From an uncultured candidatus Porisulfidus sp. (GTDB lineage Bacteria; Pseudomonadota; Gammaproteobacteria; Poriferisulfidales; Oxydemutatoraceae): a DNA stretch of 64,000 nucleotides. This document shows, piece by piece, positions 1 through 64,000 of the stretch (position 1 is the stretch's first letter; every line of letters starts with the position of its first letter). The DNA lies in assembly GCA_965215125.1 (NCBI GenBank), contig OZ244052.1, positions 448,001-512,000 on the forward strand, written 5' to 3'. The notes beneath the pieces are model-generated. The model saw only the letters and a program-made list of their open reading frames with translations, searched no databases and had not been told where the DNA came from. The position numbers and the translations under genes were made by a program.

Positions 1-1360
1 CCTCAAATCTTATCAACGACGACAACGCCGGGATAACCGTCAGTAAAATTTTATCGTCCGCCAACAGCTGCGGCATAACCGTCAATTCCAAACCGATCTG
101 CGCTTGCTCCAAACTCGCCGATACGCGCTGCTGATTATTTGCATCACCCGGTATAATCTCTTGACCACCGGCGTACGAAAAAGTCTCAACCGAATTGATA
201 CGCGCAACACCGCCGTTTGCGGCAATTAGATTGGTGCGATGCAATACTTGTATGTCTTGCTCTCTATCAAAATTATTAAGCAACACGTTAAAGTCGGTTC
301 CGTTGACCGAGAAATCGGAATCGATAACCCAACCCCCGGCGGTTAAACCGATGCCCGCTTCGCTACCACCCGATAAACCTACGCGTTCCGAACCGTCGAG
401 TGCCAAGAGATTAAACAATTTGACTTTGGCATCGTTATTCGCAACATCCAATATCAATACTTCCATCTGTACCAAGCGAGTAGACTTGTGTACCAACGGT
501 GTCAACCATTCGCTCAAGCGATTGATCTCTTGCAACGGACCCGAAGCAATCAATAAGCCGGTTCTTTGATCGGCTTGCACCCACGACAACTCATCGATAA
601 AATTGCTCCGGTCTTCCGCCTCAAAACCGTCGCTCGATGACTCAAAAACATCCTGCTCGCACAGACGTGTTTTCATGATGCAATTCGCTTGCTCTACCAA
701 CACCTGCCACGGTGTTTTATCGCCGTACTCCATGCGACTGGAAATAGAAAGTTCGCTGTCAACCGAGTGTCCGATATCACCACCGTTGCCGTCGTTGTCG
801 GTATTCGTCGCCGAGCCGAAATGAATTTGGTTGAGACCGGCGGAAGCAATCACCGCCAGATTCCAACGGCGGCTAACATACGCAGCGACTTCAACGATAT
901 TATTCGCCGGGTTTAAGCTAATCTCATAATTACTCAGACCTTCCAAATAAGCAAGAAAATCGGCAACCCGCATCTCATTACCGGTCCTTATGCGGATTAT
1001 TCGATCTAGATCCACCGAGACATCCTTCGCTCGCACAACGACGGCAAACGGTAAAGTTGCATGAATCGCCTCGCGTAAACTCAGCCGTGCATTCGTAATA
1101 TTTACCGAACGCAGTAGTTGTGACGGAACCGCCGCTTCGTTAATTTTGAAGTACGCCTCGGGCGGCGGACTTTGATAATGCGTCGCTTCTAGGTTCTCTT
1201 TGCCGATACGACGCTCACCCGTATCTACGGACACACACCCGGCTAAAACCGACACGGCTATCAAATAAAACAAAAATCTCGGATATCGAGTTTCTGCATT
1301 GCAGTGTCGTTGTTCGGAAACGACGTCAATCGCTATTGATAAATTAGTTTGCACCTGCAT
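1..1360 (-). CDS. Lipoprotein secretin (type II/III secretin superfamily; MshL/PilN/BfpB-like), 3' end outside window
   Basis: Hand translation, not in the ORF track because it runs off the edge: GAGGA RBS, then MQVQTN...FLFYLIAVSVLAGC (lipobox), ...TGLLIASGPLQEINRLSEWL...RLVQMEVLILDV...QIGLELTVMPQLLADDKILLTVIPALS (secretin-domain motifs). Alternative start at 1366. Confidence 0.8.
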   Translation of the reverse strand, partial: MQVQTNLSIAIDVVSEQRHCNAETRYPRFLFYLIAVSVLAGCVSVDTGERRIGKENLEATHYQSPPPEAYFKINEAAVPSQLLRSVNITNARLSLREAIHATLPFAVVVRAKDVSVDLDRIIRIRTGNEMRVADFLAYLEGLSNYEISLNPANNIVEVAAYVSRRWNLAVIASAGLNQIHFGSATNTDNDGNGGDIGHSVDSELSISSRMEYGDKTPWQVLVEQANCIMKTRLCEQDVFESSSDGFEAEDRSNFIDELSWVQADQRTGLLIASGPLQEINRLSEWLTPLVHKSTRLVQMEVLILDVANNDAKVKLFNLLALDGSERVGLSGGSEAGIGLTAGGWVIDSDFSVNGTDFNVLLNNFDREQDIQVLHRTNLIAANGGVARINSVETFSYAGGQEIIPGDANNQQRVSASLEQAQIGLELTVMPQLLADDKILLTVIPALSSLIRFE

Positions 1361-1459
1361 ATTCATTCCTCGTTAAGTCAATATGCCGATTTTGCCCGTA
1401 AATAAAGGTGATGAATCCGCTTTTGGATAAACGGTATTAAATATACGACGAATGACCAT

Positions 1460-1486
1460 CTGACAGGGTGGTCGTGGCATGTCTGC
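1460..1486 (+). repeat. Fragment of the dispersed palindromic repeat family, cut by the Mu-like terminus
   Basis: CTGACAGGGTGGTCGTGGCATGTCTGC is nearly identical to CTGACGGGGTGGTTGTGGCATGTCTGC at about 27266-27291. Confidence 0.75.
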
Positions 1487-1607
1487 TGTGCGGTGACAGA
1501 GAATTTGACAGAAGCGGTTTTTAACGGGATTTGACGGAATTTGGCGGTATTGCTTGCTTTCCGAGCGCGAAAGAAGTCGCGCGTGCTGTCACTGGCTCGC
1601 AACGGAG

Positions 1608-1620
1608 AATCAATGACTTA
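1608..1620 (+). promoter_or_regulatory. IHF-binding site in the Mu-like end
   Basis: AATCAATGACTTA is an exact match to WATCAANNNNTTR. Confidence 0.6.
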
Positions 1621-1627
1621 CGAGCCG

Positions 1628-1762
1628 AACTCGCGCGCAATAAATCGGCGAATTTTGGGGTATTAAACCTGTTTTAACCTTTGTTTAATTAGCTTTCAAA
1701 GGATTATTGAATGTGTATTTAACATAACGTAACTCGCGCGCTAACTCGCGCGAACTCGCGCG
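1628..1762 (+). repeat. AACTCGCGCG direct repeats (4 copies; variant AAGTCGCGCG near 1574) in the phage end region
   Basis: One copy near 1628 and three closely spaced copies at 1731-1762, followed by two TTTGTACAA motifs (1771-1798). Confidence 0.75.
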
Positions 1763-1814
1763 TACGAAACTTTGTACAAAAACGGCACTTTTGTACAAGT
1801 AATGTCCTGCTATT

Positions 1815-2300
1815 TTAGGCTAACGGCAGGCTGATAAATCGGGCAATAATCTCCTCAATTTCACGGCGACCTTCGTTTGATAATCCGAGAAACGGACGCG
1901 GCGGAATATCTCCCCAAGGAATAGGACGACCGTGCTTATCACTACCAAAGCTACCTCTCCCTGCACCAAACTGCTGCGTGGCTGCGTAGATAGCATTAGT
2001 GCCTGCGATGGCATAATCTTTACCGAAGGCTGATGTGATACTGTTTGCGAGCCGACCTGTTTGTTGTAGCTTTTGCCCCGGCCAATAGCCGGATTTCTCG
2101 CGCTGTTTGATTGTTGTGTCCGACAACGGCACCCATGTCTCACCATCCGGTGCTTGTTCAGATTGAAAGGCTTCCTCAATATTATCTACTAACACGCCGG
2201 CGATCGCTTGCATTGCAGGTGATAGGTCGTCACCGCGACGCGCCAAAAAGTTTAATGATTGCAGTGCCTTCTTGTCTTTGATTTTGATGTCTATTTTCAT
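1815..2300 (-). CDS. Phage virion morphogenesis protein (Mu gpG/gp31-like)
   Basis: DLSPAMQAIA...F..EQAPDGETW.PLS..T...L..TGRLANSI...GTNAIYAATQQFG...IPPRPFLGLS motifs; start moved to ATG 2300, which has a GGGAG RBS. Confidence 0.9.
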   Translation of the reverse strand: MKIDIKIKDKKALQSLNFLARRGDDLSPAMQAIAGVLVDNIEEAFQSEQAPDGETWVPLSDTTIKQREKSGYWPGQKLQQTGRLANSITSAFGKDYAIAGTNAIYAATQQFGAGRGSFGSDKHGRPIPWGDIPPRPFLGLSNEGRREIEEIIARFISLPLA

Positions 2301-2311
2301 TGTGGTATACT
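2284..2311 (+). promoter_or_regulatory. Putative sigma70 promoter antisense to the phage genes
   Basis: TTGATG (2284-2289), 16 nt, TATACT (2306-2311) with extended -10 TG. Confidence 0.55.
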
Positions 2312-2315
2312 CCCA

Positions 2316-2417
2316 GTGTGTGGCAAGCAAATGGCCGGATGAAATTAGGTTAGGCTTTAAGTTCATTCGGCTACGGCAAGCACCTAGCTGTTATGTGAGA
2401 TCCCGCTTGCCACGCAC
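2316..2417 (+). ncRNA. Putative structured sRNA (candidate RNA antitoxin) next to the MuF-nuclease stop codon
   Basis: Closing stem 2316-2328/2405-2417; inner stems 2333-2343/2362-2372 and 2373-2377/2387-2391. All contain G-U pairs that form only on the + strand. Promoter directly upstream. Confidence 0.55.
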
Positions 2418-2418
2418 C

Positions 2419-3759
2419 TTAATCATTTTTATAAAGTAAAGTTCCCTCTCGCTGATTGTCTGCATAGTTAGCATCTGCTGGTATAGCGTTCCAAAAAACA
2501 CTTGCATCTGTATTCTCTCGGGCAATTACTAGCATATTTTTTTCACCTCTAAATAATTTAATAAACCGGCGGCGAAAACTGCCATCAGTATATTCAGTCA
2601 ACCAAATTTCACTTGGGTTAGCCAATGTAGGGAGAATGAAGTTAGCATACCTTTCTCGGGCATCCGATCGTTTTCCAGATATATATTCTAATCCTTCCTC
2701 GCTGATAATAACTGGTTCTAGCGGTGTTTGAATGTTGCGAAAGTCGTTTTTTTTACCAAGCACAACCTCTGCAATTTGAGCATGAGCTAGAGTGGCTGAC
2801 TCTGCTCTAGGCAATAGCTTAGGAGCCTCTGCAAAAGCGAAGTCTGGAAGCTTTTTCACACTAGGTAATCCGTAGCTTGAATACTTTTTTTGACCGGGCT
2901 GTATTCTGGCGATACCTTTACCTCGACTACTAACCTGATCGGGTAATGCGCCGAGCTTATCCCACAAAGCCCACCTAGCACCGGGGTTATAATCAAAGCT
3001 CACATCAGGTGCCTCTATGAAGGTTTTGCCTAGCGCATCTCTACCTCGATACCTAACAGATAGTTGGGTTAGTGCTTCGCCTGTATATTTATCAACGCCG
3101 ACTTCTTGAGTGAAGGTCTCCAGATGTCCTTCACTCGTACCAACTTTCAATCCACGAGATTTAAGTTGTCGCTCGGTTAATGTCCGCACACGACACCTGC
3201 AATTCCAGCCGTTAGGTGGGTAGAAGGTATCCCAGAACGGATCGTCAAAACGGAAGACCTTACCGTGTAGCTTGCGGTGCGCCGGGCGAGTGCGAGAGTC
3301 CATCACGGCGAGGTATTGCCAGTATTGTCCTGCACCGATGCGCTGTGTTGCCAGTTCCACTTGTTGTTTGTATCTACCCGCACTATAAGCGGTGTTTAAG
3401 TTGGTTCTAAAGATGGTTTTGAGCCTATTCACGGAACCCAGTTGCACTAGTTCAGCGGTGCCGTCGGGAGCCTCTTTTACACGCTTGCCCCACCAACCGA
3501 GCTTCTGCAGTTTCGGCTGTAGTTCTTTCTTATAAGTATGGAAAGCGATACCTTCGGAGATTGCTTTATCGGTCTCATTACGGATAGCCCGCAATACTTC
3601 CATTTTGGTAGCTTTAGCAACCGTGAATGCTTTCGCATTAGCTTCGGCTAGCGACTCGTGCCAGTCCCATGTGATGCGATAGCCTTTGCTTCTAAAGTAT
3701 TCAATAGCATCACTCGGTTGGAGCTTAACCGCAAATCCGAGATCAACTGCTTCAGGCAT
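2419..3759 (-). CDS. Mu gpF-like phage head morphogenesis protein fused to a C-terminal PBECR2-type nuclease domain (MuF polymorphic toxin)
   Basis: N-terminal AFTVAK...RLKTIFRTNL..AY.AGRY...YLAVMDSRTRPAH..LHG...DDPFW...YPPNGWNCRCRV (MuF); C-terminal RERYANFILPTL.NPSEIW...RRRFIKLF...FWN...Y...QREG.LLY resembles PBECR2. Confidence 0.85.
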   Translation of the reverse strand: MPEAVDLGFAVKLQPSDAIEYFRSKGYRITWDWHESLAEANAKAFTVAKATKMEVLRAIRNETDKAISEGIAFHTYKKELQPKLQKLGWWGKRVKEAPDGTAELVQLGSVNRLKTIFRTNLNTAYSAGRYKQQVELATQRIGAGQYWQYLAVMDSRTRPAHRKLHGKVFRFDDPFWDTFYPPNGWNCRCRVRTLTERQLKSRGLKVGTSEGHLETFTQEVGVDKYTGEALTQLSVRYRGRDALGKTFIEAPDVSFDYNPGARWALWDKLGALPDQVSSRGKGIARIQPGQKKYSSYGLPSVKKLPDFAFAEAPKLLPRAESATLAHAQIAEVVLGKKNDFRNIQTPLEPVIISEEGLEYISGKRSDARERYANFILPTLANPSEIWLTEYTDGSFRRRFIKLFRGEKNMLVIARENTDASVFWNAIPADANYADNQREGTLLYKND

Positions 3760-4251
3760 TGAGCTGCCCCCAAGTATCTGCGGCGAATATGATTCTTGTC
3801 AATAAATCATGCAAACCCTCGCCATCCATGTCTTGATACCGCTCAGCGAGCAGACCTAAAATGTAATCGGGATTCTCGTCTATGGCATCAAGCAGAGGTT
3901 GCGCTAAAGATTCAGCTATCTGTTGCTGTGTATCATTATCTATGGATGATAGTACCGCCTCCAATGCTTCTTCCACATCGGCGGTCTCGGCAAAGTCCGA
4001 TGTTTGATTACCCGTCGGCGGCGCGAACGGTATTCCAACATCGTCTACTTCAATCTTATAAGTCTCTTCGACATGCTCTTTTGTCGGACGATAACCCATC
4101 TCAAATAGCACTTTATCTCGCTCCGCCTGTTCTTTGCCTGAGCTACGCTCAAATTGGCGACGCACCTTCGGCAAGGCAGCACCGGGATAATTCCATTCAA
4201 TCAGCCAACGCACGACCGAGCGCGTAAATGAGTCGTCCAACATCTGCTCTA
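3752..4251 (-). pseudogene. 3' fragment of Mu gp29-like portal protein (DUF935), 5' part removed at a repeat
   Basis: VRWLIEWNYPGAALPKV...LFEMGYRPT..HVEETY...IIFAADTWG; overlaps the gpF start as in Mu; the ORF-track start lies inside the palindromic repeat. Confidence 0.8.
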
Positions 4252-4320
4252 GTACATTCCCCTCCACAGGAGGGGAATAACCACCCCGTCAGGCACAGCC
4301 TGCCACCCTAAGGGCGGACA
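4252..4320 (+). repeat. Palindromic repeat island A, left part, including the left half of the REP hairpin hit by IS110
   Basis: GTACATTCCCCTCC-acag-GAGGGGAATAACCACCCCGTCAGGC-aca-GCCTGCCACCC then AAGGGCGGACA. Confidence 0.85.
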
Positions 4321-4334
4321 GATATATTAAACCG

Positions 4335-4560
4335 CAGCTTATTTGATATAAGATAAACGCTTAGGTAGATGCAGTGCCTAGGAAGTCGGAGGAGACACGC
4401 TGCAGGACGGACAAGGCATTAAAGCCTGGTTGCATGAAAAGCACTCCTCCGGCGTTATGACTATAGAGCTCGAAAGGCATCTTGGGACTTTAGATCTCGT
4501 ATTTATCTGTTTGAGCGGCGTAGTCATACTTTCCTAGACTTTGCTTGCTACCTATTATTT
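4335..4560 (+). ncRNA. IS110 bridge RNA (ends approximate)
   Basis: Target loop closed by 4385-4394/4444-4453 carries GGACGGACA (4405-4413) and TTGCATG (4430-4436); donor loop closed by 4456-4464/4520-4528 carries AAGGCATC (4474-4481) and TATCTG (4504-4509). Confidence 0.88.
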
Positions 4561-4594
4561 CATTAACTCAACAACCCATATGGAGAACATTATT

Positions 4595-5581
4595 ATGGAA
4601 AACAAACAACCCGTCACAATTGGCGTTGATGTCTCTAAAGAGACTTTAGAAACAGCTCTATTATTCACCGATAATAGTTTTGCCGAGCAGCAATTCAGTA
4701 ATGATGCCAAAGGCATTAAACAACTGTTATCTTGGGCTACCGAGCATGGTGCGCAACAGTGTCGCCTCTGCGTTGAGGCAACCGGCGGTTTTGAGCTAGA
4801 CCTGTGCATGGAAAGCTATGACCAACATCCCATCACGATTGTGCCACCTGTACAGGTCGCGAGCTACCGCAAAACGCTGGGTATGCGTAATAAAACCGAT
4901 GGCGTTGATGCGCAACTCATCGCACGCTTCGCATTTGCAGTCGGTGATATTCAAGACTGGGAACAGCCTACCGAAGCAGTATTCGCCTTGAGAGATACAC
5001 TGAAATGGCGCCGGCAATTAACCAAGTCCCATACGCAGTTAAGCAACTGTGCAAAGACGCTGCGCAGTATGCAGCTCAAAAAGAAGGCAGCTGCAGAACT
5101 CGCTCACCTCCAGAAGCAAATCCATGAGTGTGACGCCTTACTTTACGAAATCATCGCTGAAGACGAACAACTCACACAGCAGTATCAATTGCTCTGCTCT
5201 ATTACTGGAATCGGAACTCAAACCGCAGCCACCCTATGTGCAGCTTTTGATGATAATACGTTTCAACACCCAAAGCAACTTGCCGCCTATATCGGCATCA
5301 CTCCGATGCGCAAGCAATCCGGCAACTACGAGGCGAAGGCGCACATCTCTAAAATTGGCGATGCACACCTGCGCACCGCACTATTTATGGCGGCACTCTC
5401 GGCTCGGGTTCATAACCCAATCGTCCGTGCGTTCGCCGACCAGTTAAGCCGGCGGCGTCCGGATTTAACCAAAAAGCAGGTTATTGTTGCTTGCGCCCAT
5501 AAACTGACGCGTATCATTTACGGAATACTCAAGCACAAGAAACCGTTTGACCCGAATTATTGTTGCGTATCTGCGTCCTAA
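4595..5581 (+). CDS. IS110-family recombinase (DEDD RuvC-like domain plus Tnp domain)
   Basis: IGVDVSK, CVEATGG, KTDGVDA, SITGIG, AAYIGITP..KQSG, ISKIGD.HLR..LFMAA, VACAHKL; start moved to ATG 4595 (GGAGA RBS). Confidence 0.95.
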   Translation: MENKQPVTIGVDVSKETLETALLFTDNSFAEQQFSNDAKGIKQLLSWATEHGAQQCRLCVEATGGFELDLCMESYDQHPITIVPPVQVASYRKTLGMRNKTDGVDAQLIARFAFAVGDIQDWEQPTEAVFALRDTLKWRRQLTKSHTQLSNCAKTLRSMQLKKKAAAELAHLQKQIHECDALLYEIIAEDEQLTQQYQLLCSITGIGTQTAATLCAAFDDNTFQHPKQLAAYIGITPMRKQSGNYEAKAHISKIGDAHLRTALFMAALSARVHNPIVRAFADQLSRRRPDLTKKQVIVACAHKLTRIIYGILKHKKPFDPNYCCVSAS

Positions 5582-5632
5582 ATTGATACTCAGAAGAGAA
5601 GATAGAAAAAGATAAAAAACGAATAAAATAAC

Positions 5633-5638
5633 TTGACT
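5633..5638 (+). promoter_or_regulatory. Outward-facing -35 box of the IS110 junction promoter (pairs with -10 TATATT at 4323-4328 in the circle)
   Basis: TTGACT + 13 nt + CA + GA gives a 17-nt spacer after circularisation. Confidence 0.8.
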
Positions 5639-5651
5639 TTGAATAAGGCAT

Positions 5652-5695
5652 CATGCAAGTCCGCCCCTACAAGGAGGGGAATAAACCGTTCCTAC
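5652..5695 (+). repeat. Repeat island A, right part
   Basis: CATGCAAGTCCGCCCCTAC followed by AAGGAGGGG..AATAAACCGTTCCTAC. Confidence 0.8.
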
Positions 5696-5744
5696 ACATG
5701 GTTTGCATAATTGGGTGACACGTGGCGTTGTATAATAGCAACAC

Positions 5745-6926
5745 ATGGAACATCATGCCTCTACACTTATTATCCCCTTTTTGATATTCACCGGTGCGGC
5801 GGTGATGGCAACTTTTGCCTTATATGCAAGGCAGGCTATGTTGGTTGCTTATATCATTCTCGGGCTATTGCTGGGACCTGCGTTATTTAAGGTGGTGGAC
5901 GGCGGCGAGGAAGCAATGCACATCGCCTCGGATATAGGCATTGTTTTATTGCTTTTCTTGCTGGGCTTGGATCTGTCTCCTATTAAATTGATAAAAGTCG
6001 TGCGTGCAATCGCAACACCTACGCTGGCGAGTTGTGTCGTGTTTTCTTTACCCGGTATCGCAATCGGTTATATACTCGGTTTTGATGCCGTGTCTATAAT
6101 GATCTTGGCTATCGCAATGATGTTCTCCAGTACTATCATCGGGATTAAGCTATTGCCTACGACGGTGTTACACCATAAACCGACCGGCGAAATTATTATC
6201 AGTATATTGTTGTTGCAGGACTTGATTGCAATTCTGATCATACTTGGTCTAGGGCTGTTCTACAGCGGCGGCAGCGATTTTCATATATCGGTACCTTTTA
6301 TCAAGCTATTGCTACTCCCGGTCATGGTCGGTCTTGCCTATCTATTGCAAAAATATCTGCTCGTCGGACTTTTGATGCGCTTCGACAAAATCAAAGAATA
6401 TGTTTTCCTATTGATGATAGGTTGGTGTTTCGGCATCGCACAACTTACCGCATGGTTAGGCTTGTCGTACGAAATCGGCGCGTTCATCGCCGGCGTGTTA
6501 ATGGCTACTCACCCGATTGCAATCTATGTGGCGGACTCCTTAAAACCGTTGCGAGACTTTTTTATGGTTATTTTCTTCTTCACGCTGGGCAGTAGCATCG
6601 CACCGGGGTCGGTCGGCCGGATATGGGTACCTGCCTTGATATTAGCGGGCGTACTACTGATATTAAAACCGTTGGTCTTCGAGTGGTTACTCAGTCGCGC
6701 CGGTGAGGAAAAAACAAGAGCAAGAGAGGTCGGGTTTAGGCTGGGACAGGGCAGCGAATTCTCACTGTTAATCATTGCACTGGCGACGCAGCTCGGCATC
6801 GCCGAAAAACCTGCAATAGACTTGATTAAAACGACTATGCTGATAACGTTTATGGTGTCGCCCTACTTGATTATCGCAAAATACCCTACTCCGGTTGCGA
6901 TAGACGATCGCTTACGCCGCGACTAG
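5745..6926 (+). CDS. Cation:proton antiporter (CPA2/Kef membrane component)
   Basis: About 12 TM segments; DIGIVLLLFLLGL, FSSTIIGIKLL, LLQD, GAFIAG, PLRDFF, LGQGSEFS. Confidence 0.9.
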   Translation: MEHHASTLIIPFLIFTGAAVMATFALYARQAMLVAYIILGLLLGPALFKVVDGGEEAMHIASDIGIVLLLFLLGLDLSPIKLIKVVRAIATPTLASCVVFSLPGIAIGYILGFDAVSIMILAIAMMFSSTIIGIKLLPTTVLHHKPTGEIIISILLLQDLIAILIILGLGLFYSGGSDFHISVPFIKLLLLPVMVGLAYLLQKYLLVGLLMRFDKIKEYVFLLMIGWCFGIAQLTAWLGLSYEIGAFIAGVLMATHPIAIYVADSLKPLRDFFMVIFFFTLGSSIAPGSVGRIWVPALILAGVLLILKPLVFEWLLSRAGEEKTRAREVGFRLGQGSEFSLLIIALATQLGIAEKPAIDLIKTTMLITFMVSPYLIIAKYPTPVAIDDRLRRD

Positions 6927-6927
6927 C

Positions 6928-7725
6928 TTAGCGTCGATGCTCCGATAAAAACGCTTTAACACGCAAACCGCTGTCCATCGCCGCATCCTCGTCGTAACGC
7001 AAGGTGTGCCCGTAATAAGTGCCACTCGCCGACGGCACATCAAAACTATGATATGCGGCGGGATAGACGACGATATCAAGGTTGTAATCGTTGGCTTCGG
7101 TAATCACCATTTGCCTGCAATAATCGGCAGGAGTCCAATCGTCGCGCTCGCCTATCAAAATCAAAGTGTCGCTCAACAACGAAGGTATACGATGATAGCA
7201 ATACGGGTAAAACGCAATCACCCCGCCGAGCCGACGAAATAACGGGCGCGGGTAATGGTGTATCGATAAAGCAGTTGTCCCCCCGTGCGACATGCCCATC
7301 AAAAAGATATTGTCGTGGTCAAACTCGTTTGAAGCGAAGATATAGTTTAGGATACTCTCAATATCCGCCAACCGTTCAAACGGAGAGATCTTGAGTGTAT
7401 CGTCGCAGATATTGCCGTCGCCACGCGGACCGAAACTATCGGCTTTGACTAAAGCATAACCCCAAGACCGCATCCGTTCAATCCACAAACGCTTGCGCGA
7501 CGCAACGATACCGCTGCAACCGTGCATATCTATCACTACCGGATACGGCGGGTCAATCAACGGACGGTAGACATTGACTTTAAGTTGTATCGGTTTTCTG
7601 TTTGCATCTATAGAGCTCAGATCTATGGCGGCAGAACCCGAAGCGGCACAGCCGCAAAGCAATACCGCCGATACGAGTAATGCAAATACGCATTGATATC
7701 GAGTCCTCAAAACCGACATCGTCAA
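6928..7725 (-). CDS. Dienelactone hydrolase-family alpha/beta hydrolase, probable lipoprotein
   Basis: LCGC lipobox, MHGCSG, GMSHGG nucleophile elbow, FYPYC, GERDDWTP, YPAAYHSFD. Confidence 0.85.
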   Translation of the reverse strand: MTMSVLRTRYQCVFALLVSAVLLCGCAASGSAAIDLSSIDANRKPIQLKVNVYRPLIDPPYPVVIDMHGCSGIVASRKRLWIERMRSWGYALVKADSFGPRGDGNICDDTLKISPFERLADIESILNYIFASNEFDHDNIFLMGMSHGGTTALSIHHYPRPLFRRLGGVIAFYPYCYHRIPSLLSDTLILIGERDDWTPADYCRQMVITEANDYNLDIVVYPAAYHSFDVPSASGTYYGHTLRYDEDAAMDSGLRVKAFLSEHRR

Positions 7726-8594
7726 ACGGCAAATATTCGGGATCGGACGCGATAGATAAGTGCCAGCAAAAAACCGCTCAACAATCCGCCTATGTGTGCT
7801 GCATTCGCTACATAAATATCAACGAGGCTCAAAATCCCCGACATGCACAGCAACAACCAAAACAATAGAAAGGGTGCGATGCCGGGTGGCGGCGCGATGC
7901 CTTGCGATGAACCCTTTGTGTTGCGCGACTCCCAATATCCCCATAACCAACAATAACCGAATAATCCATAGACCACACCGGACAAGCCGCCGAATAAGAC
8001 GGACGGTTCGTAGATATACTGACACAGGTTGGAGATCATGCCGGTAGCAACGATAACGACGAGCAATCTAAGATGCGATTGCAGTCGTTCTATCCTTCGT
8101 CCGAACTCTATCAACCAAAGACCGTTGAACACCAGATGCAACAAACTGAAATGTAAAAATATCGGTGTTAGAATACGCCACCATTGGCCTCCGGTTATAC
8201 CGTCAATCGACGCAGTTGCATATAAAATATCCCGATCACCGACCCTGATGTCTTGAAAAACCAACCACGGCATCAGCGTGTTATTGCTCTCGGTGATTAG
8301 ATAAACCGATACCGCAAGTGTACTCGTTATCAGAACAACCGGATAATTTAAGATATTTTGCAAAGGCCTTAGGTGCGAAACACCGTCGGCTCGAGGCATA
8401 GGAGGCACCTCCAACTGTCCGTCGCACCATTGCTCAAACCATACACGAATTGTCTCGGGGTCGTGATGCGAGCGTAGAACTTGCCGCCCACCGTGCTCGA
8501 CGATCCGATGCGAGATACCTTGTGTAGATAAAAATCTGCTGAATGCAGATAAATCTCTTTCCAAGGAGACGGTTAATACATCGGTCCAATCCAT
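7722..8594 (-). CDS. glpG: Rhomboid intramembrane serine protease (GlpG-like)
   Basis: QWWRILTPIFLHF...HLVFN, GGLSGVVYG, ANAAHIGG. Confidence 0.9.
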   Translation of the reverse strand: MDWTDVLTVSLERDLSAFSRFLSTQGISHRIVEHGGRQVLRSHHDPETIRVWFEQWCDGQLEVPPMPRADGVSHLRPLQNILNYPVVLITSTLAVSVYLITESNNTLMPWLVFQDIRVGDRDILYATASIDGITGGQWWRILTPIFLHFSLLHLVFNGLWLIEFGRRIERLQSHLRLLVVIVATGMISNLCQYIYEPSVLFGGLSGVVYGLFGYCWLWGYWESRNTKGSSQGIAPPPGIAPFLLFWLLLCMSGILSLVDIYVANAAHIGGLLSGFLLALIYRVRSRIFAV

Positions 8595-8660
8595 TATCTT
8601 TATTTTAGTACCGAAGCATTGTGCGAATGCACGACATATAGGTGGGCTAACATACGCTCC

Positions 8661-9530
8661 CTACATAATAGATGCCATTTCGCAGCCTACTTTGACCTCG
8701 GAACCGGGTTGGTACAGCGGGTTCCAGTTGAGGTTTTCATTATTAATCAATAGTACGACGGTTGAACCGATGTTGAAGCGTCCCATCTCCGCACCTTTAT
8801 CCAATTCAACGATCGGATGTGTAGCGGTGTCCTCATCGTAGCGATGATAGCTTAATGCCAAAGCACCGGGACTTACCAATCCGTGCCAAACCGTTTCTAT
8901 CGCCGAAACATTGACTGCACCGACCATCACGACGGCGGTGGGGCCGTGCTCGGTATCAAAAACAGAAATGACCCTTTCGTTTTTGGTGTAGAGGCGCGGT
9001 ATCACCCGAGTTGCATAGGGTGCTACGCTGAACAGACGGCCGGGTATGTGAATCATCGTCCTAAGCCTTCCTGCCAGCGGTGTATGCACGCGATGGTAAT
9101 GACGAGGACCTAAATAGATAGTGCAGAAAAAACCGCGCGCAAAGGCTTCACTCACCCTAGGGGTCAATAGTTCGCCAACACTATACTCTTGACTCTTGGC
9201 TTGCACTACATGCCCTGCCTCAATTTTTCCGATCTGAACCACGATGCCGTCGCACGGAGAGACAACGATATTAGAACCTTGATGGATCGGACGGATATCG
9301 GGTTTGAGTGCGCGTGTGAAAAATGCATTAAAACTGGGATAATCGTCTATATTGCCGATTTCGGCTTCGCTTAAATCAACCTTGAAAACACGTACGAACA
9401 GTTTTATTACATAACCGACACCGGGCATCTCTAAGCGGCTCAACGTCAGCGTCAAGCGCGAGACTAAATGGTGAGGAAAAAAATGAAACAGCCACCCTTT
9501 GGTGCGTTCCCATAAACTAACTTGTTCCAT
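8661..9530 (-). CDS. psd: Phosphatidylserine decarboxylase proenzyme
   Basis: FNAFFTRALK, SPCDG, YLGPRHYHRVH, KNERV, GRFNIGSTVV cleavage motif. Confidence 0.95.
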   Translation of the reverse strand: MEQVSLWERTKGWLFHFFPHHLVSRLTLTLSRLEMPGVGYVIKLFVRVFKVDLSEAEIGNIDDYPSFNAFFTRALKPDIRPIHQGSNIVVSPCDGIVVQIGKIEAGHVVQAKSQEYSVGELLTPRVSEAFARGFFCTIYLGPRHYHRVHTPLAGRLRTMIHIPGRLFSVAPYATRVIPRLYTKNERVISVFDTEHGPTAVVMVGAVNVSAIETVWHGLVSPGALALSYHRYDEDTATHPIVELDKGAEMGRFNIGSTVVLLINNENLNWNPLYQPGSEVKVGCEMASIM

Positions 9531-9615
9531 ATACTAGATTAAAGAAAAATTAAAATTGACACTCTAATAATGTAGAATTATCCGCCTATACGGAGATTAA
9601 TTATATCAAACAACG

Positions 9616-11013
9616 ATGAATATAGAGATTACCATTGCATTATTTGCTGTTATCGCAGCGGCGGTGTTCGCATATTTATATAAGCAATCTAAATCGCAAG
9701 CAAACGCACAACGCACAAAGTTGAACGATGCAAACGAACAGATGGCAACCCTAAGGGCTGAAAACGCCGCTTTGCAAAACAGTAAGGAAGAAAAATCCGA
9801 ACGGTTGCTAAAAGCCGATGAGGATTGTAGCGCATTGCGTAAGCGGAATACGCAGCTTGAAATCGATAATCGCGAGCAGCATACCAAACTCAAAGCCGAG
9901 CGAGACAAACTGCAAATTTTAGAGGCTCAGTTTGAAAAGCAAAAGTTGCAACTCAAAGACGAGTTTAAGTCTTTATCGGAAGATATCTTGAAGCAACGAC
10001 AACAGTCACTGCACGAACAAAACAAAGAAGGCATAGGGGCATTGATTAAACCTTTGCAAGAACAAATCTGGCAATTTCAAAAGCGTGTGAACGATGTGCA
10101 TAGCGAGACGATCAAAGGCCATACCAGTCTAGAGAGCGAAATAAAGAAAGTAATGGAGGTTGGCTTAAAAATAGGCGAGGATGCCGACAATCTGAGTTCG
10201 GCACTCAAAGGCGACCCTCGCCAACGCGGGGCTTGGGGCGAGGCGCAGTTGGAACGCACTCTGGAGATGAGCGGTCTGGTTAAAGATACCCACTACCGCA
10301 AGCAGGCCGCTTTCAAGGATCGGGACGGCAAGCACAAAATGATAGATTATCTGGTTATGCTCCCCGACGACCACCACATCGTCATAGATAGCAAAGTCTC
10401 GTTACTCGCTTATGACCGGGCTGTTGCGGCGAAAGACGAAAGCACACAGGTTGTTGCAATGGATGAGCACATCAAAGCTATTAAAAAGCACATAGACGAT
10501 TTGGCGGCAAAAGATTACACCGATCTAATCGGAGTACACAGCCCTAATTATGTTCTAATGTTTATGCCCATAGAATCGGCTTATATAGAAGCACTCAAAT
10601 GGGACAGAGATTTATTCGGTTACGGCTACGGTAAAAATATCGTTTTGGTCTCTCATACGACACTGATACCGATACTGCGAGTCGTCGCCAATCTGTGGAT
10701 GCTCGAGCAAAGCAATCGGCAAGCACGAGAAATCGGCAACAACGCCGGCGATATCTATAACTCGGTATGCCTACTCGCCGAGCGTATACAAAAGCTCGGC
10801 GACACACTCAATACCGCAAGCAAACATTACAATGATGCGGTCACGACGATTTCCGGACGACAAGGAATACAAGGGAAAGTAGCGCGTTTCGCCCGCCTTT
10901 CAACCAGAGCAAACAAAAAAATGCCCGATTTAGAGCATCGCCATTTTGAATATAAGACTAATTCACTTAATATACAGCCTGCCGAGAAAAATCCCTCCGA
11001 AGGCAATAAATAA
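9616..11013 (+). CDS. rmuC: DNA recombination protein RmuC
   Basis: TM anchor, coiled coil, GAWGEAQLERTLE.SGL, IDSKVSL, LMFMPIE. Confidence 0.93.
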   Translation: MNIEITIALFAVIAAAVFAYLYKQSKSQANAQRTKLNDANEQMATLRAENAALQNSKEEKSERLLKADEDCSALRKRNTQLEIDNREQHTKLKAERDKLQILEAQFEKQKLQLKDEFKSLSEDILKQRQQSLHEQNKEGIGALIKPLQEQIWQFQKRVNDVHSETIKGHTSLESEIKKVMEVGLKIGEDADNLSSALKGDPRQRGAWGEAQLERTLEMSGLVKDTHYRKQAAFKDRDGKHKMIDYLVMLPDDHHIVIDSKVSLLAYDRAVAAKDESTQVVAMDEHIKAIKKHIDDLAAKDYTDLIGVHSPNYVLMFMPIESAYIEALKWDRDLFGYGYGKNIVLVSHTTLIPILRVVANLWMLEQSNRQAREIGNNAGDIYNSVCLLAERIQKLGDTLNTASKHYNDAVTTISGRQGIQGKVARFARLSTRANKKMPDLEHRHFEYKTNSLNIQPAEKNPSEGNK

Positions 11014-11111
11014 TTCACAAATGTGTTACAATGCCCTATACATTAATCAAATAATATAAACAATAACGATAATGTCATTAAACATAGATAGAATATACGA
11101 GGAATAGAACT

Positions 11112-11984
11112 ATGAAAACAAAAGTTACTAAGAAAAAATCCTCCTCTCTCTCTCAACCTCCCTCGAAAAAGAAGACCGCAAAGAAGAAATCTTCGGTGCC
11201 CAAAACCCGTACACCCCAAAAGAAGGTCGTTAAGAAAAAGACTCCGAATCGAAAAACCGGTACGCCCTCAAAGAAAGTCGTTAAGAAAAAAGCTCCGACT
11301 CGAAAAACCCGTACGCCCCCAAAGAAGGTCGTTAAGAAAAAGGCTCCGACTCGAAAAACCGGTACGCCCTCAAAGAAGGTCGTTAAGAAAAAAGCTCCGA
11401 CTCGAAAAACCCGTACGCCCCCAAAGAAGGTCGTTAAGAAAAAGGCTCCGACTCGAAAAACCGGTACGCCCCCAAAGAAGGTCGTTAAGAAAAAAACTCC
11501 GACTCGAAAAACCGGTACGCCTCAAAAGAAGGTCGTTAAGAAAAAGACTGCGGCTAGAAAAAGTAATCCCATACAGATCAGTGAGATTAAAAGGAAATCG
11601 CGCGGGTTGCAACGAAGCAAAAAGTATATGGATAGTCAACAGTTGGAGTACTTTCGCAATATCCTACTATCACGCAGAGAAGAATTGATAAGCGAAGCAG
11701 GTCGTATGGTAGATTATATGCAAACCGGTTCTAATACTTATGCCGATGCCATAGATCAAGCAAGTCAAGAGGAAGAGTTTACTCTACAATTGAAGGAACG
11801 CGATAGAGAAAGGAAGTTGCTACAAAAAATAGACGAAGCCCTCGCTAAAATAGATAAGCAAGAATACGGTTTTTGTGTCTCCTGCGGAGCCGAGATCGGC
11901 ATTAGTAGACTAGAGGCAAGGCCGACAACCGATCAATGCATAGATTGCAAAGAAATCGACGAACTCAGAGAGCGGCATTACTAG
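11112..11984 (+). CDS. dksA: RNA polymerase-binding factor DksA with Lys-rich repetitive N-terminal extension
   Basis: YMDSQQLEYFR, DAIDQASQEEE, RDRERKLL.KI, zinc finger CVSCG...RLEARPTT..CIDCK. Confidence 0.93.
   Translation: MKTKVTKKKSSSLSQPPSKKKTAKKKSSVPKTRTPQKKVVKKKTPNRKTGTPSKKVVKKKAPTRKTRTPPKKVVKKKAPTRKTGTPSKKVVKKKAPTRKTRTPPKKVVKKKAPTRKTGTPPKKVVKKKTPTRKTGTPQKKVVKKKTAARKSNPIQISEIKRKSRGLQRSKKYMDSQQLEYFRNILLSRREELISEAGRMVDYMQTGSNTYADAIDQASQEEEFTLQLKERDRERKLLQKIDEALAKIDKQEYGFCVSCGAEIGISRLEARPTTDQCIDCKEIDELRERHY
11205..11561 (+). repeat. 7 x 51-bp coding tandem repeat, T[RG]TP[QSP]KKVVKKK[AT]PTRK
   Basis: Directly visible in the DNA and in the translation. Confidence 0.95.
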
Positions 11985-12013
11985 GCACTCGCTCGTTTAT
12001 AAAAGCCAACCGT

Positions 12014-12232
12014 GGGGCTGTTGAAAAAATACCGTTCTGCACAATCGCAACCGCTTGCACCCATTCCCCCCCTGTGGAGGGGTGGCCTATGCATTTTGCA
12101 ATGCATGCGTTTAGCAGTCATGATGAGGTTCTGCACAAAGTCACGCCGATTGACCTACCGGTTCAATCGGCGGTTCTATTGAGCCCGACGGGGTGGTCTT
12201 TCGTGTCTGTACAAACCCAACGCGCTATGCGA
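12014..12232 (-). repeat. Repeat island B (long form) between convergent dksA and nrdB
   Basis: Reverse complement of the ~150-bp unit at 39530-39670; CCCC..GGAGGGG hairpin, CGCCGATTGA..TCAATCGGCG hairpin and GGGGCTGTTGAAAAA. Confidence 0.9.
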
Positions 12233-12281
12233 ACACGGCGCGTTGGTATAGCAGATAAACGTTTGCGGTAGATCGGCGGTA

Positions 12282-13472
12282 TTACTCCCAGTTTAGCGCA
12301 CCACCGGTTTGGTATTCGGTCACTCTAGTCTCAAAAAAATTCTTTTCTTTCTTTAAGTCCAGCACTTCCGACATCCATGGGAAAGGGTTGACTACACCGG
12401 AAAATTGCTCCGGCAATCCGATTTGATTAAAACGGCGGTTAGCTATGAATTCTACGTATTGTCTAAATAAGCCGGCATTCATTCCTAGCATGCCTCGCGG
12501 CATCGTATCTTCGGCATAGAGCTTCTCGTAGTTGACACCGTCTATAATCAAGTCTATGATTTCTCGCTTAAACTCCTCGGTCCACAAATGAGGATTTTCA
12601 AGTTTGATTTGATTGATTACATCTATGCCGAAGTTCATATGCATCGATTCATCTCGTAATATATATTGAAATTGTTCCGAGACACCGGTCATCTTATTAC
12701 GCCGCCCCATAGATAAAATTTGGGCGAAACCGACATAAAAGAAAACACCTTCGAATACGACATAGAAAGCAATCAGGTCGCGCAATAGACGTTGGTCGTT
12801 TTCCATAGTGCCGGTCCTAAAGTTAGGGTCGCTGAGGCTTTGCGTGTAAGGCAATGCCCATTCCGATTTTTTAGCTACCGACGGAAGTTCTCTATACATA
12901 TTGAACACTTCGCCTTCGTCCAAAGATAAAGACTCGATACAATACTGATAGGCGTGAGTATGCAAAGCCTCTTCAAAAGCCTGACGCAATAAGTATTGGC
13001 GACATTCCGGATTGGTAATATGACGGTACACCGCCAATACTAGATTATTAGCGACTAAGGAATCGGCAGTAGAAAAAAATCCTAAATTGCGCTTGACCAC
13101 CATGCGCTCGTCTTCGGTCAAACCCTCGGCATCTTTCCATAGCTTTATATCCGCAGTCATATTAATTTCTTGCGGCATCCAATGGTTGCCGCATGCAGCG
13201 AGGTATTTATCCCACGCCCATTCGTATTTGAACGGTACCAGCTGATTGAGGTCGGCACGACAATTGATAATCTGCTTATCGTCTACTCTTATGCGGGATG
13301 CACCCATCTCTATAGATTCCAAGCCGGTAGTGCCACCCTGATCTATCTCCGGTTGCGATTCCGCGTTATCCGGTGCTAAATTTTCTGCGGTGGCCTTTGT
13401 AGACCTAAAACTATTCGTTGCCGATTCGGTAAAGGGGTCTTCCCAATCCGGTAAAAATTTACTCTGCTGCAT
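12282..13472 (-). CDS. nrdB: Ribonucleotide reductase class Ia beta subunit
   Basis: [26 protein letters not shown] (radical Tyr present), [17 protein letters not shown]; start 13472 has a GGAGG RBS (ORF track 13496). Confidence 0.97.
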
Positions 13473-13502
13473 AATACCTCCCTTTTTGTTTATCAAATCA
13501 AT

Positions 13503-16418
13503 CTACTGACATACCTCGCAGTCCGCATCCAACACCGGACATGGCTGTTGACCGTTGTCCGAGATATCGACTGCATTCAACTTGCCGTCGACGGTCTCCA
13601 TCGTACTCTTTTCAACATGGGTTGCGCCGAGGGCTCGCAAATAATATGTCGTTTTTAATCCTTGTAGCCAAGCTAATTTATAAAGTGTGTCTAATTTCTT
13701 TCCCGAAGGTTCTGCCATATAGAGATTCAGCGATTCCGATTGATCTATCCATTTTTGACGTCGCGCAGCAGCCTCAACCAACCATCTAGGGTCCAGTTCA
13801 AACGCAGTCGCATAAATCGCTTTCAAATCGTCGGGAACACGCTCTATTTTTTGTATGCTGCCGTCGTAATACTTGAGGTCATTGACCATAACCTCATCCC
13901 ATAAACCCAGCTGTTTCAAATCTTTCACCAAGTACTCGTTGATTACCGTAAACTCACCCGATAGATTGGATTTCACATAGAGGTTTTGATAGGTCGGTTC
14001 TATGCTTTGAGAAACCGAACAGATATTGGAAATCGTTGCGGTCGGTGCGATCGCCATCGTATTAGAATTTCTCATGCCGTATTTTTTAACGCGTTTGCGT
14101 AGCGCATCCCAATCCATCGTCTTGGAGGTATCCATTTTCAAAAATCCGTCGCCGCCACGGCTCTTAGCGAGCAACTGTATAGAGTCTATAGGCAATATCC
14201 CTTGGCTCCACAACGAACCGTCGTAGGTCGAATAAACGCCTCTTTCCCTCGCCAGTTCAACCGATGCTTCAATCGCATAATAGCTGATCGCCTCCATAGA
14301 ACGATCGGCAAATTCAACCGCCTCCCGGTTCGCATAAGGGATACGCAATTTATAGAGTGCGTCTTGAAAACCCATCATACCCAAACCGACCGGACGGTGT
14401 CTCAGATTGGAGGCCCTCGCTTTTATAACACTGTAATAATTATATTCGATGACATTATCCAACATCCGCATCGCGGTATGTATGGTTTTGCGTAGCTTAT
14501 CGGTATCGAGTCCCCTGGCTCCCAAGTGCGCAACCAAATTGACCGAACCCAAGTTGCACACTGCAATCTCTTCGTCGCTGGTGTTGAGCGTAATCTCGGT
14601 ACATAAATTGGAAGAATGCACTGTGCCTTTGTGCTGTTGCGGTGAGCGTAAATTGCAAGGGTCTTTGAATGTCAACCACGGGTGACCGGTTTCATACAGC
14701 ATGCTCAACATTTTGCGCCACAAATCAACCGCTTTTATCCGCTTATAGCGTTTGATATCGCCCCGCTCGGCTGCAGATTCGTATTCTGCATAACGTTTTT
14801 CAAATTCTGTCCCGTACAGTTCGTGTAAATCGGGAACCTCGTCGGGTGAAAACAAAGTCCACATTTCATCGCTTTTGACGCGCTTCATAAAGAGATCGGG
14901 AATCCAATTCGCGGTATTCATATCGTGAGTACGCCGACGATCGTCGCCGGTATTTTTTCTAAGTTCCAAAAACTCCTCTATATCTAAATGCCAGGTCTCC
15001 AGATAAGCACAAACTGCGCCTTTACGTTTACCGCCTTGATTGACGGCAACCGCAGTATCGTTCGCTACTTTTAGAAAGGGTACGATACCTTGCGATTCGC
15101 CGTTAGTACTCTTGATGTAAGAACCCATCGCACGCACGCGCGACCAATCGTTGCCTAGACCGCCGGCAAACTTGGACAACATCGCGTTATCCTGTATCGC
15201 ACCGAATATACCCAGCAAGTCGTCGGAGACAGTCGTCAAATAACAAGACGACAACTGCGGGCAACGCGTGCCGGAATTAAATAAGGTCGGCGTAGAACTC
15301 ATAAAAGCAAAACTGGATAACAAGTTATAAAACTCTATAGCCCTATCCTCTCGGTCAATCTCGTTAATCGCCAACCCCATCGCAACACGCATAAAAAATG
15401 CTTGCGGCAACTCAAAACGCACTTTATAGGAGTGTATAAAATAGCGGTCATACAAGGTCTGCAAGCCCAAATAATTAAAACTCAGATCGTTCTCGGGCTT
15501 TAATGCAGCTGCCAATTTTTGCAAATCAAATTCGTTATGCAAACGCATATCGAGCAACTCAAGTTCACACGCACGCTTGATGTATCGGACAAAATAGTCC
15601 GGATACTGTTGCGCCATTTCACTAAAAGTTGCCTCGGTATATTGTTTATCCATAAACGATAATGCCTCGCAACGTAGCCTGTCCAACAATAGACGTGCGG
15701 CAACCTTAGCATACGCAGGTTCTTTTTCCACCATAGAACGCGCACTGAAAATCAGCGCATCGCTAAGATTTTTAACATTGATGCCGTTGAAGATATTATG
15801 ACGAGCCTCTTTTATAATCATCTCGCTATCCACATCGGCAATACCTTCGCATGCTTCTTTAGATATTTTAAGCACACGATTCCAATCCAACGGTTTACTT
15901 TCGTCGTCTCCGTACTTAACTAGAATTTCCTCGCTTTCGGTCTTTTTATCGGGTTGCTTCTCTAATTCTTGGGCGGTGCGTTCGCGAGCACGTTGTTCAC
16001 GATAAAGCACATAAGAGCGAGCAACCTTATAGTGACCGTTGCGCATCAAGGCTAATTCAACCTGATCCTGTATATCTTCTATATGAAAAGTGGAACCTGC
16101 CGTGCGTGAACGGGTCAAACCCTCTACGACTTGGTCGGTCAGGCCGGCAATCGTCTCCCGAACCCTAGGCGATGCTGCCGCAGCACTCCCTTCTACCGCA
16201 ATAAATGCTTTGCTCATCGCAACGTAGATCTTACTGTTATCAAATACGGTGACCTTACCGTTACGGCGTATCACTTTGAATTGTCCCGGTGCGGTGTTTG
16301 ATACCTCGGCAACATCGAGTCCGGATATATTTTGAGAGATATGAGAGGACGTAGTCGGTTGAGGGTGAACGCGGTCTATCGTTTGTGATTTACCACCGTT
16401 CTTATTTATTACATTCAT
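13503..16418 (-). CDS. nrdA: Ribonucleotide reductase class Ia alpha subunit with two ATP-cone-like regions
   Basis: VIRRNGKV, TPTLFNSG, LSSCYL, SSNLCTEI, APTATIS, KTTYYLR, C-terminal CPV..DCEVCQ. Confidence 0.97.
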   Translation of the reverse strand: MNVINKNGGKSQTIDRVHPQPTTSSHISQNISGLDVAEVSNTAPGQFKVIRRNGKVTVFDNSKIYVAMSKAFIAVEGSAAAASPRVRETIAGLTDQVVEGLTRSRTAGSTFHIEDIQDQVELALMRNGHYKVARSYVLYREQRARERTAQELEKQPDKKTESEEILVKYGDDESKPLDWNRVLKISKEACEGIADVDSEMIIKEARHNIFNGINVKNLSDALIFSARSMVEKEPAYAKVAARLLLDRLRCEALSFMDKQYTEATFSEMAQQYPDYFVRYIKRACELELLDMRLHNEFDLQKLAAALKPENDLSFNYLGLQTLYDRYFIHSYKVRFELPQAFFMRVAMGLAINEIDREDRAIEFYNLLSSFAFMSSTPTLFNSGTRCPQLSSCYLTTVSDDLLGIFGAIQDNAMLSKFAGGLGNDWSRVRAMGSYIKSTNGESQGIVPFLKVANDTAVAVNQGGKRKGAVCAYLETWHLDIEEFLELRKNTGDDRRRTHDMNTANWIPDLFMKRVKSDEMWTLFSPDEVPDLHELYGTEFEKRYAEYESAAERGDIKRYKRIKAVDLWRKMLSMLYETGHPWLTFKDPCNLRSPQQHKGTVHSSNLCTEITLNTSDEEIAVCNLGSVNLVAHLGARGLDTDKLRKTIHTAMRMLDNVIEYNYYSVIKARASNLRHRPVGLGMMGFQDALYKLRIPYANREAVEFADRSMEAISYYAIEASVELARERGVYSTYDGSLWSQGILPIDSIQLLAKSRGGDGFLKMDTSKTMDWDALRKRVKKYGMRNSNTMAIAPTATISNICSVSQSIEPTYQNLYVKSNLSGEFTVINEYLVKDLKQLGLWDEVMVNDLKYYDGSIQKIERVPDDLKAIYATAFELDPRWLVEAAARRQKWIDQSESLNLYMAEPSGKKLDTLYKLAWLQGLKTTYYLRALGATHVEKSTMETVDGKLNAVDISDNGQQPCPVLDADCEVCQ

Positions 16419-17074
16419 TCATTTAGACTAGTTGCTGTTAATCGGTTTTTTAATACCACCCGTCCGAAGTAACTTTCTTTTAAAATTCTTACTCTACAGA
16501 CCTTTAAAATTATAAAAATATATCTTTTTATTGTAATAAGTATATTAAATTAAAAAGAGCGACGCAAGAGGCATGCAAAGAATAAAGCACGCATTAGTTC
16601 TTAACTTAATCCGACGAACGAACTAAAAAATCCGATGAACAAATTTGTGTAGTTTTAGATATGTCGCTCAGAACAGTACCGCTAAACGACGGCTATAAAT
16701 GCCGACTAAAATTTAGTATATTCGGACCGCCGTACCGACTCTCACTGTTTCCGATTTAGGATAAGCCGTGTTCAAATATCCATAAACCGAATTAAAATAT
16801 TATCCTTAACTTCTGCAATTTGATTCGGCTATTAAGTCACCGTACGAGAGGCCTTATGGACCGGTGTGGATGCTAAATTCCAAACGATGCAACGATGAAA
16901 TTTCACATACACCGGTATTGATCATCTCTATACATTTATATATACAACAATGTCAAATATTCTAAAATTAACTCTCGGGCCTCCCCTTCGTAGAAGTATG
17001 CGCTTGGCAAATATGAAATCGGAAGAGAAATATGCGACTAGTCGGAACTGTAAAAATACTTATGTATTGCCACC

Positions 17075-17192
17075 TGTGGATAACTTTATGTATAAACCAA
17101 TTTTTATTATTATTTCAAACAGTTAATATAGGATAGGGCTGTGGATAAGTCATTGACTAAGCTGCACTAATCTGTGCATAAGCTGTGGATAA
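17075..17192. promoter_or_regulatory. DnaA-box array with IHF-like site
   Basis: TGTGGATAA at 17075, 17140 and 17184; TGTGCATAA at 17173; TATGTATAA at 17087; IHF-like TTTCAAACAGTTA at 17113-17125. Confidence 0.8.
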
Positions 17193-17468
17193 GTAACGTA
17201 TACAGCGAATTTGTCGCTTATTTCACCGATATAATTCGGCAATTCTGTAGCCCGGCGCAATAGGATCCTATACGCACAGATTGTCGCCAAAATTGAAACC
17301 TATGTATTATTCTATAAAAAACCTATATTTAGTTTGAATACATAGTTTATAGGCTTATAATAGGGATACGGTTTTTGGATGAACCTTTTGCTTTAATACC
17401 GGTGCTTCACTTGCAGATTAGGCAAATAGGCATACAATAGATACTTTTCCTCTATTAGCAAGGAGACT

Positions 17469-18737
17469 ATGAACAGATATTTATCTTTACGTATTATAAC
17501 GACATCGTTATTGATATTAGCAATCAGCGTTGGATTTTGGGGTAGCGGCATCTACTCCGCCAATGCCGAACAAGCGACTTTACCACTTAAAGAGTTGCGT
17601 ACATTCAGCGATGTCTACGGGCGCATCAAAACTTCTTATGTAGACGAAATAGACGATGCAACTTTAATTGAGGGAGCCATTGACGGGATGCTTGCGAAAC
17701 TCGACCCTTATTCGGTTTTTCTTAAAAAGAAATCGTACGAAGAACTCAAGGTCAACACAACCGGTAAATTCGGTGGTCTAGGCATAGAAGTTGATAAAGA
17801 AGGAGGTTTCGTTCATGTGATCGCGCCGATAGACGACACACCCGCAGAACGCGCAGGAATACAAGCAGGCGATTTAATATCGGAGATTAATAACAAATCG
17901 ACTAAAAGCCTGTCCTTGCAGGAGGCAGTAGAACAAATGCGCGGTGAAGTAGGCACCACGATTACTTTGACGATACTTCGCAAAAAAGAAAAAGAACCCG
18001 AGCAGAAAGAAACCCTATACAAAAAGTTATCTATCAGCTTGACGCGCGCGGTTATCAAGGTTCAAAACTCTCGCCATGTTCTACTCGAACCCGGTTTCGG
18101 TTATGTACGTATTTCTAAATTCCAGCAACGTACCAGTCAAGATCTGATGGAAAGCATCGAAGAACTAAACAAGGAAAACCAAAAACCGCTACAAGGATTG
18201 ATTGTAGATTTGCGCAATAATCCCGGCGGTATGCTCAACGAAGCGATCAATGTTGCAGACTTGTTTTTGCCCAATAAAACATCGGTAGTCTATACCAAAG
18301 GTAGGATTGAAGGTTCCACCATAGAATATAAAACATCCAGACCCGACCAAACCAACGGGCTAACCGTAATGTTACTAATCAACAAAGGTTCGGCTTCGGC
18401 TTCCGAAATTGTTGCCGGCGCGTTGCAAGATAACGATCGCGCAATGATCTTAGGCACGCAATCCTTCGGCAAAGGATCGGTGCAAACCGTACATCCTTTT
18501 GATGCGGAACATGCGCTCAAGCTGACCACCGCTAAGTACTACACGCCTTCCGGTATCTCAATACAAGATGTGGGCATCACACCGAATTTTGAGCACAAGT
18601 TTGAACAGCTCAGCGACGAAGAGGCGGAAGCACGCAATAAAATAAGCAGAAAAGACTTAAAAGCTCGCCTCGGCTACGACAGCCAAGTACAACAAGCAAT
18701 CAAAGAGCTGAAAAAGCTGGCACTAAAGCCGTCGTAG
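17469..18737 (+). CDS. ctpA: Carboxy-terminal processing protease (S41, PDZ)
   Basis: LDPYS, GKFGGLGIEV, DLRNNPGG, SASASEIVAGALQD, SFGKGSVQ, KLTTAKYYTPSG. Confidence 0.93.
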   Translation: MNRYLSLRIITTSLLILAISVGFWGSGIYSANAEQATLPLKELRTFSDVYGRIKTSYVDEIDDATLIEGAIDGMLAKLDPYSVFLKKKSYEELKVNTTGKFGGLGIEVDKEGGFVHVIAPIDDTPAERAGIQAGDLISEINNKSTKSLSLQEAVEQMRGEVGTTITLTILRKKEKEPEQKETLYKKLSISLTRAVIKVQNSRHVLLEPGFGYVRISKFQQRTSQDLMESIEELNKENQKPLQGLIVDLRNNPGGMLNEAINVADLFLPNKTSVVYTKGRIEGSTIEYKTSRPDQTNGLTVMLLINKGSASASEIVAGALQDNDRAMILGTQSFGKGSVQTVHPFDAEHALKLTTAKYYTPSGISIQDVGITPNFEHKFEQLSDEEAEARNKISRKDLKARLGYDSQVQQAIKELKKLALKPS

Positions 18738-18750
18738 AAGAAGTAATACG

Positions 18751-19284
18751 ATGCCCGAAGTGCTTATCCCGTTGGCAACCGGCTACGAAGAAGTAGAAGC
18801 GGTTACATTAATAGACTTGTTGCGCCGTGCCGATATCAAAGTCACCACCGCCGCCTTGGACACCAAAGAAGTGTGTAGCTTACACGGCCTACACTTGGTT
18901 GCCGATACTACGCTCGACGAAGTTAAGGAATACAACTTTGATATGGTCGTGCTACCGGGCGGACAACCCGGTGCCGACAACCTCAATGCCGATCCTAGAA
19001 TCCACGAAATTCTAAAACGCCACCGTACAACGCAATGGATCGGTGCCATTTGCGCAGCCCCGAAGGTGCTGGTTGACGCGGGTGTTGTAGATCAATTAAA
19101 AATCACCGCTTACCCCGGCGTTTTAGAGGGGCAAAGTTCCCCAACCGAAGCGGTAGCATGCGACGACAAAGTGATTACCTCTCGCAGTCCCGGCACTGCG
19201 ATGGAATTTGCGCTGACAATCATAGAAAAACTAGTCGGCACCGAAAAGAGAAAAGCTGTAGAGAGCGACCTCATAACGGCATAA
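18751..19284 (+). CDS. yajL: DJ-1/YajL family protein
   Basis: GYEEVEAVT.IDLLRRA, VLPGGQPG, GAICAAP, ITSRSPGTA. Confidence 0.88.
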   Translation: MPEVLIPLATGYEEVEAVTLIDLLRRADIKVTTAALDTKEVCSLHGLHLVADTTLDEVKEYNFDMVVLPGGQPGADNLNADPRIHEILKRHRTTQWIGAICAAPKVLVDAGVVDQLKITAYPGVLEGQSSPTEAVACDDKVITSRSPGTAMEFALTIIEKLVGTEKRKAVESDLITA

Positions 19285-19410
19285 ACCGCCGATTGAACCT
19301 GCAGGTCAATTGGTATCACATTTTGCCAAACCGCAATGCAACCGACATATGTAGAGGCAGACCATTCCCCTCCTTCGGAGGGGTGGCAGGCGCGATAGAA
19401 CCACCACTTG
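19283..19410. repeat. Repeat island C
   Basis: AACCGCCGATTGAACCTGCAGGTCAATTGG hairpin plus CATTCCCCTCCTTCGGAGGGGTGGCAGGC. Confidence 0.85.
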
Positions 19411-19514
19411 TTGCAGTAGCACAAGTGGTGTCACTTTGTGCAGGACACTAACGCATATTGCAAAATGTAAAGCCTTTCTCTGGGGTGGTTGTCGTAATTA
19501 GGTGGCGTAGAGGG

Positions 19515-20308
19515 TTAGGGAAGGAAGCCTTCCAGGAAGACTCTGAGCTGGGTTTGGATGGTGTACGGATCCACGGCAAAGGCAAAGATCTCTTCCCGGC
19601 TGATACCGTCTGCTCGGGTTGCGGTAATCCTCACTTGGTAGCGACCGGCTCGGGTCGGGGTGCCATAGAGCATTGCCCCTTCTATGCGAAAGCCGAGCTC
19701 GTCGTGCGCTAGTTCGTTTTGCATCTCGTCCAGTAGGACGATGCTATAGTTCAGTGGTGTCGGACTAGTTAAAATCTCCGACGCAGTGAAGCGGTAATTT
19801 GACCCGGCTTCGCCTCTGGGAATGGCGCGCTCCGTGACGGCAATACGGGCAATCTTTAGGTCGTTACTTACTAACGCACCGCTCAGGTTCGATACCGTTG
19901 CGGTCGTTGCTTCCACTTGGAATAAGTACTCGGCATCGGCAAGGTCGTCGCTTAAATCCAATATCAGTTCGGCATGGGTCGTCGTCGCACGCACCACATC
20001 TTCAATGCGCAGTCCCGGCGGGGCATTTCTTAATCTGAAATCGTCCGGGCTGAGTGCTTGCTTCCAATGCGCACCGGCTAAGGTTAACTGCAAACTAGTC
20101 TTACCTTTTAGGTACGATAGGTCGTCGCTTGCTAGTGCGTTCAGTTGCACTTCGTAGCCGCGTATCTTCAGCTTCCAGTTTCTTAGTGTGACCATCCCGC
20201 CTGCCGCATTCCTGGCGATGAGTCGTCGTCGATGTCTATGTCGGTAAAGGTTTGGGCGTATAGGTGCGTGCCGAGTAGCACGAATAGGATGGTTATATAG
20301 TTTTTCAT
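19515..20308 (-). pseudogene. Broken gene for a secreted multidomain protein: signal-peptide fragment 20183-20308 out of frame with C-terminal fragment 19515 to ~20210
   Basis: GGAGG RBS, then MKNYITILFVLLGTHLYAQTFTDIDIDDD...stop after 41 aa; second frame TLRNWKLKI...LYGTPTRAGRYQVRITAT (Ig-like)...LRVFLEGFLP. Confidence 0.65.
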
Positions 20309-20449
20309 AATTACCTCCTGATAATTAAGTTCTATTAATTTACTAACTCATCCGCCCCCTGGATAAATTTCTATCAGGATAAATGATCTTTAATTTTTAA
20401 TCAAGGGCTATTGCCCATGTTTGCACGATTATAGAAACTCTTATTGAGT

Positions 20450-20824
20450 GGCACAGGGTGGTGGGGTTTGTGCAGACACGAAGGGGCTATTGAAAAAGTG
20501 CGGACATCGCACAAATTCAAACGCTGTGCGCCAACAAATAATGGTTTCCGTAAATTGGATGAATGAATATATAAATCATGCAGATACGACACCACCACCC
20601 CGGTCAGGCTCAGTAGAACCGCCGATTGACCTACTGGTTCAATCGGCGTGACTTTGTTCAGAACCTCAACATGATTGCTAAACGCATACATTGCAAAATG
20701 CTTAGGCCACCCCTCCGAAGGAGGGGAATAACCACCCCGTCAGGCGTAGCCTGCCACCCCTCCGAAGGAGGGGAATTAGATTGTGCAGAACCACAATGTA
20801 ACCGACATGCGTAGGGGTGGACTA
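20450..20824 (+). repeat. Repeat island D (long form and short form in tandem)
   Basis: Two CCCCTCCGAAGGAGGGG hairpins, CAGGC-gta-GCCTG hairpin, long insert as in islands B and G, GGGGCTATTGAAAAAGT. Confidence 0.92.
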
Positions 20825-22210
20825 TCACGATGCGATTCGTAGATACGGAGCCAGTTTGTGTCGTGCAAGATAGAGTAATAACAAACTGGGAACGACCATC
20901 ACCGTTGTCAAAATAAAAAACTGCATCCAGTCGCCGTCTAAAAAATCGACGAGTTGTCCGCTGTGTGCCGATAGCGTAGTACGCGATAGGTTTCCCAGAG
21001 AGGCGAGTAGCGCATATTGGGTTGCCGTATAAACACGACCACACAGTTGCGATATAAAAGCGACAAAAGCAACCGTAGAAATCGCGGTGGTGAATTGATC
21101 GCCGATCACTGCCACCGCAAATAACCGCGTGTCCGGTCCTACCGTAGCGAGTAGAGCAAACAGCAGATTGGTGGCAGCCATAGCAATCCCGCAAATTATC
21201 AAGCCTTTGAACAAACCGAAACGCACGCTAAAAATGCTCCCTATTATAGAAAATGCGATGATGCTACCCCAACCGACTAATTTAGAATATGTAGCAATCT
21301 GAGTTTCGTCAAAGCCAACCTCGGAATAGAACAACAAAGACATGCGCCCCAAAAAGGCTTCCCCTATCTTAAACAGGAATATAAAACCCAGTATTAAAAT
21401 TGATAACTGCAAACCGTTGCGACCGAAAAAGTCTGCCAGAGGTTTCCACACCAGAGAGATAAACCACGCCGATAGTGCCGCCAAAGCGGGAACCATATAG
21501 CGTCGTTTGAGCCAATTCGAGTATAGTGCCGTACGGGTTTGTCTCTGTAGCTGCAATCGCTTGTTTGCCGATTTTTCCGGGATCAACATCAATCCGATAT
21601 TGCTCAGAACAATGATTACCGTCATCAATAAATAACTCAGGTTCCACGGTTCGGCAACCCCTATTTCTTTTAATGCGGCAACCCCGTAAAGCGCGAGTGC
21701 ACCACCGGCGTTATAGCCGGTGTACCATCCCGCCGTTGCCATCGCCGCACCGACCACAACCAAAGCCTGTTCGTTCTTGGCAACCAACTCTATGCGCAAT
21801 GCGTCTATCGCAACATCCTGGGTTGCGGCAGCGGTTGCAATCACTAAGGCGGTCGCTGCAACATACACTAGAGAGGTTTGCACCGATATAAAATACATCG
21901 CAACGGCTGCCGAGAAAATAATAATCTGCATCGTCGCTATCCACGCTTTGCGCTGACCTATGCGTTTGGATAAAAACGGAATACGAATCGTATCGACCAA
22001 AGGCGCCCACAAAAAATTGATTGCGAATACCGCAAACACATAACCGAACAAACCGATCGCACTACGGCTCAAGCCTTCGTCTTTCAACCACAAAGTCATC
22101 ATCGAACCGATCAGTACCCACGGGAAACCGCTGATCGTTCCGATTAGGAGTATTTGCAGTATGCGAATATCCTGATACGGTCTTAAATGATCGAGCCAAT
22201 TTTTTGACAT
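20825..22210 (-). CDS. ampG: AmpG-family muropeptide MFS transporter
   Basis: SGFPWVL, NFLWAPLVD, ATQDVAIDALRIE, YTATQYALL. Confidence 0.92.
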   Translation of the reverse strand: MSKNWLDHLRPYQDIRILQILLIGTISGFPWVLIGSMMTLWLKDEGLSRSAIGLFGYVFAVFAINFLWAPLVDTIRIPFLSKRIGQRKAWIATMQIIIFSAAVAMYFISVQTSLVYVAATALVIATAAATQDVAIDALRIELVAKNEQALVVVGAAMATAGWYTGYNAGGALALYGVAALKEIGVAEPWNLSYLLMTVIIVLSNIGLMLIPEKSANKRLQLQRQTRTALYSNWLKRRYMVPALAALSAWFISLVWKPLADFFGRNGLQLSILILGFIFLFKIGEAFLGRMSLLFYSEVGFDETQIATYSKLVGWGSIIAFSIIGSIFSVRFGLFKGLIICGIAMAATNLLFALLATVGPDTRLFAVAVIGDQFTTAISTVAFVAFISQLCGRVYTATQYALLASLGNLSRTTLSAHSGQLVDFLDGDWMQFFILTTVMVVPSLLLLYLARHKLAPYLRIAS

Positions 22211-22240
22211 ATCATCTTGCGGTCGGAGGCTAATAAAAAA

Positions 22241-23029
22241 TCATACCGATGTGTTCGCGGAAATCCTTTGGTAATCGATGATTAACGGTGCATGGTCGGA
22301 AAACCGTTTGTCTTTATAGATGCGTGCCGCCTGCGGATGATAAGGTGCGCGCGCAGAGCTTAGTTGATAGTCAATACGCCATCCTACATTGTTTTCCCAC
22401 GCGCGTCCTCGATTAGACCACCAAGTATATTGATCGGGATCACGACACAGCACTCTGAATACATCGCAATAACCGACTTCGCCGAACAAGGTATCCAACC
22501 ATTGCCTCTCTTCGGGTAGAAAACCCGAGTTTTTTTTGTTGCCTCGCCAGTTTTTTAGATCTATTTCCTTATGTGCGATATTGATATCGCCGCAAATAAT
22601 ATAATGTCTGCGCCGTCGCTTCAAACGAATCAGATGCTCCATAAAGCTGTCCATAAAACGATATTTTGCCTGTTGACGCGCCTCGCCGGAAGACCCCGAC
22701 GGCGCGTAGACCGAAACCACCGATAAATTACCGAATTGCCCTTCTAGGTAGCGTCCTTCGTTATCGAACTCGGAATCGCCGTATGCCTTGATAATTTTAT
22801 CGGCTTTTCGTTTTGAATACAGTGCCACACCGCTATAGCCCTTTTTTTCGGCACTGTGGTAATAACAATGAAAACGATTCGGGAAAAACTTCTTGTCGTC
22901 GAGTTGCTCGGGCTGTATGCGCAGTTCCTGTAAGCATACAAAATCGGCATTCTGGCGGGCGAGCCAACGATAAAACCCTTTGCCGGCAGCCGAGCGTATG
23001 CCGTTGACATTGAGCGTGATAATCCGCAT
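22241..23029 (-). CDS. xth: Exodeoxyribonuclease III
   Basis: NVNGIRSA, CLQE, GYSGVA, GDINIAH, GWRIDY, SDHAP. Confidence 0.95.
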   Translation of the reverse strand: MRIITLNVNGIRSAAGKGFYRWLARQNADFVCLQELRIQPEQLDDKKFFPNRFHCYYHSAEKKGYSGVALYSKRKADKIIKAYGDSEFDNEGRYLEGQFGNLSVVSVYAPSGSSGEARQQAKYRFMDSFMEHLIRLKRRRRHYIICGDINIAHKEIDLKNWRGNKKNSGFLPEERQWLDTLFGEVGYCDVFRVLCRDPDQYTWWSNRGRAWENNVGWRIDYQLSSARAPYHPQAARIYKDKRFSDHAPLIIDYQRISANTSV

Positions 23030-26000
23030 TATCGGATTCGCTTTCTAAGATAGTTCTTTAGATCTTCGGTTATCATGTACAGGCACGGCAGCACGGTGAG
23101 TATCAGCACCGTCGCAAAAACCAGCCCGAAACCCAAACTGATTGCCATCGGCGATAGAAATTTGGTTTGACCGGTGGCGAAGAAAATCAGCGGCGATACA
23201 CCCAAGAAGGTCGTAATCGTAGTCAATATGATCGGGCGCGCTCGCCGGTAGCACGCAGAAACCACCGCTTCCTCACAGCTATAGCCTTGCTCGCGACGTT
23301 TTTTGACCTGATTCAACATAATCAAAGAATCGTTGACGATAATCCCGCTGAGTGCGACCAATCCAACTACAGACACGAATTGCAAATTATAGCCGAGTAG
23401 CGCATGTCCAATAATCACACCGATGAAACCGAACGGTACGGTGAGCAAAATAAGTACCGGTTCTCGCAAAGTCCGGAATAGTACCAGCAGGATTAAAAAT
23501 ATTCCCATAACGGCAACTATACCGGCAACCCGAATGCCTCTGAACGAATCGTCGGCGCGTTTTTTCGCTCCTCTAAAGACCATATCGTATTCGGGAAGCT
23601 GTTCGTATAGCGGTCCGAATTGGCGTGCGATCTGGCCGTATACTTGAAACGGGGTAAGCTCCTCGCTGTCTACTTCGCCGGTAATCGTAACGATGCGACG
23701 ACCGTCGAGGCGGGTCAAGCGGTTAAAACTACGGTCTAGCTTGATCGTTGCCACTTCGTTGAGGTAGACCACTCTGCCGTCGGATAAAGTCAGCGGTAAC
23801 TGCATCAGACGATTGCTATCGTTGCGTATCTCTTCGTCGAAGATAACTCGTACCGGATAGCGTTCGTCACCCCAGTTGACATAGACCGCTTTCACACCCA
23901 AATAACCGGTGCGTAGTGCATCGGCAACTTGTTTTTGGGTAAGCCCCAAGCGTTGCCCGCGTTCGTTCAACTGATAGCGCACTTCCAGCTTGCCTCTATC
24001 CATATCGTGCTGCAGATCGTAGACACCGGCGATGCCGCGCAAATAATCTATCAATTCTTCCGCGCGATCTTCCAATCTCTCCAGGTCGGAACCGGCAATG
24101 CTAACCTCAATATCCGCCCCCGTCGGACCGGCTTCCGGACGCACTATAGAAAAACGCTTGACACCGGACATACTCGATACCCGTTCGCGTATTAACCCGA
24201 TAATCTCCTCCACATTGCGTTTGCGAGAACCCTGCTCGTCGAACTTGAAACTCACCAACGGCACGATAAAACGCTCGACAAAAGTTTGTGGTTCTTGCTT
24301 AGTCAGCGATACCACGAACTGACAGTAGTTGTCTCCGACTTTGGATTGCCTGCTACCACCGCGTCCACTCAATAACACGCCGATATTGCTCAGCATGGTT
24401 TTCAATTCGTATTCGTGTCCGTCGAACACCGCGTAGATCTCTTTTTCGGCGCGCGTCGCCAAAGCCTCGGTTTCTTCTATGCTGTAATTGCTGGGGGCTT
24501 CTATGTTGACGAAAAACTCGTCTACCTCGATGTGACCGAATAGTTGAAAAGGAATACGCGTTGTCAGAATAATAAGTGCCAACATCAATACACAGCTCGC
24601 CGCAACGAAAACAAAATATCTGTTATACAGGCCCCAGCGTAGATAGCGTTCGTAGGGTGCCAGTAACTTTTTCCAGTTCACGAAACCCTGCTTATCGTCC
24701 GCCGACGGTAACATACCCGCTCCCACCGCAGCGGCACCTACCGAAAGACTTTTGAGACGAGTTCGCGCTTTTAAGAATAAATTGGCATGCGAAGGCAACA
24801 CAAAAAAGGCTTCCAACAAAGAGCCCAGCAGCGCAGCACTGACTACAACCGGAATAACCTTGACGAACTCTCCCATCCTGCCGCCGATGGCAAGTAAAGG
24901 TAGAAAAGCAATGACGGTAGTCAAAGTCGCGGCAATGACCGGTGCGACAATCTCGCGCGTCCCGCGTAAAGCCGCCTGTCTAACCGGCATACCTTCCTCT
25001 ACATAGTGATGGATATTTTCGGTCACAATAATGGCATCGTCGACTATCATTCCCAACGCAATCAAAAAGGCGAACAAAGACACCATGTTGATAGTGAAAC
25101 CCAAATAATAAATGCTGACCACGGCGACCAAAAAAGAAATAGGAATGCCGAAAGCGGTAATCAACGCAACCCTGAAATTCAATAAAAAATAAAGCGATGC
25201 AAGCAATAACACCAGACCGATCAGTCCGGACGAGAAAACGGTCTTCAACCGGGTGTCTATATAAACCGAAAAATCGTTATGATAACCGACTTGTATTGCC
25301 GCCGGGAGCAGGGCCGGTATCTCTTCCTTTATCAACCTTCTAACTTCTTTTGCTATATCGTTCGTAGACGCTCTCACATCTTTGGTTATAACCAAGTTCA
25401 ATGACTGCAAACCCGAAAATCGCCCTTGCGTTTGGACAGTTTCAAGTGTCATTTCCACATCGGCAATATCGCCTACTCGTAATTGACCGCCGTCTCTATT
25501 GGTTCTGATAGCGATATCCTTAACCGCCTGCACATTATCGGCAACACTCATTCCGCGCAGTTGTATATCGCCCTCTAATGCCGACAAAGAACCGCCCGGA
25601 CGATCTCCTAGATTCGCCGCCAACGCATTGCGAATTTCTTCCAGAGAGACCTCTTTTGCGGCGATTTCATAGGGGTCTACAACCACCCAAACTTCGGTGT
25701 CGCGCTCGCCGGCGATATTTACCCCGCCGACCCCTTCGATTTTCTGTATCGCTTGCTTGACTATCTCGCTGGCACGGATGAGCTCGGCTTCGTCGACATC
25801 GCCGTAGACACTCACACTGATAACCGGAAAATTACTCTTACGACGAGAGATACGCGGCTTTTCTATATCGCCGGGCAGGTCTTCTATCGAGTCAACTTCT
25901 ATTTCCACATTGCGCACTACTTCCTCTACATCGACGCCCGGTTTGAGGTCCAAATAAATGCGGGAAATTCCCTCTAGACTTACAGACTGCAATTCGTCTA

Positions 26001-26223
26001 TCTCGCTGATATCGTCGACCTCGTCTTCTATCGGGATAGTCAGCTGACGCTCGACTTCAACCGGCGGTGCTCCTTCGTACTCGGTCTCTATAGAAATCGT
26101 ATCCGACTCGATTACCGGGAACATTTCCTGCGGCATCGCCCGCCACGACAAAATACCGACGACTACAATCGTCAGCAGTAGAAAATTAGTAATTATGGGA
26201 TTTTTAACAAAGTACTCAACCAT
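23029..26223 (-). CDS. RND-family efflux permease (AcrB/AcrD/AcrF family)
   Basis: 1064 aa; LGMIVDDAIIVTENI, GIIVNDSL, RARPIILTTITT, PMAISLGFGL. Confidence 0.92.
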   Translation of the reverse strand: MVEYFVKNPIITNFLLLTIVVVGILSWRAMPQEMFPVIESDTISIETEYEGAPPVEVERQLTIPIEDEVDDISEIDELQSVSLEGISRIYLDLKPGVDVEEVVRNVEIEVDSIEDLPGDIEKPRISRRKSNFPVISVSVYGDVDEAELIRASEIVKQAIQKIEGVGGVNIAGERDTEVWVVVDPYEIAAKEVSLEEIRNALAANLGDRPGGSLSALEGDIQLRGMSVADNVQAVKDIAIRTNRDGGQLRVGDIADVEMTLETVQTQGRFSGLQSLNLVITKDVRASTNDIAKEVRRLIKEEIPALLPAAIQVGYHNDFSVYIDTRLKTVFSSGLIGLVLLLASLYFLLNFRVALITAFGIPISFLVAVVSIYYLGFTINMVSLFAFLIALGMIVDDAIIVTENIHHYVEEGMPVRQAALRGTREIVAPVIAATLTTVIAFLPLLAIGGRMGEFVKVIPVVVSAALLGSLLEAFFVLPSHANLFLKARTRLKSLSVGAAAVGAGMLPSADDKQGFVNWKKLLAPYERYLRWGLYNRYFVFVAASCVLMLALIILTTRIPFQLFGHIEVDEFFVNIEAPSNYSIEETEALATRAEKEIYAVFDGHEYELKTMLSNIGVLLSGRGGSRQSKVGDNYCQFVVSLTKQEPQTFVERFIVPLVSFKFDEQGSRKRNVEEIIGLIRERVSSMSGVKRFSIVRPEAGPTGADIEVSIAGSDLERLEDRAEELIDYLRGIAGVYDLQHDMDRGKLEVRYQLNERGQRLGLTQKQVADALRTGYLGVKAVYVNWGDERYPVRVIFDEEIRNDSNRLMQLPLTLSDGRVVYLNEVATIKLDRSFNRLTRLDGRRIVTITGEVDSEELTPFQVYGQIARQFGPLYEQLPEYDMVFRGAKKRADDSFRGIRVAGIVAVMGIFLILLVLFRTLREPVLILLTVPFGFIGVIIGHALLGYNLQFVSVVGLVALSGIIVNDSLIMLNQVKKRREQGYSCEEAVVSACYRRARPIILTTITTFLGVSPLIFFATGQTKFLSPMAISLGFGLVFATVLILTVLPCLYMITEDLKNYLRKRIR

Positions 26224-26257
26224 AGCAATATCTATTCCATAAGATTATAAATGAGAA

Positions 26258-27118
26258 CTATTGTATACCCAAACTATGCGGTTTTGGATAGATTGCCTGC
26301 AAATCGTCGCACCGAATCTGGAATTCCCGCTCATTGCCACCGTCAAGACGATACGCAGTCAGGCAACCGCCCCAGACACATCCGGAATCGAGTGCGATAT
26401 AAGACTTCATTCGTCGATATCCGAGTGCCGCCCAGTGCCCGAATAACACCGTATAATCGGGGTCGCGCTCGTGCGCAAGCGTATACCACGGATACAGTCC
26501 GAGAGGATGTTCACCCGGCGAAGTCTTGGCTTGAAAATCCATACGCCCCCGAGCATCGCAAAAACGAATACCGGTCATTGCATTGACGGTGATCGCCGAA
26601 CGCTCGATACCTTGCAGATGGTCTTCCCACAACGCAGGGGTGTTTTTTTGGTCGAGTAGCTGCGCCAGAAAAATTTTTCGGTCGGGACTTTGTAATTGTC
26701 GGCAGACATGTTCCGCCAATTCTACCGCCAATGCTATATCCCATTGTGGTAACAAACCGGCATGGACGAGTATCAGTTTTCTTTGATGATCAACCCTCAA
26801 TAACGGTTGCCGTGCGACCCATTCCAATAAAAGGTCGGCATCGGGTGCATCGAGTACCGCATCGAGCGTGCTTTGCGATGCCTCTATTAAACCGTCTGCG
26901 AGTTTGAGCAAATGCAACTCGTGATTGCCGAGTACCCATTTTGCGTTATTTCCCAAGCTCCTGACAAAATTCAGCGTCTCTAAAGACTGCGGACCTCGGT
27001 TGACAATATCGCCGGCGAACCATAACTCGTCTTCGGCAGGGTCGTAGTTGATATGGTCGAGCAGACGGCATAACGCGTCATAACATCCCTGCACATCACC
27101 GATCGCGTATAAACTCAT
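26258..27118 (-). CDS. apaH: Symmetrical bis(5'-nucleosyl)-tetraphosphatase
   Basis: YAIGDVQGC, GDIVNRGPQS, LGNHE, FGHWAALG, LDSGCVWG. Confidence 0.96.
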   Translation of the reverse strand: MSLYAIGDVQGCYDALCRLLDHINYDPAEDELWFAGDIVNRGPQSLETLNFVRSLGNNAKWVLGNHELHLLKLADGLIEASQSTLDAVLDAPDADLLLEWVARQPLLRVDHQRKLILVHAGLLPQWDIALAVELAEHVCRQLQSPDRKIFLAQLLDQKNTPALWEDHLQGIERSAITVNAMTGIRFCDARGRMDFQAKTSPGEHPLGLYPWYTLAHERDPDYTVLFGHWAALGYRRMKSYIALDSGCVWGGCLTAYRLDGGNEREFQIRCDDLQAIYPKPHSLGIQ

Positions 27119-27135
27119 CGGGTTTTAGTCTGTGT

Positions 27136-27310
27136 CATTCCCTTCCTCCGGCGTAGTGGCTTGTGGGGGCTGACGAGGTGGTTGTGGCATGGGGTTGTTG
27201 AAAAAGTATCCACGAACCTGAGGGGCGGTACATTCCCCTCCTTTGGAGGGGTGGCAGGCGTAGCCTGACGGGGTGGTTGTGGCATGTCTGCACAATGTAA
27301 CGACGATCAA
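27136..27310 (-). repeat. Repeat island E inside the rsmA-apaG-apaH operon
   Basis: Degenerate and intact copies of CATTCCCCTCC..GGAGGGGTGGCAGGC-gta-GCCTGACGGGGTGGT, plus GGGGTTGTTGAAAAAGT. Confidence 0.9.
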
Positions 27311-27331
27311 CCTGCCGGCACACTCGGCGGT

Positions 27332-27709
27332 TCAATGTATGGTGCGCGGTGCCGACAGTAAAAATTCTTTTATTTCGGCCTCAAACTCCGAACCGTCTTC
27401 GGCGAGCATCTTATAGCTTCCGCGCATCGTTCCGAACGGTGTTTCCAATACCGTCCCGCTGGTATAAGAAAAACGAGTACCCGGATGTAAATAAGGCTGT
27501 TCTCCGACTACCCCTTCACCTTTAACTTCTTGCACTTTCTGGTTTGAATCGGTAATGACCCAATGCCTAGAAATCAACTGAGCCGAGATATCTCCTTTGT
27601 TTTCAATCGTCACCGTATATACGAAAACATATCGGTCTTCCGAAGAGTCGGATTGCTCTTCTAAGTACTGTGTTTCTACATTAATTTCTATGTCTTTACC
27701 GGGTGGCAT
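27332..27709 (-). CDS. apaG: ApaG
   Basis: YLEEQS...YVFVY.VTI.N...QLISRHW.ITD...GEGVVGEQP...YTSG. Confidence 0.96.
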   Translation of the reverse strand: MPPGKDIEINVETQYLEEQSDSSEDRYVFVYTVTIENKGDISAQLISRHWVITDSNQKVQEVKGEGVVGEQPYLHPGTRFSYTSGTVLETPFGTMRGSYKMLAEDGSEFEAEIKEFLLSAPRTIH

Positions 27710-27710
27710 A

Positions 27711-28490
27711 CTATTTCCTTCGTTTGTGTAGATATTCTAACATGTTTATAAATTGATCAATCTCTAAACTGTCGGCACGGCAATCGGGATCTATTCCTAA
27801 ATATTCCAATTCCTCTTTGGCAAATAGTTCGGACAACGCATTTGCTAAGGTTTTACGCCTACCGGCAAATGCAAGCTGCACAATGCTATCGAGTTCTTTT
27901 AAGGCTGATTGTGAAAGCCTGGGTTGTGGCTTAAAACGAACAAGGGTGGATACGACTTTGGGGGACGGCACAAAGGCTTGCGGCGAAACATCGAAAAGCG
28001 CGTCTATCTCAAAACAACATCTCGCTACGATCCCCAATCTACCGTATTGTTTATCGGTGGACGATGCAGTTAATCTTTGAACAACCTCGCGTTGCAACAT
28101 CAAGTGCATATCAATAATATAATCTTGAAACGAGGCAAGATGAAAAATCAATGCGGTCGATATATTGTACGGAAGATTACCGATAAAACGCGCCGGCTGT
28201 TTCTCTAAAAGTTCTGCAAAATCCACTTTGAGCGCATCGGCGCGATGTACTCGTAGTTTCGGATATCGCAGCGTTTTTAATTCTAAATCACCTGCCAGAT
28301 CGCGATCTATTTCAACCCCGTGTATCAGAGAGACTCTATCGTGCAAAGGATAGGTCAAAGCACCTTCACCGGGACCTATTTCCACAATCGTGTCGTCGGG
28401 CTCGGGGGAGATCGCAAAAACTATGCGAGAAATAATATTAGGGTTGCATAAGAAATGCTGCCCGAAACGTTTACGAGGATACCGTGCCAT
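27711..28490 (-). CDS. rsmA: 16S rRNA adenine dimethyltransferase
   Basis: RKRFGQHFL, EIGPGEGALT, GNLPYNIS, MLQREV, FVPSPKV. Confidence 0.96.
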   Translation of the reverse strand: MARYPRKRFGQHFLCNPNIISRIVFAISPEPDDTIVEIGPGEGALTYPLHDRVSLIHGVEIDRDLAGDLELKTLRYPKLRVHRADALKVDFAELLEKQPARFIGNLPYNISTALIFHLASFQDYIIDMHLMLQREVVQRLTASSTDKQYGRLGIVARCCFEIDALFDVSPQAFVPSPKVVSTLVRFKPQPRLSQSALKELDSIVQLAFAGRRKTLANALSELFAKEELEYLGIDPDCRADSLEIDQFINMLEYLHKRRK

Positions 28491-28557
28491 AATCCATTCA
28501 ATTTAGTCTGATTTATCAATGCAGGCTTTATTGTATAGGAAGAAAAAATTACATCCG

Positions 28558-28566
28558 TGCTATAAT
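28558..28566 (+). promoter_or_regulatory. Extended -10 promoter of ssrA
   Basis: TGcTATAAT just upstream of the tmRNA 5' end. Confidence 0.7.
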
Positions 28567-28577
28567 TCTCGCTTTAC

Positions 28578-28935
28578 GGGGGCGATCTTGGTTTCGACGG
28601 ATATTATGAAACTTGAGGTGCATGTCGAGCAGGTAAGAAACTCGTTAAACTTTTTGCAGAAAATTAGTTGCCAATCAAGAAGACAACTACGCATTAGCGG
28701 CCTAAACAACCGGCTATGCCTCCTCTCTTGAGGTGCTTGTAACTTAAGCAGAGGGGTCGATCAACAAGCTCGCGTGCGAATAGACTCGAAGTTCAAGCGT
28801 TAAATCTTCATTCGGGGAAGCCGACTACTCAGCCTGTTCGCCGGCCGTAGACGGTGTGATTAAAGACGAACTAAACATGTAGTACCGAGAGCGGAATATA
28901 TGCGGACGCGGGTTCAATTCCCGCCGCCTCCACCA
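28578..28935 (+). ncRNA. ssrA: tmRNA; tag (A)ANQEDNYALAA encoded at 28670-28705
   Basis: 5' GGGGGCGATCTTGGTTTCGAC, 3' GGACGCGGGTTCAATTCCCGCCGCCTCCACCA, tag ending YALAA-stop. Confidence 0.97.
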
Positions 28936-28959
28936 CCGAATAAACATTACCGGGTTGAG

Positions 28960-29014
28960 CTACCCCGTGGCTACGCCTGCCACCCCTCCGAAGGAAGGAA
29001 TGGTTCGTCCCTAC
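28960..29014 (+). repeat. Repeat island F between ssrA and dat
   Basis: GGCTACGCCTGCCACCCCTCCGAAGGAAGGAATGG...CCCTAC. Confidence 0.85.
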
Positions 29015-29859
29015 CGGTCGGGGGGTAGCGATAGTTGCATCAATACTGCCGAAAACTCTCGCCAAAGATCGCCCGGTGTACCGTTTCCTATTTGTTGTTC
29101 GTCGACACGGGTCACCGGTACTATATTGCGCGTCGAACTCGTCAGCCAAATCTCGTCGGCATGTAGCAAGTCGGCACGAGTTAGTGCTTTTTCTTTACAG
29201 TCGACTTTTAACCGAAAGGCTATTTCCATGACAACCTTGCGGGTAATCCCTCCCAATATCTTGTTATCGAGCGGCGGCGTCGATAAGCAACCCTCGGTCA
29301 CGATGAATAGGTTGCTCGAGGCACCCTCGGTCACATAACCTTCGTGTATCATAATCGCCTCGTGGCATCCTCGGCTTCGGGTTTGCATGCTTAGCATCAC
29401 ATTTGCCAATAAATTGGTAGATTTGATATCACAACGGGCCCACCGTATATCGTCGGTGGTCATAACACTTACACCGTGTTTGACCTTCTTTTCAAAAGCC
29501 GCCCTTGCCGGCATGGTCATTGCAAATACCGTAGGACGGATGTCGTCGTCGGGAACATGCAATCTAATCGGTGCCTGCCCTCTGCTGACTTGTAAGTAAA
29601 TGGAAAGTTCGGACAATCCACAACGGTTAATTAACTCGGAAAATATCGTTTTCCATTGTTCATCGGTCCGAGGATTATCTATACCTATATTTTGCAGGCT
29701 ACGATTGAGCCTACGCAGATGGTCGTCGCAACGAAAAACGGTACCGTGATATACCGGCAATACCTCGTACACACCGTCTCCGAAGAGGAACCCTCTATCC
29801 AAAGGGCTGATAGTACACGCTTCGGCTTGTTGATACTTTCCGTTGAGATAAGCTATCAC
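29011..29859 (-). CDS. dat: D-amino-acid aminotransferase (class IV PLP)
   Basis: DRGFLFGDGVYEV, DIKSTNLL, TEGASSN, ILGGITR; lies next to dacA. Confidence 0.88.
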   Translation of the reverse strand: MIAYLNGKYQQAEACTISPLDRGFLFGDGVYEVLPVYHGTVFRCDDHLRRLNRSLQNIGIDNPRTDEQWKTIFSELINRCGLSELSIYLQVSRGQAPIRLHVPDDDIRPTVFAMTMPARAAFEKKVKHGVSVMTTDDIRWARCDIKSTNLLANVMLSMQTRSRGCHEAIMIHEGYVTEGASSNLFIVTEGCLSTPPLDNKILGGITRKVVMEIAFRLKVDCKEKALTRADLLHADEIWLTSSTRNIVPVTRVDEQQIGNGTPGDLWREFSAVLMQLSLPPDR

Positions 29860-31007
29860 TGAAATAGATGGATAACGCTATCCGATATACGTGCCCACAA
29901 ACTACCTTCGGCGATATGGTATAAAGAAACCAATGTGCTTTGTTGGATCGTCTTACCGTCGAAAAATACCGCAACCGAACCCAGTCTCTGACCTTTTTGA
30001 ACCGGTGCGATAATATCCTCATAAACCATGAGTTCGGTTTTGACATCGGTATTTTTAGTGCGCGGCAATGTGACATAGATGTCTGCAGGCACACCCAGTT
30101 CCAGTTGCTTTCGGTCACCTCCCCAAACCCGTACTTCGGTCAACGCTTTCTGCTTGTCGAATAACCTTGAAGTTTTATAAAAACGATAACCGTAGCGCAA
30201 TAATTCACTCGCTTCGTCAAAACGCTTTTGTCGACCGCTTCCCATAATCACCGCGATCAAACGCATGCCGTCTTGTTGAGAAGAAACAGCTACACAATAA
30301 CCGGCTTTCTCGGTATATCCTGTCTTCAAACCGTCGACATTCATATTGCGCCACAATAATAAATTGCGGTTGGGTTGTCGTATATCGTTGTAGGTATAAT
30401 CGGGTTCGGAATACATAGCATAGTGTTCGGGATAATCTCGTATCAGAGCTTGGCTTAAAACAGCGATATCGCGCGAGCTCATATAATGGTTATCATCGGA
30501 AAGTCCGGTGGAATTAGTAAAATGAGATTCACTCAAACCAAGCTCCTGCGCCTTTTTATTCATCAAATCGGCAAATACCTCTTCGCTGCCCGCCACGTGC
30601 TCCGCCAAAGCAACGCTGGCATCGTTACCGGATTGTATAACCACGCCGGAGAGTAAATCGTGAACCGAAATCAAACTGCCTACTTCTATAAACATTCTGG
30701 AGCCTCCTAAAGCACTTGCCGTTCTACTGATCTTAACTTGGTCGTCTATATTAATCAGGCCGTTTTCTATCGCTTGATATACGATATAGGCAGTCATTAG
30801 TTTGGTTATACTGGCGGGGTCTATCCTTTGATCCGCATTTTTTTCCGCTAAAACTTTATTGCTATGGAAATCCATCAATATATAATTACGCGCCGCTAAA
30901 ACGGGTGCTTTGGGCACCCATTCAACGGCGTACGAAAGCGATGATCCCAGTATGGCTACAAAAAATAGTAAAATCGGGCTTATATTTTGAATGAATAATT
31001 TTCTCAT
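29856..31007 (-). CDS. dacA: D-alanyl-D-alanine carboxypeptidase (PBP5/6)
   Basis: PASITKLMT (SxxK), SGNDA, KTG. Confidence 0.93.
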   Translation of the reverse strand: MRKLFIQNISPILLFFVAILGSSLSYAVEWVPKAPVLAARNYILMDFHSNKVLAEKNADQRIDPASITKLMTAYIVYQAIENGLINIDDQVKISRTASALGGSRMFIEVGSLISVHDLLSGVVIQSGNDASVALAEHVAGSEEVFADLMNKKAQELGLSESHFTNSTGLSDDNHYMSSRDIAVLSQALIRDYPEHYAMYSEPDYTYNDIRQPNRNLLLWRNMNVDGLKTGYTEKAGYCVAVSSQQDGMRLIAVIMGSGRQKRFDEASELLRYGYRFYKTSRLFDKQKALTEVRVWGGDRKQLELGVPADIYVTLPRTKNTDVKTELMVYEDIIAPVQKGQRLGSVAVFFDGKTIQQSTLVSLYHIAEGSLWARISDSVIHLFQ

Positions 31008-31009
31008 CC

Positions 31010-31873
31010 TTAAAACTTATGAAACACTTGATAATCCATAAAACCGCTGCGGACCAGTAATTTACCGACCGCATCCAATTCCTGCCGGGTATTAAAAGGC
31101 CCCAGACGTACATAGTGGATGTCGGTTGTACCGCGATAACTCGTTCGTCCGAGACTAGGAACTAAATTCTGTTCTTTTAGCAAATGCATAACCCTGGATG
31201 CATTTTCTATCTCTTTATACGCACCTACTTGTATATAGCTGCGACGACGCTTGTTATCTAAGTTAGATACTTGGGTCTCGGGCTTAGAAACCGGCGCATC
31301 GATGACTTCTATGGTGACCGGTGCTAAGCCCACTTCGGTCATATCTATCTTTTTTGCTGCAGCGTAGGAAAGATCTACAATACGCCCTTCTACAAAGGGA
31401 CCGCGATCGTTGACCCTAACGGTTACACTCTTTCCGTTATTATGGTTCAAAACCTTTATGTACGAGGGCAACGGCAGGCTTTTATGCGCAGCCGTCATTT
31501 GATACATATCGTAGATTTCTTGATTAGCGGTTAAGCGGCCGTGAAATTTTTTTCCGTACCAAGAAGCCAATCCGGTTTCGCGATAACCTACAGCTACCGG
31601 TTTGACATAGTAACGCCGACCTTTGACCACATACGAATATTCACCGGTCTTCGGCGTTGTGTCGGGTACATACTTGAATTTCTTAAATTTCTTAGGCAAC
31701 GACATCGGAGTTTTCCATTGACCGACATCACTAATATTAGCAGCCGGAACAGTACACCCCGAGATAAGCATCAAGGCTATCGCAGTTATAACTATCGGAT
31801 AGAAACTGGAACGTGTTTTGCTGCGCATGGTTTTATCGAGCAGTAATCTAATACTGTTGTTTAATAAGCTCAC
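31010..31873 (-). CDS. rlpA: Septal ring lytic transglycosylase RlpA (true start may be 31828)
   Basis: ISGC lipobox, ASWYGKKFHG, TAAHKSLP, VRVNDRGPF, C-terminal SPOR domain. Confidence 0.94.
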   Translation of the reverse strand: MSLLNNSIRLLLDKTMRSKTRSSFYPIVITAIALMLISGCTVPAANISDVGQWKTPMSLPKKFKKFKYVPDTTPKTGEYSYVVKGRRYYVKPVAVGYRETGLASWYGKKFHGRLTANQEIYDMYQMTAAHKSLPLPSYIKVLNHNNGKSVTVRVNDRGPFVEGRIVDLSYAAAKKIDMTEVGLAPVTIEVIDAPVSKPETQVSNLDNKRRRSYIQVGAYKEIENASRVMHLLKEQNLVPSLGRTSYRGTTDIHYVRLGPFNTRQELDAVGKLLVRSGFMDYQVFHKF

Positions 31874-32843
31874 TCAGTTGATGAACTACCATTGCATAGC
31901 GATGGCTGTGGTTATATCTTGTAATGACATAAAAGTTATTATAACCCACCCAAACCTTAGGGACTAAACTTGCGTTTTCTTTTTCAAACTTAAACAGCGA
32001 GAATAAAGGTTCCTGCGGTTCAAAATTTTGGAGGCTAATATTGCGTTCTTTCAAATCCGCAACAGAAAGCCACGGCTTAAATTTTTTATCCAACAACGAT
32101 TCGTAGTCGCCGCCTATCTCCACATAAACTCCTACCGGCTTTTGCGACATCCAACCGTGTCTTTTTATATAATTAGCTACGCTACCGATTGCATCGGCCC
32201 GACTATTCCATAAATCTCTGACACCGTCATTATCAAAATCAACCGCATAACTCCTATAACTGCTTGAAATAAATTGTCCCGTTCCCATGGCACCGGCGTA
32301 AGAGCCTTTGAGTTTATCGCATTGCAGTGTACTTTCTTGACGACACAGTAACAAAAACTCGCTTAGTTCCTGCTTAAAAAAATCGGCTCTGCGAGGATAA
32401 TCAAAACCTAAGGTGACCAGTGTGCTGAATACCGGAAAACTACCGGTGTTTCTTCCATAAAAGGTCTCTACACCGATAATTGCAACGATCAGTGATGCCG
32501 GCACACCGAACTCCGTCTCGGCTTGCTCTAGAAAATCCTTATATTGTTCCCGAAACAATACACCACCGCTAATGCGCAACGGGGTAATAAATATTTCTTT
32601 GTATTCCGGCCACGGCTTAGCCTCCGCCGGCCTATCCATCGCCGCAATCGCTCGCTCTTGTTTTATCGCACCTTTGAATTTTTGCTCTAGATCGGCACGG
32701 TCAAATGCGTGCATAGCGACCATCTGATCTATATAGGCTTTAACATCGTCGCGTTTATAGTAATCCTCGGCAGCCGTGAAATCGGCCAGCAATAGAATTA
32801 AAAAAATACTAGGCAACAAACGCGCATACAAAAATACATTCAT
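31848..32843 (-). CDS. mltB: Lytic murein transglycosylase B
   Basis: AIIGVETFYG, GSYAGAMG..QF..SSY, ITRYNHS. Confidence 0.95.
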   Translation of the reverse strand: MNVFLYARLLPSIFLILLLADFTAAEDYYKRDDVKAYIDQMVAMHAFDRADLEQKFKGAIKQERAIAAMDRPAEAKPWPEYKEIFITPLRISGGVLFREQYKDFLEQAETEFGVPASLIVAIIGVETFYGRNTGSFPVFSTLVTLGFDYPRRADFFKQELSEFLLLCRQESTLQCDKLKGSYAGAMGTGQFISSSYRSYAVDFDNDGVRDLWNSRADAIGSVANYIKRHGWMSQKPVGVYVEIGGDYESLLDKKFKPWLSVADLKERNISLQNFEPQEPLFSLFKFEKENASLVPKVWVGYNNFYVITRYNHSHRYAMVVHQLSELIKQQY

Positions 32844-33985
32844 AATCTCTGACTCATCATCGGGCGGTGCCTAAGTACCGATATTAACATACCGAAAGAT
32901 GCCAATACCGATACGACCGAACTTCCGCCATAACTCATTAACGGCAAAGGCACACCTACAACCGGTAGTAGCCCGCTAACCATGGCAACACTAATAAAAA
33001 AGTAGGTAGCAAAAGAAAATGTCAAGCTCCCTGCCAACAGGCGACCGAAATAATCCGCTGCGTTGAGTGTGATTATTATACCCCTAACAACTATGGCAAG
33101 GTATATTAAAATCAATAAACAGCAACCTATAAAACCAAATTCTTCGGCAAACACCGAAAAAACGAAATCGGTTGAATGTTCGGGAACAAAGCCCAAATAC
33201 GACTGGGTGCCGTTCAACCAGCCTTTACCCCATAGCCCCCCCGAACCGATGGCAACCTTTGATTGATAAATATGATAACCGCCTTCGGCAAGGTAATTTT
33301 CCGGGTTTAAGAACACGATAATACGCTGCCTTTGATATTCGTGTAGCGAGTCCCATATCGGTACCGACAAAGAAGCCAACAAGACTACAAATAATAGAAT
33401 CCACGACCATCGTATGCCGGCTAAAAAGATGACCCATGCAGCGGAGATAAAAATTAACACCGATGTGCCTAAATCGGGTTGTTTGAGAACTAAAATAATC
33501 GGTATCGCTACAACAATCAGTGCCAACAATATAGAACTTAACGACGGTGGATAGTGCTCACGACTTGCGAATATCTTGCAAAGGAATAAAGGCACCGCAA
33601 ATTTAAGTATCTCCGACGGCTGGAAGGTTAGCAACCATAGATTGAGCCATCGTTGCGCGCCTCTGCCCACTTCTCCTACAATTAATACAAAAACTAGAAG
33701 TATCAAACCTGCGGCATATAATAACCATGCCCATCTGCGATAAACGATCAAAGGCACCGACGCAAACGCGATAAAGCAGACAAAGCCTATAGCCAAGCGC
33801 CACCCTTGCTTCCATAACAACTCGGTACTTTGCCCTCCCGAACTGTATAGCATGATTAAACCCAAACACGATAACGTAAGAAGCAAAATCAATAGCGGAT
33901 AATCTATCTTTGAAAATATATCTCTCGCTAAAATTCGTAATTTAACAAAGGAAATGACATTCCAATTAGTAACATCGGTGACCAT
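32840..33985 (-). CDS. rodA: Rod shape-determining protein RodA
   Basis: GAQRWL, FQPSE..K, QPDLGT, QSKVAIGSGG, PEHSTDF, SYGGSS. Confidence 0.96.
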   Translation of the reverse strand: MVTDVTNWNVISFVKLRILARDIFSKIDYPLLILLLTLSCLGLIMLYSSGGQSTELLWKQGWRLAIGFVCFIAFASVPLIVYRRWAWLLYAAGLILLVFVLIVGEVGRGAQRWLNLWLLTFQPSEILKFAVPLFLCKIFASREHYPPSLSSILLALIVVAIPIILVLKQPDLGTSVLIFISAAWVIFLAGIRWSWILLFVVLLASLSVPIWDSLHEYQRQRIIVFLNPENYLAEGGYHIYQSKVAIGSGGLWGKGWLNGTQSYLGFVPEHSTDFVFSVFAEEFGFIGCCLLILIYLAIVVRGIIITLNAADYFGRLLAGSLTFSFATYFFISVAMVSGLLPVVGVPLPLMSYGGSSVVSVLASFGMLISVLRHRPMMSQRL

Positions 33986-35839
33986 CTATTCGATATGCTC
34001 TAAAGCACTTAGAGTCGTTTTTCCGAAATAGGCATCTAAGACTCGGCGAGCAACCGGAGCTGCATATTTTGAACCGCTACCGCTATGCTCAACGACGACC
34101 GCAATTGCAATTTCCGGTGTCGACGGTGGTGCAAAGCCGATAAACATCGCATGGTCACGCAACTCTCTCTGCAATTCAACTTCTTTTTCTTTCTTTCTAT
34201 CAAGAATACGACGAGTTTGTACGGTACCGGTTTTGCCGGCAATTTTATATTCGGCAAATTGCCCGATTCTATAAGCGGTTCCGTTGGGACGGTGTACCGT
34301 ATCGATCATCGCGTCTATCACATAATCCCAATCTTGTTGCGAATTATCACTGAGCTGTACGGGTGATTCGGGTGTTTTCTTTTGCCACTCGGTCCGCCCT
34401 GTTTTGCGGTGTGCCTGCACTAAATAAGGAGTTACTTTTTTTCCTCTATTGGCAAGCGTTGCGGTCATTACCGCTAGCTGTAAGGGGGTTGCCAATAAAT
34501 AACCTTGTCCTATGCCCATCATGATCGTTTCTGCCGGAAACCATTTTTCGTTGCGTTTAGAATATTTCCAGTGCGGGGTCGGCACCAAACCCGACGCCTC
34601 GGAAGTCGTATCAATTTTTGTTTTGTTTCCTAATCCAAATTCCTCAAGGAAAGAAGACAATTTCGACACACCCATGCGATAGGCGACATCGTAAAAGAAT
34701 ACATCGCACGACTGCGTTATCGACAAACTTAAATCGACTAAACCGTGTCCGTCCTTTCGCCAATCTCTGTAATGACGTTTGAAACCGGGAATCTGATAAT
34801 AAGGGCCCGCATACATCCGATACGACGGATCCACGATTTTGAATTTCAAAGCAGCCAATGCGACTACCGGCTTGAGCGTAGAACCGGGTGCATACTGTCC
34901 ACTAAGCGCACGATGAAAAAAAGGATTAAATGAATTATCGGCGTTTAGCTCTCGGTATTTTTTCTCCGAAAAACTATAGGTAAATAAATTAGGGTTGAAG
35001 GTCGGCTTACTAACCATCGCCAACACACCACCGCTACGCGGATCCAATACCACAACCGCCCCTTGATGTTCTGCCAATGCCTCGTAGGCAGCCCGCTGCA
35101 AGTGAGTATCCACAGTCAACATAATATCGTCGCCGGCCTGCGCGGGACGCAAATCGGTACTTGCGAGTATCTTTCTATGCGCATTAACCTCCACTCTACG
35201 CAAACCTAATTTTCCGCGTAGCATAGGTTCATAATATTTTTCTATGCCGGTCTTGCCTATATCATCCCGACGCAAATAATTTTTTTTATCAATTCTGCCT
35301 AAATCTTCGGAATCTACGGTACCGACATAACCTACGACATGCGAAAACAAATCATTCTCGGGATAATAACGAACTAGACGACCGACGACTTCTAGTTCCG
35401 GCATACGATAAAGTTCGGAAGCTATCCGTGCCACTTCCTCCTCGAATAGATTGGAGCGTAAAACCAATCTGTGGGAATTCGGATTTGTCCTAATTCTATT
35501 TTCCAAATCGGATAGTGCTCGGGCATCTAGATTCGACAAACTTTGCAACTTTTCTATAACGGTATCTCTATCGGTAATTAGATCGGGTAAAAGTTCGAGG
35601 TCGTAGCTCGTGCGGTTTCCCGCCAGGACCCGCCCTTTGCTATCGTATATAAGTCCACGCTGTGGGCTAATAGAAGTTAGATCGAAGCGATTGCCGTCCG
35701 ATGTTGTTTGATAGTCGCTATATTGGGTAACTTGCAAATTATATAAGTTATATAGCAGTAATGAGAGCAACCCCAAAATAATAATGGCAGCGGTTATAAC
35801 TCTAGCCTTAAAAAGTCGCTTGGGTATATAATCCGCCAC
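33986..35839 (-). CDS. mrdA: Penicillin-binding protein 2
   Basis: PGSTLKP, SCDVFFY, AGKTGT; upstream of rodA. Confidence 0.95.
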   Translation of the reverse strand: MADYIPKRLFKARVITAAIIILGLLSLLLYNLYNLQVTQYSDYQTTSDGNRFDLTSISPQRGLIYDSKGRVLAGNRTSYDLELLPDLITDRDTVIEKLQSLSNLDARALSDLENRIRTNPNSHRLVLRSNLFEEEVARIASELYRMPELEVVGRLVRYYPENDLFSHVVGYVGTVDSEDLGRIDKKNYLRRDDIGKTGIEKYYEPMLRGKLGLRRVEVNAHRKILASTDLRPAQAGDDIMLTVDTHLQRAAYEALAEHQGAVVVLDPRSGGVLAMVSKPTFNPNLFTYSFSEKKYRELNADNSFNPFFHRALSGQYAPGSTLKPVVALAALKFKIVDPSYRMYAGPYYQIPGFKRHYRDWRKDGHGLVDLSLSITQSCDVFFYDVAYRMGVSKLSSFLEEFGLGNKTKIDTTSEASGLVPTPHWKYSKRNEKWFPAETIMMGIGQGYLLATPLQLAVMTATLANRGKKVTPYLVQAHRKTGRTEWQKKTPESPVQLSDNSQQDWDYVIDAMIDTVHRPNGTAYRIGQFAEYKIAGKTGTVQTRRILDRKKEKEVELQRELRDHAMFIGFAPPSTPEIAIAVVVEHSGSGSKYAAPVARRVLDAYFGKTTLSALEHIE

Positions 35840-35851
35840 TATTGGTAAATG

Positions 35852-36379
35852 CTATGATTTATAACGTTTGATGCTTTCGCTAATCTCTTGCTGCATTTTT
35901 TCGGGTGCCAACCAACCTTCTACTTTTACCCATTTATCGGCCTCGAGCTTCTTATAATGTTCAAAAAAGTGGACAATTTGATCAAGCAGATTTTGGTCCA
36001 ACTGTTCTACACTTTCTATGTGGTCGTAGCCGCTATTCATACCTTTTTTAGGCACTGCCAGCAATTTAAGATCACGGCCCGATTCATCGCTCATGTCGAG
36101 CGCACCCAAAGGGCGACTCGGTATCACACACCCTACCATCAAAGGCACCGACGTGACAACTAAAACATCCAAGGGGTCACCATCCTCGGAGAGAGTTTGA
36201 GGAACAAAACCATAATTTGCAGGGTAATACATAGGAACATTCATAAACCTGTCAATCCATACCGAGTTACTCTCTTTATCCAGTTCGTACTTGATGGGAT
36301 CGGCATGCGCCGGTATTTCTATGACAACGTTCAGTACCTCGGAAGTTGAGTCGGTCGCAGGTATTCTGTCTATATTCAT
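35852..36379 (-). CDS. ppa: Inorganic pyrophosphatase
   Basis: KYELDK, YPANYGFVP.TL..DGDPLDV; start set to MNIDRIP. Confidence 0.96.
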   Translation of the reverse strand: MNIDRIPATDSTSEVLNVVIEIPAHADPIKYELDKESNSVWIDRFMNVPMYYPANYGFVPQTLSEDGDPLDVLVVTSVPLMVGCVIPSRPLGALDMSDESGRDLKLLAVPKKGMNSGYDHIESVEQLDQNLLDQIVHFFEHYKKLEADKWVKVEGWLAPEKMQQEISESIKRYKS

Positions 36380-36392
36380 GTTCTGAGATCTT

Positions 36393-36722
36393 TTATTGTT
36401 GAGCAGATGTTGCAACGGCATCGGTCACCATTTTCTGCAACTCACCTTTCTCAAACAGTTCAACCACGATGTCACACCCACCGACCAATTCACCGTTGAT
36501 ATAAATCTGGGGGAATGTAGGCCAGTTTGCAAAACGGGGTAGATTCTGAAAAATATCGGGATCCAACAATACATTGACATATGCGAATTCATGACCGCAA
36601 TGTTGCAACGCCATAGCTGCCCTACTTGAAAAACCACATTGCGGCATCTGAGGGGTACCTTTCATATAGATAATAACGGCATTATCTTCAACCTGTTTTT
36701 TAATTTTGTCCATTATATTCAT
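36393..36722 (-). CDS. grxD: Monothiol glutaredoxin Grx4
   Basis: KGTPQMPQCGFS, WPTFPQ, GGCD. Confidence 0.96.
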   Translation of the reverse strand: MNIMDKIKKQVEDNAVIIYMKGTPQMPQCGFSSRAAMALQHCGHEFAYVNVLLDPDIFQNLPRFANWPTFPQIYINGELVGGCDIVVELFEKGELQKMVTDAVATSAQQ

Positions 36723-36848
36723 TGAGTTTCTCCAATCATAAAATCATTAAATTATATACAAAGTAAGCATTATCCTATTGTACAAGGCTTTGACGGAGAT
36801 ACAATATGACGGACGAAATAAAAACTCGTCCTTATTGAAAGGTCTAAA

Positions 36849-37661
36849 TCAATAGAAAGCTGTGCGGCGGCGGTGATAGTATTTGACATCGCGAAACGAT
36901 GCCCTGCCTTCTTTACCGACACCCATATAGAGTTCTTGTATATCCTCGCGTTCCATCATCTCTTTTGCACTACCTTTGGTAACAACACGGCCGTTTTCTA
37001 TAACATAACCGTAATCTGCATAATTTAAGGCGATGACCGCATTCTGTTCGGCAACCAAGAAACTAACCCCTTCATTCTTATTTAAGTCCCTGACTATCCT
37101 AAACACCTCTTCGACAAACTGCGGTGCTAATCCCATAGAGGGTTCATCCAAAAGGATAAGGCGCGGACGCGCCATCAGTGCGCGACCTATCGCAGTCATT
37201 TGTTGCTCGCCACCCGATGTGAAACCGGTTAGACTTTTACGTCGATCCCGAATACGCGGAAAATACTCGTAGACTTTTTCTAAATCTTCTTTTATTTCGG
37301 CTTGGGTTGCCGTCTTTCTTATAAAAGAACCCGTTAATAGATTCTCTTCGACGCTAAGACGAGGAAAACAGTGGCGCCCCTCGAGAACCTGAACCACGCC
37401 TCCTTTGACTAGATCGTACGGCATCATTTCGGCAATATTATCACCGTTGTATTCTATAGAACCTTTGGTCACCACACCTCGTTCGGCATGTAATAAATTT
37501 GAGCATGCTTTGAGTGTAGTGGTTTTTCCGGCACCGTTGGCACCCAACAACGAGACGACACTCCCTTCGGGCACTTCCAAGGTTACACCGCGCAATGCCA
37601 GTATCACCTGACTATATACAACTTCTATGTTTTGTATCGATAGTAGTATTTTTCCTACCAT
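36849..37661 (-). CDS. ABC transporter ATP-binding protein (LivF-like)
   Basis: GANGAGKTT, SGGEQQM, LLDEPSMGLAP. Confidence 0.92.
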   Translation of the reverse strand: MVGKILLSIQNIEVVYSQVILALRGVTLEVPEGSVVSLLGANGAGKTTTLKACSNLLHAERGVVTKGSIEYNGDNIAEMMPYDLVKGGVVQVLEGRHCFPRLSVEENLLTGSFIRKTATQAEIKEDLEKVYEYFPRIRDRRKSLTGFTSGGEQQMTAIGRALMARPRLILLDEPSMGLAPQFVEEVFRIVRDLNKNEGVSFLVAEQNAVIALNYADYGYVIENGRVVTKGSAKEMMEREDIQELYMGVGKEGRASFRDVKYYHRRRTAFY

Positions 37662-37682
37662 AGCTTATCTTGATTCTCGATT

Positions 37683-37721
37683 AAAAAAAGAGGGCAGGAA
37701 GATATTTAATCTCCCTACCCT
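37683..37721 (-). terminator. Intrinsic terminator/attenuator between the substrate-binding gene and the ATPase gene
   Basis: AGGGTAGGGAGAT-loop-ATCTTCCTGCCCT followed by CT7 on the - strand. Confidence 0.75.
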
Positions 37722-37749
37722 TATTCACATATAATTGATTATTTATGAA

Positions 37750-39123
37750 TTAAATATCGAAGTTATCTCTATCTTCCGGATTGTTGCAATCGCGTTGCTT
37801 GAACTCAGGATTTTCTTCAACGTATTTTGCGGCGTTTTCATTCACGACTTGGCGAGAAAAATCGCTACTGCCGTCAATCCAATCGCTAATCAACTTCCAC
37901 TCGCGTGCATTGGCATCCCATTGCTGGAAACGTGCCAAGTGCACAGCTGCATGATCCATGCAGGTTACCTGTATAGGCGGTACGACATCCATCAGACCCA
38001 TTTCGTTCAGATCATCTTGGGTTAAGTGGATGTTTTCAAAACCCCAGCGCACTTGTGCGCTTGAAAGTTCTTTACCGAAACGCTTTTGCGCAACACGGAT
38101 TGCCTCCGAAGACATAACCGCAGCCCAAAGGCCTAAGTTCCAGTAGACACTCCCTATGCGAGAACGATCTTCCAGATCACCTTTGCCTCGGTTGTAAAGA
38201 CTTTCGATAATTTCCTGGGCCACCGGGAAATCGGTACCGGCACGATGCACTGTCACCGCTTGATAGCCGTCCGCCGTTTTACCGGCAGGAATTACATCTT
38301 CGTCCGAATTGCTCCACTCGTTGCCGATTAGATTAGACACCGAGTAGCCGGTGCGAGCGGCAGTCTGCATAGCGACCGGATTCATAACACCCCAACCTCT
38401 TAAAAAGACATAAGCGGGCTTGAGTTTACGAATCTTCAGCCATTGAGAACCTTGCTCGTTACCGGGGTGGGGAACTTCTATAGGCTCGTGTGTGAAACCG
38501 TATTGCTCACCTAATCCGGTCAAGAACTCATTGGCTTCACGGCCATAAGGCGAACCGTGATATAAGGTCACGATAGTCTCACCTTTGAGTTTATCCATGC
38601 CTCCCATTTGCTGACCCATGTGCTTAATCGTTGCAAAAGCAAAGTCATAAGCATTGGTGCCCAAAGGGAATTGATAAGGGAAAACATCGCCGCGTTCGGT
38701 TTCCGTTCTACCGTGGTTTACACTGATAATGGAAATTTTATCACGACGTCCTTGCTCAATTAGGCCGGATGATATACCTACACTCAGAGGGTCAAAATAA
38801 AGAGCTTCACCTAAGTCACTTTTCTTTTGACGGTGATAGCATTCTATACCTTTAGTTCTGTTGTATTCTGTTTCGCATTCGTCCCAGACTACCTTGACGC
38901 CACCAATACCACCATCGCGCTCGTTCAAGAGCGTGTAGTAGTCAATGATGCCTCCAAAATAGCCGGTACCGCCTGCGGCATAGGGACCAGTTCGGTAGAC
39001 AGGCATAGGAACATAGTATTGCGCATCAGCTCCATGATTGCCTGCAGCTGCCGGGAGCGAACCCAACAACATGGTTACCATCGTGGTCGTAAGTACGAGT
39101 AATTTTTTCATTATTTCCTCCAT
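37750..39123 (-). CDS. ABC transporter substrate-binding protein (branched-chain amino acid-like family)
   Basis: Signal peptide, YRTGPYA, NERDGGIGGV, ECETEY, HGSPYGRE, GWGVMNP. Confidence 0.9.
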   Translation of the reverse strand: MEEIMKKLLVLTTTMVTMLLGSLPAAAGNHGADAQYYVPMPVYRTGPYAAGGTGYFGGIIDYYTLLNERDGGIGGVKVVWDECETEYNRTKGIECYHRQKKSDLGEALYFDPLSVGISSGLIEQGRRDKISIISVNHGRTETERGDVFPYQFPLGTNAYDFAFATIKHMGQQMGGMDKLKGETIVTLYHGSPYGREANEFLTGLGEQYGFTHEPIEVPHPGNEQGSQWLKIRKLKPAYVFLRGWGVMNPVAMQTAARTGYSVSNLIGNEWSNSDEDVIPAGKTADGYQAVTVHRAGTDFPVAQEIIESLYNRGKGDLEDRSRIGSVYWNLGLWAAVMSSEAIRVAQKRFGKELSSAQVRWGFENIHLTQDDLNEMGLMDVVPPIQVTCMDHAAVHLARFQQWDANAREWKLISDWIDGSSDFSRQVVNENAAKYVEENPEFKQRDCNNPEDRDNFDI

Positions 39124-39389
39124 AATTACTTTTGATCAAAAGTCACTGCGTCCTTGCAGCTTCCTTACTAAAATTTTAACTAGTTACTATTAACTAATTA
39201 ACTAGGCTCCCTTAAGCTCTCGTCCTTGAGAAATTGCATAATGGAGTCTATCTAAACGAAGTAACCTACCATATATTCAAACATACTGCAATAATTCACA
39301 AAAATTATATTAAATTACTATGTTTTACTTGCCTCGATGGTGTGTAATATATTAATTTTAGCTGTTTCATGCGACTTTTGAATTTATGA

Positions 39390-39705
39390 TAGACCACGCC
39401 CGCAGAGGCAGAATAGAGCCGCCGATTGAACCGGTAGGTTAATCGGCAATTCAATGATGTCCGTCCTAAAGTTTAATACTTGCACAAATCCAATCGCTTT
39501 GCGCCACCCGATAATGGTTTCCATATTTGACAACCACCCCGTCAGGCTCAATAGAACCGCCGATTGAACCGGCAGGTCAATCGGCGTGACTTTGTTCAGA
39601 ACCTCAACATGATTGCTAATCGCATGCATTGCAAAATGCATAGGCCACCCCTCCGAAGGAGGGGAATGTACCGTCCTACAGTTTGTAGATACTTTTTCAA
39701 CGACC
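39390..39705 (+). repeat. Repeat island G (long form)
   Basis: Two CGCCGATTGA..AATCGGC hairpins, CCCCTCCGAAGGAGGGG, and inverted GATACTTTTTCAACGACC. Confidence 0.92.
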
Positions 39706-39821
39706 TGATTTCATTTTATTGTAACATATACACTTGAAAATTCTTGAAATTAAAAATACCGCCCCTACATGTTAGTCAATTTGTTGTAGCACACATACCA
39801 ACGAACAATCAAAACTCATAA

Positions 39822-40940
39822 ATGCTGAATACTCTTCTCAAAAAAAAGTATCAAGTGCTTCTCGAAAAAGCGGATATAAAAATTAACGGCACCCGACCCT
39901 GGGACATACAGGTGCACAATGAAGATTTATACAAAAGAGTATCGCTACAAGGTTCCCTAGGTTTAGGCGAAGCCTATATGGACGGTTGGTGGGAATGCGA
40001 GCGCATAGAACAACTGGTGGTGCGAGTCTTCCGGTCCAAGATCTACGGTTCTATGAAATCCTTCTCGTATTTATACGATTTTTTTCTAAGTGTATGCCTC
40101 AATTTGCAGAAGATTAAGCGCGCTTTCCGCGTCGGAGAACTACACTACGACTTGGGTTACGAATTATTCGAAGCAATGCTCGATAAGCGTATGATTTATA
40201 GTTGCGGCTATTGGAAAACGGCAAATAACCTCGACGATGCGCAGGAGGCGAAACTCAAGCTGATCTTTGATAAGTTATTATTGAAACCCGGTATGCATCT
40301 GCTTGATATAGGCTGTGGTTGGGGTGGTGCCGCTCGCTACGCCGCCGAACATTACGATGTTTCGGTAACCGGTATTACAATTTCTAAAGAGCAAGCGCAC
40401 TACGCACAAAATAACTGTCGCGGACTACCCATAGAAATACATCTGCAAGACTATAGAAAATTGAATACACAATACGATCGTATTTATTCAATAGGAATGT
40501 TCGAACATGTAGGCTATAAAAATCACAAAACTTACCTTCAAGCCGTACGCAATGCTTTAACACCGGAAGGTTTATCGGTACTCCACACTATCGGTAACAA
40601 TACGACGAATTATATTACCGATCCTTGGATCTCCAAATATATATTCCCCAACTCTCTGATCCCTTCCGCAAAACAAATCACGACCGCTTGCGAAGATCGC
40701 TTCGTAATAGAAGATTGGCAAAATTTCGGGCTTGATTATGCCGAAACATTACTCGCATGGTTCGGTAATTTCAACGCACATTGGGAAAAACTAAAGCAAA
40801 GTTACGACCAGCGTTTTTACAGAATGTGGAAGTATTATTTGCTAAGTTGTGCCGGTGCTTTCTTGGCAAGGGATTGCAATACTTGGCAAATCGTCTTATC
40901 TCCGAACGGCACTCGGCAGTGCTATCACGCACCTAGATAA
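39822..40940 (+). CDS. cfa: Cyclopropane-fatty-acyl-phospholipid synthase
   Basis: GSLGLGEAYMDGWW, HYDLG, YSCGYW, LDIGCGWG, SIGMFEHVG, RMWKYYL. Confidence 0.96.
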   Translation: MLNTLLKKKYQVLLEKADIKINGTRPWDIQVHNEDLYKRVSLQGSLGLGEAYMDGWWECERIEQLVVRVFRSKIYGSMKSFSYLYDFFLSVCLNLQKIKRAFRVGELHYDLGYELFEAMLDKRMIYSCGYWKTANNLDDAQEAKLKLIFDKLLLKPGMHLLDIGCGWGGAARYAAEHYDVSVTGITISKEQAHYAQNNCRGLPIEIHLQDYRKLNTQYDRIYSIGMFEHVGYKNHKTYLQAVRNALTPEGLSVLHTIGNNTTNYITDPWISKYIFPNSLIPSAKQITTACEDRFVIEDWQNFGLDYAETLLAWFGNFNAHWEKLKQSYDQRFYRMWKYYLLSCAGAFLARDCNTWQIVLSPNGTRQCYHAPR

Positions 40941-40944
40941 CGCT

Positions 40945-40975
40945 AAAAAACCGGGGCAATGCGCACATGCCCCGG
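40945..40975 (-). terminator. Intrinsic terminator of the comEA-like gene
   Basis: CCGGGGCA...TGCCCCGG followed by T6 on the - strand. Confidence 0.7.
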
Positions 40976-41006
40976 AATCCACTGAGAGATATGATATATA
41001 AATCCC

Positions 41007-41360
41007 TTAGTTCTCTTTATCTACCCTAGAGCGAGTTACTTTCGGGATAGGTACTTCCTCGGTAGGCATAACGTGTTCAATCGGTAAAACTTCGTTCTCT
41101 CGATCGGTTCCTACGCTTAGCATATCTCTATTTGCTTCTAAAATTGCCAATCCTATACCGTTCACCTTCAACAGATCGTCGACACGCTCGAAATGACCGT
41201 GCTTATCTCTGTATTCAATGATCGCAGCCGCTTTCACCGAACCGATATTATGCAATTCCGTAAACTGCTGCATCGTTGCAGTATTGATGTTGACCTCGGC
41301 ATGAACAAAAGCGGTAAAGCAAAAAACTGCCGTTGTCATAATAGTTTTAAGTAAATACAT
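41007..41360 (-). CDS. comEA: ComEA-family helix-hairpin-helix DNA-binding protein
   Basis: Signal peptide, VNINTAT, IGSVKAAAIIEYR..HG.F..VDDL.KVNGIG. Confidence 0.88.
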   Translation of the reverse strand: MYLLKTIMTTAVFCFTAFVHAEVNINTATMQQFTELHNIGSVKAAAIIEYRDKHGHFERVDDLLKVNGIGLAILEANRDMLSVGTDRENEVLPIEHVMPTEEVPIPKVTRSRVDKEN

Positions 41361-41485
41361 AGTTTTTCTCCTTTAAGTTAATGAAAAGGACTATCTTAAA
41401 ACCCTACATAATGGCAATTTTCGGCAATCCGTTAAACGGTAGCAAATATCCGACGAACGGTCATAGACCGTTTGTATACTGAATG

Positions 41486-41672
41486 ATAGAACCGCCGATT
41501 GAGCCAAGTAAACCCGCCACTTGAGCCGGTAGGTCAGTCGGCGTGACTTCGTACGAAATCTAAATATCGTGTCCATTAGGGATATTACATATACCAAAAT
41601 CAATCGGCGTGACGTCGTACAAAACCTCAACATCGGTATGTAGGACGGACAAGCTAGGGCTTGTCCTCACAG
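41486..41672 (+). repeat. Repeat island H (degenerate) with GTAG-type hairpin GTAGGACGGACAAGC-tagg-GCTTGTCC
   Basis: ATAGAACCGCCGATTGA, two TCGGCGTGAC modules, AACCTCAACAT shared with islands D and G. Confidence 0.8.
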
Positions 41673-41721
41673 GCATAAAGTCATAGGGTGTGCAAATCGG
41701 ATACCTTATATGATGCAATGA

Positions 41722-42927
41722 TTATTTACTTTCAGTCTTTTCCTGCGTATCCTCCACTAGATCTATAGAATCACTGCTGTCCCAAGTATGGCAACTAGGG
41801 CATTGCCAATAGAGTTGGTGTGCCTTAAAGCCGCATTTTCCACACATATAAAAATAATCCGAACTGAGGTTTGCGTTGATCTCGTCAATCATCTGACGAA
41901 TCATTTTATCTTCGAATAAATTGGTTCCTTTGAGTTTCTCTTCCATGAAAATCTTCAACACTTGCAACGGTGCGCGCTTAGTCTTTATTAAATAGAGTAA
42001 AAACTCCTCGGCTTCGTCTATACGCTCTGCTTCAAACAAAGCCTGTATGTAATTCACTATATATAAGACGGTCATATCTTTGATATCCAAGTTTTTTACA
42101 TAGCGTGCATATTCACCCGGATTATACGGTGAAAAACATTTTTTAATTTTGGGCAATAAGATATCCGCATAGCCCGGGTAATCCGAAAAAGCCTGAGAAT
42201 AGTACTTTAGTGCTTTTTCTCTATCTTGCTTGCTCAATGCCAGATCCCCTTGAATAATCTCTACCCTGATAGACGATTGCTTGAATGCTTGTGCTTTGGC
42301 TAAATACTTCTGAGCTTTGCCGTAGTTATGCTCGGACAATTCTTTTTCGGCAAGTTCACAGTAGTAATGAACGATATGTCGGCTATAGTCCGTACCCAAA
42401 GTCCGCAATCGCTGCGCACATGTAATAGCCTGATGCCAAGATTTCTCGGTCTCGTAAATCGCGACCAAACACCGATAGCCTCTTTGGAGCGTTTCCGGTG
42501 TACCTATCTTAATCAACCGCTTGAATATCTCTTCGGCATTGCTCAGTAAACCGGCGTGCAGATAATCCTGCCCCAATTCGTACAGTGCTTCGGACTTGGC
42601 TGTATCGCTCAAAGGTGCGCGTTGTATAAGATTGCTGTGTATACGAATCGCTTTTTCCAGTTCGCCTTTGCGACGGAATAAATTTCCCAATAAAACATGA
42701 GTTTCCAAAGTCGTCGTGTCGACTCGAAAAAATTTAATGAAAACCTCTACGGCTTTATCGGTTTGTTGATCGAGTAAATAATTTAGGCCTTTGATATATT
42801 CGGGCGCAATACTGCGCTTAGCATTGTCACGCTGGCTACTACAAGCCTGCCATCCGCTCAATGCCGCTATCGGTAATAGTGCAATCGGCACTAAAACCCA
42901 ATACCAGTCAAATACTAAATTCCCCAC
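41722..42927 (-). CDS. lapB: LPS assembly protein B
   Basis: N-terminal TM, YIKGLNYLL..Q.DKA, LGNLFRRKGE, TPRs, rubredoxin CGKCGF...WQCPSC. Confidence 0.93.
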   Translation of the reverse strand: MGNLVFDWYWVLVPIALLPIAALSGWQACSSQRDNAKRSIAPEYIKGLNYLLDQQTDKAVEVFIKFFRVDTTTLETHVLLGNLFRRKGELEKAIRIHSNLIQRAPLSDTAKSEALYELGQDYLHAGLLSNAEEIFKRLIKIGTPETLQRGYRCLVAIYETEKSWHQAITCAQRLRTLGTDYSRHIVHYYCELAEKELSEHNYGKAQKYLAKAQAFKQSSIRVEIIQGDLALSKQDREKALKYYSQAFSDYPGYADILLPKIKKCFSPYNPGEYARYVKNLDIKDMTVLYIVNYIQALFEAERIDEAEEFLLYLIKTKRAPLQVLKIFMEEKLKGTNLFEDKMIRQMIDEINANLSSDYFYMCGKCGFKAHQLYWQCPSCHTWDSSDSIDLVEDTQEKTESK

Positions 42928-42981
42928 TATACATCACCGTTTTTAATACTACCGATACCGACAGCCGGTTTCGCCGTGTGC

Positions 42982-43326
42982 TCAGTCGTTATCGGCATTA
43001 TAGCCACCCGCTACAGTATCGTCGGGATCGACTCTGTTCAGGCGTTGGTTGACTATGCTACTGGGTTTGAAGTGAGGAATGTTTCGCCCGGAAACATGAA
43101 CGATTTCTTTGGTTTTCGGATTACGCATGGTTTTAGGCTTCTTAAAATGTAAAGTAAAGGAACCAAAGCCGCGAATCTCTATACGCTCGCCTAGGCTCAG
43201 TACCTGACTCAAATAATCAAAAGAACTCTGCACGGCGAGCTTAACATCCTCGTTCTGCAACCGATCTTGTTTGTCCGCTATTCGCTCTATCAAATGCGAG
43301 CGACTCACTACTGATTCGGAGTCCAT
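42982..43326 (-). CDS. ihfB: Integration host factor beta
   Basis: GERIEIRGFGSF, RNPKT, PHFKP; downstream of rpsA. Confidence 0.92.
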   Translation of the reverse strand: MDSESVVSRSHLIERIADKQDRLQNEDVKLAVQSSFDYLSQVLSLGERIEIRGFGSFTLHFKKPKTMRNPKTKEIVHVSGRNIPHFKPSSIVNQRLNRVDPDDTVAGGYNADND

Positions 43327-43344
43327 CGGATTTCTTTTAGTACC

Positions 43345-45030
43345 TCAATTTTTGCTGGAGAACAATCCTTTAATAACATCCCCCAATGAAGTCTTAGCAG
43401 GCTTCTTGGTGGTATAGCCTTTGGCTATTTCTTTTTGTTCGTCTTTCTCTTTTCTCTTTACCGATAAATTGATTCTACAATTTCTTCTATCAATACCGAT
43501 GATTTTAGCTTCTATTTCTTTTCCTTTTTCTATTTCTATTCCAACCGGGGAATCCTCGCCGTCTTTCTCATGCACCAGCTCGGAATACGGTATATATCCT
43601 CTCACGTGCTCGGCCAAATTAATCATCACATATTTGTCACCCGCACTTATCACCGTACCTTTCACGACCGAACCTTTGGGATATATGTTTAGATAATCAC
43701 CCATAGGATCTACGTCAAGTTGCCTAATGCTCAAAGAAACCCTGTTACGCTTAACATCGACTCCTGTTAGAGCAAACTTAACCGTATCACCTTTTTTATA
43801 TTTGCGTATCGCTTGTTCGGGGTGTTCTATATTAGAAATATCATTAATGTGAACCAAACCGTCTATACCGAAATCTCCCAAACCCACGAAAATTCCGAAG
43901 TCGTTGATAGATTTAATCCGACCTTCCATTTGGGTTCCGGGCGAATGTGCCTTAGCAAACTCTTTCCATGGGTTCGGAACACACTGTTTAATACCCAGCG
44001 ATATTCTACGTTTCTCTTTGTCAATATCAAGTACCATGACATCTATCTCTTCACCTTCGGATACGGCTTTAGACGGGTTTATAGTTTTATTTACCCAGTC
44101 CATCTCGGAGATATGCACTAAACCTTCCACATTGTCTTCTATTTCTACGAAACAACCATAATCGGTGATGCTGGTGACCTTGCCCTTGATACGTTCCCCT
44201 TTAGGGTAGCGTTCAATTAATCTATCCCATGGATCTTCACTCAGCTGCTTGAGTCCCAAAGAGATACGATTCTTTTCTTTATCAACCTTAAGTATTTTGA
44301 CATTGATCTCATCACCCACGGATAATACTTCGGAGGGTCGGTGTATGCGCTTCCATGCCATATCGGTAATATGAAGCAACCCGTCAAAACCGTTAAAACC
44401 GACAAAGGCACCATAATCGGTAATATTTTTTACTACGCCTTTTACAACCGTTCCACTTTCCAAATTTTTCAGCATTTCTTCTCGATCAATGCTTCCTTCC
44501 GTTTCTAACGCCGCCCGTCTTGAAATAACAATATTATTACGATTACGGTCGAGTTTGATCACCTTAAAATCTAAGGTTTTGCCTTCAAGATGCTCAAGTT
44601 CGCGCGTCGGCTGTATATCGGCTAGAGAGCCCGGTAAGAAAGCCTCTATACCCAAAATGTAGACTATAAATCCTCCTTTAACTCTCCCTTTCAGGACACC
44701 TTGAACCGTGCTACCAGCCTTGTAGATCTCCTCCAACCGCTGCCATGCTTCAATAATCTTCGCTTGTTCACGGGATAGCACCGTCTCGCCGAAACCATCC
44801 TCTAGACTTTCTACGGCGACTTCCACAAGATCTCCTTCATTGACCTCCAGTTCACCGTCGGTGTCGTAAAATTGCTCTATCGGTATAACACCCTCCGATT
44901 TTAATCCCGCATTAACAATGACACTGGTTTTGGTAATATCGGTTACCTTCCCTTTAATCAGAGAACCTATATCTATCTTTTGATTTTGCATTTTCTGCGA
45001 ATCAAAAATATCGGAAAAATTTTCCATCAA
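43345..45030 (-). CDS. rpsA: 30S ribosomal protein S1
   Basis: Repeated S1 domains; AGLKSEG, DGLLHITDMAW. Confidence 0.97.
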   Translation of the reverse strand: MMENFSDIFDSQKMQNQKIDIGSLIKGKVTDITKTSVIVNAGLKSEGVIPIEQFYDTDGELEVNEGDLVEVAVESLEDGFGETVLSREQAKIIEAWQRLEEIYKAGSTVQGVLKGRVKGGFIVYILGIEAFLPGSLADIQPTRELEHLEGKTLDFKVIKLDRNRNNIVISRRAALETEGSIDREEMLKNLESGTVVKGVVKNITDYGAFVGFNGFDGLLHITDMAWKRIHRPSEVLSVGDEINVKILKVDKEKNRISLGLKQLSEDPWDRLIERYPKGERIKGKVTSITDYGCFVEIEDNVEGLVHISEMDWVNKTINPSKAVSEGEEIDVMVLDIDKEKRRISLGIKQCVPNPWKEFAKAHSPGTQMEGRIKSINDFGIFVGLGDFGIDGLVHINDISNIEHPEQAIRKYKKGDTVKFALTGVDVKRNRVSLSIRQLDVDPMGDYLNIYPKGSVVKGTVISAGDKYVMINLAEHVRGYIPYSELVHEKDGEDSPVGIEIEKGKEIEAKIIGIDRRNCRINLSVKRKEKDEQKEIAKGYTTKKPAKTSLGDVIKGLFSSKN

Positions 45031-45045
45031 ATTATCTTGCCTCTT

Positions 45046-45720
45046 TCAGTTTAATTCAACCTTTACTACATCCATCAGCTCATCTACAACTTCGGCTATA
45101 GATAGATGCGTTGTATCCAATACAACTGCATTATCGGCGATTTTCAATTGCGCAATAGACCGTTCGCTATCGCGTTGATCCCTCTGTAGTAATTCTTTAT
45201 TTAGCGTGTCTAGTTTAGCATAAATACCGCGTTGTCTCAATTGTCGATATCTTCTACGGACACGCTCTTCTATATCTGCCTGCAAGAATATCTTCAACGG
45301 TGCATCGGGAAAAACGACCGTTCCCATATCGCGTCCATCCGCCACCAACCCGGGCAAAGCCCTAAACCGCCTCTGCATCGGCAACAAAGCATTGCGCAAG
45401 GCAACACTTTCTCCTGCCGCCGAGGCGATCTCGGCATAATCTTCGCCGTAAATATCGTCTTCCACAGGGATGCCGTTTAAGTAGGTCTGAATCTGCTCGC
45501 CATCTAAGATAAATTTTAGGTCGGTAGCGGCGACCAAAGTTTCTATTTCCAAAACATTATCTAAGGCAATATTCCGTTTATAGAGTTGCATACCTAGTAC
45601 ACGATACAAAGCACCGCTGATCAAAATGTGATAACTCAGCTTTGTCGCTAAGCGACGAGCGATCGTGCTTTTGCCCACACCCGAGGGACCGTCTATTGCA
45701 ATGACCGGTATTTCTGCCAT
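45046..45720 (-). CDS. cmk: Cytidylate kinase
   Basis: IDGPSGVGKST, ADGRDMGTVVFPDA. Confidence 0.96.
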   Translation of the reverse strand: MAEIPVIAIDGPSGVGKSTIARRLATKLSYHILISGALYRVLGMQLYKRNIALDNVLEIETLVAATDLKFILDGEQIQTYLNGIPVEDDIYGEDYAEIASAAGESVALRNALLPMQRRFRALPGLVADGRDMGTVVFPDAPLKIFLQADIEERVRRRYRQLRQRGIYAKLDTLNKELLQRDQRDSERSIAQLKIADNAVVLDTTHLSIAEVVDELMDVVKVELN

Positions 45721-45721
45721 C

Positions 45722-47017
45722 TTATACGGATAGATTAAACCCTATGCTATTCGCTGTTCCAACGAAATCGGGAAACGAAGTTTCAATATTTCGGCATCGG
45801 CGTACGGAAATAACATCGCCGGCAACGGCACCCGCCACAGCGAACGCCATGGCCACGCGATGATCGTCAAAACTCTCCACCACGGCACCTTTTAAGCGAC
45901 CCCCTTCTATGGTCATCCCGTCGCGATGAACTTCAACCGCAATCCCGCAACTACGCAAACCTTCCGCCATCGCCGTGATGCGGTCGCTTTCTTTGACCCT
46001 CAGCTCTTCGGCACCACGCAAATGTGTGTATCCTTCGGCGCATGCCGCAGCGATAAATAAAGCCGGAAATTCATCTATAGACGACGGCACCCAATGTCTA
46101 GGGATATCCACACCTTTTAGTTTTGCGAAGCGTACACGCAGATCACCGACCGGTTCGTTGCAGACGAGCTGCCGATCCAGTATCTCTATGTCGGCACCCA
46201 TACGGCGAAGAATCCGTATTGCACCGCTGCGCGTATCGTTTAAGCCTACGTTTTCTATAACAATATCGCTATTCGGAACTATAGAAGCTGCGACTATCAG
46301 AAATGTAGCCGAAGAAATATCACCCGGCACATCGATGTGCGTTGCTTTGAGGCGACTGCCTCCCGTCAAGCGCACCATAAGCCCTTGCCGCTCAACCCGA
46401 TAACCAAAGTTACTCAACATTCGTTCGCTGTGATCACGGCTCGGCGTCGGTTCAACGATAACGGTCTCTCCGTGTGCATCTACGCCGGCGAGCAATAATG
46501 CCGATTTGACTTGTGCGCTTGCAATCTTCAGTTCGGTACGCACGCCCTGCAGATGTTTGACGGGTTTGATAATCACCGGTGGCGTACCGTGTTCCGAAGT
46601 ATCAATATCTGCGCCCATCTTCAATAGAGGATCAACGACTCGGCGCATCGGACGACGGCTTAAGGAAGCATCGCCGCTTAAGGTTAGCGAAATTTTCTTT
46701 CCCGCCAACAATCCGGTGAGCAGGCGTATAGAAGTTCCCGAATTACCCAAATCTATAACTTGATCGTCGGCGCATAATCCGCCGCTACAACCGTGCACTC
46801 GTATTAAATCATCTGCAGACTCTATGTGCACCCCCAATCGGATTAGGGCTTGCATCGTTGCCAGGCAATCGGCACTATGCAAAAAATTAGATACCTCGCT
46901 GATACCGTCGGCAATCGCGGCAAACATTAGTGCGCGATGGGATATTGACTTATCGCCGGCAACACCGACTATGCCGTTCAAAGATTCGACAGGGCTGGAA
47001 TAAAGGGTGTCCGGCAT
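45722..47017 (-). CDS. aroA: EPSP synthase
   Basis: GDKSISHR, GNSGTSIR, ASAQVKS, ELRVKESDRI, DDHRVAM. Confidence 0.97.
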   Translation of the reverse strand: MPDTLYSSPVESLNGIVGVAGDKSISHRALMFAAIADGISEVSNFLHSADCLATMQALIRLGVHIESADDLIRVHGCSGGLCADDQVIDLGNSGTSIRLLTGLLAGKKISLTLSGDASLSRRPMRRVVDPLLKMGADIDTSEHGTPPVIIKPVKHLQGVRTELKIASAQVKSALLLAGVDAHGETVIVEPTPSRDHSERMLSNFGYRVERQGLMVRLTGGSRLKATHIDVPGDISSATFLIVAASIVPNSDIVIENVGLNDTRSGAIRILRRMGADIEILDRQLVCNEPVGDLRVRFAKLKGVDIPRHWVPSSIDEFPALFIAAACAEGYTHLRGAEELRVKESDRITAMAEGLRSCGIAVEVHRDGMTIEGGRLKGAVVESFDDHRVAMAFAVAGAVAGDVISVRRCRNIETSFPDFVGTANSIGFNLSV

Positions 47018-47054
47018 CGTTATATTTTTAAGCGCATTATGCGAAAATTTCGAG

Positions 47055-47921
47055 TTAGTCTTTGAGATTCAAATTTTTCTTTTCGGCTACCGTTTTTTCC
47101 AATAATTCGAGCAACCGGTCGTTGTGTTTGCTTTCTATCATCTTGCGTATTGCACACACGCTTTTCTCAAAGGCTTTTATAGATCGGAGTAGATAACCTT
47201 CGTTTGCAATAAATACATCTCGCCACATCGTCGGATTACTCGCTGCGATACGCGTAAAGTCTTTCAAACCACCGGCGGAAAAACCGGTGTTTACACCGGA
47301 CTGCTCCAGCGAGTTTATCAGTGCATAAGCGACGATATGCGGCAAGTGGCTCGTCGCAGCAAACAATTCATCGTGCCGTGCCGCCGATAATACTTCAATT
47401 TTAGCCCCGACTTTGCGCCACAAGTCTCTTACTACATTCACTGCGATCTCGTCGGTTTGTTGCTCCGGCGTTAGAAACACATATCGCGAAATAAACAAAT
47501 CCTTTGCTGCCGTAACCGGGCCGCTATTCTCGGTTCCTGCGATAGGGTGCGCCGGTACCATGCGAGTAGGCATATTGCCCCAAACCGAACACGCATCGGC
47601 GATTACACTGCACTTAACACTACCTACATCGGTGATGACAGTCGACTCGGCTGCGCTTTTGATATGCTCAAAAATACTGCGAACTGCACCTATGGGCGTT
47701 GCCACAACTAAAATATCGCAGTGTTCGACAAGCGCAAGCGGGTTCTCTTTGAATCCGTCAAATGCCGCCCTTTCCATCGCCTGCCTTGCGTGCGTCTCGT
47801 CGGTATCGCATCCTAAGATACTTTGATCGGGGTCATGATTTTTTAGTGCCAATGCCAACGACGTACCGATTAGACCGGTACCGACGATGCCGACAACGGA
47901 ATGATCTATGTCTTCCATCAT
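47055..47921 (-). CDS. tyrA: Prephenate/arogenate dehydrogenase
   Basis: GTGLIG, TDVGSVK, HPIAGTE, HD...A.TSHLPH, DFTRIAAS. Confidence 0.92.
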   Translation of the reverse strand: MMEDIDHSVVGIVGTGLIGTSLALALKNHDPDQSILGCDTDETHARQAMERAAFDGFKENPLALVEHCDILVVATPIGAVRSIFEHIKSAAESTVITDVGSVKCSVIADACSVWGNMPTRMVPAHPIAGTENSGPVTAAKDLFISRYVFLTPEQQTDEIAVNVVRDLWRKVGAKIEVLSAARHDELFAATSHLPHIVAYALINSLEQSGVNTGFSAGGLKDFTRIAASNPTMWRDVFIANEGYLLRSIKAFEKSVCAIRKMIESKHNDRLLELLEKTVAEKKNLNLKD

Positions 47922-49042
47922 TCGCGTTCCAGTATTCGCTTTAGCGTCTCTAAAAAACGTCGGTTTTGTTCCGCAGAACCTACCGTCACTCGTAAATGCC
48001 GTGGCATATCGTAATTTTCTATCGCGCGTATAATCACACCCTGTTCCAACAATGCATTATAAATTACCGGTGCCCGGGCTCCGACTTCTATGCATAAAAA
48101 ATTAGCCGCCGACGGCAAACAATTCAAACCTAGTTTGTTACATCCGTCCGATAAATAAGCCAAACCTTCGCTATTCAACCGTATGCTCTTCTCGAGATGT
48201 GCCGTATCGTCGAGTGATGCAATCGCGGCTTTCAACGCTAAAACATTATTATTAAAAGGTTGACGCAAGCGGTTGAATAAATCGGCAATCTCAACCGATG
48301 AGAATGCATAACCTATGCGCAAACCGGCGAGTGCATAAATTTTAGAGAAAGTTTGAGTAACAATCAGGTTCGGGTATTCATCCAACCACTTTGACATATC
48401 GGGATAGTCGGAAACTTGTGCGTATTCTGCATACGCTTGATCGACGACAACGACGATATGCTCGTCTATAGACCGCATGAACTTTCTAAGATCGCCTTCT
48501 TTAAGCCAAGTGCCTGTGGGATTATTGGGGTTGGCAATAAATACAACTGCGGTACGCTCGTCTATCACATCTAAAAAACGGTTCAAGTCGTGTCCGTAAG
48601 GCATCTCGTCATCGGTGGTTCTCGGTATCGCCCGATGCGCTGCCGCACCCGAGATTCGGGTTGCCAAAGCATACACTTCGAAGGCATGCTCGGAATAAAC
48701 TGCATTTTTACTTTTATCCAAAAAGCAACGGGCAACGAATTCCAACAACTCGTTAGAACCGTTGCCTAGAGTAATCCGGTTGGCCGAAATACCGTGCCGT
48801 TCGGCAAGCCTGGCTTTGAGTAGCAAGCCACTACCACTCGGATAAAGATGTACCTGATCGGCGTGGTCGCCCATCGCTGCTATCGCATGAGGGCTGGGAC
48901 CCAAAGCGTTCTCGTTCGAGGACAGCTTAATCGCTTCAAGTGTCGTAGACGATTTCCCCAAATCCTCGACACTCTTACCCGGTTGATAAGGTTTTATATC
49001 GAGTAAGGGGGGCAAGCAATGTTGTTCGGGCTTAAAAGTCAT
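47918..49042 (-). CDS. hisC: Histidinol-phosphate aminotransferase
   Basis: KLSSNEN, GNGSNE, NPNNPTG, TFSKIYALAGLRIG. Confidence 0.95.
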   Translation of the reverse strand: MTFKPEQHCLPPLLDIKPYQPGKSVEDLGKSSTTLEAIKLSSNENALGPSPHAIAAMGDHADQVHLYPSGSGLLLKARLAERHGISANRITLGNGSNELLEFVARCFLDKSKNAVYSEHAFEVYALATRISGAAAHRAIPRTTDDEMPYGHDLNRFLDVIDERTAVVFIANPNNPTGTWLKEGDLRKFMRSIDEHIVVVVDQAYAEYAQVSDYPDMSKWLDEYPNLIVTQTFSKIYALAGLRIGYAFSSVEIADLFNRLRQPFNNNVLALKAAIASLDDTAHLEKSIRLNSEGLAYLSDGCNKLGLNCLPSAANFLCIEVGARAPVIYNALLEQGVIIRAIENYDMPRHLRVTVGSAEQNRRFLETLKRILERE

Positions 49043-49547
49043 CGTTTTTTGTCTCTATCGGTAGTTGATTATAAAATCCTAAACATCCATCCTCTATCAA
49101 ATCGAATATATGCGTATAAACATTCATCGCATTGTCCGTCTCTTGCATCAATACCTCTTGATTGCCGAAGTATTTTGAATAAGACATTATATACTCGGGT
49201 TTGTTGTTCCCTTCCATCCAACGCCGAACCGGTTCATAATGCGCTTGTTCAAAGATGAATACCCGATTATAGCTTTGCGGGTTCAGATCTCGCAACGGTG
49301 TTGAACGATAAGCGGATAAATCATAGCCACGCCTTGAAGCAACATCGTTTATCATTGCATCACAGGGGCAACCGTAGCAAGCCTGAATACCTGCCGAGTC
49401 AACATGCATCGCCAGGGATGTTTGATTTTTAATATACTCGAAAACCGCGTGTCCGACGATCGAACGACACGTATTCAGAGCACATACGAAAAGTAATGCC
49501 GGGGTATTAAACTGTGTCTTCGGCGGTCTTGGCATCCTCTTTTTCAA
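49032..49547 (-). CDS. Low-molecular-weight protein tyrosine phosphatase-like protein (divergent)
   Basis: [11 protein letters not shown] (CX5R P-loop), VDSAG, RRGYDLS; the DPY motif is absent. Confidence 0.8.
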
Positions 49548-52500
49548 GAGTGCTTTGCAGGTTCATTTCAAATGCATCCATTAAATTTTTCTCGGGAACA
49601 TCCCAAGCCGTGCCCGCCGGAATCAAGCGACCGACGATTACATTCTCCTTTAATCCCCTTAGCATATCTCGGGAACCTTTGATCGCCGATTCGGTCAATA
49701 TCTTCGTGGTCTCTTGGAAAGAAGCTGCGGAAATAAACGATTCGGTCGATAAAGAAGCTTTTTTGATGCCTTGTAGTAATGCCTCGTACTTAGCCGGTTT
49801 TTTGCCCGCAGCTTCAAGATTTTTATTAATCTCTGCGAGCTTGATTTTTTCTACGGTGTCGTCTACCAAATAATTGCTGTCGCCGGGGTTTACTATACGC
49901 ACCCTGCGCATCATCTGCCTGATAATGACTTCTATGTGCTTATCGTTAATTTTCACGCCTTGTAGTCTATAGACATCTTGTATTTCTTTGACCAAATAAT
50001 CTGCCATTTCGTTGATGCCCAGTAACCGTAAGATATCGTGCGGATTTCTCTCACCTTCGGATATGACCTCACCTTTCTCTACATACTCACCTTCGGCGAT
50101 TTCTATGCGACGCCATTTAGGCACCATTACATGATGCATTTCTTGCTTACCGGTGATAACTATTTTTTGCTTGCCGCGAATTTCTCTATCAAAACTAATA
50201 GTGCCCGAACACTCTGCCAAAATAGCCGCTTCTTGAGGAATGCGAGCCTCGAATAAATCGACAACTCTCGGCAAGCCTCCGGTGATATCACGTGTTTTAG
50301 AACTCTCTTGCGGAATACGAGCGATGGTGTCGCCGATATTGATCTTATCTCCATCGTCTACGGTGACTATCATGCCCGGCATCAACCGATAGTGTGCCGT
50401 TCTACCGTCGCCTAGCCTTATTTCCTTACCTTTTTGAGTGATAGAAATCGCCGGTGTTTGATCTTTTACCCCGGGCATGACCACATAGGTACTCATTCCG
50501 GTCATATCGTCGGTTTGTTTATAAACGGTGCTACCCTCGGTGAAATTTTCTAAACTAATTGTCCCTCTGGTTTCGGCAATGACCGGATGTGTATGGGGAT
50601 CCCAGTTGACAATGACCGTACCGGCTTGCACGGCATCTCCTTCTCTATGGCTCAAACGCGCACCGTAAGGAATTTTGTAACGTTCTCTCTCGTTACCCGC
50701 CTCCGTAACGATGCTAATCTCTCCGGATCGGGAGACAACGACGTAATCATCTTTGTGTTTTATCAGCTTGACTTTGTGTAGACGAATAATACCGTCGGTT
50801 TTGGGCGTAATACTATTGACCGAAACCGAACGGCTTACCGCACCGCCTATGTGAAAAGTTCTCATCGTCAGTTGGGTACCCGGCTCGCCTATAGATTGTG
50901 CGGCGATAATACCTACCGCTTCTCCTTCGCTCACTAAACTACCCCTAGCCAAATCGCGCCCATAACACATCGCACAAACACCGTGAGCAGACTCGCACGT
51001 AATAGGAGATCGCACTTTAATTTGGTCTACACCGTATTTCGTCAGCAACGCGACTTCTTTCTCGTCCAGCAACGTGTCTTTTTCAATAATTGTCTTTTTA
51101 TTCACTTTTAGATCTTCTGCGAGCACTCTGCCCAGAGCACGCTCGGACAAGCTCTCCACAACTTCCCCACCTTCTATATTAGACTTCAGATAGATACCTT
51201 CATTGGTGCCGCAGTCTTTCTCAATGACAATAACATCTTGTGATGCATCAACCAATCGGCGCGTTAAATAACCCGAGTTAGCCGTTTTAAGTGCGGTATC
51301 TGCAAGACCTTTGCGGGCACCGTGCGTAGAAATAAAGTACTGCAAAAGGTTTAATCCTTCTCGGAAATTTGCGGTAATCGGCGTTTCAATAATAGAACCG
51401 TCGGGTTTCGCCATTAGGCCGCGCATCCCGGCGAGTTGTCGAATCTGTGCAGCGGAACCGCGAGCTCCCGAGTCCGCCATCATAAATATAGAGTTGAACG
51501 AAGGTTGAGGGGACTTTTTACCTTTGTGATCCTTGACTATTTCGGTACTCAATTCGTCCATCATGTGGGATGCAATACGGTCGTTGGCATTAGACCAAAT
51601 ATCAACCGTTTTGTTATATTTTTCACCGCTGGTCACTAATCCTGCTGCGTACTGACGCTCTATATCTTTAACTTCGTTCTCTGCTTCGGTTAAAACAGCT
51701 TGTTTATCGCGAGGAATAACCATATCATCGACACCGAAAGAAATTCCCGCCTTTGTCGCATAATAAAAGCCGGTATACATTAGTTGGTCGGCAAAGACCG
51801 CAGTCGCCTTGAGCCCTGCTTCTCTATAACTCACATCTATAAGCTCCAGTATACGGCGTTTATCCAATACTCTATCAACCAATTCAAAAGCTAATTCCTC
51901 GGGTAAAATACGAGACAAGATGGCACGGCCGGTCGTGGTTTCGGTTAGCTGTAACCGACTTTTTCCCGGTATTTTCAGACGTACTTTAATTTTTGCATGC
52001 AAATCAACTTGCTTGGTTTCATAAGCTCGCTGGACTTCATCCAAATCGGCAAATAGACTTCCTTCGCCTTTGGCATTGATGCGCTCACGCGTCATATAAT
52101 ACAAACCCAAGACGATATCCTGCGTAGGAACGATGATAGGAGATCCACTCGCCGGTGAAAATATATTGTTGGTGGACATCATCAAGCAACGCGCTTCGGC
52201 TTGAGCCTCTAGAGACAAAGGCACATGCACCGCCATTTGATCGCCGTCAAAATCGGCATTAAAGGCGGTACAAACCAAAGGATGCAACTGTATTGCCTTG
52301 CCTTCGATCAAAATCGGTTCAAATGCTTGTATACCCAAGCGGTGCAGAGTCGGTGCTCGATTTAACAGCACCGGGTATTCTCTGATAATTTCGTCTAAGA
52401 CATCCCAAACTTCCGGACCTTGTTTTTCAACCAACTTCTTGGCATTTTTGATCGTGTCTACAACCCCTCTCAGATAGAGTTTGCTATAGATAAAAGGTCT

Positions 52501-53634
52501 AAACAACTCCAGTGCCATTTGTTTAGGTATCCCGCACTGATGGAGCTTTAGCGAAGGTCCTACGACAATGACCGAACGCCCGGAATAATCAACGCGCTTG
52601 CCGAGTAAGTTTTGGCGAAACCGTCCCTGTTTGCCCTTAATCATATCGGCTAGGGATTTCAGCTGTCGTTTATTGTTGGCAACGGCGACGCGACCACAAC
52701 GACCGTTATCGAGCAACGCATCGACCGATTCCTGTAACATACGCTTCTCGTTGCGCACGATAATATCGGGTGCCTTGATTTCGAGCAACCGTCTTAAACG
52801 ATTGTTTCGGTTAATGACCCTACGGTACAAATCGTTTAAGTCCGAACTTGCAAAACGACCGTCGCTCAAAGGCACCAGAGGACGCAAATCGGGCGGTAAT
52901 ATAGGCAACACCGTCAAAACCATCCATTCGGGCTTGTTACCCGATTCTATAAAAGATTTGACGAGTTTAAGACGCTTGGTCAAACGTTTGATCTTCGCCT
53001 CGGACTTGGTTTTGGAAATATTTTCCCGCAACTCTATAGTTTGTTTTTCTAAGTCCAAATCTTGGAGCAACCTCATAATGGCTTCCGCCCCCATACCGAC
53101 CTCGAACTGCTCGCCTTGTTCTTCGATGATGTCAAAGTATTCATCGTCGGTGAGTATTTGCTTTACTTTCAAGTCGGTCATGCCACTATCGAGTACTACA
53201 TGACTTTCAAAATACAAAACGCGCTCTATATCGCGCGGTGCCATATCGAGTAACAGCCCTATTTTGGAAGGAAGCGACTTAAGGAACCAAATATGGACGA
53301 CCGGGCTGGCAAGATCTATATGTCCCATCCGTTCTCGCCGGACACGCGAAAGGGTTACCTCAACGCCGCATTTTTCACAAACCACGCCGCGGTGTTTGAG
53401 ACGCTTATATTTACCGCACAGACATTCGTAATCTTTAATAGGTCCGAAAATTTTAGCGCAAAACAATCCGTCGCGCTCGGGTTTTAAGGTTCTATAGTTA
53501 ATCGTCTCCGGTTTTCTTACTTCGCCGTAAGACCATGAACGAATTTCATCCGGAGATGCAATACTAATCTTTAGAAAATTAAATTTTTTCTCGTCGTACT
53601 GCGATTTTTTTAGTATGTCAAATACACCTTTCAT
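49507..53634 (-). CDS. rpoC: RNA polymerase beta' subunit
   Basis: [35 protein letters not shown]. Confidence 0.99.
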
Positions 53635-56600
53635 CTACTTCTCTCCTTAATAATCTTAAGACTCTTAGACTCTTTCTGCTCGAGATCCATATTGAGACCT
53701 AAAGAACGTATTTCTTTGACCAAAACATTAAAAGACTCGGGAATATTCGCTTCGACATTGCAGTTGTTATTGACTATGCTTTTGTACACTTTATTCCGTC
53801 CGCGTACATCGTCCGACTTAACGGTCAGCATCTCTTGCAAAACATGCGCAGCACCATAAGCCTCGAGTGCCCATACCTCCATCTCACCGAAACGCTGCCC
53901 GCCGAACTGTGCTTTACCTCCCAAAGGATGCTGAGTAATCATGCTATAAGGGCCTGTGGCACGTGCATGCATTTTGTCGTCAACCATATGATTTAACTTC
54001 ATAATATACATATAGCCAACCGTAATCGGTCTGTCGAATAAATCGCCGGTTCGCCCATCTTGCAAAACTGCCTGTCCGGATTCCGGCAATTCGGCCAAAG
54101 ACAACATGCCTTTTACTTCCTTTTCTTTAACACCGTCGAAAACCGGTGTTGCAATAGGTATGCCATTGCTTAAATTATCGGCTAAACTTAATATTTCCTT
54201 ATCTTTGATCTTTTGCAAGTTTTCCCTGTGAACCATATCGCCTTCGTTATAATCATAAATTTTCTGGAGGAAATTGCGTATCGTAGATGCTTTATCGCCG
54301 CCGCTACGCATCTTTCCGATATTCCATCCCAAAGCCTTGGCAGCCCACCCTAAGTGAGTCTCTAATACTTGCCCGACATTCATCCGAGAAGGCACACCTA
54401 GCGGATTCAATACAATATCCACCGGCGTGCCGTCTTCTAAATAAGGCATATCTTCGGTAGGGACTATCGCCGACACGACCCCTTTGTTACCATGCCGACC
54501 GGCGAGTTTATCCCCCGGTTGTATGCGCCGTTTGACCGCTAGATAAACCTTGACCGTTTTCAAAATATCGGGCGGCATCACATCGCCGGCTTGTAACTTA
54601 TCCTGCTTTTTCTTGAAATTCGCTTCTAATCGCGCCCGTTGCTCTTTCAAACGCTTTGCCAATTTTTCCAGCTGCAAACTCACTTCATCGTTTTGCATCC
54701 GTATGCTAAACCATTTGTCGCGCTCCAGTTGGTCCAAGTAAGGCTGTGTGACTTTCATGCCTTTTTCCAATGCATTCGGACCCCCGGCTACGATCTTGTT
54801 GAAGATTAAATTTTTAACCCGATTGAAAACATCGTTTTCGTAGATACGCAACTCGTCGTTATAGTCTTTGCGCGCCTTTTCTATCTCCTGCTTTTGTATC
54901 TCTTTCGCACGATTATCCTTGGGGATGTCTTCCCGAGTGAAAATTTTAACGTCGACGACAGTACCCTCTATACCGGAAGGCACGCGTAAAGAATTGTTCT
55001 TTACATCCGAAGCCTTTTCGTCGAATATCGCCTGTAGCAATTTTTCTTCCGGCGTTAAAGGACTCTCGCTCTTCGGTGTCACTTTGCCGACTAAAATATC
55101 ACCGGATTTGACTTCGGCACCCATATAAACGACACCGGAATCATCTAATTTAGATAATAGACTTTCGCTAACATTCGGTATATCGGCAGTAATTTCTTCG
55201 TCACCCAGCTTGGTGCTGCGTGCCACGCAAGTAAGTTCCTCTATATGAATAGAAGTAAAACTATCTTCCTCTACGACGCGATCGGAAATGAGTATGGAGT
55301 CTTCATAGTTGTAACCGTTCCACGGCATAAAAGCTACCAATACATTCTTGCCCAAAGCCAACTCTCCTAAATCGGTTGCCGAACCGTCGGCTAAAACATC
55401 TCCTTGCTCTATCGTATCACCGACTTTGACCAAAGGACGCTGATTGATGCAGGTGTTATAGTTTGAACGCATATATTTGGTCAGTTCATAAATATCTACA
55501 CCTGCTTCGTCGGCAGAAACTTCTTTATCGTCCACTCGTACGACAATCCGTGCTGCGTCCACCGTATCAACTACACCACCTCGGCGAGCTACCAATAGCG
55601 CACCCGAATCGGTTGCGACAGTCGCCTCCAAACCTGTTCCCACCAAAGGCTTTTCGCTGGTCAGTAGCGGTACCGCCTGACGCTGCATATTGGATCCCAT
55701 CAATGCACGGTTTGCATCGTCGTGTTCCAAAAACGGAATAAGTGCCGCCGCTGCCGAAGCAATCTGCTTTGGGGAAACATCTATTAATTGCACCTTATCC
55801 GGTGGAAATAAGCTAAATTCGTTATTTTTTCTACACGAAACAAATTCTCCGACTAATTTGTTTTGCTCGTCGACTTCGGCATTTGCTTGCGCAATGACAT
55901 ACTCTCCTTCTTCTATCGCAGATAAAAATCGAACTTTATCGGTGACTACGGAATTCTTAACTTCCAAATAACAAGTTTCTATAAAACCGTAATTGTTAGG
56001 ATGTGCATAGACTGCCAGTGAGTTAATCAATCCGATATTAGCCCCTTCGGGGGTTTCTATAGGACACAATCGACCGTAGTGCGTGGGATGCACATCTCGG
56101 ACCTCAAAACCGGCGTGTTCGCGTGCCAATCCACCCGGACCGAGTGCCGAAATCCGACGTTTGTGGGTGATCTCGGACAGCGGATTATTCTGCTCCATAA
56201 ATTGCGACAGTTGACTAGAACCGAAAAATTCTTTTATCGATGCCGAAACAGGTTTTGAGTTAACTAAATCCTTGGGCTTCAATTTGTCAACTTCTGCCGT
56301 TGCCAGACGTTCTCTAACGACATGCTCAACCCGAACCAAGCCGATTCGCAATGCGTTGCCTACCATTTCACCCACACAGCGTACTCGGCGATTTCCCAAG
56401 TGGTCAATATCGTCCACCGAACCTTCACCGTTATGTATGCTTATGAGTGTTGCGATGACATCGACGATATCCTTCTTGTCTAATGTGTTTGCACCGGACT
56501 TCGAAGTTCTTTTCAGACGACTGTTGAATTTCATGCGTCCCACTTCGGACAGATTGTAACGAGCCGGGTTACTGAATAGATCCACAAATCTAGTTTTGGC

Positions 56601-57764
56601 ATGTTCTTCCGGGGGTTGTTTCTCACCCGGATGCATCCTGCAGTAAATCTCAAAATAAGATGCCAGCTGTGTACGAGGACATATATCGATGTTTAGAGTG
56701 TCCGAAATATAAGGTCCGCGATTGATATCGTTCACATAAATTATTTCAAAACTGTCTATGCCCGAAGCCTCAAATTTTCTCAACCAAGCTTCGGTTATCT
56801 CTTCGTTGACTCTTGCCAGCAGTTCACCGGTTTTAGGATCGACAATGTCTTTCGCATGTACCCTGCCGAATAGGTATGTGCGAGGAATTATCAGCTTTTT
56901 CAGTCTGGATTTTTCCAGCTCTTTAATGTGTGAAATATTGATACGTCTATTGGCTTTGATGATTATGCGAGACGGGGTCTCTATAGCAAAATCCAAAGTC
57001 TGACCTCGCAAACGCTCGGGCACGAGTTCCATGCTATAGGTACCCTTTTCGTATTTAATGGTTTCCAACTCGAAGAAAGTGCTCAATATTTCCTCGTCGC
57101 TCATCCCTAAAGCTCTAAGAAAAACCGTAACGGGTATTTTGCAACGCCTATCTATACGGACATACAAACAATCCTTAGAGTCAAATTCAAAATCCAACCA
57201 AGAACCGCGATAAGGAATGATTCGCGCAGTATAGGTGGACTTACCCGCACCTTGTGTTTTTCTTTTATCGTGTTCAAAAAAGACACCCGGAGAACGATGC
57301 AACTGTGACACTACGACACGCTCGGTTCCATTGATAACGAAAGTTCCGGTATCGGTCATCAACGGCAACTCACCCATATAGACTTCTTGCTCCTTAACTT
57401 CTTTAGGCGCGCCTATTTTGTTCCCGGCTTTCCTCTCATAAAATATCAAACGCATCGTAACATGAAGAATCGCTGCATAAGTACGCCCCCTCAACTGACA
57501 TTCCCTAACATCAAAGAGCGGGTCGCTTAGACGATAGCTGACAAATTCAATAGTTGCCGTCTTGGAATGACTCACTATCGGAAATATAGATTTGAATATA
57601 GCTTGCAAACCTATATCTTTTCTATCCTTTTCGGCTATGTCGCTTTGTAAAAAGTCTTGATATGAAGATATCTGCATCTGCAACATATAAGGAATATGAT
57701 GTCTTTCCACAAATTTTCCGAAACGTTTGCGTATGCGCTTCTTCGCTGTATAGCTATAAGACAT
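53631..57764 (-). CDS. rpoB: RNA polymerase beta subunit
   Basis: [41 protein letters not shown]. Confidence 0.99.
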
Positions 57765-57868
57765 GTGTTAGTCCCCTATGACGGTGATTGCTCGGTGTCG
57801 CGCAATATCGTACACTGGCTGCGTCGCACGCAGCCGGCTTAAATATCATAAACTGCAATTGATTCTGC

Positions 57869-58246
57869 TTATTTAAGTTCAACGGAAGCCCCTGCCTCTT
57901 CCAGTTGCTTCTTCATTTCTTCGGCTTCTTCGGTTGCTACCCCCTCTTTAACGGTGGCTGGTGCGCCCTCAACCAGATCTTTAGCCTCTTTGAGACCTAG
58001 GCTGGTAGCCGCCCTAACTGCTTTGATTACCGCAACTTTGTTATCGCCAAAACCGGTCAATACGACATCAAAAGCACTTTTAGCTTCCTCTTCCGCATCT
58101 GTAGCACCACCGACAGCGACCGGTGCCGCTGCAACCGCAGCCGCCGACACACCGAATTTTTCTTCCATCGCCGAAACTAAATCAACAACTTCCATAACCG
58201 ACATATTAGAAATAGCGTCTAGTATCTCTTCTCTTGAAACAGCCAT
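57869..58246 (-). CDS. rplL: 50S ribosomal protein L7/L12
   Basis: [21 protein letters not shown]. Confidence 0.98.
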
Positions 58247-58291
58247 TTTATTTACTCCTTACTCTATTTATAAATGAACAACTTAAAATCT

Positions 58292-58819
58292 TTAACTTTG
58301 CTCTTTTAGCTCGCGTGTCGCTGCCACGACACGTACTACTTGCACCACAGGTGCTTGAATCGTTCTTAGCAATTTCTCTATCGGTGCCTTCATAACCGCC
58401 ATCATCAAACCAAGTGCTTGTTCGTAAGTCGGCAATTCGGCAAGTTTCTTAAGTTTTGAAATATCGTGTAGCTCACCGTCTAAGGAAATTAGTTTAACTT
58501 CAATATCTTTAATCTCCTTAACAAGACTATGGATGATGCGCGCAGCAGCAGCAGGGTCATCCAACGAAAAGGCAACCATCATAGGTCCCGATAAGTGTTC
58601 GTTCATACAAGCGAAGGGCGTGTCCGCTAGCGCGCGTTGGGCAAGATTATTTTTGATCACCCGAATACGCACACTCTGCTCGCGCGCCTGCTTGCGCAAA
58701 TCGGTCATTCGATTTGCAGCAATGCCGTGATAATCTATGGCTACGGCGGATTTAGCGTCTGCAGCTATTGCTGCAACTTCCTCGACTATTCGTTTTTTGT
58801 CTTCGATCTTTAATGCCAT
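58292..58819 (-). CDS. rplJ: 50S ribosomal protein L10
   Basis: MALKIEDKK, VIKNNLA, LAELPT; operon position. Confidence 0.96.
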   Translation of the reverse strand: MALKIEDKKRIVEEVAAIAADAKSAVAIDYHGIAANRMTDLRKQAREQSVRIRVIKNNLAQRALADTPFACMNEHLSGPMMVAFSLDDPAAAARIIHSLVKEIKDIEVKLISLDGELHDISKLKKLAELPTYEQALGLMMAVMKAPIEKLLRTIQAPVVQVVRVVAATRELKEQS

Positions 58820-58826
58820 TTTTCCT

Positions 58827-59522
58827 TCAAATTGATAGACAACTACGGTCTATGGTCAAACCCGGCCCCATCGTTGAAGAGACACTTACTTTCTTCAAGT
58901 ATTGGCCTTTAGCAGAAGCCGGTTTTGCTTTAATTACATCACTCAATAGAGTATTGAAATTCTCTTCCAGTTGTTGTGCAGAAAAGGTTCGGCTACCTAT
59001 ACTACAGTGCAATATGCCCGCTTTATCTACGCGATATTTGGCTCGCCCCGCTTTTATACTACGCACCGTCTCGCCGATATCCTTGCTCACCGTACCGTCC
59101 TTAGGGTTCGGCATCAAACCGCGAGGTCCTAATATCTGTCCTATACCGCCGACCACCGGCATTACATCGGGAGAAGCAACAACCGCATCGTAATTAAAAT
59201 CTCCTTGCTTCGCTTTCTCCACCAAATCTTGCAAGCCGACTACATCGGCACCCGCTGCTTCGGCTATCGTGACCTGCTCGCCTTGGGTAAAAACCGCAAC
59301 TTTCACCTGCTTACCTAAACCGTGCGGCAAAGCGGTTGAACCGCGGACCAGCTGATCGTTCTTGCGCGCGTCGACACCCAGCCTAATACTCACATCTATA
59401 GACTCGTCAAACTTAACGCTTGAACATTCCTTCAACAGATCAAAGGCTTCCGATAAGGAATAAAATTCTTGCCTTTCGCACTTCTCTTTTATCGCCTTCA
59501 TTCTTTTTGATAATCTAGCCAT
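58827..59522 (-). CDS. rplA: 50S ribosomal protein L1
   Basis: KFDESID, LGPRGLMPNPK, SSTMGPG. Confidence 0.98.
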   Translation of the reverse strand: MARLSKRMKAIKEKCERQEFYSLSEAFDLLKECSSVKFDESIDVSIRLGVDARKNDQLVRGSTALPHGLGKQVKVAVFTQGEQVTIAEAAGADVVGLQDLVEKAKQGDFNYDAVVASPDVMPVVGGIGQILGPRGLMPNPKDGTVSKDIGETVRSIKAGRAKYRVDKAGILHCSIGSRTFSAQQLEENFNTLLSDVIKAKPASAKGQYLKKVSVSSTMGPGLTIDRSCLSI

Positions 59523-59524
59523 AA

Positions 59525-59956
59525 CTAAATTCCCTCAACCGTGATACCCATACTGCGCGCACTACCGGCAATGGTTCTAACCGCTGCGTCGATCTCCGCC
59601 GCAGTCAGGTCGGCTTGCTTGGTCTTGACTATTTCCTCTATTTGCGCACGAGTGACTTTGCCCACCTTTTCCATATTAGGCGTACCGCTACCTTTAGCGA
59701 TGCCGGCAGCTTTTTTCAACAACACCGTTGCCGGGGGCGATTTAATAATGAAACTAAAACTGCGGTCATCGTATACCGTAATCACTACCGGCACCGGCAT
59801 TCCTTTTTCAAAGTCACCGGTGCGACCGTTAAATTCCTTACAAAAATCCTGTATCGGCAAGCCGTGCTGCCCCAAAGCAGGACCCACCGGAGGGCTTGGG
59901 TTAGCCTCGCCTGCGGGTATCTGCAACTTTATATAAGTTTTTACTTCTGCTGCCAT
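59525..59956 (-). CDS. rplK: 50S ribosomal protein L11
   Basis: [22 protein letters not shown]. Confidence 0.98.
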
Positions 59957-59967
59957 ATTCTATGCCT

Positions 59968-60504
59968 CTAAATCTTCTCAACCTGATTAAAGGTAATCTC
60001 CACCGGGGTAGAACGGCCGAAAATCTGCACACTCACCTGCAGCCTATTCTTTTCGTAATCCACCTCTTCGACAACGCCGTTAAAATCGTTAAAAGGCCCT
60101 CCGGTCACGCGGATTACCTCACCAACCTCATACAGTATCTTGGGTTTAGGCTTGCTTGCATCTTCTTTTATACGACTGATGATACTCTTAATTTCCTTAT
60201 CCGGAACCGGTGTAGGCCTGCTCGGTGAACTACCGATAAAACCTACAACTCTAGGCACACCGTTCACCAAATGCCAGGTGCGTTCGTCCATAACCATCTC
60301 TATTAACACATAACCGGGAAAAAATTTTCGTTCCACTTGATGTTTTTTTCCCGAACGCATCTCAATCACGGTCTCTTTGGGTATCATAATTTCGCCGAAA
60401 CAGTCCTCCATTTTGTCTCGCTGTACTCTCTCTTCCAAAGATTTCTTTACCGAACTCTCGTATCCGGAGTATGTCTGCACTGCGTACCATTCCATTTTAG
60501 TCAT
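59968..60504 (-). CDS. nusG: Transcription termination/antitermination factor NusG
   Basis: WYAVQTYSGYE, FFPGYV, GPFNDF, IFGRSTPVE. Confidence 0.98.
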   Translation of the reverse strand: MTKMEWYAVQTYSGYESSVKKSLEERVQRDKMEDCFGEIMIPKETVIEMRSGKKHQVERKFFPGYVLIEMVMDERTWHLVNGVPRVVGFIGSSPSRPTPVPDKEIKSIISRIKEDASKPKPKILYEVGEVIRVTGGPFNDFNGVVEEVDYEKNRLQVSVQIFGRSTPVEITFNQVEKI

Positions 60505-60507
60505 TAT

Positions 60508-60867
60508 TCACTTAATAACGATTTGCATAAACCAAGCTAAAAACAAATCCAGTGCCCACAAAAAGAGAGCCACTATTAAAACAACGGCAAAGATCAGTAA
60601 AGTTGTATGAATGGTCTCGGCCTTTGTAGGCCATACCGTTTTTTGCAACTCAACCTGCGCACCCTGCAAAAAAATCGCCGTATTCTTACCTGGTTTTGTT
60701 AAAAAGAATAATACGACAGCGACCACAACCATTGCGAGTATAGCAAGCACGCGATACAGCAATATCTCATCCGACAAATAATAGAATAGGGCAAGTCCTA
60801 CCGCTAAAGACAGAAACACACCTGCCAATTTAATGCGGTCCATCAATAAATCATTCGTGTTTGCCAT
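60508..60867 (-). CDS. secE: Preprotein translocase subunit SecE
   Basis: Three TMs, ELQKTVWPT. Confidence 0.95.
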   Translation of the reverse strand: MANTNDLLMDRIKLAGVFLSLAVGLALFYYLSDEILLYRVLAILAMVVVAVVLFFLTKPGKNTAIFLQGAQVELQKTVWPTKAETIHTTLLIFAVVLIVALFLWALDLFLAWFMQIVIK

Positions 60868-60900
60868 TGTATGTCCTCCTTAATTAAGTCGCCGAACTCC

Positions 60901-60975
<75 letters not shown>

Positions 60976-61033
60976 ATTATGACCCCATAAACTATACATC
61001 ATAGAAAACGCTGCAATTTATTCAGCTAACAGT

Positions 61034-62227
61034 TTATTCTATGATTTTAGCTACTACGCCTGCGCCTACCGTGCGACCCCCTTCCCTGATCGCAAAACGC
61101 AAACCCTCTTCCATCGCAATAGGTCCTATTAAACTCACCGCCATCTTTACATTGTCCCCCGGCATCACCATCTCTACACCGGCCTCCAATTCTACCGCAC
61201 CGGTCACATCCGTCGTCCTAAAATAAAACTGCGGTCTGTAGCCTTTGAAAAACGGCGTGTGCCGACCGCCTTCCTCTTTAGACAATATATACACCTCCGC
61301 CTCGAACTTCTTGTGCGGCGTGATCGAACCCGGCTTGCACAACACCTGACCTCGCTCTACTTCCTCTCGCTTCGTCCCTCGCAACAACACCCCGACATTG
61401 TCTCCGGCACGACCTTCGTCCAACAGCTTCCTGAACATCTCTACCCCCGTACAGGTCGTCTTGTTCGTGTCTCTTATTCCTACAATCTCTATCTCGTCTC
61501 CTACTTTCACAATCCCTCGCTCTATGCGACCGGTCACCACCGTCCCCCGTCCCGATATCGAGAATACATCTTCCACCGGCATCAGATAGTCTCCGTCTAT
61601 CGCTCGCTCCGGCTCCGGGATATACTTGTCCATCTCCGTTATCAACTGCTCTATCGACGGCACACCCATCTCCGAGCTGTCTCCTTCCAACGCCTTCAGT
61701 GCCGAACCCGTCACAATCGGAATATCGTCTCCCGGAAACTCGTAGTTGGACAACAACTCGCGCACTTCCATCTCTACCAACTCCATCAACTCCTTATCGT
61801 CTACCATGTCCGCTTTGTTCAAATACACGACGATATGCGGCACACCCACTTGGCGTGCCAACAAAATATGCTCTCGCGTCTGGGGCATCGGACCATCCGC
61901 CGCACTCACCACCAAAATCGCACCGTCCATCTGTGCTGCGCCGGTTATCATGTTCTTGATATAGTCGGCGTGCCCCGGACAATCCACATGCGCATAGTGC
62001 CTCGCTTCCGATTCATACTCTACATGTGCCGTCGCTATCGTTATCCCTCGCTCTCGTTCCTCCGGCGCATTGTCTATCTGCTCATACGAACGATACTCGC
62101 CGGCACCCTGCTGATCCAACATCACTTTAGTCATCGCCGCCGTCAATGTCGTCTTGCCGTGATCTACATGCCCTATGGTTCCCACATTCACATGCGGCTT
62201 CGTTCTTTCAAATTTCTCTTTAGACAT
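61034..62227 (-). CDS. tuf: Elongation factor Tu
   Basis: [31 protein letters not shown]. Confidence 0.99.
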
Positions 62228-62253
62228 AATTTATTCCTATACTAAGTTATTGA

Positions 62254-62328
<75 letters not shown>

Positions 62329-62353
62329 GAGCAAACGAGGGCCGCAAAACATC

Positions 62354-62427
<74 letters not shown>

Positions 62428-62496
62428 CATTATAACTATAACTAAAGATCCCACTACACTGCTCTTTATCATCACTTCCACTAAGCCGGCCATAAC

Positions 62497-62578
62497 TGGA
62501 GGGGGTAGGATTTGAACCTACGAAGGCATAGCCAGCAGATTTACAGTCTGCCCCCGTTGACCGCTTGGGTACCCCTCC
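62497..62578 (-). tRNA. tRNA-Tyr(GTA), CCA not encoded
   Basis: GGAGGGGTACCCAAGCGG...GACTGTAAATC, long variable arm, GTTCAAATC...CCCCTCCA. Confidence 0.97.
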
Positions 62579-62596
62579 ACAATTAGTGAATTGCGG

Positions 62597-62625
62597 ATTA
62601 TCCCAAAAAATCAAGCGATTTGCAA
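62597..62625 (-). promoter_or_regulatory. sigma70 promoter of the tRNA-tuf operon
   Basis: TTGCAA-17-GATAAT followed by a GC-rich discriminator CCGC. Confidence 0.7.
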
Positions 62626-62693
62626 GTATAACATATTTTTAATGTACATGCTAGAATAAAGAATAATATTGTAAAAGGGGGATATTTATAGCG

Positions 62694-63668
62694 ATGAACA
62701 ATACAAAACCACTTAAAGTAGCGATTACCGGTGCAGCCGGCAACATCGGTTATGCACTTGCTTTTAGAATTGCAAGCGGCGCGATGCTGGGTTCTCATCC
62801 CGTTATACTACGCCTGATTGAGGTCAAACAAGCCGAGAAACAACTCAATGGTGTGATGATGGAACTGGACGACTGCGCTTTTCCTTTACTCGATGCCTGC
62901 ATCGGTACGAGTGACACGGAGGCGGGTATGGAAGATGTGGATATTGCTATCCTGGTCGGATCGAAACCTCGAGGACCGGGCATGGAGCGCAAAGACTTAT
63001 TGAAAGATAACGGTGAAATTTTCAAGCGTCAAGGACAGATATTAAATGCAGTTGCATCCAGAGAAGTCAGAGTGCTCGTCGTCGGCAACCCGGCGAATAC
63101 CAACGCACTCATCGTATACCGGAATGCGCCGCATCTAAACCCCAAGCAATTTAGCTGTATGACGCGATTAGACCACAATCGGGCATTGACGATGATGGCC
63201 AAAAAATACGACACAGCCGTTGAGCAGGTAAAGAAAATGATTATTTGGGGAAATCACTCGGCAACCCAATTTCCCGATCCACTGCACTGCGAAATAGATG
63301 CAAAAGCCATACAGCCGGATCACGACTGGGTGGAACAAGAATTTGTTCCTGCAGTGCAACAGCGCGGTGCAAAAGTTATAGAAGCACGCGGCGCATCATC
63401 GGCGGGCTCTGCGGCAAACGCAATCGTCGATCATGTACGCGATTGGACCTTAGGCACCGCCGAGAACGATTGGGTTAGCATGGGAGTCGTCTCCGACGGT
63501 CATTACGGCATAGAACCCGGCATCATCTATTCCTTCCCGGTTACTACGAAGAACGGACAATGGCGTATCGTGCCCGACCTAGCGGTCAACGACTTTGAGA
63601 CTAAAATGATGTTAGAGACCGAAAAAGAATTGAACGAAGAACGTTCGACTGTTGCACACTTACTCTAA
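62694..63668 (+). CDS. mdh: Malate dehydrogenase
   Basis: [48 protein letters not shown]. Confidence 0.97.
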
Positions 63669-63714
63669 GTTATTTCAGTTTCTAGGGGATTTGTTATATT
63701 GTTGCGATTTACTC

Positions 63715-63744
63715 CAGGGGGTGGGGTTAATAGCCCCACCCCTG
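63715..63744. terminator. GC-rich hairpin between convergent genes
   Basis: CAGGGG(G)TGGGGT-taat-AGCCCCACCCCTG; no clear U-tract. Confidence 0.55.
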
Positions 63745-63750
63745 TATACA

Positions 63751-64000
63751 TTACCAGCTACTTGATACCGAAAAAACGACTGCCTCGCAAAAATCATCGT
63801 GTAAACCATTAGCTTCGCATGCCTCGTCGGATGCATCTTGCCACGACAAATCAAATGTCAATATATCGATAGACTTGGATACACCGATTGCATAATATGT
63901 GTAATCAAATCCATCGTTAAGTTTGTCGCCATCCACATCTTGATAACCAACTTGAACATAAGGATCTACCATATCGGGAATACTGAAGCCGAGGCCACCG
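63751..64000 (-). CDS. 3' end of an outer-membrane beta-barrel protein (TorF/TIGR02001-like), start outside window
   Basis: ...VQVGYQD...DYTYYAIGVSKS..ILTFDLSW.D...AVVFSVSSSW; amphipathic strands and terminal aromatic residue. Confidence 0.65.
   Translation of the reverse strand, partial: GGLGFSIPDMVDPYVQVGYQDVDGDKLNDGFDYTYYAIGVSKSIDILTFDLSWQDASDEACEANGLHDDFCEAVVFSVSSSW

Follow-up and report, generated by a model that had tools for sequence, protein, structure and literature searches.

The gap between the MuF gene and its neighbour

The locus analysed here raises the question of what lies in the 118 nt between a MuF head-protein gene that ends in a predicted nuclease domain (F) and the gene that follows it (G), and what function it might have there. 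Both genes are on the minus strand of the window, by which we mean the whole 64,000-nt stretch of DNA that was analysed, from an uncultured candidatus Porisulfidus sp. (contig OZ244052.1, positions 448,001 to 512,000).

1815–2300, minus strand: G, virion morphogenesis / tail completion protein (Phage_tail_S match)
2419–3759, minus strand: F, MuF minor head protein with a C-terminal PBECR2 domain (Pfam)
2428–2730, minus strand: PBECR2 match within F

In Pfam the 446-aa F protein matched Phage_Mu_F at residues 58–191 (E 9e-30) and PBECR2 at residues 344–444 (E 8e-22), the latter match bearing out the PBECR2-like C-terminus that an earlier note on this DNA had proposed; the coordinates in that note were all correct. 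The gap lies between the F stop codon (2419–2421) and the ATG of G (2298–2300), which is preceded by GGGAG as read in the sequence. It is crossed by mechanical open reading frames only, and every frame is interrupted in close copies by indels of 1 nt (columns 48 and 110 of the alignment), in agreement with the claim that the spacer holds no gene of its own; judging by these sequences, a separate protein gene within it is unlikely. Specifically, the 118-nt gap has no conserved frame for an immunity protein downstream of F, and the next gene, G, belongs to a virion protein family. In this genome the module formed by F, the spacer and G is isolated, without other virion genes and outside any intact prophage, so the earlier description of the domain as a virion-associated RNase does not apply here.

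A nearly invariant histidine of the domain is a tyrosine in the window copy and in a second copy in this genome (copy C), so the nuclease activity of the window domain is uncertain and it may be no active toxin. For a structure model of the domain (pLDDT 94.5) the PDB offered no neighbour at E ≤ 0.001, and nothing below E 0.06 came from searching PDB sequences with a profile of the domain; since no PDB relative was found by fold or by sequence, the predicted BECR fold rests on the Pfam match and on the order of a helix followed by strands.

Fold, promoter and tail of a candidate small RNA

The elements found in and around the gap on the plus strand are listed below.

2284–2289, plus strand: −35-like hexamer TTGATG, inside the first codons of G (opposite strand)
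2303–2311, plus strand: extended −10 box TGgTATACT (promoter scan and conservation)
2316–2417, plus strand: candidate RNA core, from the P1 5′ arm to the P1 3′ arm, 102 nt (fold and close copies; slot and layout as in the wider family)
2316–2328, plus strand: P1 5′ arm, pairs with 2405–2417 (96.6% of cells paired in nine distinct copies)
2333–2343, plus strand: P2 5′ arm, pairs with 2362–2372 (89.9% of cells paired)
2349–2354, plus strand: pseudoknot strand in the P2 loop (GUUAGG), pairs with 2383–2388 (CCUAGC); invariant in type 1 and type 2 copies
2373–2391, plus strand: weak P3 (2373–2377 / 2387–2391), the third helix of the earlier note; overlaps the pseudoknot strand and is 62.2% paired in relatives
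2405–2417, plus strand: P1 3′ arm, stops 1 nt short of the complement of the F stop codon
2418–2432, plus strand: U-rich tail after P1 (CUUAAUCAUUUUUAU), likely terminator tract; complement of the last F codons

The plus strand of the gap folded at −47.0 kcal/mol (z −3.77) and none of 200 shuffled sequences folded as well, compared with −35.5 kcal/mol (z −1.44) and 22 of 200 shuffles for the minus strand. The three helices that had been drawn in the spacer are all present, on the strand that folds far better; P1 spans 102 nt, together with P2 and a 6-bp pseudoknot, the second hairpin (P3) being weak in the window RNA. An extended −10 promoter had also been proposed, and TTGATG-16-TATACT with a TG was indeed found at 2284–2311, pointing into the 5′ end of the RNA, with TATACT kept in relatives. 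Since the scan gave nine promoter-type sites in 3.2 kb where 4.3 ± 2.3 were expected, the promoter match by itself carries little weight.

When positions 1300–3000 were searched against Rfam 15, three chance-level matches only (E at least 1.5) and no tRNA were obtained, and ARAGORN found none in 1–6000, which rules out a tRNA identity for the window spacer. A repeated element (REP or MITE) was also ruled out: the spacer has one other copy in the genome, again adjoining a PBECR2 domain.

Conservation among close copies

Close copies of the RNA were grouped into two forms: type 1, the form of the window, with ten copies of which nine are distinct (alignment A8), and type 2, a sister form present at two other places of this genome, with eight copies (alignment A10). 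For type 1, the pairing of P1 and P2 given above compares with 27–38% in slid controls; two pairs have changed on both sides in each of the two helices, with a U-G wobble kept in eight of nine copies in P1 and several G-U variants in P2. All nine distinct copies keep helix 1, helix 2 and the TATACT box, including where G is absent, and the GGUUAGG/CCUAAC pseudoknot is invariant among them. Helix 3 showed no change on both sides in these nine copies, and in the alignments of relatives it is replaced by the pseudoknot, which joins the helix-2 loop to the segment that follows. The helix set proposed earlier therefore stands for P1 and P2, which are conserved, but not for the third helix, which is present in the window and only 62% paired across the nine relatives.

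TATACT occurs in all ten type 1 copies and in seven of the eight type 2 copies. Judged by eye, the −35 position is kept in nine of ten type 1 copies, and in one type 1 copy without G (L157) TTGATA lies one base nearer the −10 box. Type 2 copies were 98.3% paired, with seven pairs changed on both sides and 13 G-U against three A-C, and in seven of the eight CUUUUUA follows directly after P1. The earlier note had argued for the plus strand from G-U pairs, which would be C-A mismatches on the mRNA strand. This argument holds across the clade, with 27 G-U cells at seven pair positions against two A-C cells in helices 1–2 of type 1 (A-C counted by eye, A8); in copy C, however, one change favours the mRNA strand, and the sense strand folds slightly better.

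A wider RNA family in phages and prophages

Using the C-terminal domain of the window as query we collected 43 loci, and two covariance models of the family built in this analysis, R1 and R2, together reach 28 of them. In about 30 unrelated phages and prophages an RNA of ~100 nt occupies the slot after PBECR2-type MuF genes: the covariance model placed an antisense-strand RNA just past the PBECR2 stop in 23 of the 43 loci (E < 1e-5), and five further loci appeared with filters off (E 4e-6 to 0.07). Members share a closing helix (span ~95–110 nt), two hairpins and kissing loops, and the unpaired junction bases of the three-way junction are conserved. Among 22 aligned members 90.3% of cells were paired against 57.7% after shuffling (0 of 500 shuffles reached the observed values), all 27 nested pairs have changed on both sides, and the loop–loop pseudoknot, which lies outside the model, covaries at 6 of 6 pairs with 84.9% paired. 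Because the members are related and their alignment (A7) was fitted to the model, these figures flatter the covariation.

The strand signal in this family was 46 G-U against 19 A-C cells. Upstream on the antisense strand a −10 box was found in 24 of 27 members (seven with TG), against 9 of 27 control windows (none with TG) and 15% of random windows, and several members have a full TTGACA-17-TATAAT promoter. In many loci the promoter overlaps the start of G, and the stop codon of the domain ORF is often part of the 3′ arm of the RNA. Relatives have 6.7 T in the 16 nt beyond the RNA, compared with a background of 3.8, and two members add a standard terminator hairpin. Rfam gave no family match at the RNA in ten typical loci. 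The earlier note had proposed looking downstream of MuF-PBECR2 homologues for covarying structure and an antisense promoter, and the family has both. The note's claim that the spacer encodes a structured, promoter-driven RNA antisense to F and G is supported at the level of sequence by the conservation of a covarying structure, the promoter and the putative terminator.

The window RNA has the features of this family, namely the slot after the PBECR2 stop on the opposite strand, the layout, a sigma-70 promoter and a U-rich tract. It had no match to R2 at E ≤ 10, and with filters off the models had no match in the copies of its own genome or in the other 12 loci of the same bacterial family; since the covariance model misses it, its link to the wider family rests on position, layout and protein partner. 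Within the available text of the literature on MuF, PBECR2 and Mu-like prophages we found no description of such RNAs, and this widespread kind of PBECR2-linked RNA appears to be so far undescribed.

A tRNA-like RNA in the same slot of a sister class

In MuF_C-type Mu-like phages the corresponding slot is occupied by an antisense tRNA-like gene. According to the available text of PMC5512222, MuF_C is another PBECR domain, likely RNA-binding, and RNA binding is predicted for the inactive domain of Mu. The Rfam threshold for RF00005 was reached in four of ten MuF_C-type loci, and of 26 sister-class spacers 24 have a T-arm motif on the antisense strand, whereas none has it on the sense strand. 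These RNAs have standard D and T arms and an odd hairpin replacing the anticodon arm, so they could hardly decode. These results suggest that PBECR-type domains recognise tRNA-shaped RNA. MuF_C domain loci without the spacer exist, including phage Mu, and a PBECR-type C-terminal domain therefore does not need such an RNA in every case.

The RNA and the PBECR2 domain travel together

Two copies of the module in this genome (A and B) delimit a divergent cassette.

2291–2940, no strand assigned: divergent cassette, C-terminal domain plus RNA (copies A versus B of this genome)

Between these copies only this stretch diverges, at 48–72% identity versus 88–100% on the flanks, a mosaic in which the N-terminal part of MuF is conserved and the C-terminal domain exchangeable. 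Modules that lack G (copy D and L157) still have the RNA, as do modules without any virion genes, here and in related genomes; where the domain is reduced to a stub, RNA and promoter are both retained. Same-genus genomes contain arrays of solo 173-aa PBECR2 ORFs and truncated domain ends with the RNA after each, and nine of the ten type 1 copies in the bacterial family adjoin a PBECR2-like domain. A pattern search of viral contigs starting from the RNA gave 13 matches; eight were confirmed by the model or already found, all adjoining a PBECR2-like ORF, and the other five, with neither domain nor model match, were discarded as chance. Domains accompanied by the same RNA type are only slightly more alike (A–C 68%, B–D 57% identity) than those across types (50–54%). 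Taken from these sequence comparisons, it is supported that the RNA is tied to the PBECR2 domain and not to G, which suggests that RNA and protein domain may work as a pair; linkage alone fits an inhibitor, a cofactor or an antisense regulator equally.

A possible RNA partner for the PBECR2 domain

The explanation that we favour, giving it somewhat less than an even chance, is that 2316–2417 on the plus strand is a small-RNA gene, the local form of a widespread kind, whose product is the partner of PBECR2 and keeps the predicted RNase harmless. From the structure, conservation, strand signals and linkage observed above we infer that the RNA is transcribed, binds the domain and inhibits it; the antitoxin or immunity role is read from the linkage and from the behaviour of the cassette. 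Host sigma-70 RNA polymerase would start at the extended −10 promoter (2303–2311), which overlaps the ribosome-binding region of G, head away from G and end at the closing helix and the U-rich tract overlapping the F stop codon, giving an RNA of about 100–115 nt. In the folded product a 13-bp helix would close the molecule around a long hairpin, whose loop would form a 6-bp pseudoknot with the following segment. As cognate partner it would bind the PBECR2 domain and keep the predicted RNase harmless in the encoding cell (an RNA ‘immunity’ factor or antitoxin), and domain and RNA would form a cassette of two parts that is passed on, swapped or left behind together. Since the promoter is constitutive, the RNA would also protect a lysogen or a cell that has only a remnant.

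Other functions have to be weighed against this one. The RNA is convergent to F and fully complementary to the mRNA from the F stop to the ribosome-binding site of G, in many loci its promoter and the start of G overlap, and its 3′ arm often takes in the stop codon of the domain ORF, all of which would suit an antisense regulator that pairs with the late F–G mRNA, causes cleavage or blocks translation of G, and so tunes or silences both genes, the fold serving stability and fast pairing instead of protein binding. However, conserved unpaired junction bases and a covarying loop–loop pseudoknot exceed the needs of a pairing RNA, RNA and promoter are kept where G is gone and where only a domain stub is left, and the tRNA-shaped RNA with standard D and T arms in the MuF_C slot points to recognition of shape; we consider such a regulator unlikely. 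It is very improbable that the mRNA is the functional strand, in which case the fold would act between the cistrons, for instance in processing, in stabilising the transcript or in coupling the translation of G, and the antisense promoter would be a by-product. The minus strand does form the closing helix too, and in copy C the sense strand gives the slightly better fold and is favoured by one change, but G-U exceeds A-C in all three alignments, promoter and U-tract are conserved on the antisense strand only, the promoter is retained in modules without G, and the T-arm motif of the sister class is antisense in 24 of 26 spacers and sense in none.

A role in which the domain binds the RNA for use, as a portal assembly or packaging RNA or as an injected ribonucleoprotein in the head, is in our view rather unlikely; the RNA could form rings through its two complementary loops as phi29 pRNA does, or be a tRNA mimic that diverts host tRNA-cutting defences. 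Such a cofactor or cargo would agree with the family names of MuF proteins, which are those of head proteins, with the RNA binding predicted for the inactive Mu domain (available text of PMC5512222), with two complementary covarying loops that fit intra- or intermolecular pairing, and with a sister slot holding a tRNA-like RNA whose anticodon arm is replaced. It agrees poorly with the persistence of the RNA in modules without virion genes, here and in related genomes, with a constitutive sigma-70 promoter, odd for a late assembly factor, and with phage Mu, which has the domain without the RNA. As more of a long shot, PBECR-type MuF domains might be RNA-loading modules, each taking up its own phage RNA (tRNA-shaped or three-way-junction) in a complex that becomes part of the head and is injected along with the DNA, the RNA then serving as a decoy against host tRNA-cutting defences or as a pRNA-like portal ring formed through the complementary loops. 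With its three-way junction, conserved junction bases and loop–loop contact the RNA recalls small ribozymes; yet neither the window nor ten typical loci had an Rfam ribozyme or riboswitch match, and a self-cleaving ribozyme or other catalytic or ligand-binding phage RNA unrelated to the adjoining domain, for which we see hardly any room, would leave the tight cassette linkage to one protein domain unexplained.

Comparison with known systems

An inhibitory RNA partner of PBECR2 would have parallels of several kinds. In type III toxin–antitoxin systems (ToxIN, CptIN, TenpIN) the toxin cuts an RNA of tandem repeats, encoded upstream on its own strand, into units. As proposed here, a predicted endoribonuclease would likewise be neutralised by an adjoining structured RNA, and both are carried on mobile elements; unlike in type III, the RNA here is a single unit, downstream and convergent, with its own promoter and terminator, and the role of toxin would fall to the C-terminal domain of a phage head protein. 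The spacer contains no tandem repeat, so the locus departs from the classical type III arrangement of same-strand tandem repeats, to which the earlier note had turned. In the type I pairs txpA/RatA and bsrG/SR4 a convergent antisense RNA overlaps the 3′ end of the toxin mRNA, and the toxins are small membrane peptides. As at our locus, the small RNA is convergent, has a constitutive promoter and is the complement of the 3′ part of the toxin mRNA, but the type I RNAs are not known to have a covarying three-way junction or pseudoknot.

Loci for contact-dependent inhibition and Rhs proteins contain orphan toxin/immunity cassettes, arrays of truncated C-terminal fragments each with an intact partner gene. 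The arrays of truncated domain ends with a partner gene after each resemble these, but have an RNA as the partner and are located apart from a full-length gene. The packaging RNA of phi29, which acts near the portal, is likewise a phage RNA with a three-way junction, and its two loops are complementary and covary among relatives; it differs in belonging to another phage group without sequence or Rfam match to ours, whereas the RNA described here is tied to MuF and persists without virion genes.

MuF polymorphic toxins, as described in the available text of PMC5576092 and PMC5512222, have an N-terminal MuF part, an exchangeable C-terminal domain and a partner gene just downstream. Our locus has this layout, with the cassette swapped between the otherwise near-identical copies A and B; here an RNA gene would fill the slot, with no protein gene. 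No RNA partner for MuF toxins is named in the available text of Jamet et al. 2017 (PMC5576092) or Iyer et al. 2017 (PMC5512222). Among phage tRNAs and tRNA-like RNAs, the antisense RNA that scores as a tRNA in MuF_C-type Mu-like prophages occupies the same slot, but the window RNA is not tRNA-like by ARAGORN or Rfam.

Significance

Tailed phages very commonly encode MuF proteins with PBECR domains, and we know of no partner named so far for these domains. A conserved RNA gene fixed to the domain provides a testable RNA–protein pair, and a structured RNA class with a covarying pseudoknot that is absent from Rfam. The F–G gap, blank in phage annotations such as NC_028766, would then hold a gene. 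If PBECR-type domains did turn out to load RNA, Mu-like phages would deliver a small RNA as part of the virion. If the RNA is instead the inhibitory partner that we favour, it may be the first case of an RNA in place of an immunity protein in a polymorphic-toxin-like cassette.

An isolated F-G module with a folded antisense spacer

The RNA lies in the 118-nt spacer between F, a MuF minor head protein with a C-terminal PBECR2 domain, and G, a tail completion family protein. The features of the window used here are:

1815-2300, - strand: G, a Phage_tail_S protein
2316-2417, + strand: RNA core, antisense to F and G
2419-3759, - strand: F, 446 aa, with Phage_Mu_F at residues 58-191 and PBECR2 at residues 344-444
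3526-3528: Tyr 359 of F, replacing a near-invariant His (position 78, first row of alignment A9)
3752-4267: Mu portal remnant, last 171 aa only, upstream of F

With the portal remnant followed by an IS110 transposase on one side, a secretin gene on the far side of G, and no other virion genes around it, the F-spacer-G module is isolated. A second portal fragment-F-spacer-G copy was found in the same genome (G000:C1:2052524-2055127), between trpF and trpB and adjoined by a transposase fragment. Both isolated copies have identical outer limits (about 1487-4099 in the window) and adjoining transposase genes, and in both F and G are intact despite there being no virion gene nearby, which may reflect domestication or an addictive module. 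A repeat of about 50 nt at 4254-4320, just before IS110, has about 45 further matches in the 2.2-Mb genome, and the IS110 element at least nine more copies, full or partial. G and the secretin gene are separated by 430 nt of non-coding sequence, which at 1729-1760 holds AACTCGCGCG-like direct repeats making a terminator-like palindrome.

The coordinates that the earlier note had given for this locus were all correct, and its proposal that the fold favours the + strand was borne out: the spacer reaches -47.0 kcal/mol on that strand (z -3.77; 0/200 shuffles as stable) versus -35.5 kcal/mol on the - strand (z -1.44; 22/200). The promoter-like TTGATG-16-TATACT, with TG ahead of the -10 box, is indeed present at 2284-2311; however, since nine such sites occur in 3.2 kb versus 4.3 expected, this site alone is little proof. 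Neither Rfam nor ARAGORN returned a match on the window spacer.

Copies in the same genome and in close relatives

The C-terminal domain occurs four times in the genome, with two types of RNA:

Copy A: the window; RNA type 1
Copy B: full F and G; RNA type 2
Copy C: F residues 286-446, spacer and first 45 codons of G; RNA type 1, 84% identical to that of A
Copy D: solo intact ORF of 173 aa (PBECR2 E 4e-20), without G; RNA type 2

The type 2 RNA is unlike type 1 in sequence and shares its plan, namely a closing helix, a hairpin with GUUAGG in its loop and a second hairpin with the loop CCUAAC. Copies A and B are 88-100% identical over window positions 4080-2941 and 2290-1811, but only 48-72% identical over 2940-2291, and this divergence between near-identical flanks indicates that domain and RNA were exchanged as one, with one edge at the domain start and the other at the promoter. 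Homology to copy B begins near 1487, within the G-secretin non-coding stretch.

Nine of the 53 genomes of the order (the window's own included) carry the domain, all nine from the window's own family. Some of these have up to 10 domain matches, many being solo or truncated ORFs and several forming arrays of domain fragment plus RNA. Such arrays, in genomes of the same genus (G034:C1:622933-624310, G035:C2:1127794-1133050 and G036:C1:536801-538745), consist of a solo or truncated PBECR2 ORF followed by a type 1 or type 2 RNA, with some of the arrays convergent, and resemble orphan toxin/immunity arrays. Across 19 family genomes, nine of ten type 1 RNA matches adjoin a domain match, and the tenth is degenerate and lacks the -10 box.

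Among 10 type 1 copies (9 distinct), helix 1, the closing helix (2316-2328/2405-2417), is paired in 96.6% of cells and helix 2 (2333-2343/2362-2372) in 89.9%, versus 27-38% in slid controls, with four pairs altered on both sides. The G-U pairs from which the + strand had been argued recur in these helices (27 G-U cells at 7 pair positions versus 2 A-C, the latter read by eye from the alignment). Helix 3 (2373-2377/2387-2391) did not hold up as a conserved structure, being only 62.2% paired, with three of its five pairs deviating solely by unpaired cells; in its place type 1 has two invariant, mutually complementary stretches, one in the loop of helix 2 (GGUUAGG) and the other CCUAAC (CCUAGC in the window). 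TATACT is also invariant, even in L157, a locus with unrelated upstream sequence and no G. One-base indels among the copies disrupt every frame, in agreement with the view that the spacer holds no separate gene. The eight type 2 copies are 98.3% paired, with seven pairs altered on both sides and 13 G-U versus 3 A-C cells, and seven of them have CUUUUUA 3' of the closing helix.

A wider family of PBECR2-linked RNAs

Queries with the four domains yielded 21 loci in genome contigs and another 22 in viral contigs, their sources being Beta-, Gamma- and Deltaproteobacteria, Nitrospirota, Ignavibacteriales and one cyanobacterium. In nearly every locus a closing helix of 7-14 bp, whose sequence differs from one locus to the next, begins no more than a few bases from the stop codon and extends over 90-110 nt. 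A covariance model, first made from five sequences and then again from 17, found 23 loci at E < 1e-5, all antisense and just past the stop, and gained five more with filters off (E 4e-6 to 0.07); it did not detect the window's own clade.

Covarying structure downstream of homologues, which the earlier note had proposed to look for, was found: in 22 aligned members all 27 pairs are altered on both sides, 90.3% of cells are paired (57.7% when shuffled; 41-48% in slid controls) and 188 cells are compensatory versus 56 (0/500 shuffles as high), figures flattered by the alignment having been fitted to the model. A loop-loop pairing absent from the model has all six pairs altered on both sides and is 84.9% paired, and unpaired bases are conserved at the three junctions (CGNGA, UGAAG and GAC). 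Searching viral contigs RNA-first, with a junction-motif pattern, gave 13 places, eight adjoining a PBECR2-like ORF on the opposite strand; five of these eight had already been found by the model, and the three new ones also match it (E 1e-13 to 2e-22). The remaining five have neither domain nor model match.

The strand and promoter signals extend to this family. It has 46 G-U versus 19 A-C cells, and a -10 box on the antisense strand (at least 4/6 matches, A2 and T6 required, 3-17 nt upstream) precedes 24/27 members, seven with TG, versus 9/27 mirror windows, none with TG, and 15% of random windows; in several members the promoter reads TTGACA-17-TATAAT or comes close to it. The 16 nt after the closing helix contain 6.7 T versus a background of 3.8, the U-tract often being the complement of a Lys-Lys-stop ending, and a standard terminator hairpin is also present in two members. 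In L112, L111, L120, L130 and other loci the -35 TTGACA complements the opening G codons (ATG TCA A..) and the U-tract complements F's Lys-Lys-stop end, so that at either end the RNA unit is encoded within opposite-strand coding sequence. Taken together, predicted promoter, folded RNA and putative terminator form a discrete unit.

The PBECR2 domain

The HMM match to PBECR2 and the order of helix and strands were recovered, while PDB searches by fold and by sequence gave no neighbour. The confidently predicted structure (pLDDT 94.5) has a helix and then five strands, the order given for the fold by Iyer et al. (PMC5512222). In 40 aligned domains R87, E88, N92, P96, L98, P101, E103, R115, N143 and R156 are invariant and H78 nearly so; copies A and C have Tyr there, and L122, one of the collected loci, has Arg.

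A tRNA-like RNA after MuF_C

When the whole F protein was used as query, we obtained Mu-like viral loci whose F proteins end in MuF_C, a PBECR domain described by Iyer et al. (PMC5512222) as inactive in Mu gp30 and likely RNA-binding. F and G abut or lie 88-190 nt apart, and the long spacers encode a tRNA-like RNA, antisense and preceded by a sigma-70 promoter, with standard acceptor, D and T arms and an odd hairpin in place of the anticodon arm (UUCG-capped in one example). A 5-bp stem capped by a TTCRANN loop occurs antisense in 24/26 distinct spacers and sense in 0/26; the Rfam tRNA threshold was reached in 4/10 loci and in 0/7 further spacers, and ARAGORN made calls in 2/16 viral loci tested. 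Carriers include L008:4332-4409 (-), L059:4329-4401 (-), L012, L023 and 20 other viral loci. Phage Mu itself lacks an F-G spacer, and Mannheimia phage NC_028766 has an unannotated 150-nt F-G gap with no Rfam tRNA match. In a Mu-like phage integrated within an Stx2c phage of E. coli (LC727881.1), 134 nt at 57015-57148 show 73.5% identity to the F end and tRNA-like region of L059.

What the RNA may do

At the level of sequence, these comparisons establish that the antisense strand carries a structured RNA unit which is conserved, is fixed in its association with PBECR2 domains and behaves with them as a cassette. The PBECR2-linked RNAs had no match among Rfam families, including at 10 typical loci of the wider family, and neither RNA was described in the literature searched, in keeping with the earlier note, which knew of no description of the arrangement.

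We infer that the RNA acts by binding the PBECR2 domain and holding it in check. An antisense regulator or a cofactor would fit the linkage equally well; restraint is preferred because truncated domain stubs retain an intact RNA and promoter, the predicted promoter is of constitutive type, exchange of the cassette resembles that of toxin-immunity pairs, and in a second PBECR family this slot is occupied by another, tRNA-shaped RNA. Against restraint stand the failure of the covariance model to detect the window's clade and the His-to-Tyr change in the window copy. Mu-like prophages of E. coli may carry the tRNA-like class and, if so, would offer a tractable host for tests.

Follow-up and report, generated by a model that had tools for sequence, protein, structure and literature searches.

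A CA-core IS110-group element with a predicted bridge RNA inserted in a REP-like hairpin of candidatus Porisulfidus

An IS110-group element within a REP-like hairpin

The window analysed here is a stretch of 64,000 nucleotides of contig OZ244052.1 (positions 448,001 to 512,000) from an uncultured candidatus Porisulfidus sp. Positions 4321–5653 of the window are an IS110-group insertion sequence of 1,333 bp that lies within a REP-like hairpin and has CA at both junctions (Table 1). The left junction (4312–4324) reads GGGCGGA-CA-GATA and the right junction (5645–5658) reads AAGGCAT-CA-TGCAA; the left target half (LT) together with C4319 forms the 5′ arm of the REP hairpin, and the core straddles its stem/loop border. 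Boundaries and the 2-nt core are fixed because uninterrupted 22-nt REP units exist elsewhere in the genome: the reconstructed 22-nt target has six exact uninterrupted copies, and at up to four mismatches it has 79 matches on both strands, palindromic sites being counted on both. The same junctions occur at five further A-type or A-derived copies and at four B-type copies in this genome, and in contigs of three of four public runs (X1, X4 and X5) position 4318 is joined to 5652, skipping 1,333 nt and leaving two letters that fit either side. Insertion is site-specific, at a short core common to target and donor, and duplicates nothing else. An earlier note on this DNA had given these junction sequences and the CA core, and all checkable coordinates and motifs agree with it: CA is the sole dinucleotide shared by empty and occupied sites, and the comparison of flanks that it had proposed returned the same boundaries at other copies and concordant empty sites. 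A 3-nt sub-terminal inverted repeat (ATA 5643–5645 / TAT 4323–4325), a feature mentioned in a figure legend of PMC11208160, is also present, but it overlaps the left donor half (LD) by one base and was given low weight.

Table 1 Features of the element and its target site (window coordinates)
Feature	Position	Strand	Basis or remark
Left target half (LT, positions 1–7)	4312–4318	+	Flank shared by all copies; REP units also found uninterrupted in genome
Core dinucleotide CA, left copy	4319–4320	+	Only letters common to empty site and both junctions
Left non-coding end (LE), 274 nt, encoding predicted bridge RNA	4321–4594	+	
Predicted −10 hexamer TATATT	4323–4328	+	Sequence; promoter would be completed on circle junction
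Local 5′ hairpin, alternative to basal stems	4360–4382	+	8 pairs; every cell paired across 11 sequences
Basal stems, 5′ strands (4362–4368 and 4378–4384)	4362–4384	+	Minimum-energy fold
Target-binding stem-loop (stem 4385–4394/4444–4453)	4385–4453	+	Stem 99.1% paired, with hardly any variation
Left target guide (LTG), 9 nt, GGACGGACA	4405–4413	+	8/9 to LT and core
Hairpin within target-binding loop (4414–4417/4424–4427)	4414–4427	+	4 pairs, invariant
Right target guide (RTG), 7 nt, TTGCATG	4430–4436	+	Exact reverse complement of core and RT
Candidate handshake guide, target loop	4437–4438	+	Rule in PMC11208158
Donor-binding stem-loop (stem 4456–4464/4520–4528)	4456–4528	+	9 pairs, invariant
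Left donor guide (LDG), 8 nt, AAGGCATC	4474–4481	+	8/8 to LD and first core base
Hairpin within donor-binding loop	4483–4499	+	5 pairs, 100% paired
Right donor guide (RDG), 6 nt, TATCTG	4504–4509	+	Exact complement of core and RD
Candidate handshake guide, donor loop	4510–4511	+	
Basal stems, 3′ strands (4531–4537 and 4548–4554)	4531–4554	+	Minimum-energy fold
Shine–Dalgarno-like GGAG	4582–4585	+	Invariant in 11 left ends
Recombinase gene, 328 aa and stop	4595–5581	+	Catalytic residues D12, E61, D102, D105, S242-G243
Right non-coding end (RE), 70 nt	5582–5651	+	
Predicted −35 hexamer TTGACT of junction promoter	5633–5638	+	Sequence
Left donor half (LD), 7 nt	5645–5651	+	Identical in 33/33 copies with right end found
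Core dinucleotide CA, right copy	5652–5653	+	Empty versus occupied site comparison
Right target half (RT), the REP loop	5654–5658	+	Flanks of copies; uninterrupted REP units
REP hairpin 3′ arm, beyond RT	5659–5666	+	Flanks of copies; uninterrupted REP units

The recombinase gene of the element matches PF01548, the N-terminal DEDD RuvC-like domain (E = 3.7e-20), PF02371, the C-terminal Tnp domain with the catalytic Ser-Gly (E = 2e-25), and the NCBIfam model NF033542 'IS110 family RNA-guided transposase' (216 bits; cut-off 140), as well as IS621 chain 8wt6_A (E = 2.4e-44). In the alignment D12, E61, D102 and D105 fall on IS621 D11, E60, D102 and D105, and S242-G243 on S241-G242, such that all five IS621 catalytic residues, as named in PMC11208158, are kept in the 328-aa open reading frame. 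The full frame, both IS110 Pfam domains and the catalytic residues bear out the earlier proposal of an intact recombinase of about 330 aa. IS1111-group (seekRNA-type) elements likewise have a DEDD/Ser recombinase guided by an element-encoded RNA, whereas their RNA is described in a long right end and their sub-terminal inverted repeats are long; because the right end here is 70 nt, lacks a two-loop fold, and the RNA lies in the left end, we place the element in the IS110 group and outside the IS1111 group. We estimate a probability of roughly 90% that the window copy is an autonomous IS110-group element, consisting of a bridge recombinase and a bridge RNA, inserted in a REP-like hairpin.

Guide segments and their co-variation with cognate DNA

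All four guide segments are present in the left end as single occurrences and correctly ordered, and none is found in the wrong orientation. Their orientation is that of the published bridge-RNA rule, in which the left target guide (LTG) and left donor guide (LDG) read like the top strand and the right target guide (RTG) and right donor guide (RDG) are antisense (PMC11208160). The four segments proposed earlier to match target and donor stand at their positions. As a chance control the left end was shuffled 20,000 times with its dinucleotides preserved; the individual guide matches recurred in 412, 352, 94 and 1,456 of these shuffles, at least two matches together in 63, and at least three in none. 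The two loops also contain candidate handshake guides: their first base in the target loop, A, could pair with donor position 7 (T) and not with target position 7 (A), and their first base in the donor loop, U, could pair with target position 7 (A) and not with donor position 7 (T). The idea that loop 1 derives from a captured REP target was rejected, as the RTG is antisense. Comparison by eye of 4499–4509 with the left end gave no convincing extension of the RDG beyond 6 nt towards the discontinuous pairing over nine bases found in IS621.

Copies of the element and its relatives provide a natural comparison of guides with the DNA they would read. The set comprises 35 copies with seven guide versions (tuples) from four genomes of one genus; 20 of 57 initial rows were removed as spurious matches to a loosened left-end head pattern, lying inside the open reading frame (apparent length 934–935) or on the wrong strand, and the 37 rows kept correspond to 35 loci, since a partial duplication of the left end makes two of the loci appear twice. 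RTG pairing is Watson–Crick at 7/7 positions in 26 of the 35 copies and complete with wobble in 31, and all four distinct RTGs reach their top score on their own sites. At the second position of the left end 11 copies have A and 24 have G, and the RDG partner of this base (4506) is U or C to match in 35/35. Co-variation is partial for the LTG, whose guide positions 3, 4 and 7 differ in types E and F: LT position 4 changes from C to A together with the guide in both types, and LT position 7 from A to G in type E. Position 3 carries a constant A–C mismatch in all 15 copies of types A–D, and over its 9 positions the F-type LTG forms only 5 Watson–Crick pairs and 1 wobble at its 18 REP sites, a fit that does not exceed the one to non-cognate sites. 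The LDG faces an invariant donor, which it mismatches at position 7 in types B–F, and the first RDG base is mismatched in types B and C and in one F copy.

Compared with its relatives, the RNA region is identical at 170–191 of 200 nt (85–96%) and the open reading frame at 686–766 of 987 nt (70–78%). Variable columns make up 13 of 30 guide columns and 17 of 115 others (one-sided Fisher p = 0.0013, a value overstated since the sequences are kin). Independent changes are few, with four RTG versions and two RDG states, because all relatives come from one genus. The strongest evidence is this comparative signal, in which the right target and right donor guides clearly change together with their cognate DNA.

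RNA fold, mobility and alternative readings

The 274-nt left end is predicted to fold into two stem-loops whose internal loops contain the four guides, a fold stronger than those of 200/200 shuffles (z = −3.2), and an IS621-type two-loop layout is supported. The AGGC-attaaa-GCCT hairpin described earlier in the first loop pairs as proposed. An Rfam scan of 4200–5800 returned no bridge-RNA family, its two matches being at chance level (E = 6.1 and 8.4, far below gathering scores). The stems vary so little that secondary-structure co-variation is weak; no measure of it for the local structure rises above shuffles, and across 11 sequences it is not decisive between a local 5′ hairpin and a closing stem. 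The earlier note had the RNA closed by basal stems, and these are indeed present in the minimum-energy fold, but their comparative support is thin and the local 5′ hairpin, in which one pair is changed on both sides in lineage E, fits equally well. A bridge RNA of non-IS621 architecture, with a long-range closing stem (4362–4384 with 4531–4554) around both loops and no free 5′ hairpin, would agree with that fold and with three pairs that change on both sides, the observed number of such cells being reached by 2 of 500 shuffles. Only 85.6% of closing-stem cells pair, however, against 100% for the local hairpin; 9/11 sequences lack the pair at alignment columns 48/229 and 10/11 lack that at 58/218; of the three two-sided changes, two (columns 59/217 and 60/216) belong to lineage E, whose changes keep the local hairpin paired as well; and the 3′ strand may lie past the end of the RNA. 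We consider this architecture unlikely, although a real contender.

The same thin structural signal bears on a different reading, in which the element belongs to the IS110 family but its protein selects the site by recognising the REP hairpin, the left end acts only as a 5′ UTR or as a regulator of translation, and the matches to target and ends are incidental or relics of captured flanks. In its favour, the REP hairpin targeted here is structured, a contribution of a target stem-loop to ISPpu10 targeting is reported in a preprint (10.64898/2026.03.19.712850), the RNA stems barely vary and the F-type LTG fits its own sites poorly. We nevertheless give this reading hardly any credence: all four matches follow the bridge-RNA orientation, the antisense RTG is not what a captured flank would leave, no shuffle reached three matches, guide bases change together with target and donor bases, and variation is concentrated in guide columns. 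It is also very improbable that the window copy has lost its mobility and is now a dead or domesticated relic. Decay is evident in this genome, where a 1-nt deletion shortens the open frame of one copy (element 1,332 nt), another has an internal deletion, two are interrupted by another insertion sequence, and left-end remnants occur; yet in the window copy the frame is complete, all catalytic residues are in place and ends and guides are intact, and it has a twin at another site (G000:C1:909514) that is 100% identical over 1,360 nt.

Two identical copies point to recent copying. Two different REP sites carry a B-type copy whose open reading frame is broken by a nested insertion sequence, and there are only 2 internal mismatches, which implies movement with the enzyme supplied in trans. 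Judged from such sequence comparisons, the window element is apparently active as an autonomous bridge-RNA element.

For such an element we propose a cycle by analogy with IS621, from which we infer transcription, RNA–protein binding, the circle, the cleavage chemistry, programmability and a junction-dependent RNA. The element would excise as a circle, and joining of its right and left ends would create a sigma-70 promoter; the TTGACT-17-TATATT arrangement noted earlier is present as described, its predicted 17-nt spacer made up of 15 nt of right end and 2 nt of left end, and by eye hexamers and spacing are conserved in the ends of relatives. The circle-junction joint is not listed in contigs of the four public runs, which is not evidence of absence as contigs drop rare forms. 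Transcription from this promoter would cover about 200 nt of the left end and yield a two-stem-loop RNA. In the first stem-loop, the internal loop would pair with both strands of a 14-bp target (LT 7 nt, CA, RT 5 nt) and the loop of the second with the joined element ends (LD 7 nt, CA, RD 4 nt), and the DEDD/Ser recombinase (D12, E61, D102, D105, S242) would exchange strands at the CA core, giving insertion without other duplication.

Relation to known elements and distribution

The closest model is IS621 of Escherichia coli (PMC11208160, PMC11208158), which has the same two Pfam domains and five catalytic residues, a long left and short right end (here 274 and 70 nt; rule in PMC11208160), a two-loop RNA with sense LTG and LDG and antisense RTG and RDG in which each guide reads the core, an LDG of 8 nt, tolerance of a mismatch at LD position 7, a junction promoter, REP-type targets and a 14-bp target footprint. 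It differs in that protein identity is only about 32.5% and its core is CT, where the window element has CA; its wild-type RTG is 4 nt (extendable to 7) against 7 contiguous nt here, and its RDG uses 9 RNA bases that pair discontinuously with 7 DNA bases against 6 contiguous nt here. The constant A–C mismatch at LTG position 3 and the possible closing stem are further differences of the window element. ISCro4/IS622 of Citrobacter rodentium (10.1101/2025.05.14.653916; PDB 9t56) shares family and layout (E = 1.8e-43), whereas it is a distant protein relative with a CT core. ISPpu10 of Pseudomonas putida (10.64898/2026.03.19.712850) is likewise an IS110 element in REP units with a hairpin as part of its target; its core is CT and its stem-loop lies 5′ of the paired sequence, whereas here LT is the 5′ arm, the core spans the boundary between stem and loop, RT occupies the loop, and the 3′ arm follows after RT.

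The earlier note had pointed to a different core dinucleotide and a long right target guide. Both the CA core and the 7-nt RTG are present, but the novelty was overstated: with a 7-nt RTG the target footprint is the 14 bp described for IS621/IS622, longer RTGs are known in some orthologues (Durrant et al.), and NCBIfam already names the family 'RNA-guided transposase'. CA core and 7-nt RTG are parameter variants and no new mechanism. The phrase 'CA core' does not occur in the papers listed by our literature search; cores of thousands of orthologues are tabulated in the supplement of PMC11208160, and we do not claim that such a core is unreported.

A class-wide protein search found no match at E ≤ 1e-60 in 399 other scored genomes (G287 left out). 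In a plasmid collection 32 records match, all below 60% identity and the best among the matches listed at 33.8%. A protein database contains full-length clusters at 52–69% identity (P0002–P0019) and a 232-residue fragment (P0020) that covers 70% of the query at 63% identity, after which the next cluster is at 38%; none of these clusters has an informative name. A metagenome scan with the 18-nt donor-loop hairpin motif gave 21 loci, 0/21 of them similar beyond the motif, and a related-locus search of genome contigs gave 5 loci, of which the three relevant ones are from the same genome as G003. Among the genomes searched, the small clade of this element appears restricted to one genus.

The element is a well-supported but ordinary case of the bridge-RNA mechanism described in 2024. 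A broader proposal is an even bet when its parts are taken jointly: that the clade is a natural CA-core bridge-recombinase platform in one genus, using IS621 guide logic with A as the second core base and a near-invariant scaffold in which only guide bases are exchanged, tracking host REP variants, with left-end RNA modules swapped between co-resident elements and cargo copies mobilised in trans. Should CA prove to be required or accepted by the enzyme, bridge editing would gain sequence space and an orthogonal partner to CT-core systems, and such an enzyme could be useful for engineering. Understanding of the mechanism is left unchanged. For the family, the locus contributes a bridge-recombinase element with clear boundaries and apparent activity, of a protein lineage that shares only about one-third identity with characterised ones, and a natural series of seven guide versions on one scaffold, with two REP families and two donor variants, that displays guide–DNA co-variation without experiment.

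A probable bridge recombinase and its guide-bearing left end

The element measures 1,333 bp with one core copy counted, and its sole long open reading frame (ORF), preceded by an invariant GGAG, encodes 328 amino acids. Pfam profiles PF01548 and PF02371 both match this ORF. Its score of 216 bits for the NCBIfam model 'IS110 family RNA-guided transposase', an equivalog, clears the 140-bit cut-off, and a search of solved structures retrieves IS621 (E 2.4e-44) and ISCro4 (E 1.8e-43). Residues D12, E61, D102, D105 and S242-G243 fall, in the alignment to IS621, on the catalytic residues named for that enzyme (PMC11208158). Non-coding ends of 274 nt on the left and 70 nt on the right fit the IS110-group pattern (PMC11208160). 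The insertion is intergenic, with a Na+/H+ exchanger gene downstream. Upstream lies a Mu-like prophage remnant with two ORFs. One, of 446 aa, joins a Mu F-like protein to a PBECR2 nuclease-type domain; the other, of 171 aa, aligns to no more of the Mu portal profile than its final 67 positions, the portal C-terminus.

The left end contains each of the four guide segments claimed in the earlier note a single time; read 5′ to 3′, they are the left target guide (LTG), right target guide (RTG), left donor guide (LDG) and right donor guide (RDG). LTG and LDG are sense and RTG and RDG antisense, in agreement with the published rule (PMC11208160); no reverse-orientation match occurs in the left end, and none of 20,000 dinucleotide shuffles of it yields at least three of the four matches. 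The LDG has the IS621 length of 8 nt, matching the 8 bases with which the LDG pairs in the IS621 structure (PMC11208158). The base 3′ of the RTG (A) could pair with donor position 7 (T) and not with the target's own, and the base 3′ of the RDG (U) with target position 7 (A) and not with the donor's own, which is consistent with the 'handshake' rule for these bases (PMC11208158).

The minimum-energy fold of the left end (z -3.2; 0 of 200 shuffles as stable) contains two predicted stem-loops of 69 and 73 nt, close to the 65 and 68 nt of IS621 (PMC11208158); in each, a small inner hairpin accompanies the internal loop in which its own guides lie. The stems of both are almost invariant across relatives and therefore speak neither for nor against the fold. 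Both basal stems proposed in the earlier note appear in this fold. The putative long-range closing stem (85.6% of cells paired, three two-sided changes), two pairs of which fail in most sequences, has as its alternative a local 5′ hairpin with 100% of cells paired and one two-sided change; two of the three changes in the closing stem belong to lineage E, in which both alternatives stay paired.

Coordinates of the element, its parts and related copies (window positions unless prefixed G000:C1, the source-genome contig, on which the window spans 448001-512000)
Feature	Position	Detail
Element	4321-5653	
Recombinase ORF	4595-5581	
GGAG motif	4582-4585	
LTG; RTG	4405-4413; 4430-4436	target guides
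LDG; RDG	4474-4481; 4504-4509	donor guides
Predicted stem-loops	4385-4453; 4456-4528	
Flank-supplied promoter-like sequence	4300-4328	CTGCCA-17-TATATT, 9/12
Second repeat family, left flank	4255-4308	
Inverted repeat in that family	4256-4265/4269-4278	perfect, 10 nt
Tandem array of that family	G000:C1:332889-333179	
Mu-like prophage remnant	2422-4267	minus strand
Interrupted B-type copies (L061/L010, L063/L065)	G000:C1:763786-766329; G000:C1:297973-300471	
Chimeric copy L044	G000:C1:1998228-1999588	
Deleted copy L051	G000:C1:1428668-1429724	
Direct repeats bounding the L051 loss	~4413-4423; ~4711-4721	11 nt, window equivalents
Left-end remnant L019	G000:C1:521875-521929	LT-CA and 43 nt of left end, then RT directly
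Left-end remnants L013, L015	G000:C1:1402490-1402598; G000:C1:585650-585709	
Decayed left-end fragments (L021; second fragment)	G000:C1:670310-670417; G000:C1:1334511-1334592	77-78% identical

REP hairpins as the insertion target

Elsewhere in the 2.22-Mb source genome, a single contig, the element has a twin (100% identity across 1,360 nt). Other copies are altered: one is chimeric, one has an internal deletion and one, at 1,332 nt, lacks a single nucleotide. Four more belong to a sister type at ~80% DNA identity, two of the four being interrupted. The earlier note had proposed comparing the flanks of other copies, and the junction letters are the same in every copy of this genome. Copies alone are insufficient to fix the ends because the target is itself a repeat; empty sites do fix them, and occupied and empty sites have exactly CA in common, bearing out the CA core that had been read from the window. 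Contigs of three public runs likewise skip 1,333 nt, two letters of the joint being ambiguous, and add little since they may derive from other REP copies.

The reconstructed target is a 22-nt hairpin with 8-bp arms and a 6-nt loop, found six times exactly in the source genome and many more times with few changes. The comparison of empty sites and junctions therefore establishes that the element splits a REP hairpin: the 5′ arm serves as left target half (LT) and the loop as right target half (RT), with the core astride the border of stem and loop and the 3′ arm beyond RT. The left flank is a member of a second repeat family (~47-50 nt), which recurs at dozens of positions as well as in tandem arrays and often adjoins a REP unit.

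Co-variation of guides and DNA

Relatives at E <= 1e-40 occur in 3 of 4 other genomes of the genus and in 0 of 36 other relatives (40 searched), and a protein search of a class-wide genome sample matched 0 of 399. In the protein database the clusters at 52-69% identity to the recombinase form a closed clade, beyond which identity drops to 38%. Guides and flanks taken by coordinates from 35 copies form seven guide tuples, namely types A (the window copy), B (the sister type), C, D, E and F and a one-base F variant; between types the RNA region is 85-96% and the ORF 70-78% identical.

Four RTG versions exist, and in a cross-table every one scores highest with its own sites. The window RTG pairs 7/7 with its site. 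Target position 13 is T rather than A in types D and E, where the RTG partner is A rather than U, and positions 12-13 are both T in type F, where both partners are A. The type B RTG retains full pairing, with one wobble, at the C-at-13 or A-at-11 variants of 4 of its 5 occupied sites. Watson-Crick pairing is complete (7/7) in 26 of the 35 copies, and pairing that includes wobble in 31; the other 4 have one mismatch. For the RDG, the variable DNA position is the left end's second base: where this is A (11 copies) the RDG partner is U, and where it is G (24 copies) the partner is C, in 35/35.

On the left side, the LTG matches 8/9 in types A-D, the exception always being an A-C mismatch at position 3; A at position 4 in types E and F, and G at position 7 in type E, appear in target and LTG alike. 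The type F LTG has two mismatches and one wobble in its first eight bases, and in cross-comparison its own sites score no better than others. The LDG offers no test of co-variation because the donor never varies; its position 7, matched in type A only and mismatched in types B-F, tolerates mismatch in IS621 (PMC11208160). Variable columns of the two stem-loops number 13 of 30 in the guides and 17 of 115 elsewhere. Differences between the public-run contigs and the window at 4413, 4429, 4431 and 4433 lie exactly where the B-type target loop differs; 4429 lies directly 5′ of the RTG, and the other three fall within guides.

The element resembles IS621 in layout, guide rules, LDG length, position-7 tolerance, junction promoter and REP targeting, although the recombinases are just ~32.5% identical, and it differs in its CA core and contiguous 7-nt RTG and 6-nt RDG. 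A CT core is described for IS621, IS622 (10.1101/2025.05.14.653916) and ISPpu10 (10.64898/2026.03.19.712850); the first core base has been reprogrammed in IS621, and CT or GT cores have been used for IS622 (10.1101/2025.05.14.653916). The 7-nt RTG and CA core singled out in the earlier note are both present, but RTG length is no novelty: longer RTGs are published for other orthologues, and a 7-base RTG is known in engineered IS621. The element is a well-documented member of an already known kind of system.

Mobility, decay and exchange between copies

By analogy with IS621, transcription from a junction promoter, RNA binding and guide-dependent recombination would operate here; no circle-junction joint appears in the public-run contigs, in which rare forms would be lost. 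The integrated window copy has a flank-supplied promoter-like sequence, and RNA might therefore arise at a low level without excision.

Several copies are rearranged. L043 and L090, in two other genomes (G001 and G004), are partial tandem duplications of the left end: its initial 75 or 53 nt, followed by CA, precede a complete element. Their inner joints lie at CA dinucleotides within the left end and may reflect half-site ('half-match') recombination of the type described in a 2026 preprint. Remnant L019 looks like an imprecise excision, and L013 and L015 break off at one shared point of the target-loop hairpin, where a motif resembles the left donor half. L051 has lost the stretch between two direct repeats. 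The two decayed fragments hold yet other sequences at the LTG position, and to judge by these are traces of further guide types.

The identical twin argues for recent movement of the element. In two B-type copies the recombinase ORF is interrupted at an identical position by the same ~1.14-kb nested insertion sequence, whose own 361-aa ORF runs on the opposite strand. Internally the two copies differ by 2 bases; their flanks are unrelated and their REP sites different. A copy whose recombinase gene is broken therefore moved, which suggests that the composite was mobilised in trans, presumably by enzyme from an intact copy. The chimeric copy L044 joins a B-type left end, including all four guides, to an ORF whose protein is 99% identical to that of the window's A type, which suggests that left-end modules recombine between co-resident element types.
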